Assembly: GCA_046759165.1 (NCBI GenBank) | Contig: JBHIBS010000040.1 | Coordinates: 1 to 12,851 of the forward strand | Direction: 5' to 3' | Length of the DNA stretch: 12,851 bases | From: a bacterium | Lineage (GTDB): Bacteria; UBA6262; WVXT01 | Made by a program: the position numbers and the translations under genes | In this document: piece by piece, positions 1 through 12,851 of the stretch | How positions within the stretch are numbered: position 1 is the first letter of the stretch | How the letters are laid out: every line of letters starts with the position of its first letter | The notes under the pieces: generated by a model | Told to the model about the DNA's origin: nothing | Databases searched by the model: none | What the model saw: only the letters and a program-made list of their open reading frames with translations

Positions 1-494
1 TTTCTGCTGGAACCTCTGACAGAAAATGGAAAAAAGTCGTATTTGCCGATGAAATATTTACTCGTTTCCTTTATTTTTCTCCAGTCGAGAGGCTCGGGGA
101 TATGCCAGGAGAATCTTCTCTCCAAAGCCGAGGGAAAGGGTTGTTCTAAAATCTGGTAGCGATATACCTTACTCTTAGCACTGTAGCGGGCATTAAAGCT
201 ATCGGGAACTTCTTTAACCTCTTTTATAACGATGTCCGAAGGAAGCAGGCTATTCAATGCTTTACTCAGGCCACCGGTAGGTAGCTTCTCACTTCTGGTT
301 TTGAAGTTGGCAACCTGGCTAAGAGCGTGGACCCCAGAGTCTGTGCGAGCCGCACCTATCAGTGTTATCTCTTCCTCTAAGATTCTTTCCAGGACTTTTG
401 TTATCTCTCCCTGAACTGTCGGTTTCCTCCTCTGGATTTGCCAGCCGAAGTAGTCTGTTCCATCGTATTCAATGGTGAGTTTCATATTGCGCAT
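1..494 (-). CDS. truA: tRNA pseudouridine(38-40) synthase TruA, 5' part (truncated by window edge)
   Basis: Not in the ORF track. Manual translation from ATG at 494: MRNMKLTIEYDGTDYFGWQIQ...TVQGEI...GAARTDSGVHALSQVANF...ALNSLLPSDI...FNARYSAKSKVYRYQI. Contains the TruA YDGxxYxGWQ motif and the catalytic RTDxGVHA motif. Confidence 0.96.
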   Translation of the reverse strand, partial: MRNMKLTIEYDGTDYFGWQIQRRKPTVQGEITKVLERILEEEITLIGAARTDSGVHALSQVANFKTRSEKLPTGGLSKALNSLLPSDIVIKEVKEVPDSFNARYSAKSKVYRYQILEQPFPSALERRFSWHIPEPLDWRKIKETSKYFIGKYDFFPFSVRGSSR

Positions 495-501
495 CTGGAC
501 A

Positions 502-1296
502 TCATAGAATTATGAGGGTTGTGGAGAAGGCAATAATTATCAGAATTGTTACCAAGTCGAAAATTCTAAACTTTGTAGCTTCCAGGTCTCCTCTAGGACT
601 ATCCGGGTCATAGGCTCGTGATTCCATGGCTAAAGCGAATTCATCAGCACGCCGGAAGAGATTGACCAAGAGTGGCACCAGAATTGGAATAATGGCCCGA
701 ATTCTTTTAATCGGATTCTTACGAGAAAAATCTGAGCCTCGAGACTTTTGCGCCTTAATCAATTTATCCATCTCTTCAAAAAGTAAAGGTACAAACCTCA
801 AGGACAGGGTCATCATCGTAGCAATCTTATGTGAAGAGATTCCCACCACTTTCAAGGGGAAGAGGAGAAATTCCAGTCCCCTGGTCAACTTCTGGGGCGA
901 GGTGGTTAGAGTAAGAAGGGAGGCAACGAGTATTAGAAAAATTAACCTCAAGGCAATGAAGGCTCCCAAAGATAAACCCTCTTCGGTAATTTTTACTGGA
1001 CCGAAAGAAACAATTGGGCTTCCCGGAGTGAAAAGTAGATGGAGAAGGAAAGTAAATACAATAATCCAGAGTAAGGGTACAAGTCCTCTAAGGACGAACT
1101 TTATGGAGAGTCGCGCTAAGAGAATTACGGCCAGCAAAAATATGGCCAGAAGAGAGTAGCTCCAGAGGTTCTTAAGAAGGAATATTGAAAGTGATATAAT
1201 CAGAATGGATATAATCTTTGTCCGTGGGTCAAGCCGGTGAATGGGAGAATTGGAAGGAATGTAGCGACCGATAGTGAGGTTATTTAAGAAGGACAT
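502..1296 (-). CDS. ecfT: Energy-coupling factor transporter transmembrane component T (EcfT/CbiQ family)
   Basis: N-terminal GRYIPSNSPIHRLDPRTK, several hydrophobic helices, LTLTTSP, and the ALRF/AQKxRG-type and LAMESRAY Arg-containing coupling motifs. ATG directly follows the asd TAA. Confidence 0.93.
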   Translation of the reverse strand: MSFLNNLTIGRYIPSNSPIHRLDPRTKIISILIISLSIFLLKNLWSYSLLAIFLLAVILLARLSIKFVLRGLVPLLWIIVFTFLLHLLFTPGSPIVSFGPVKITEEGLSLGAFIALRLIFLILVASLLTLTTSPQKLTRGLEFLLFPLKVVGISSHKIATMMTLSLRFVPLLFEEMDKLIKAQKSRGSDFSRKNPIKRIRAIIPILVPLLVNLFRRADEFALAMESRAYDPDSPRGDLEATKFRIFDLVTILIIIAFSTTLIIL

Positions 1297-2373
1297 TTAG
1301 GACCCCAGGATTCTCCCCTTAATCAATTCCTCTGCTATTTCAACTGCGTTTAGAGCAGCCCCCTTGAGGAGGTTATCGCTTACTATCCACATGTTGAGTC
1401 CATTTGGTATCGACTGGTCTTCTCTAATGCGACCAACAAAAGTCTCTTCTCTATCGGCAGCCTTTGTCGCTAATGGATACTTTAGTTTACTGGTGTCATC
1501 TACAACCACAACTCCCTCTGCTTTTTTCAATGTCTGGCGAGCTTCTTCGACAGTAATTTTTCTCTCTGTCTCAATATTTACTGCTTCGGAGTGTCCACGA
1601 AAAACAGGCACTCGAACACAGGTGGCTGTGATGGCAATGGAGTCGTCCCCTATTATCTTCTTTGTCTCGTTGACCATCTTCATCTCTTCCTTTGTGTAGC
1701 CGTCCTCCAAAAATATGTCTATCTGGGGAATGCAATTATAGGCAATCTGGTGGGGAAAGGTTCTTGGCTTTGCTTTTTTGCCAGAGGCAATATTTCCGAC
1801 CTGCTCTTTCAGTTCAACCACTGCCTTCTCGCCTGCGCCAGAGACCGCCTGATAAGTGGAGACAACTATCCTTTTAATCCTGGCTCTCCTGTGTAACGGT
1901 GCTAGGACGACTACCATTTGAATTGTTGAGCAGTTAGGATTGGCGATGATTTTCTTATCTTTAGATAGAGTATGAGGATTGATTTCCGGGACAACCAGAG
2001 GCACTTCAGGATCCATCCTCCAAGCACTCGAGTTATCAATCACAAATATGCCTTCCTGAGCAGCAAGTGGAGCATACTCTTTGGAAATAGAGGCGCCGGC
2101 AGAGAATAGTGCAATATCGAGTCTGCTTGAGAGGCTCGATTTTTCTGCCAGAGGAGAAACTTTAAATGATGAAGGATTAAGTTCCTCAACTGCAAATTCT
2201 TTCCCTTTAAATTTTAGTGTCTTTCCTCGAGAACGCTCGGAGGCAAGCAGTCTCAGGTTAGCTACTGGAAAATTCCGCTTCTCCAGCATTCTAACCATTT
2301 CCCTGCCTACAAGTCCGGTCGCTCCCACTACAGCAACATTAAAGGAAAAAGGGGACAGGCTACTTTTTCTCAT
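1297..2373 (-). CDS. asd: Aspartate-semialdehyde dehydrogenase; first 9 codons lie inside the transposase element
   Basis: VAVVGATGLVG Rossmann motif, IDNSSAWRM, catalytic NPNCST, TYQAVSGAG, CVRVPVFRGHS, DNLLKGAALNA. Confidence 0.97.
   Translation of the reverse strand: MRKSSLSPFSFNVAVVGATGLVGREMVRMLEKRNFPVANLRLLASERSRGKTLKFKGKEFAVEELNPSSFKVSPLAEKSSLSSRLDIALFSAGASISKEYAPLAAQEGIFVIDNSSAWRMDPEVPLVVPEINPHTLSKDKKIIANPNCSTIQMVVVLAPLHRRARIKRIVVSTYQAVSGAGEKAVVELKEQVGNIASGKKAKPRTFPHQIAYNCIPQIDIFLEDGYTKEEMKMVNETKKIIGDDSIAITATCVRVPVFRGHSEAVNIETERKITVEEARQTLKKAEGVVVVDDTSKLKYPLATKAADREETFVGRIREDQSIPNGLNMWIVSDNLLKGAALNAVEIAEELIKGRILGS
2347..2368 (+). repeat. 22-bp inverted repeat, left copy (AAAAGGGGACAGGCTACTTTTT)
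   Basis: Exact reverse complement of 3059-3080. On the minus strand it encodes (R)KSSLSPF of Asd. Confidence 0.97.
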
Positions 2374-3041
2374 TCCTTCCCCACCCTCTTCTTCGGTCTT
2401 CCCCTCGGTCTAAGAGTAGATTCCAATCCCAGCTCTTTACTTACTTGTATCTGCCACATTGATGTGCCATAGGGGGATTGTCGATTAACACTCTGACGAA
2501 GCCCCTCCAAGTCCTTTTCTGTTAGAGGTTCATCCACATATCTATTCCAATCTTGAGGCAATTCTATGGGGATTTCATCAACTAATAAATGCGATCTTTC
2601 ACCAATTGCCCCTCTGTGAGAAGACCACGACCAATCCTTAGCTGAATTAACTAGACCAGCCCTCACTGGATTACCCTCAACATACCTCAGCACCGCCAAT
2701 AAATGATTGTCTTCTTGTATAATAAAACTTTTAAAACGCCCCTGCCATATGTGGCCGCTGGTTCCATAATGCCGATGATAACGGCGCACATGACTGGTCA
2801 TTAGCCATTGCATCCCTTTGTTTAGCTCTTCAGCCTGAATGGGCACTACAACCATATGAAAATGGTTCGGCATTAGACAGTATGCAAAAATCTTTACAGC
2901 ATACCGAGCCTTTGCCTCCCTCATTAAATCAATAAAAGCTTCGTAATCTCGGTCTTTGTGAAAAACCTCCAGCCCGCCATTTCCACGGTTAAGCACATGA
3001 TAAACAAAGCCATCAACCAAGCCTCTTGCAATCCTCGGCAT
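2370..3041 (-). CDS. REP-associated tyrosine transposase-like protein (Y1/HUH, IS200-like superfamily)
   Basis: MPRxAR...YHVLNRGN N-terminus, AYCLMPNHFH (HUH), GHIWQGRFKS, RYVEGNPVRAGLV (catalytic Tyr region), WSWSS, and a basic C-terminal RPRGRPKK tail. These are typical RAYT-like motifs and the ORF is intact. Confidence 0.93.
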   Translation of the reverse strand: MPRIARGLVDGFVYHVLNRGNGGLEVFHKDRDYEAFIDLMREAKARYAVKIFAYCLMPNHFHMVVVPIQAEELNKGMQWLMTSHVRRYHRHYGTSGHIWQGRFKSFIIQEDNHLLAVLRYVEGNPVRAGLVNSAKDWSWSSHRGAIGERSHLLVDEIPIELPQDWNRYVDEPLTEKDLEGLRQSVNRQSPYGTSMWQIQVSKELGLESTLRPRGRPKKRVGKE

Positions 3042-3058
3042 GAGCTAATTCCCCAAAT

Positions 3059-3080
3059 AAAAAGTAGCCTGTCCCCTTTT
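3059..3080 (+). repeat. 22-bp inverted repeat, right copy (AAAAAGTAGCCTGTCCCCTTTT)
   Basis: Exact reverse complement of 2347-2368. Contains GTAG at 3064-3067 and ends 17 bp upstream of the transposase ATG. Confidence 0.97.
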
Positions 3081-3117
3081 CTTTTGTCCAACAAACTTTT
3101 GGCATTCCATCTCATCC

Positions 3118-4173
3118 TTAGCTAATAAACTTAGTGATAAGGTCGCCAACCTCAGATGTGGAGAGACCCATCTCTCCAGCACTCAGCCCCTTTATCTTGC
3201 CAGAAGATAGGGCTTTTCGGATGGCTCCATCGATTAACTTTGCTCCCGCCTCCTCACCCAAATTTTCGAGCATCATCTGCCCGGCAACTATGGCGGCTAT
3301 AGGATTTATTACATTCTTACCTGCATATTTTGGGGCACTTCCATGAATTGGTTCAAACATACTTACACCTTCCGGGTTGATATTTCCTCCAGCTGCCACT
3401 CCCATACCACCCTGAATGATTGCTCCCAGATCGGTTATGATGTCCCCAAACATATTGCAGGTGACAATAGTATCAAACCACTCAGGATTCTTAACGAACC
3501 ACATACAACAGGCATCAACAAATGCATGGTCTTTCTCAACCTCGGGATACTGTTCTCCCACCTTGTAGAATACCCTCTGCCAGAGGTCATGAGCAAATGT
3601 AAGAACATTCGCCTTATCTACAAGAGTTAACCTCATCTTCCTCTTTCTCTTCTTTGTTAATTCAAATGCATACCTGATGCACCTTTCCACACCGTTTCTG
3701 GTATTGACCATCTCTTGAACTGCAACTTCCTCTGGCGAGTCTTTTTTCATAATCCCGCCAATGCCTAAATAGAGACCCTCAGTATTTTCCCTTACAACCA
3801 TGAAATCTATATCCTCCGGCTTTTTACCTTTAAGGGGAGTTGAAACTCCAGGATAGAGAATAACTGGCCTGAGGTTGATATACTGGTCGAGCCCAAAGCG
3901 CAATTTGAGTAGAAGTCCTCTCTCTAATATGCCTGGCTTTACTTGGGGATGGCCAACTGCTCCTAAATATATGGCATTGAGTTGCTTCATCTCTTCAAAT
4001 GGAGAATCGGGAAGGACTTCCCCTGTCTTCAAATACCACTCGCCACCGAAATTATAAGTTGCGGTCTCGTATCTAAACCCTGCTTTTTTTGAAGCAGCAT
4101 CTATGACTTTGAGACCTTCTCTAATGACTTCCGGACCTACTCCATCTCCAGGAATGACCCCTATTTTATACAC
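3118..4173 (-). CDS. leuB: 3-isopropylmalate dehydrogenase
   Basis: [49 protein letters not shown]; sits in a leu operon. Start revised to GTG at 4173, preceded by GGAGG (ORF track start 4203). Confidence 0.93.
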
Positions 4174-4208
4174 CCAGAACCTCCAATGTACATCAAACCG
4201 CAAATAAG

Positions 4209-4727
4209 TTACCCTTTCATTTTCTCTTTTGCATAATTCATTAGTCCCCCAGCACTTATTATCTTTTGGATAAATTCTGGAAATGGCTGTGCTTTATAAT
4301 TTTCGTCCTTGGAGAGGTTAGTTATCCTCCCTCTACTTAAATCGATCAAAATCTCATCTCCAGAACCGATTCTCCTCGACGCCCTCTTACTTTCCAGAAT
4401 GGGAAGTCCGATATTGATAGCATTGCGATAGAAGATGCGGGCAAAAGACTCTGCTAGCACACAGCAGATTCCAGCTTCTTTAATAGCTAAAGGAGCATGT
4501 TCGCGGGACGAGCCGCAACCGAAGTTCTTCCCTGCCACTATACAATGTCCTGTAACTGAGGGACGGTCCAATTTCCCAACGAATTCCTCATCAACTCCTT
4601 CCATACAATGTTTGGCTAACTCTTTAGCGTCGTAAGTGCTTAAGTATCTTGCAGGAATAATATCATCTGTACTGACATTATTCCCGAATTTGTAAGCTCT
4701 TGCTTTAATTTCCGTTTTAATTTTCAT
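4209..4727 (-). CDS. leuD: 3-isopropylmalate dehydratase small subunit (short type-2 LeuD)
   Basis: [49 protein letters not shown] overlap with leuC. Confidence 0.95.
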
Positions 4728-5983
4728 AGTGATTCTGGGCTGATAATTTTTCCAGCAACAGCTGAAGCTGCAGCAATTGCAGGATTGGATAGGTAGATTT
4801 CTGCTTTGGGGTGTCCCATCCGACCGGCGAAATTTCTGTTTGTAGTCGCCATAGCCCTTTCACCTTCGGCCAAAACTCCCATATGACCACCAAGACAGGG
4901 ACCACATGTGGGAGCAGAAACTACTGCTCCTGCATCAACAAATGCTTCCAGGAGACCCTCCCTCAATGCCTCCCGATAAACCCTCTGGGTAGCGGGAATT
5001 ACTATTAACCTCACCCGTGGATGAACCCTTCTTCCTTTTAAAACTTGGCTACTTATTCTAAGGTCTTCGATCCTTCCGTTGGTACAAGAGCCAATGACTA
5101 CTTGATCAATATAGACCTCCCCTACCCGGCTGATCGGTATGGAATTGGAGGGCAAAGGAGGAAAAGCAACCTGTGGTTCAATTTTGCTGCAATTATACTC
5201 AATGACATTCGCATATCGAGCGCTCCTCTCTCCGTGGATAATCTCATACGGCCTTTCTGCTCGAGCCTCGATATATTCGATAGTCTCCGCATCCGGCTCA
5301 ATAATTCCGCTCTTTGCTCCAGCCTCCACCGCCATATTGCACATAGTCAAACGGTCAGCCATACCTAATCGCCTGATAACAGGACCCGTAAACTCCATAA
5401 CCTTATATAGAGCTCCGTCCACCGCAATATCTCCAATCGTGTAGAGGATGAGGTCTTTACCTGAGACCCACTTATTCAATTTCCCTTTATAAACGAACTT
5501 GATTGTCTTGGGGACGCGGAACCAGCATTTGCCAGTGAGCATTGCGAAAGCTAAATCAGTCGAGCCCACGCCACAGGCAAAAGCTCCCAATGCTCCATAA
5601 GTGCAGGTATGAGAGTCGGCTCCGATGATAAGGTCGCCGGGAAGGACAACTCCCTCTTCGGGAAGCAACGCGTGTTCAATCCCCACCCTTCCTACCTCAT
5701 AATAGTGGCTCAACCCCTGTTCCCGTGCAAAACTCCGGAGAATCTGGCATTGCTGAGCCGATTTGATGTCCTTATTGGGAGTAAAATGGTCAGGAACAAG
5801 GACGACCCTATCAGGGTCGAAGACCTTACTTCCTCCCGCCTTTCTAAATTCTTCAATCGCCGGAGGCGCTGTTACGTCATTTCCCAAGGCAATATCTACT
5901 CTAGCCTCAATGAAAGTGCCCGGTTCGACGCCCTTCCTCCCACAGTGTCTGGCCAAAATTTTTTCTGCAATTGCCATACCCAT
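4724..5983 (-). CDS. leuC: 3-isopropylmalate dehydratase large subunit (about 420-aa type-2 LeuC)
   Basis: [27 protein letters not shown] and CGPCLG (4Fe-4S cysteines), [11 protein letters not shown]. Confidence 0.95.
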
Positions 5984-6001
5984 AAAGAAACCACAGAACC
6001 A

Positions 6002-6089
6002 GTTTAGAAGTTGATATGTTGATAAGGAAAAAATTTCTACTCTCAGAACTTATCACCTTATCGACGCATCAACATATCATCTTATCAAC
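6002..6089. repeat. Two convergent arrays of a GTTGATAA-like octamer forming a long imperfect inverted repeat
   Basis: 6002-6025: GTTTAGAA GTTGATAT GTTGATAA. 6050-6089: TTATCACC TTATCGAC GCATCAAC ATATCATC TTATCAAC (reverse-complement orientation). Confidence 0.9.
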
Positions 6090-7671
6090 TACCCCTTTTC
6101 CCTAACTTTTCTCTTGCCACCAGCCTATTGAGAGCATTGGTATAGGCTTTGGCACTGGCTTCAATTATGTCTGTCGATGTACCTCGACCGGTTACTGTCT
6201 TTTTCAATTCGTCAGCACGGGCTGGACCAACTGGTGCAATCTTAACTGTAACCTCACCGAGAGCATCCTTCCCCACAGAAACCGACCTAAGACTGTAATC
6301 GATTAGCCTACACTTAATATTTGTAATTCGGTCTATTGCCCGAAAAGCAGCATCCACTGGACCATCACCACAGGAAGCCTCCTGCAGGACTTCACTCTTG
6401 GCCACCTTTCTGGGTGCAATCAACCTCCTTAACCTCACGGTGGCAGTAGGAACCACTTTGTTTCCAGTAGTTACATTTATATACTCCAACTTGTAAATCT
6501 CCGGGATAAGAGATATCTGATCTTCGACTATAGCCTCGATGTCCTCATCAAAAATCTCTTTTTTCTTATCAGCAAGCAATTTAAATTGCTGAAACGTCTT
6601 ATCCACTTCCTCATTGTTCAATTTATAACCTAACTCTTGCAACTTCTTCCGAAAAGCATGGCGTCCCGAATGTTTTCCTAAAACAAGCCTCCTACCTCCC
6701 AGTCCAACCGATTCTGGAGTCATAATCTCGTAAGTCAATCTTTCCTTGATTACTCCGTCTTGGTGAATTCCTGCTTCATGAGCAAAAGCATTAGCGCCGA
6801 CGATAGCCTTATTGGGCTGAACGATTATGCCGGTAAGTTTACTGACCAAGCGGCTTGTCTTGGCAATCTGCTTTGTCTCGATATTGGTATAGAAAGGAAA
6901 CAGGTCTTTTCTCGTCCTCAAGGCCATCACCACTTCTTCCAGTGAGGCATTTCCCGCCCTCTCTCCGATCCCGTTAATAGTACACTCAATCTGTCTGGCT
7001 CCAAGGGAAATAGCTTCTAGTGAATTAGCTGTGGCCAGTCCTAAATCATTGTGGCAATGGACGCTAATAATGGCCTTGTTAGAACTGGGAACTCTAGCAA
7101 CTACCATCCTGATTATTCTTCCAAACTCTTCTGGCAGGGCATAGCCCACAGTATCTGGAATATTGATTGTAGTAGCACCAGCTTCGATTGTCTCCTCCAC
7201 TACACGCGAGAGGAAGTCTGGATCGGTCCGGACAGCGTCTTCCGCCGAAAACTCTATATTCTCGGTAAATTTCCCCGCATATCTTACTGCAGCCACAGCC
7301 TCCTTAAGGACCTCTTCTCTTGACTTTTTCAATTTATGCTTTAAGTGAATGTCACTTGTAGCAATGAAGGTATGAATGCGCGGGTTCTTCGCATATTTTA
7401 TTGCATCCCAGCAGACATCAATGTCTCTCTTTGTAGCCCGTGCCAACCCAACAATTACCGGCTTCCTAATCTTTCGGGAAATCAGCTTCACTGCCTCGAA
7501 ATCCCCTGGCGAAGATATGGGAAAACCAGCCTCAATAACATCCACACCCAATCTCTCTAATTGTTCAGCGACTTCTATCTTCTCCTTTATATTCAGACTC
7601 GCTCCTGGAGATTGTTCTCCATCTCTTAAGGTTGTATCGAATATTAATATTCTCTCCTTCTTTAATGCCAT
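6085..7671 (-). CDS. leuA: 2-isopropylmalate synthase
   Basis: [57 protein letters not shown], and a C-terminal regulatory domain ([15 protein letters not shown]). Start revised to ATG at 7671 after GGAGGGG (ORF track start 7746 overlaps pssA). Confidence 0.95.
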
Positions 7672-7700
7672 TCCCCCTCCGATACTTACTAAGTGAAATT

Positions 7701-8426
7701 TTAGCGCTGTTTGACCCACGCCAGGCGTAACCTGTAGAACCTCCACAGTGCATTCACTATGCCTGAAAGCGAGTAGCCAACAAAATATACAACAAATATT
7801 ATCGAGATTATATTAGTTGAAAAAAACCAAATAACCAATGCAACCACCATAATAATCAGCATTTTGAACGGTTGCCTTTTGGTAAATCTAAGATTCTTGA
7901 AATTTATGTACTTAATTTTGCTCACCATCAGAAAAGATAAGACTATCATAACCAGAGGAATTGAACCGATGAACAGATGCATCTCCTTTACCCAGAAAGC
8001 CAAAATAAAGAAAGAAGCCAACATGCCCCCTCCCACAGGAATGGGCAAACCATCGAAATAAGCGATATCTTTCTCGGCAGCTTTGACATTGAACCTTGCC
8101 AGCCGCAAAACTCCGGCAATCACAAACAGGAAGGGTACTAACACTCCCCACCTCATGTTTTTTAGAACTACTTGGTACATCAAAATTGAGGGCGCTACAC
8201 CAAAAGAGATTAAGTCGGCTAAAGAATCGAACTCCAAGCCAAACCTACTGGTGGACTTAGTGAGTCTCGCAATCCTGCCGTCGAAAACATCCAAAATAAT
8301 TGCTAGAAGTATCGACCAGGCACTAGCGGTAAAATTTCTGTCAATTGAAGCAATGATCGAATAGAAACCCAACCCTGCATTTCCCAGAGTGAAAAGTCCG
8401 GGAACAAAATAGATTCCCTTCTTCAC
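7701..8426 (-). CDS. pssA: CDP-diacylglycerol--serine O-phosphatidyltransferase
   Basis: [11 protein letters not shown]-alcohol phosphotransferase motif DVFDGRIAR...[34 protein letters not shown] start with upstream GGAGG; adjacent to psd. Confidence 0.93.
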
Positions 8427-8493
8427 CTGAAACCTCCCAAGAACATAAACTACATCTCTTTGTATTCTACAAAATTATATATTGAACCGAAGG

Positions 8494-8584
8494 GTCATTG
8501 CGAGTCCCAATAAGTCGGGACTTCACTTCGTTCGCAATGCCGCTTTGGGAGGACTCCATCGCCGGATTTGACCCGGGATTCCAG
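8494..8584. repeat. Intergenic REP-like palindromes
   Basis: CATTGCGA (8496-8503) pairs with TCGCAATG (8532-8539), with inner stem AGTCCC/GGGACT (8503-8508/8517-8522). A second element, CATCGCCGGATTTGACCCGGGATTCCAG (8557-8584), has a CCGG...CCGG stem. Confidence 0.65.
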
Positions 8585-8587
8585 CAT

Positions 8588-9238
8588 TCAAGAGGGAAAC
8601 TTTCCGAGGAGACTTTCACCCCCAACCACTCTATCTCCCTTCTTCACTTTAGCCTGTACCTGTTGAGGGAGATAGACATCTACCCGTGAGCCAAACCTTA
8701 TCATTCCGATTCTCTGTCCGGCAAGTAGATTGTCTCCCTCCTTACACCAGCAGCATATTCGGCGAGCAACCTTGCCTGCTATTTGCTTTACCAGAATTCT
8801 CTCTCTATTAGAATTTGGCTTGTTGCTCTTTTGAATACCAATGAGATTACTCTCGTTTCGCCCAGAAGCCTCTTCTGTATGAGCAGCTATGAACTTGCCA
8901 GATTTATACTTAATCCATTCTACCTCTCCCTTTATGGGGGACCTTTGAACGTGGACGTTAAATATCGACATAAAAATTCTAACTACCTTCACTCGACAGT
9001 GTAAAAAATTTTGTTCTCCAACTTCAGAGATATCTATTACCTTCCCGTCCGCTGGTGATAGGATTAAGTCTTCTCTTTCCGGAACTTTCCTTTCCGGATC
9101 GCGGAAGAAAAAGAGAGTGAGTGAGGCCAAACATAATAGAAAGAGACTACCAATTTTCCAGAAAAAGAAGAGAACCACAGCTAATAGTAAAGGAGGAAGA
9201 ACAAATTTCCAACCGTCTTTAACAATCCCCATCTGCAA
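8588..9238 (-). CDS. psd: Phosphatidylserine decarboxylase proenzyme (short type)
   Basis: FFFRDPER, SPADGKV, IFMSIFNVHVQRSP, QIAG, and the RFGSRVD self-cleavage motif. Start could be TTG 9238 or ATG 9232. Confidence 0.93.
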   Translation of the reverse strand: MQMGIVKDGWKFVLPPLLLAVVLFFFWKIGSLFLLCLASLTLFFFRDPERKVPEREDLILSPADGKVIDISEVGEQNFLHCRVKVVRIFMSIFNVHVQRSPIKGEVEWIKYKSGKFIAAHTEEASGRNESNLIGIQKSNKPNSNRERILVKQIAGKVARRICCWCKEGDNLLAGQRIGMIRFGSRVDVYLPQQVQAKVKKGDRVVGGESLLGKFPS

Positions 9239-9239
9239 T

Positions 9240-10235
9240 TTACCTCTTCTTTAACCAGGGCATCATTTTCCGCAATCTTGCTCCCACAATTTCAATGGGA
9301 TGCTCCGTCCATTCTCTCCGTCCCCTATTAAATACAGGACGGCCGATTCGGTTCTCCAGGAGCCATTCCCGAGCGAACTCACCGGAACGGACCTCAACCA
9401 GAATTTTCTTCATTTCTCGCCTGGTCTTTCCGGTAATAATCCTCTTACCACGAGTATATTCGCCATACTCAGCTGTATCTGAAATGGAATAGTTCATCCA
9501 GCCAATACCACCTTCCTGAATCATATCAATAATTAGTTTCATCTCATGTAGGCACTCAAAATAGGCAATCTCAGGTTGATAACCAGCATCCACCAGAGTT
9601 TCGAACCCAGCCCTGATTAACTCCACGAGCCCACCGCAGAGAACCACCTGCTCTCCAAAGAGGTCAGTTTCGGTCTCTTCAGCGAAAGTGGTCTCAATTA
9701 CTCCAGCACGGGTTCCGCCTATACCCTTAGAATAGGCTAGCGCCAACTCCTTTGCCTTACCAGAAGTATCTTGAAAAACTCCAATTAGGTTAGGAGTACC
9801 TCTTCCCTCTTGATACATCCTCCTGACCAGATGCCCGGGTCCTTTGGGAGCAACTAAGATTACATCCACATCCTCAGGTGGAATAATCTGGTAAAAGTGG
9901 ATGTTGAAACCATGAGAAAAGCCCAAGACCGCACCCTTTTTTAATTTATTAGCAATCTCATTTTTGTAAACGACGGACTGGACATCATCGGGAACCAGCA
10001 TCTGAACCCAGTCAGCATTTTCGGTCGCTTCGCCTGCAGAAACTGGCTTCCAGCCATCTTCAACTCCCCTTTTCCAATTCTCAGTTCCCTCGAGTTCAGC
10101 CACCACCACGTCTAACCCACTATCTCGCAAATTCTGACTCTGGGCATGCCCTTGGCTTCCATAACCAATGATTGCAATCTTCTTTCCTTTCAAAAGCTCC
10201 AAATCTGCATCTTTATCATAGTATACCTTTACCAT
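9240..10235 (-). CDS. ilvC: Ketol-acid reductoisomerase (class I)
   Basis: [65 protein letters not shown] ribosome-binding site upstream. Confidence 0.97.
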
Positions 10236-10256
10236 AAAAATCCTCCTCTCAAATTT

Positions 10257-10288
10257 GTTGATAACATGATATGTTTATAAGTTGATAA
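10257..10288 (+). repeat. Tandem GTTGATAA-like octamer array (4 units)
   Basis: GTTGATAA CATGATAT GTTTATAA GTTGATAA; same unit as the arrays at 6002-6089. Confidence 0.85.
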
Positions 10289-10503
10289 GTATTTGTTTCT
10301 TCTCTTTTCTATTTCAGTTTGAAATAGCTGTGAAGAGCTTTTCGAATTTTAGCCAAAAAAGGGGAGGGCTATCTTCTTTCAAGCAAAGATCTGTTCCACG
10401 TCGCAATTGCGGGTGAGTTTATTTTTGCGCCCTGGAGAGTCCGAAGTTTTTTGGCGTTAAAAAATTCCTCAGCTCAGCAATGAACAAATTATCTTTCAAA
10501 TCC

Positions 10504-10977
10504 TTATCCCCTTCCCATTGCCACAATCCCCGTCCTGACCATCTCCTTTATCCCAAAGCGCTTAAGCATATTGACCAGGGCAAGTATTTTCTCTTCATCA
10601 CCTGTAATTTCTACAATCACAGAATTAGGAGCAACATCCACTATTTTTGCTCTGAAGATATCGACAATTTCCAGAACTTCTGACCGTTTCCCCTTTCCAG
10701 CATTTACCTTGATTAGAACTAGGTCTCTTTCCAGATGTGGTTGTTCTACAAAATCGGTAACTTTTATTACATCTATGAGTTTATTCAATTGCTTCATAAC
10801 CTGTTCTAAAATCCTCTCATCCCCTTTAACTACTATCGTCATTCGAGAGATATCAGGTTGCTCGGTTTCCCCTACTGCTAAACTATCAATGTTGAATCCA
10901 CGGCCACTAAAAAGGCTTGATATTCGCGCCAAGACTCCGGGCTTATTCTCCACTAAAACAGAAACCGTATGTCTCAT
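10504..10977 (-). CDS. ilvN: Acetolactate synthase small (regulatory) subunit
   Basis: [36 protein letters not shown] domain, [24 protein letters not shown]. Confidence 0.97.
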
Positions 10978-11004
10978 TGATTCCTCCTCCTTTGAAAACG
11001 GTAA

Positions 11005-12693
11005 CTATGCCAACCCACGGATTACTTCATCCAGCCTTGCGCCTGCCGGCACCATAGGAAAGACATTCTCTTCCCTTTCCACTAAGAAATCTAAAATCAC
11101 AGGTCCATCCACGGAAATTGCCTTTCTCAACGCATCTTCTACCTCATCCTTTTCACTTACTCTTATGCCAAAAGCTCCATATGCCTCGGCAATTTTCACA
11201 AAATCTGGATTAGATGATAGGTCTGTGGCTGAATATCTTTTCTTATAGAATAGCTGCTGCCACTGTCTAACCATGCCAAGATATCCGTTGTTTAAAATTG
11301 CAACTTTAACTCCTACCTTGTTATTGACAGCTGTTGCCATCTCCTGGATATTCATTTGAATGCTGCCATCCCCGGCTATATCAAAGACAATCTTTTCAGG
11401 CTTAGCTAATTTGGCGCCGATAGCTGCTGGAAAACCGAATCCCATTGTGCCCAATCCTCCGCTGGTAATAAAGTGGCGGGGGTAGTTGTATTTATAGAAC
11501 TGCTGGGCCCACATCTGGTTTTGCCCAACTTCTGTGACTATAATTGCCTTGCCCTTTGTTACTTCGTAAATCTTCTCCACTACATATTGCGGACGGAGTT
11601 TGCGGTCCTTCTTATAAGTCAGTGGATTCTCTTTTTTCCATTGAGAAATCTGTTTTTGCCATTTCTTTCTTTTCTCTATATTTTTGGGCCCCAATTTGCT
11701 AAGGAGTTTGTTCATCTCTCTCATAACGCTCTTTGCGTCGCCCACAATGGGAATATCTACTTTCACATTTTTGCTTATAGAAGTGGGATCGATGTCTATG
11801 TGAATTATCTTTGCCTTGGGAGCAAAAGCATCGAGTCTCCCTGTAATCCTATCGTCAAACCTTGCTCCAATAGCAATAATTAAGTCTGAATTCTGTATAG
11901 CATGATTTGCGAAATAAGTCCCGTGCATTCCCAACATGCCCAAAAAGAGTTCGGACTCTGTTGGAAAAGCGCCCATTGCCATCAACGTGAGAGTTACAGG
12001 GATCTGGGTAATTTTAGCCATTTCGTTCAGTTCTCCAGAAGCTCCTGAGATGATAATGCCGCCACCGGCATAGATAACCGGGCGCTCAGACTCTTTTATT
12101 AGGTCTACTGCTTTTTTTATCTGCTGCGGGTGTCCCTCATATTTAGGTTTAAAACTGCGAATGTTTACTTCTTTGGGATACACGAACTGACAGGAGGCTC
12201 TCTGGACATCTACCGGCAGGTCGATGAGCACAGGTCCAGGTCGTCCTGTTCGGGCGATGTGGAACGCTTCTTTAATAGTGCGGGCGAGCTCCTTAACGTC
12301 TGTGACCAGATAGTTATACTTTGTTATTGAGCGGGTAACTCCAGTGGTATCCGCCTCTTGAAATGCATCATTGCCCACCAGATTAGTAGGCACTTGGCCT
12401 GTAAATGCCACAACAGGAACTGAATCCATATTTGCTGTAGCCAAACCTGTGGTCAGATTGGTCGCTCCTGGACCCGAAGTGGCTATACAGACACCAACTT
12501 TGCCTGTTGCCCGGGCAAATCCATCAGCCATATGGGCTGCCCCCTGCTCATGACGCGCAAGAATAAATTTGAGCGCTGCCCCGTACAGAACATCAAAAGT
12601 CGGAAGCAACGCTCCTCCGGGTATCCCAAATATTATTTCCACCTTTTCTTTAATTAAACTCTCCGCAAAAATCTGTGCACCGGTAAGCCTCAC
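11005..12693 (-). CDS. ilvB: Acetolactate synthase large subunit, biosynthetic type
   Basis: FGIPGGA, RHEQGAAHMADG, TSGPGATN, DAFQE, GARFDDR, ThDP motif GDGSIQMN...NN, GMVRQWQ, VFPMVP; GTG start. Confidence 0.97.
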   Translation of the reverse strand: MRLTGAQIFAESLIKEKVEIIFGIPGGALLPTFDVLYGAALKFILARHEQGAAHMADGFARATGKVGVCIATSGPGATNLTTGLATANMDSVPVVAFTGQVPTNLVGNDAFQEADTTGVTRSITKYNYLVTDVKELARTIKEAFHIARTGRPGPVLIDLPVDVQRASCQFVYPKEVNIRSFKPKYEGHPQQIKKAVDLIKESERPVIYAGGGIIISGASGELNEMAKITQIPVTLTLMAMGAFPTESELFLGMLGMHGTYFANHAIQNSDLIIAIGARFDDRITGRLDAFAPKAKIIHIDIDPTSISKNVKVDIPIVGDAKSVMREMNKLLSKLGPKNIEKRKKWQKQISQWKKENPLTYKKDRKLRPQYVVEKIYEVTKGKAIIVTEVGQNQMWAQQFYKYNYPRHFITSGGLGTMGFGFPAAIGAKLAKPEKIVFDIAGDGSIQMNIQEMATAVNNKVGVKVAILNNGYLGMVRQWQQLFYKKRYSATDLSSNPDFVKIAEAYGAFGIRVSEKDEVEDALRKAISVDGPVILDFLVEREENVFPMVPAGARLDEVIRGLA

Positions 12694-12700
12694 AGTACCC

Positions 12701-12708
12701 CCTCCTTA
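12701..12708 (-). promoter_or_regulatory. Shine-Dalgarno sequence of ilvB (TAAGGAGG)
   Basis: Consensus TAAGGAGG, 7 nt upstream of the GTG at 12693. Confidence 0.9.
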
Positions 12709-12712
12709 TGTG

Positions 12713-12851
12713 AATCAGCCTGTGCTCAATAGGGGCAACCTCACAGGTTTCCCCTGATTGCGTTCGCTTCGCTCTCTGTTCCCCGGGGCGCTCACCATCT
12801 CGCGCCCGTCGCTAACACGGAGCTCCTTATTCGTCGCTCCAGCGACCCCTT
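12713..12851. other. Highly structured GC-rich region upstream of ilvB (palindromic repeat cluster or leader RNA)
   Basis: Hairpins at 12727-12760, 12786-12807 and 12808-12846, plus alternative pairings; truncated by window end. Confidence 0.6.

Follow-up and report, generated by a model that had tools for sequence, protein, structure and literature searches.

TnpA_REP and IS608 act on single-stranded hairpins. RAYT/TnpA_REP genes and their REP, BIME and REPIN repeats make up the REPtrons, reportedly treated in Nunvar 2010, Bertels and Rainey 2011 and Messing 2012 (the last with PDB 4er8). A related group, the TIRtrons, was described by Di Nocera, De Gregorio and Rocco in 2013 (PMC3733652) as RAYT-like genes, termed TIRYTs, with terminal inverted repeats bearing GGGGWSAS. 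Their account has 26 TIRYT examples, with GGGGWSAS as the majority type, and the repeats are also dispersed singly, as dimers or in groups. Quentin et al. 2018 (PMC6006769) placed the TIRYTs in TnpA-Y1 subclass 2.1, given there as the second largest Y1 nuclease group (14.9% of strains) and as having HTH-like C-terminal domains (Bac_DnaA_C, HTH_23 or HTH_28). In the same source, class 2 TnpA-Y1 genes share a Y---NP signature, are present in few copies and diverge from one another within a genome. In the literature we draw on, biochemistry is reported solely for group 2/3 TnpA_REP (Corneloup 2021, PMC8266576), and literature searches found no experimental work on TIRYTs.

The window analyzed here is a stretch of 12,851 nucleotides. 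We interpret its transposase locus as a TIRtron, that is, a single-copy TIRYT gene (TnpA-Y1 subclass 2.1, a long RAYT relative) framed by inverted 22-nt units, and we put the probability of this interpretation at roughly 78%; the probable assignment to subclass 2.1 was made from features matched to published descriptions. An earlier note on this DNA had proposed a non-classical HUH element, perhaps of a poorly described class, whose two ends are either non-hairpin sites or pair with each other. The RAYT-like nature, the non-hairpin inverted ends and the lack of target duplication all stood, and the pairing option is backed by tight palindromes found elsewhere. The novelty did not stand, however, as TIRtrons and TIRYTs were named in 2013 (PMC3733652) and subclass 2.1 in 2018 (PMC6006769), according to the portions of those papers that we draw on.

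All of the genes flanking the transposase gene lie on the minus strand, in the order ilvB, ilvN, ilvC, psd, pssA, leuA, leuC, leuD and leuB upstream and asd and cbiQ downstream (Table 1), which agrees with the placement of the HUH gene inside a biosynthetic operon. Among named taxa, LeuB has its nearest relatives in Aerophobetes and Elusimicrobia, at only 72-74% identity. A site scan identified no sigma-70-like promoter or intrinsic terminator between leuB, the transposase gene and asd, and Rfam had zero matches across the window at gathering thresholds. Judging from the sequence, transcription of the leu operon probably continues into the transposase gene, and the ATGA overlap probably couples its translation to that of asd.

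Table 1. Features of the leuB-asd locus, in window coordinates (A1, alignment of 37 sequences).
Feature	Position	Strand	Evidence or remark
leuB, upstream operon neighbor	3118..4203	-	NF002898, 503 bits
leuB-proximal spacer	3081..3117	-	homologous to relatives' empty leuB-asd spacers up to about 5 nt from the repeat
Upstream inverted-repeat unit, AAAAGGGGACAGGCTACTTTTT on the gene strand	3059..3080	-	fits GGGGWSAS
Probable TIRYT gene P0001, HUH/Y1 tyrosine nuclease, 223 aa, intact ORF; catalytic core and C-terminal extension	2370..3041	-	Pfam, NCBIfam, PDB 4er8
HUH motif H60-F61-H62	2856..2864	-	H60 and H62 invariant in A1
Catalytic tyrosine motif Y120-V-E-G-N124 (then P125)	2670..2684	-	Y120, E122 and N124 invariant in A1
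C-terminal RPRGRPKK tail, residues 211-218	2388..2411	-	in A1, G214 invariant and R215 and P216 almost invariant
ATGA overlap, transposase TGA sharing bases with asd ATG	2370..2373	-	ORF coordinates and sequence
Downstream inverted-repeat unit, AAAAAGTAGCCTGTCCCCTTTT on the gene strand	2347..2368	+	encodes asd-frame residues 3-9
asd (aspartate-semialdehyde dehydrogenase)	1297..2373	-	NF011456, 489 bits, and junction comparisons

P0001 matched Pfam Y1_Tnp (E 1.5e-13) and, at 80.1 bits, barely cleared the cut-off of 80 for REP_Tyr_transpos, the RAYT model of NCBIfam. The only PDB entry matched by sequence search was TnpA_REP, 4er8 (E 3.7e-4). The structure model (pLDDT 91) had 4er8_A as its top fold match (E 9.8e-9), followed by the ISDra2 and IS608 TnpA proteins (IS200/IS605 TnpA at ranks 2-27). 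The modeled P0001 adopts the TnpA_REP/IS608 fold, with the HUH motif and the tyrosine intact. IS200/IS605 TnpA belongs to class 1, whereas P0001 has the class 2 signature, Y---NP (Y120-VEG-N124-P125). P0001 exceeds the 165-aa TnpA_REP of E. coli by about 60 residues, and its C-terminal extension (residues 140-223) is conserved, with confidently modeled helices at 165-170, 175-187 and 194-204. The RPRGRPKK tail at its end presumably resembles an AT-hook. P0001 had no match to Pfam AT_hook, and GRP was found within the last 30 residues of 35/40 full-length homologues. Subclass 2.1 TIRYTs have HTH-like C-terminal domains in their published description, whereas the extension of P0001 had no match to a Pfam HTH family in a search with the whole protein.

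The sequence, a repeat finder and a pattern search all located AAAAGGGGACAGGCTACTTTTT on the plus strand as the downstream unit and its exact reverse complement, 690 nt apart from it, as the upstream unit. The leuB stop is 37 nt before the upstream unit and the transposase ATG 17 nt after it; at the other end, a single nucleotide separates the transposase TGA from the downstream repeat. Each 22-nt unit is composed of an A-tract, the 13-nt core GGGGACAGGCTAC and a T-tract. The perfect 22-bp inverted repeat tight against an intact Y1/HUH gene, as claimed in the earlier note, was confirmed in its coordinates. Its further statements, that the self-stem of each unit is weak and that there is no obvious target-site duplication, agree with the fold of a single unit (-4.6 kcal/mol under DNA parameters, formed by A-T pairs) and with inspection of the element flanks, in which no direct target duplication was seen. 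The note also emphasized GTAG, which it read in each repeat, but the tetranucleotide is not conserved among the repeat variants, being absent from a second repeat family of this genome (family B, below) and from variants beside the genes of relatives. The conserved portion of the repeat is the GGGG(A/T)(C/G)A(C/G) half.

That the inverted repeat arose by chance or from an assembly artefact, unrelated to the gene, was refuted by a shuffle test and by recurrence beside homologues, and we give it practically no credence. AAAAGGGGACAGGCTACTTTTT has two matches in the window at up to 3 mismatches, and 0/200 dinucleotide-preserving shuffles had at least two. In addition, the same layout was present in independent assemblies, with inverted repeats of at least 17 nt flanking 36 of 40 full-length homologues and strict GGGGWSAS in 22 of the 40. 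The automatic scan detected no inverted repeat at the other four: in L047 the second arm lies 270 nt away on the downstream side, L052 and L065 each possess a single arm, and L015 lacks both. Y1 homologues of greater length (286-336 aa; L016, L018-L025) had no flanking inverted repeat of at least 10 nt in the scan and so seem differently organized.

Comparison with the closer homologues showed, at the sequence level, that the repeat core stays unchanged while the gene diverges. GGGACAGGCTAC was found in the upstream arm of 18 of the 24 homologues that are at least 60% identical, and the ORFs of those bearing it are 64-83% identical in DNA (7 measured). The 13-nt core was identical beside proteins with 61-82% identity, from assemblies labeled with many phyla. 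Five other genomes contained 2, 3, 15, 37 and 37 copies of the core, and each had one gene-sized core pair, with a spacing of about 707-713 nt. All 19 inverted core pairs no more than 100 nt apart in these genomes had GGGG on the outside. The 10 inverted-doublet regions that were fetched, and the inverted pair within a triple, form perfect stems of -28 to -41.5 kcal/mol. Based on the unit forming tight, GGGG-outside palindromes elsewhere, the gene appears to sit in the loop of a split hairpin.

The leuB-asd junction was compared across 11 genomes of the order, which revealed occupied, remnant and empty versions of the site. In G005 the cassette is likewise present between leuB and asd. G001 and G006 retain the downstream unit and the last 12-23 nt of the gene, and nothing more of the cassette. 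In G003, G004, G007 and G008 the site is empty and asd begins MKKYNV. In G000, homology to the empty sites breaks off about 5 nt short of the upstream unit; on the other side, in G006, it picks up again 3 nt beyond the downstream unit. In these sequence comparisons the edges of the insert coincide with the repeats, where the earlier note had put the ends of the element. The cassette is at leuB-asd in two genera, with decayed remnants in two more, and we regard the copy as old and fixed.

The N-terminus of Asd, MRKSSLSPFSF, stands in place of the ancestral MKKY. We infer that asd starts at 2373, because of conservation and the absence of another plausible start. The downstream repeat would then be the 5' coding end of asd, and that part of the cassette could therefore no longer be lost. 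The possibility that the ATGAG before the downstream unit is a relic of the ancestral asd start, ATGAAAAAA, was rejected, as G006 has both sequences.

These site comparisons bear on whether the element might be an autonomous IS200/IS605-type insertion sequence, with repeat-gene-repeat transposing whole and still active. The insert ending at its repeats is consistent with such an element. Furthermore, the neighbors of close homologues with the same core are unrelated in different genomes (gatA/gatB, glycosyltransferases, sugar epimerases and BamB-like genes), which, together with the spread of 61-82% identical proteins over assemblies labeled with many phyla, indicates that the whole cassette travels from genome to genome. 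P0001 also shares with IS608 and ISDra2 the HUH/Y1 fold, the lack of target duplication and a presumed single-strand mechanism. However, the many near-identical copies and distinct end hairpins that characterize IS200/IS605 elements were not found; this genome has a single gene copy for each repeat type, and each of the five others scanned has a single gene-sized pair, the ends are symmetric, without distinct left and right subterminal hairpins, and there is no tnpB. Its persistence at one site in two genera, with remnants in two more, also speaks against an active insertion sequence, and excision would take away the asd start. We consider an autonomous insertion sequence unlikely.

The TIRtron interpretation is further supported by the repeat content of this genome, in which units are dispersed at intergenic sites. 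A genome-wide count of the 22-mer at up to 3 mismatches identified 8 copies of family A (AAAAGGGGACAGGCTACTTTTT) and 23 copies of family B (GGGGTCAGAGTCA), with reversed controls giving 0 for each. A strict scan for A-tract/GGGGWSAS/T-tract returned families A and B only, and both fit GGGGWSAS (GGGGACAG in the window, GGGGTCAG beside the paralogue). This paralogue, at C4:49789-50475, is 34% identical to P0001 and is framed by family B units. The three Y1 matches of the genome have 34-41% identity with P0001. We also observed a perfect TTGACA-17-TATAAT between the upstream unit of the C4 paralogue and its ATG.

Together the two families include 2 doublets as well as 1 tandem and 1 cluster; family B accounts for 1 doublet, 1 tandem and 1 pair flanking a gene, and most copies in this genome are single. 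The two doublets fold at -28.5 and -26.9 kcal/mol (shuffles, -11 and -9). We rejected the doublets being internally deleted, MITE-like copies of the cassette, as their spacers are unlike its inner ends. Two solo-unit sites were followed into relatives. At the C13 site the unit is present in G000, G004 and G005, degenerate in G006, absent from G001, G003 and G008, and masked in G002; the target was not definable there, with orthologous spacers too diverged and crowded with other repeats. At the C6 site, right-hand anchors were present in just 2/7 relatives.

By gene-context counts that rest on crude ORF calls of at least 110 aa, 21 of the 28 assignable copies were co-oriented with the upstream ORF, and 11 lay within 15 nt past its stop codon. 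Such positions would suit repeats that are mainly host signals, acting as bidirectional terminators or as mRNA stabilizing or processing sites, with the nuclease gene kept for host service and not for repeat spreading. For example, in the operon transcript the two units could form a 23-bp duplex round the gene that serves as an RNase III site, and the minimum-energy and centroid folds of the leuB-to-asd transcript RNA both pair the units. The tight doublets of other genomes, which are GC-rich stems between A/T tracts, likewise have the shape of bidirectional terminators. Yet the whole-region RNA fold was no better than shuffles (z -1.1), and single units lack a terminator stem. The invariant catalytic HUH and tyrosine residues in the family would argue for a maintained DNA-cleaving activity, and each paralogue having its own repeat variant is as expected of enzyme-substrate pairs. 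We judge it improbable that host signaling is the main role of the repeats. A host-signal role is compatible with the TIRtron explanation.

As a TIRtron, the locus corresponds closely to the published descriptions, so far as the portions we draw on go. It has a RAYT-like HUH/Y1 gene between terminal inverted repeats instead of GTAG-tagged hairpins, GGGGWSAS is present, the upstream repeat lies at a fixed short distance and the other is at or over the ORF 3' end. The repeat families are moderately abundant, with single, dimeric and grouped members, and, as in subclass 2.1, the protein is long and extended at its C-terminus, gene copies are few and divergent paralogues occur together. The identity of the 13-nt core over phyla, the GGGG-outside doublets and the repeat-derived asd start are additions relative to those portions of the TIRtron accounts.

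With REPtrons the locus shares the fold and catalytic motifs (4er8 being the best match), a single-copy gene framed by inverted copies of a short, intergenically dispersed repeat, a cognate repeat for each paralogue, and doublets that make long hairpins as REPINs do. However, no GTAG-preceded palindromic hairpin, the mark of a classical REPtron, was found at either flank. The window unit is not a GC-rich palindrome following GTAG, and GTAG is absent from most variants. Repeat copies number in the tens here, compared to hundreds for REPtrons. GTAG serves as a guide-like element in classical REPs; in the doublets it is inside the stem, and the geometry therefore differs from that of 4er8.

By analogy with TnpA_REP and IS608, we propose that two inverted units would pair on single-stranded DNA to form a stem recognized by the enzyme. 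The loop would be made up of the gene, or of a short spacer in the case of doublets. Cutting and rejoining at the stem would copy units to new sites, mostly just past stop codons, and recognition of the A/T tracts on either side may fall to the conserved RGRPKK tail. In this genome most copies are single and almost without a hairpin of their own; the paired-unit model leaves the spread of single units unexplained.

The TIRtron class is already described, if little studied, and the comparative additions leave the classification unchanged. We tentatively speculate, with more doubt than confidence, that a TIRYT clade with a near-universal 13-nt core and an A/T-tract-reading RGRPKK tail spreads between phyla as a gene-in-hairpin-loop cassette, lands just past stop codons in operons, and becomes irremovable because the next gene, often an essential one, takes its start codon and first residues from the downstream arm of the cassette. 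If this speculation is correct, it would represent a path to domestication by addiction through a translation start, and the "TIR" would be half of a REP-like palindrome, uniting TIRtrons with REPtrons. For experiments on TIRYTs, the material provides a comparative set in which a fixed 13-nt core can be set against a diverging enzyme, with one small genome supplying two enzymes and their cognate repeats. The same set offers natural hairpin substrates with strict polarity, and occupied, remnant and empty forms of one site. As interpreted here, the leuB-asd TIRtron exemplifies a selfish cassette locked in by providing the translation start of an essential gene.

The host assembly (G000; 1.885 Mb, 165 contigs, 42% G+C) contains the window as its complete 12,851-bp contig C40, on which ORF calling placed all the long ORFs on the minus strand, in the order ilvB, ilvN, ilvC, psd, pssA, leuA, leuC, leuD, leuB, the 223-aa ORF, asd and cbiQ. 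The inverted repeat framing the 223-aa ORF was located by sequence reading, a repeat finder and a pattern search, and two matches to the 22-mer were found in none of 200 shuffles. The ORF itself matched Pfam Y1_Tnp (E 1.5e-13) and scored barely above the threshold of the NCBIfam REP-associated tyrosine transposase model (80.1 bits vs 80). Coordinates, shuffles and both profile matches agreed with the earlier note's description of a perfect 22-bp inverted repeat around a RAYT-like HUH gene inside an operon. No promoter-like or terminator-like sites were found between leuB, the transposase gene and asd, so this gene is probably transcribed by read-through from the operon.

Coordinates of the repeats, genes and related features in G000
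Feature	Contig	Position	Strand
leuB	C40 (window)	4203-3118	minus
Transposase ORF, 223 aa	C40 (window)	3041-2370	minus
asd	C40 (window)	2373-1297	minus
22-mer AAAAGGGGACAGGCTACTTTTT	C40 (window)	2347-2368	
Exact reverse complement of the 22-mer	C40 (window)	3059-3080	
TTGATA(T/A)GTTGATAAG-type palindromic repeats, leuA-leuC and ilvN-ilvC spacers	C40 (window)	6001-6090; 10257-10289	
Full-length transposase paralogue	C4	49789-50475	
Partial third Y1 gene	C118	2067-2435	
Doublets of inverted units	C16; C32	13968/14052; 1986/2069	

A 17-mer from the palindromic repeats in the leuA-leuC and ilvN-ilvC spacers had five genome copies at up to two mismatches (control 1), one of which adjoins a leuD-like paralogue on C13. 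These repeats may serve branched-chain amino-acid genes as an operator.

The only sequence match of the window protein among solved structures was PDB 4er8, the E. coli TnpA_REP. A 37-sequence alignment was used for an AlphaFold model (mean pLDDT 91), which likewise had 4er8_A as its best structural match (E 9.8e-9), followed by the ISDra2 and IS608 TnpA proteins. Residues invariant in that alignment included H60, H62, Y120, E122, N124 and G214, and the protein has Y120-x3-N-P, the Y---NP pattern given as the class 2 TnpA-Y1 signature in the relevant part of PMC6006769. Over residues 140-223 the protein continues as a conserved helical extension whose end reads GLESTLRPRGRPKK. The RGRP in this tail resembles the core of an AT-hook and, since A and T tracts lie on either side of the unit, we speculate that the tail might read these tracts. 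Pfam gave no AT-hook match to the window protein, and AT-hooks went unmentioned in the literature found on RAYTs, terminal inverted repeats and tyrosine transposases.

Y1 matches were present in 24 of 41 related genomes. All seven examined hits of ~220 aa were surrounded by perfect inverted repeats, the repeat cores being different from one another (GGGGACAGGCTAC, GGGACAGCGACC, GGGGACACAATAC, GGGGACACGTACC, GGGGACAACTACC); around the 286-336-aa Y1 forms in these genomes the scan showed no flanking inverted repeat. A database search returned 7,889 homologues, of which the best 120 were 69-94% identical, 218-259 aa long, annotated merely as "transposase", and in assemblies labeled Nitrospirae, Aerophobetes, Deltaproteobacteria, Omnitrophica, Elusimicrobia and others. 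For the flanks, 59 loci from a scan of species-representative genomes were combined with the two G000 genes and relatives and filtered to 40 full-length homologues, leaving out ORFs outside 205-240 aa, with internal stops (L053, L067) or running off the contig, and flanks shorter than 60 or 40 nt. Comparable repeats in homologues, on which the earlier note had made its reading depend, were indeed the rule: 36 of the 40 had flanking inverted repeats of at least 17 nt, 22 had a strict GGGGWSAS and 35 had GRP within the last 30 residues. As for the remaining four, L047 has both arms, the second lying 270 nt downstream, L052 and L065 have one arm each, and neither arm was found at L015.

At 60% identity or above there were 24 homologues; 18 of these carried GGGACAGGCTAC in the upstream arm and four more had 1-2 base differences in one or both arms. 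DNA identity of the ORF to the window gene was just 64-83% at the seven such loci measured, and between G000 and G005, a genome placed in another genus, only 156 of 223 third-codon positions agreed while both repeat units were identical. Repeats that stay unchanged while the ORFs diverge show that selection acts on the units. The downstream unit overlaps the ORF end by 8-10 nt in most members, and the ORF then takes its last Lys codons and its TAG stop from it.

These features place the locus among known systems. Sections of Di Nocera et al. (2013, PMC3733652) give the name TIRtrons to RAYT-like genes that lie between long terminal inverted repeats, and TIRYTs to their enzymes; according to these sections, many of the repeats share GGGGWSAS at similar distances to the gene and the families occur as single, dimeric or grouped copies. 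The portion of Quentin et al. (2018, PMC6006769) on these enzymes assigned 20 of 26 TIRYTs to TnpA-Y1 subclass 2.1, with the repeat consensus GGGG[AT][CG]A[CG] and no REP-like sequences near the genes. The window locus belongs to this described class, and the suggestion of a poorly described class of RAYT elements falls to these two publications; the published TIRYT set may already include this ~220-aa clade. The biochemistry of TnpA_REP, in the part of Corneloup et al. (2021, PMC8266576) dealing with it, covers groups 2 and 3 only, with no mention there of the TIRYT class. By analogy, we infer that the window TIRtron would work by a mechanism like that of TnpA_REP and IS608, which leaves the spread of single units unexplained.

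The 22-mer is one of a dispersed family (A) of eight G000 copies at up to three mismatches, six of them exact (reversed control 0), accompanied by a related family (B), AAAAGGGGTCAGAGTCATTTTT, of 23 copies (16 exact, five with one and two with two mismatches; control 0). No other family was met by a strict scan of G000 for an A-tract, GGGGWSAS, 4-6 nt and a T-tract. With the window protein, tblastn identified a second full-length paralogue (34% identity) on C4 and a partial third gene on the 2.5-kb contig C118. The C4 paralogue lies within an inverted pair of family B units, the downstream one containing its TGA stop, and the window gene within family A units; each enzyme is thus flanked by its own repeat variant. 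Unlike the window copy, the C4 gene has its own promoter, a perfect TTGACA-17-TATAAT between its upstream unit and ATG. In the region C4:49633-49788, what by eye resembles a tRNA gene lies ~20 nt ahead of the C4 cassette. The C118 gene is ~40% identical over residues 86-204, has one in-frame TAG and sits at the end of a G+C-rich contig, and so may represent either decay of a copy or contamination during binning. Classical GTAG-plus-hairpin REPs (GTAGC[AG]GCAAAGC...GCTTTGC) crowd intergenic spacers of the lineage (L129-L133, orthologous to C13:34667-34743). Two 13-mers of this repeat had 13 and 11 G000 copies at up to one mismatch (controls 1 and 0), making it a third, classical REP family beside the two TIR families.

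The 31 copies of families A and B are nearly all intergenic, although ORFs of at least 110 aa cover 87% of G000. Three lie at contig ends with no assignable upstream ORF; in the other 28, counted with crude ORF calls (at least 110 aa), AAAAGGGG... reads co-directionally with the upstream ORF in 21, four of the seven exceptions being second arms of inverted pairs, and 11 lie -1 to 15 nt after the stop codon of that ORF.

A lone unit folds at just -4.6 kcal/mol. For the two G000 doublets, whose spacers are ~62 nt long, the folding energies are -28.5 and -26.9 kcal/mol, vs about -11 and -9 for shuffles. Five genomes with a close homologue held 2, 3, 15, 37 and 37 copies of the 13-nt core (controls 0-1), each including exactly one gene-sized pair at ~707-713 nt. 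All 19 inverted pairs within 100 nt in these genomes had the order GGGGACAGGCTAC ... GTAGCCTGTCCCC and none the opposite; both G000 doublets share this order. Twelve regions were fetched for folding (ten inverted doublets, one triple and one direct tandem). All ten doublets gave perfect stems of ~24-26 bp (-28 to -41 kcal/mol) with loops of 3-9 nt, or ~25 nt in one, and the inverted pair within the triple formed a like stem (-41.5 kcal/mol); folding of the direct tandem gave no such perfect stem. The unit appears to be half of a palindrome and, because the pair flanking the gene has the same polarity as the doublets, the transposase gene fills the loop of a split one. Of the options in the earlier note, these stems and the shared polarity favor that in which the two ends would pair with each other. 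In two Vicinamibacterales MAGs (L069 and L074; 39-44% identity), each flank is a perfect 47-52-nt palindrome of two inverted units, which makes them intermediate between TIRtrons and the REP-flanked REPtrons.

In all 11 examined genomes of the order, leuB and asd are adjacent. At this site G005 has a gene of 82% identity between identical repeats. All that G001 and G006 retain is the downstream unit and, from the gene, its final 12 and ~23 nt, respectively. In G003, G004, G007 and G008 the spacer measures 97-108 nt and lacks the unit, and asd starts ATGAAAAAATATAAT (MKKYNV). In another family (G009 and G010) the spacers are 36-39 nt. G002 is masked at this site: N runs of ~100-500 nt fall exactly where repeats or a cassette would be expected, both in its leuB-asd spacer (L030) and in a second spacer on G002:C5 (L133). 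The leuB-side spacer of G000 aligns with the empty sites to ~5 nt from the upstream unit, and G006 rejoins empty-site sequence 3 nt past the downstream unit. The insert boundaries therefore coincide with the repeats, the units marking where the inserted DNA begins and ends.

In G000, G005 and G001, asd no longer has its ancestral leader and start. The new frame opens with an ATG overlapping the stop of the transposase gene (ATGA in G000), reads across the unit as MRKSSLSPF and then reaches the old codon 4. Although the gene is gone from G001, precisely this ATG and the unit remain there, 8 nt downstream of the leuB stop and preceded by a GGAG; this is consistent with, but no proof of, use of this ATG as the asd start. 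RNA folding of 2320-3110 (minus strand) paired the two units (23 bp) around the whole transposase ORF in both the minimum-energy and centroid structures. If the operon transcript folds in this way, a long perfect duplex would adjoin the asd start.

Other assemblies carry the same cassette between unrelated genes, such as gatA and gatB, aldehyde ferredoxin oxidoreductase and a response regulator, BamB-like propeller genes, and several sugar epimerases and glycosyltransferases. This range of contexts implies that the cassette was inserted many times and crossed phyla; it is single-copy within each genome and old in G000. Of the 24 homologues at 60% identity or more, 21 have an upstream ORF, co-oriented in 18, and 22 a downstream ORF, co-oriented in 17; at L043 and L050 the downstream ORF begins 4 nt before the stop, as in the window.

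To the described TIRtrons, this analysis adds that a single genome can have two cognate enzyme-repeat pairs, that the core is fixed across phyla and the doublet polarity strict, that the same site occurs occupied, as a remnant and empty, and that the asd start has apparently been taken over.

Follow-up and report, generated by a model that had tools for sequence, protein, structure and literature searches.

A RAYT-type element appears to supply the start codon, Shine-Dalgarno-like stretch and N-terminus of asd

In the 12,851-nt stretch of DNA from a hydrothermal-vent habitat analyzed here (the window), a RAYT-type mobile element lies between leuB and asd, in a co-directional ilv-leu-asd gene array, and comparison with related sequences supports that this element supplies the start codon, a Shine-Dalgarno (SD)-like stretch and the N-terminus of asd. 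The best explanation for the whole, which we consider very likely, is that asd is translated from an ATG made of the last sense and stop codons of the transposase gene (gaATGA). Translation would read outward through the right repeat of the element, giving MRKSSLSPF-SF before the first Rossmann strand, and the purine-rich tail of the transposase gene, which encodes Lys, Arg, Gly and Glu, would serve as SD-like sequence. Through the 4-nt stop/start overlap, initiation of asd is probably coupled to the end of transposase translation, and the extra residues would form a floppy tail tolerated by the enzyme. The right end of the element (transposase tail, ATGAG and repeat) may be a translation start that is portable whether or not the transposase gene is kept, and the asd leader reading GGGGAAGGAATGAG would come from the element and not be native to the family. 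The features of the region are shown in Table 1.

Table 1. Features of the leuB-asd region, with positions in the window.
Feature	Positions	Strand	Remarks
leuB (3-isopropylmalate dehydrogenase)	3118..4203	-	Upstream of the element; Pfam Iso_dh 4.1e-94
leuB-asd spacer remnant	3081..3117	-	Homology with the element-free allele reaches ~3093
Left 22-nt inverted repeat arm, REP-like	3059..3080	.	Lies 18 nt 5' of the transposase ATG
RAYT-type Y1 (HUH) transposase gene, 223 aa, apparently intact	2370..3041	-	Pfam Y1_Tnp 1.5e-13
Purine-rich 3' tail of the transposase gene (GAAGAGGGTGGGGAAGGA)	2374..2391	-	Putative SD-like stretch for asd
ATGA: asd start (2373-2371) overlapping the transposase stop TGA (2372-2370)	2370..2373	-	
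Right 22-nt inverted repeat arm	2347..2368	.	Last base of asd codon 2 and codons 3-9 (K S S L S P F)
Junction bases TCCTT	2342..2346	-	Between the repeat and 2341, where native-allele homology resumes
asd (aspartate-semialdehyde dehydrogenase), 358 aa	1297..2373	-	First 9-11 residues from element and junction

The two repeat arms are 100% complementary over their 22 nt and separated by 690 nt. The initial annotation had placed the only ATG ahead of the Asd Rossmann motif (NVAVVGATG) inside the element, at 2373, in an ATGA overlap with the transposase stop and behind a G-rich stretch of the transposase 3' end, and had read the repeat as KSSLSPF up to a codon boundary at 2347; all of these points hold. 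On the minus strand, the transposase gene ends with AAG AAG AGG GTG GGG AAG GAA TGA, the purine/G-rich stretch GAGGGTGGGGAAGGA lies immediately 5' of ATG 2373, and the asd frame runs ATG(2373-2371) AGA AAA AGT AGC CTG TCC CCT TTT(2349-2347) TCC TTT AAT GTT GCT GTA GTG GGA GCG ACC GGA, which is translated as MRKSSLSPFSFNVAVVGATG. Upstream of this ATG the frame stays open for 12 codons (open frame of 370 aa), none of which is ATG, GTG or TTG, and the next canonical start after it is the GTG of codon 16, within the first Rossmann strand. The predicted diagnostic tryptic peptide of the repeat-coded Asd N-terminus is SSLSPFSFNVAVVGATGLVGR, with SSLSPFLYNVGVVGATGLVGR as its related-lineage counterpart. 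At the other end of the element, bases 3092-3081 (GTTGGACAAAAG) are absent from the element-free allele, according to a by-eye alignment with the spacers of relatives G003 and G008 and to element-free contigs of runs X4 and X5, whose loose end lies at 3093. No target-site duplication was found by eye at the junctions of the genome of the window (G000, 92% complete; all genomes compared are metagenome-assembled) and of its relative G005. Similar 11-mers lie left of the element in G000 (TTGGACAAAAG) and right of the repeat in G006 (TTGGACCGAAG).

The transposase reaches 80.1 bits against the NCBIfam profile REP_Tyr_transpos (NF047646), which is borderline for a cut-off of 80, and its sole PDB sequence match is E. 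coli TnpA-REP (4ER8), where the HxH and Tyr positions align, with NHFHM opposite EHMHC and RYVEGNPV opposite DYIYINPV. Judged by these alignments, the protein shows the Y1/HUH domain with HxH and catalytic Tyr expected of a RAYT. Inverted flanking repeats that recur elsewhere in the genome, also expected of a RAYT, are present: G000 has six exact copies and two with 2-3 mismatches, a number beyond chance since a reversed control pattern gave 0. Across 33 homologous transposase loci, the left arm is found 35-114 nt upstream of the transposase ATG in 26 and the right arm at most 16 nt from the transposase stop in 23. This organization is like that of RAYT/REP systems (E. coli TnpA-REP and the REPINs of Bertels and Rainey), in which a Y1 HUH gene lies between inverted short repeats scattered genome-wide and some repeat copies form inverted doublets folding into a long hairpin; here, an inverted doublet is found on contig C16 of G000. 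The flanking of RAYT genes by inverted REP copies is described in an excerpt of PMC3184786, and the window repeat contains GTAG, as does the GTAG-tagged REP class in an excerpt of PMC3733652. However, the single 22-mer is not a palindrome and folds with only -0.9 to -1.6 kcal/mol, and its 20-mer core (at most 2 mismatches) has seven copies in G000 and 9-32 in relatives, whereas strictly defined REPs are imperfect palindromes with a stem-loop in each unit and a high copy number. Furthermore, REPs are described as lineage-specific, whereas the identical 22-mer is present, among the matches listed, in genomes labelled as many phyla, and the transposase ORF here ends on or beside the right repeat. 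Cultivable carriers of the repeat include Desulfoscipio geothermicus DSM 3669, Citrifermentans bremense R1 and Sulfurospirillum species. The behaviour of the repeats is that of terminal inverted repeats or of REPIN arms, and not of classic REPs. Their low copy number and wide spread resemble, by description rather than by reference sequences, RAYT Group 1 of Bertels et al. (2017), for which low repeat copy number and wide taxonomic spread are given in an excerpt of PMC5581495, and we take this as a lead only. Among the literature matches listed, no description of a RAYT/REP right end as a start for host genes was found, nor anything relevant on MITEs, start codons and N-termini, and a search for the 13-nt core of the repeat (either orientation, DNA or RNA) returned only human primers and genes. 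Locus L344 was rejected as a repeat copy, being a chance 17-nt match within an acetolactate-synthase-like ORF.

Comparison of Asd N-termini, proposed in the initial annotation, showed that the element-free relatives lack MRKSSLSPF and have a leader of their own. In six of the nine family genomes (G000 and eight relatives), asd begins with ATG AAA AAA TAT AAT (MKKYNV) behind an AGGAA leader; in the other three (G000, G001 and G005), it begins with MRKSSLSPF. The element-free contigs of runs X4 and X5, from two other metagenomes, are ~97% identical to the window over asd (25 differences in 754 nt) and ~98% over the leuB part 3105-3690. At 2341 they depart from the window and continue as the reverse complement of ATTGTGAGTTAGGAAATGAAAAAATA, the native leader with its start (ATG AAA AAA TA). 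The window has neither the native asd leader, nor the native ATG and first three or four codons, and, as judged from this alignment, its allele is a replacement and not a simple insertion relative to the closest native relative. In G006, L376 and L442, an ATGAG-repeat is followed 40 nt further on by an intact native leader and ATG, and the G006-type alleles keep a transposase-tail remnant ahead of ATGAG and repeat. The window allele may have arisen by insertion in the spacer and subsequent deletion, a history which fits the G006-type alleles with their remnant 40 nt upstream of an intact native start.

The sequence just 5' of ATG 2373 is transposase coding and homologous to transposase tails elsewhere. 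Furthermore, gATGAG plus repeat forms the junction at the transposase end in unrelated genomes where the neighbouring genes are different (L170, L176 and L300), and most of the 95 metagenome ATGAG-repeat copies retain transposase-tail remnants such as PRGRLRKRVGKE followed by the stop. Together with the native MKKYNV relatives, this transposase-coding sequence argues for the view of the initial annotation that start, SD-like stretch and N-terminus of asd come from the element.

A search for other proteins beginning MxKSSLSPF, also proposed in the initial annotation, gave many positives. The metagenomes gave 77 distinct ATGAG-repeat copies that are followed by 92 or more codons of DNA; among them, an open stretch of at least 90 codons is found in the ATG frame of 30, in the other stop-free frame of four and in the TAG frame of none, a count which includes related copies (asd ~6, M48 ~5, DUF2344 ~5) and overstates independent events. 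In 141 generic repeat copies, the same three frames are open in 22, 20 and 0, respectively. One collection scan of repeat copies covered exact matches only. Among 14 representative ORFs, all in the ATG frame, 11 match Pfam families, with the profile starting 0-27 residues past the nine repeat-coded ones: Semialdhyde_dh, Epimerase_2, Na_sulph_symp, Aminotran_4, Peptidase_M48, DUF1846, GATase_7, MFS_1, adh_short, Epimerase and DUF2344. Additional repeat-headed cases are Trp_syntA, PQQ_2 and DUF3108. According to these ORF predictions, asd begins with the module in several related lineages, as do members of at least ten other gene families. The repeat region gives a stop to the upstream ORF and a start to the downstream ORF in the window as well as in L266 and L433. 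The C-terminal readings put forward in the initial annotation, KGDRLLF and KGTGYF, occur inside some upstream ORFs.

Asd is normally needed for Lys/DAP, Thr and Met synthesis. The protein of the window obtains 459.2 bits against TIGR01296 asd_B (cut-off 324.2), with residues 12-352 on profile positions 1-338, and is predicted to be a full-length Asd above the curated cut-off. Its AlphaFold2 model has a mean pLDDT of 93.5; residues 1-10, with a mean of 53, show no secondary structure, and strand 1 comprises residues 11-16. Residues C148 and H261, which we take to be the catalytic Cys and His, are in invariant columns of a 73-sequence Asd alignment. A second asd, which the initial annotation had suggested looking for, was not found in the 92%-complete genome, where the other match is argC; dapA-type and homoserine dehydrogenase genes are present. 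The dN/dS values of 0.08-0.15 in pairs with fused alleles and 0.11-0.13 in native pairs indicate that asd is under purifying selection similar to that of the native alleles.

The predicted duplex between the transposase tail and the genome's own 16S 3' end has -10.9 kcal/mol, and those of the native asd leaders of G002 and G003 range from -5.9 to -6.8 kcal/mol. Only ~4 nt separate the end of the best SD-like pairing from the ATG, which AAGGA directly abuts, and the native leader shows identical geometry. Should the region form a single transcript, a 22-bp duplex between the two repeats is predicted, beginning 2 nt after the AUG; this duplex could hinder, not help, asd initiation, and a terminating transposase ribosome would open it. 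Transposase gene and asd are co-directional and overlap by ATGA, as translationally coupled pairs do, and this overlap and the predicted repeat-repeat duplex suggest that asd expression may be tied to that of the transposase. In an excerpt of PMC6728339, ATGA overlaps are 4-nt overlaps of co-directional genes with termination-reinitiation coupling; here, unlike in such pairs, the upstream partner is a transposase gene and not a subunit of the same complex. In G005 the stop/start overlap is 14 nt, because the transposase ORF there ends on the TAG of the repeat. Coupling to the transposase is not obligatory, since fused alleles without the transposase gene exist (G001, L394 and L411). Transcription of asd would occur by read-through: no terminator-like site was found on the coding strand between leuB and asd, and a scan of the minus strand for the sigma-70-type consensus gave no site within or close to 2347-2420. 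The scans support no specific signal, because their counts (6 promoter sites in 5 kb for 7.8 expected, and 4 terminators for 4.4 expected) do not exceed chance level.

The repeat-coded N-terminus (M[R/K]KSSLSPF...) is found in 11 of the 60 closest Asd protein clusters; 48 are native-type and one is truncated. The fused alleles are scattered among native ones on the Asd tree and are not monophyletic on the rpoB tree. The leuB-transposase-repeat-asd architecture of the window is also found in G005 and on contigs L369, L449, L453, L399 and L436. The junction of the window reads TCC TTT AAT, and that of the other fused alleles CCCCTTTT followed by TT(G/A) TAT AAT, or with the Tyr codon missing. 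G000 and G005 share similar identities in the transposase gene (82.7% at nucleotide level), asd (80.8%) and leuB (81.9%). Despite this similarity, we did not rely on co-divergence of the transposase with its flanks since the family ancestor, because a ~97% identical relative is native and the Asd tree shows the fused alleles in scattered positions; a better fit for them is spread through recombination, or repeated events.

An unlikely alternative is that ATG 2373 would be the original asd start, behind which a 21-nt repeat unit was inserted in frame (+7 residues), with the transposase abutting. Without AAAAAGTAGCCTGTCCCCTTT, the window would read ATG AGT TCC TTT AAT (MSSFN), near the ATG AGT TCN TAT AAT (MSSYN) of asd in the order-level relatives G009 and G010. 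Furthermore, Asd clusters P0004 and P0020 read MKKSSLSPFLYNV, which is native MKK/YNV plus SSLSPFL, P0014 and P0016 read MKKSSLSPFLNV, with four clusters in all beginning MKKSSLSPFL, and the scatter of fused among native alleles would be compatible with a single site where the unit was repeatedly inserted and precisely excised. However, what precedes the ATG in G000 and G005 is transposase coding sequence, ending in RPRGRPKKRVGKE and the stop, and not the native leader ATTGTGAGTTAGGAA, and ATGAG-repeats with transposase-tail remnants are found at many other loci. In addition, G006, L376 and L442 have both an ATGAG-repeat and a separate native ATG, the family natives and G011 are MKKY and not MSSY, and MKK differs from MRK by one transition.

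It is highly improbable that translation of asd begins elsewhere, at an internal or non-canonical codon (CTG codon 6 or GTG codon 16), or that this copy is silent or decaying and DAP, Lys, Thr and Met are obtained otherwise. A second asd could be unassembled in a 92%-complete genome, and the predicted 22-bp duplex adjoins the AUG; however, the ORF is full-length and far above the asd_B cut-off, its dN/dS is as in native alleles, and the fused N-terminus is in frame in G001, G005 and the 11 fused clusters. Initiation at GTG codon 16 would cost the Rossmann fold its strand 1, and since CTG codon 6 also lies within the repeat, a start there would still come from the element. We give almost no credence to an assembly artefact, that is, a chimeric contig joined at the repeat. 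The repeats are multi-copy and many run contigs break or join at 2346-2370 and 3050-3080, but run X1, possibly the source, has a 5768-nt contig that matches the window without difference over 1300-4200, and the same gene order recurs in G005 and the contigs named above. Initiation at the element-borne ATG 2373 remains the preferred reading.

The closest precedents of this start are the Neisseria REP2, MIRU and Rickettsia RPE repeats. As in Neisseria REP2, where a repeat donates RBS and ATG in in-frame ORF fusions at several loci, the module is a candidate start donor; however, REP2 is described as also holding a promoter and 5' UTR, without a transposase link, whereas here the module has no sigma-70-like site and consists of a transposase 3' end and a terminal repeat, which replace the native start of a housekeeping gene. 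The arrangement of MIRUs is said, by Supply et al. in 1997, to preserve translational coupling; among the literature matches listed on this point, all were on coupling in general. MIRUs lie, as the element here, within operons and have small ORFs whose ends overlap neighbouring genes (an excerpt of PMC3184786), but they sit between intact genes, whereas here the repeat would itself encode a piece of the downstream enzyme. Rickettsia palindromic elements (RPEs), ERIC, BOX and Anabaena MITEs are likewise short mobile repeats in frame in, or fused to, genes, and such MITE-ORF fusions add a conserved, structurally tolerated peptide, according to excerpts of PMC10969869 and PMC3184786. RPEs are ~150 bp and mostly internal, whereas here 22 nt and an upstream ATG would form the very N-terminus and the initiation site.

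As a wider reading, we tentatively suggest that the cross-phylum RAYT right end (purine-rich tail, ATGAG and 22-nt repeat) could be a selected stop-and-restart cassette. The TAG of the repeat, in one frame, would end any ORF running into the repeat, and the next-frame ATG, 11 nt upstream, would restart translation outward through it. The element and its transposase-less derivatives could then settle in operons and gene starts without polar damage, and the element would provide a working start and an MRKSSLSPF tag for at least a dozen genes with housekeeping roles or encoding transporters and secreted proteins. This may help to explain the persistence of an identical 22-mer across phyla.

Transposon insertions at gene starts are normally seen as knock-outs or promoter donors, and the benefit of RAYT/REP elements to their hosts is debated. 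For its start codon, SD-like stretch and N-terminus, asd, an essential biosynthetic gene, appears to rely here on a RAYT-type element. For annotation, this would call for care in start prediction near such repeats, because proteins beginning M[R/K]KSSLSPF would be real gene starts and not miscalls. If true, the finding would also mark the cross-phylum 22-nt repeat as worth study and provide a route for wholesale exchange of N-termini, signal-peptide beginnings included, and RAYT/REP elements would gain a concrete way of being neutral or useful to the host.

All long ORFs of the window lie on the minus strand and form an array of 13 tightly packed co-directional genes (positions 1-12851), in which the transposase gene is oriented like the rest. 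The Y1 protein just reaches the cut-off of the NCBIfam model of REP-associated tyrosine transposases (80.1 bits, cut-off 80), and the only protein of known structure that it matches in sequence is E. coli TnpA-REP (4ER8), in an alignment that pairs the HxH motifs and the tyrosines. The genome of the window (G000) has two more RAYT-like genes, on contigs C4 (C4:49795-50472) and C118 (C118:2067-2435); one is 36% identical to the window transposase, and the other is 40% identical over a part and has an in-frame TAG.

Features of the window, from high to low coordinates, with gene names according to Pfam
Feature	Position	Strand	Remarks
ilvB, ilvN		minus	acetolactate synthase large and small subunits; highest coordinates of the array
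ilvC		minus	ketol-acid reductoisomerase
psd		minus	phosphatidylserine decarboxylase
CDP-alcohol phosphatidyltransferase gene		minus	after psd
leuA, leuC, leuD		minus	after the CDP-alcohol phosphatidyltransferase gene
leuB	3118-4203	minus	
Left inverted repeat arm	3059-3080		22 nt, perfectly complementary to the right arm
Y1_Tnp transposase gene	2370-3041	minus	223 aa; bracketed by the arms
Right inverted repeat arm	2347-2368		22 nt
asd	1297-2373	minus	
CbiQ/EcfT-type protein gene		minus	after asd
truA		minus	pseudouridine synthase; lowest coordinates

The transposase frame ends in GGG AAG GAA TGA, and the A of GAA with the TG of TGA makes the ATG (2373-2371) that opens the asd frame, which reads ATG AGA AAA AGT AGC CTG TCC CCT TTT TCC TTT AAT GTT GCT GTA GTG GGA. 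From this start, the right arm is read as the last base of codon 2 and codons 3-9, and its end at 2347 coincides with a codon boundary. The 12 in-frame codons 5' of the ATG contain no ATG, GTG or TTG, and the next canonical start 3' of it is a GTG at codon 16. The initial annotation had described this ATG, its ATGA overlap with the transposase stop, the repeat-coded codons and the codon boundary, and each of these was correct on re-reading. Its core claim, that the element supplies the start and N-terminus of asd, is supported by element-free relatives and by the transposase sequence before the ATG, and we consider it probable that the right end of the element supplies the asd start.

Asd is present in 37 of the 41 genomes searched, including all eight family relatives (G001-G008), and its start was read in the nine family genomes. 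In G002, G003, G004, G007 and G008, asd starts with ATG AAA AAA TAT AAT GT (MKKYNV) after ..GTGAGTTAGGAA or a variant. G006 keeps the native leader and start of these five genomes, and about 40 nt upstream it shows an 18-nt transposase-tail-like remnant, ATGAG and the repeat with one mismatch, which form a 16-codon ORF with its stop just before the native ATG. G001 lacks the transposase gene, and its leuB stop leads directly into GAGAAGGG, ATGAG, the repeat and TTA TAC AAT; in G005 the full element lies at the leuB-asd junction. Both genomes give the Asd N-terminus MRKSSLSPFLYNV. The outgroup proteins start with MSSYN (G009 and G010) and MKKYS (G011). High-depth population contigs from two public runs of other studies (X4 and X5) differ from the window at 25 of 754 nt in asd and 12 of 586 nt in leuB. 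They part from it at 2341, continuing as the reverse complement of ATTGTGAGTTAGGAAATGAAAAAATA (native leader and start), and, on the leuB side, at 3093, where they enter a different repeat. A relative about 97% identical is therefore element-free, and the MRKSSLSPF start is absent from element-free relatives, which have the native one instead. The repeat at 3093 belongs to a second family, GTCATTGCGA[GA]CGAAG..GAAGCAATCTCG, that fills the native leuB-asd spacers of G002, G003 and G004 (L011, L012, L016) and adjoins 22-mer copies in genomes labelled as other phyla (L073, L104, L115).

Among the 60 closest Asd protein clusters (82-90% identity), 11 start with M[R/K]KSSL[S/P]PFL(Y)NV, 48 are native-type and one is truncated, and in the topology of a FastTree of these proteins the fused alleles are scattered among native ones. 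The genomes with a fused asd do not group together in an rpoB tree (542 codons) either: G001 branches at the base, followed by G000, and the sister of G005 is the native G004 (support 91). Fused asd genes are preceded by a full transposase (L369, L449), by a transposase and a second tandem repeat (L399, L436, L453), or by no transposase gene (L394, L411, G001). The initial annotation had proposed that asd expression would be tied to the transposase gene; the alleles without it prove that such coupling is not required for a fused asd.

In comparison with the relative about 97% identical, the window differs by a replacement. It has 12 nt, the element and 5 nt where that relative has the spacer past 3093, the leader and ATG AAA AAA TA. 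Judging by this comparison, the window allele cannot be a simple insertion at the asd start, as had been proposed. The element or its right end would first have lain in the spacer ahead of an intact asd leader, as in G006-type alleles, and a deletion of about 32 nt may then have joined asd codon 4 to the ORF of the element. Such a deletion is consistent with the flanks: the three bases that follow the repeat in G005 (TTG) are also found behind the G006 repeat ((C)TTGG). The window junction is TCC TTT AAT, while the other fused alleles seen have TT(G/A) TA(T/C) AAT or lack the Tyr codon. The fused alleles may go back to one origin, with later spread by recombination, or to a few origins. A similar 11-mer is found left of the element in G000 (3081-3091, TTGGACAAAAG) and right of the repeat in G006 (L015, TTGGACCGAAG), and may be left over from a target duplication or from the earlier spacer.

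Several lines of sequence comparison place ATG 2373 in the element. The bases ahead of it are transposase coding sequence, and the alignment of the G000 copy with that of G005 extends to the ends of both, at 82.7% nucleotide identity; a frame change in the last codons makes the G005 ORF end on the repeat TAG (..TKKDEKK, 14-nt overlap with asd) and the G000 ORF on the TGA of ATGA. The transposase gene also meets the repeat as gATGAG plus repeat in unrelated genomes, where the adjacent genes are different (L170, L176, L300). A scan of metagenome contigs for exact matches to ATGAGAAAAAGTAGCCTGTCCCC gave 95 matches in 94 stretches, most of them with transposase-tail-like remnants upstream, such as ..PRGRLRKRVGKE, GYKRVGKE and ..WERNEKK, each ending in a stop. 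If, alternatively, the native asd ATG had been kept and 21 nt inserted in frame behind it, the MKK-SSLSPFL-YNV variants among the Asd clusters and the ATG AGT starts of G009 and G010 would be accommodated; however, the transposase sequence before the ATG, and the presence of ATGAG plus repeat alongside a separate native ATG in G006, L376 and L442, make this improbable.

The 25 nt before ATG 2373 are predicted to pair with the 16S rRNA 3' end of G000 (GGATCACCTCCTTTCT) at -10.9 kcal/mol; the predicted values are -7.3 and -10.0 kcal/mol for the fused G001 and G005, and -6.8 and -5.9 kcal/mol for the native leaders of G002 and G003, respectively. The transposase tail is purine-rich because it codes for Lys, Arg, Gly and Glu, and the frequent ending ..D/N-E-K-K plus stop (NAT GAG AAA AAG TAG) gives an ATG in the next frame. 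No terminator-like site was found from leuB to asd on the coding strand, and the scan for promoter-like sites was not above chance level, so read-through from the leu genes is the simplest assumption for how asd would be transcribed. When the RNA 3100-2320 was folded as one, the repeats were predicted to pair over 22 bp in the MFE and centroid structures alike, in a duplex that encloses the transposase ORF and begins 2 nt after the asd AUG. A ribosome terminating at the UGA would open this duplex, and reinitiation at the AUG that overlaps the stop would thereby be favoured; an ATGA overlap is a classic arrangement for termination-reinitiation (PMC6728339).

G000 has a single asd; a second, weak Asd match is argC (458 bits to TIGR01850). 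The genome also holds genes for dihydrodipicolinate-synthase-type and homoserine dehydrogenase enzymes, consumers of the Asd product. The window Asd scores 459 bits against asd_B (cut-off 324), with the profile beginning at residue 12, and C148 and H261 fall in invariant columns of a 73-sequence alignment. Pairwise dN/dS values with fused alleles are 0.145 (G000-G002), 0.079 (G000-G001) and 0.146 (G005-G004), and those of native pairs 0.114 and 0.125. In the AlphaFold2 model (mean pLDDT 93.5), residues 1-10 average 53 and show no secondary structure, and strand 1 comprises residues 11-16; by this prediction, the added residues form a loose extension that precedes the Rossmann fold. Retention of the fused allele in frame in many backgrounds, at a single-copy biosynthetic gene, is best explained if the ATG of the element is the working start of asd.

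G000 (165 contigs, 92% complete) contains six exact copies of the 22-mer and two with 2-3 mismatches, and none of the reversed control pattern. Flank similarity ends exactly at the 22-mer ends, and one pair on C16 is an inverted doublet. A single unit has a predicted fold of -0.9 to -1.6 kcal/mol and the C16 doublet a predicted 22-bp hairpin of -26.4 kcal/mol (z -5.6); by these predictions, the arms resemble REPIN arms or terminal inverted repeats rather than classic REPs, which are palindromes in themselves. Diverged variants stand side by side in 22-mer clusters at C11:35944-36046 and C11:6335-6400 (AAAAGGTGACAGGTACTTTTT, AAAAAAGTGGTCAGTAAAAAAG, GGGGTCAGAGTCAATTTTT), which suggests related repeat subfamilies in G000. 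Family genomes have 7-32 copies each of the 20-nt core (up to 2 mismatches). At least 125 stretches of the genome collection (L043-L167) contain the 22-mer, AAAAAGTAGCCTGTCCCCTTTT, without a mismatch; their records are labelled Aminicenantes, Nitrospirota, Clostridia, Myxococcaceae, Elusimicrobia, Campylobacterota and others, and isolates such as Desulfoscipio geothermicus DSM 3669 and Citrifermentans bremense R1 are among them; such conservation across labelled phyla is unusual for RAYT-linked repeats. The flanks of these copies diverge right at the ends, and many copies are inverted doublets 25-70 nt apart. One candidate copy, L344, was rejected as a chance 17-nt core match in conserved coding sequence of an acetolactate-synthase-like ORF (..MGVKVACPHKTVVNIDGDGSF..), and short-pattern matches therefore need checking.

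Transposase homologues (50-82% identity) were found across many labelled phyla, and the survey covered 33 of the 59 loci returned (L168-L198, L200, L202), the other 26 being short or distant matches. The left arm lies 35-114 nt upstream of the transposase ATG in 26 of the 33, and the right arm within 16 nt of its stop in 23. The ORF enters the right repeat and stops at its own TAG (AAA AAG TAG CC) in 14 (L169, L170, L172, L173, L176, L177, L182-L186, L189, L191, L192); the tail of the window transposase gene differs in frame by one base, and its stop accordingly lies one base ahead of the repeat. At three of the 33 loci, the KSSLSPF frame starts from an ATG within or beside the element and continues as a long ORF: L171 (ATGA overlap; MKSSLSPLFIAFAFSLSSA..., 496+ aa, Pfam PQQ_2), L192 (ATG inside a variant repeat; 484+ aa, no Pfam match) and L170 (MRKSSLSPFPCPC...; position 1 of the Trp_syntA profile at residue 19, E-value 2.3e-4, below the cut-off, on a contig that ends after 47 aa).

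Among 77 distinct ATGAG plus repeat copies with at least 92 codons of downstream DNA, the ATG frame is open (at least 90 codons) in 30, the other stop-free frame in four and the TAG frame in none; the corresponding counts for generic 22-mer copies among the matches listed (n=141) are 22, 20 and 0. In the four copies with the other frame open, the ORFs look antisense or belong to a gene that seems to have a start of its own. Many copies are counted more than once as orthologues from related organisms, which brings the independent events down from 30 to perhaps 11-16, and some fused ORFs keep a native internal start in frame (L368, L404 and a TatC-like ORF of G003). Eleven of 14 representative ATG-frame ORFs have Pfam families and three have no match. 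These eleven families are Semialdhyde_dh, Epimerase_2, Na_sulph_symp, Aminotran_4, GATase_7, MFS_1, adh_short and Epimerase, as well as DUF1846 (profile position 3 at residue 9), DUF2344 (position 1 at residue 15) and Peptidase_M48, in which a lipoprotein-like signal begins with the repeat-coded residues. The genome collection also shows such ORFs (DUF2344 in L266; DUF3108 in L273, MSKSSLSPF...), and within the family, fusions at genes other than asd occur in G001, G003, G005 and G008. The search for further proteins starting with MxKSSLSPF, suggested by the initial annotation, thus gave many positives in several Pfam families, from metagenomes and the genome collection.

In L266 (231-923, minus), L433 and L459 (G001:C18), an upstream ORF (..FKEVLPWSHLIYGKGWNEKK) ends on the repeat TAG and the DUF2344 ORF starts at an ATG 11 nt before it; the repeat region would thus act as stop and restart between two genes that are fused or adjacent in other bacteria. 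The asparagine-synthase-like ORF (GATase_7) of L469 (G005:C91), L392, L468 (G008:C119) and L388 is headed by a repeat-coded segment, either single or doubled in tandem (e.g. MRKSSLSPFLTGESEKKSSLSPFLAGIVDGS...), and its start has no following Cys. A Cys after the start is expected of an N-terminal-nucleophile amidotransferase, and its absence is odd.

Delihas (PMC3184786) and a 2024 review on MITEs (PMC10969869) cover in-frame fusions between repeats and host ORFs. Among the known cases, Neisseria REP2 stands at the head of 14 genes and provides a promoter, RBS and ATG, MIRU ORFs overlap adjacent operon genes at their ends, and Rickettsia RPEs lie in frame within many genes. RAYTs and REPINs are presented as single-copy transposases with genome-wide repeats (PMC5581495, PMC3116915, PMC3337134). 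We found no description in the literature searched of a RAYT end as translation start or of this 22-mer, and the case is thus a variation on known in-frame repeat fusions. Here the probable start donor combines the terminal repeat of a RAYT-type element with the 3' tail of its transposase gene, and the gene that it serves is a housekeeping gene in single copy. The generality of this module as a start donor exceeds what had been proposed for asd.
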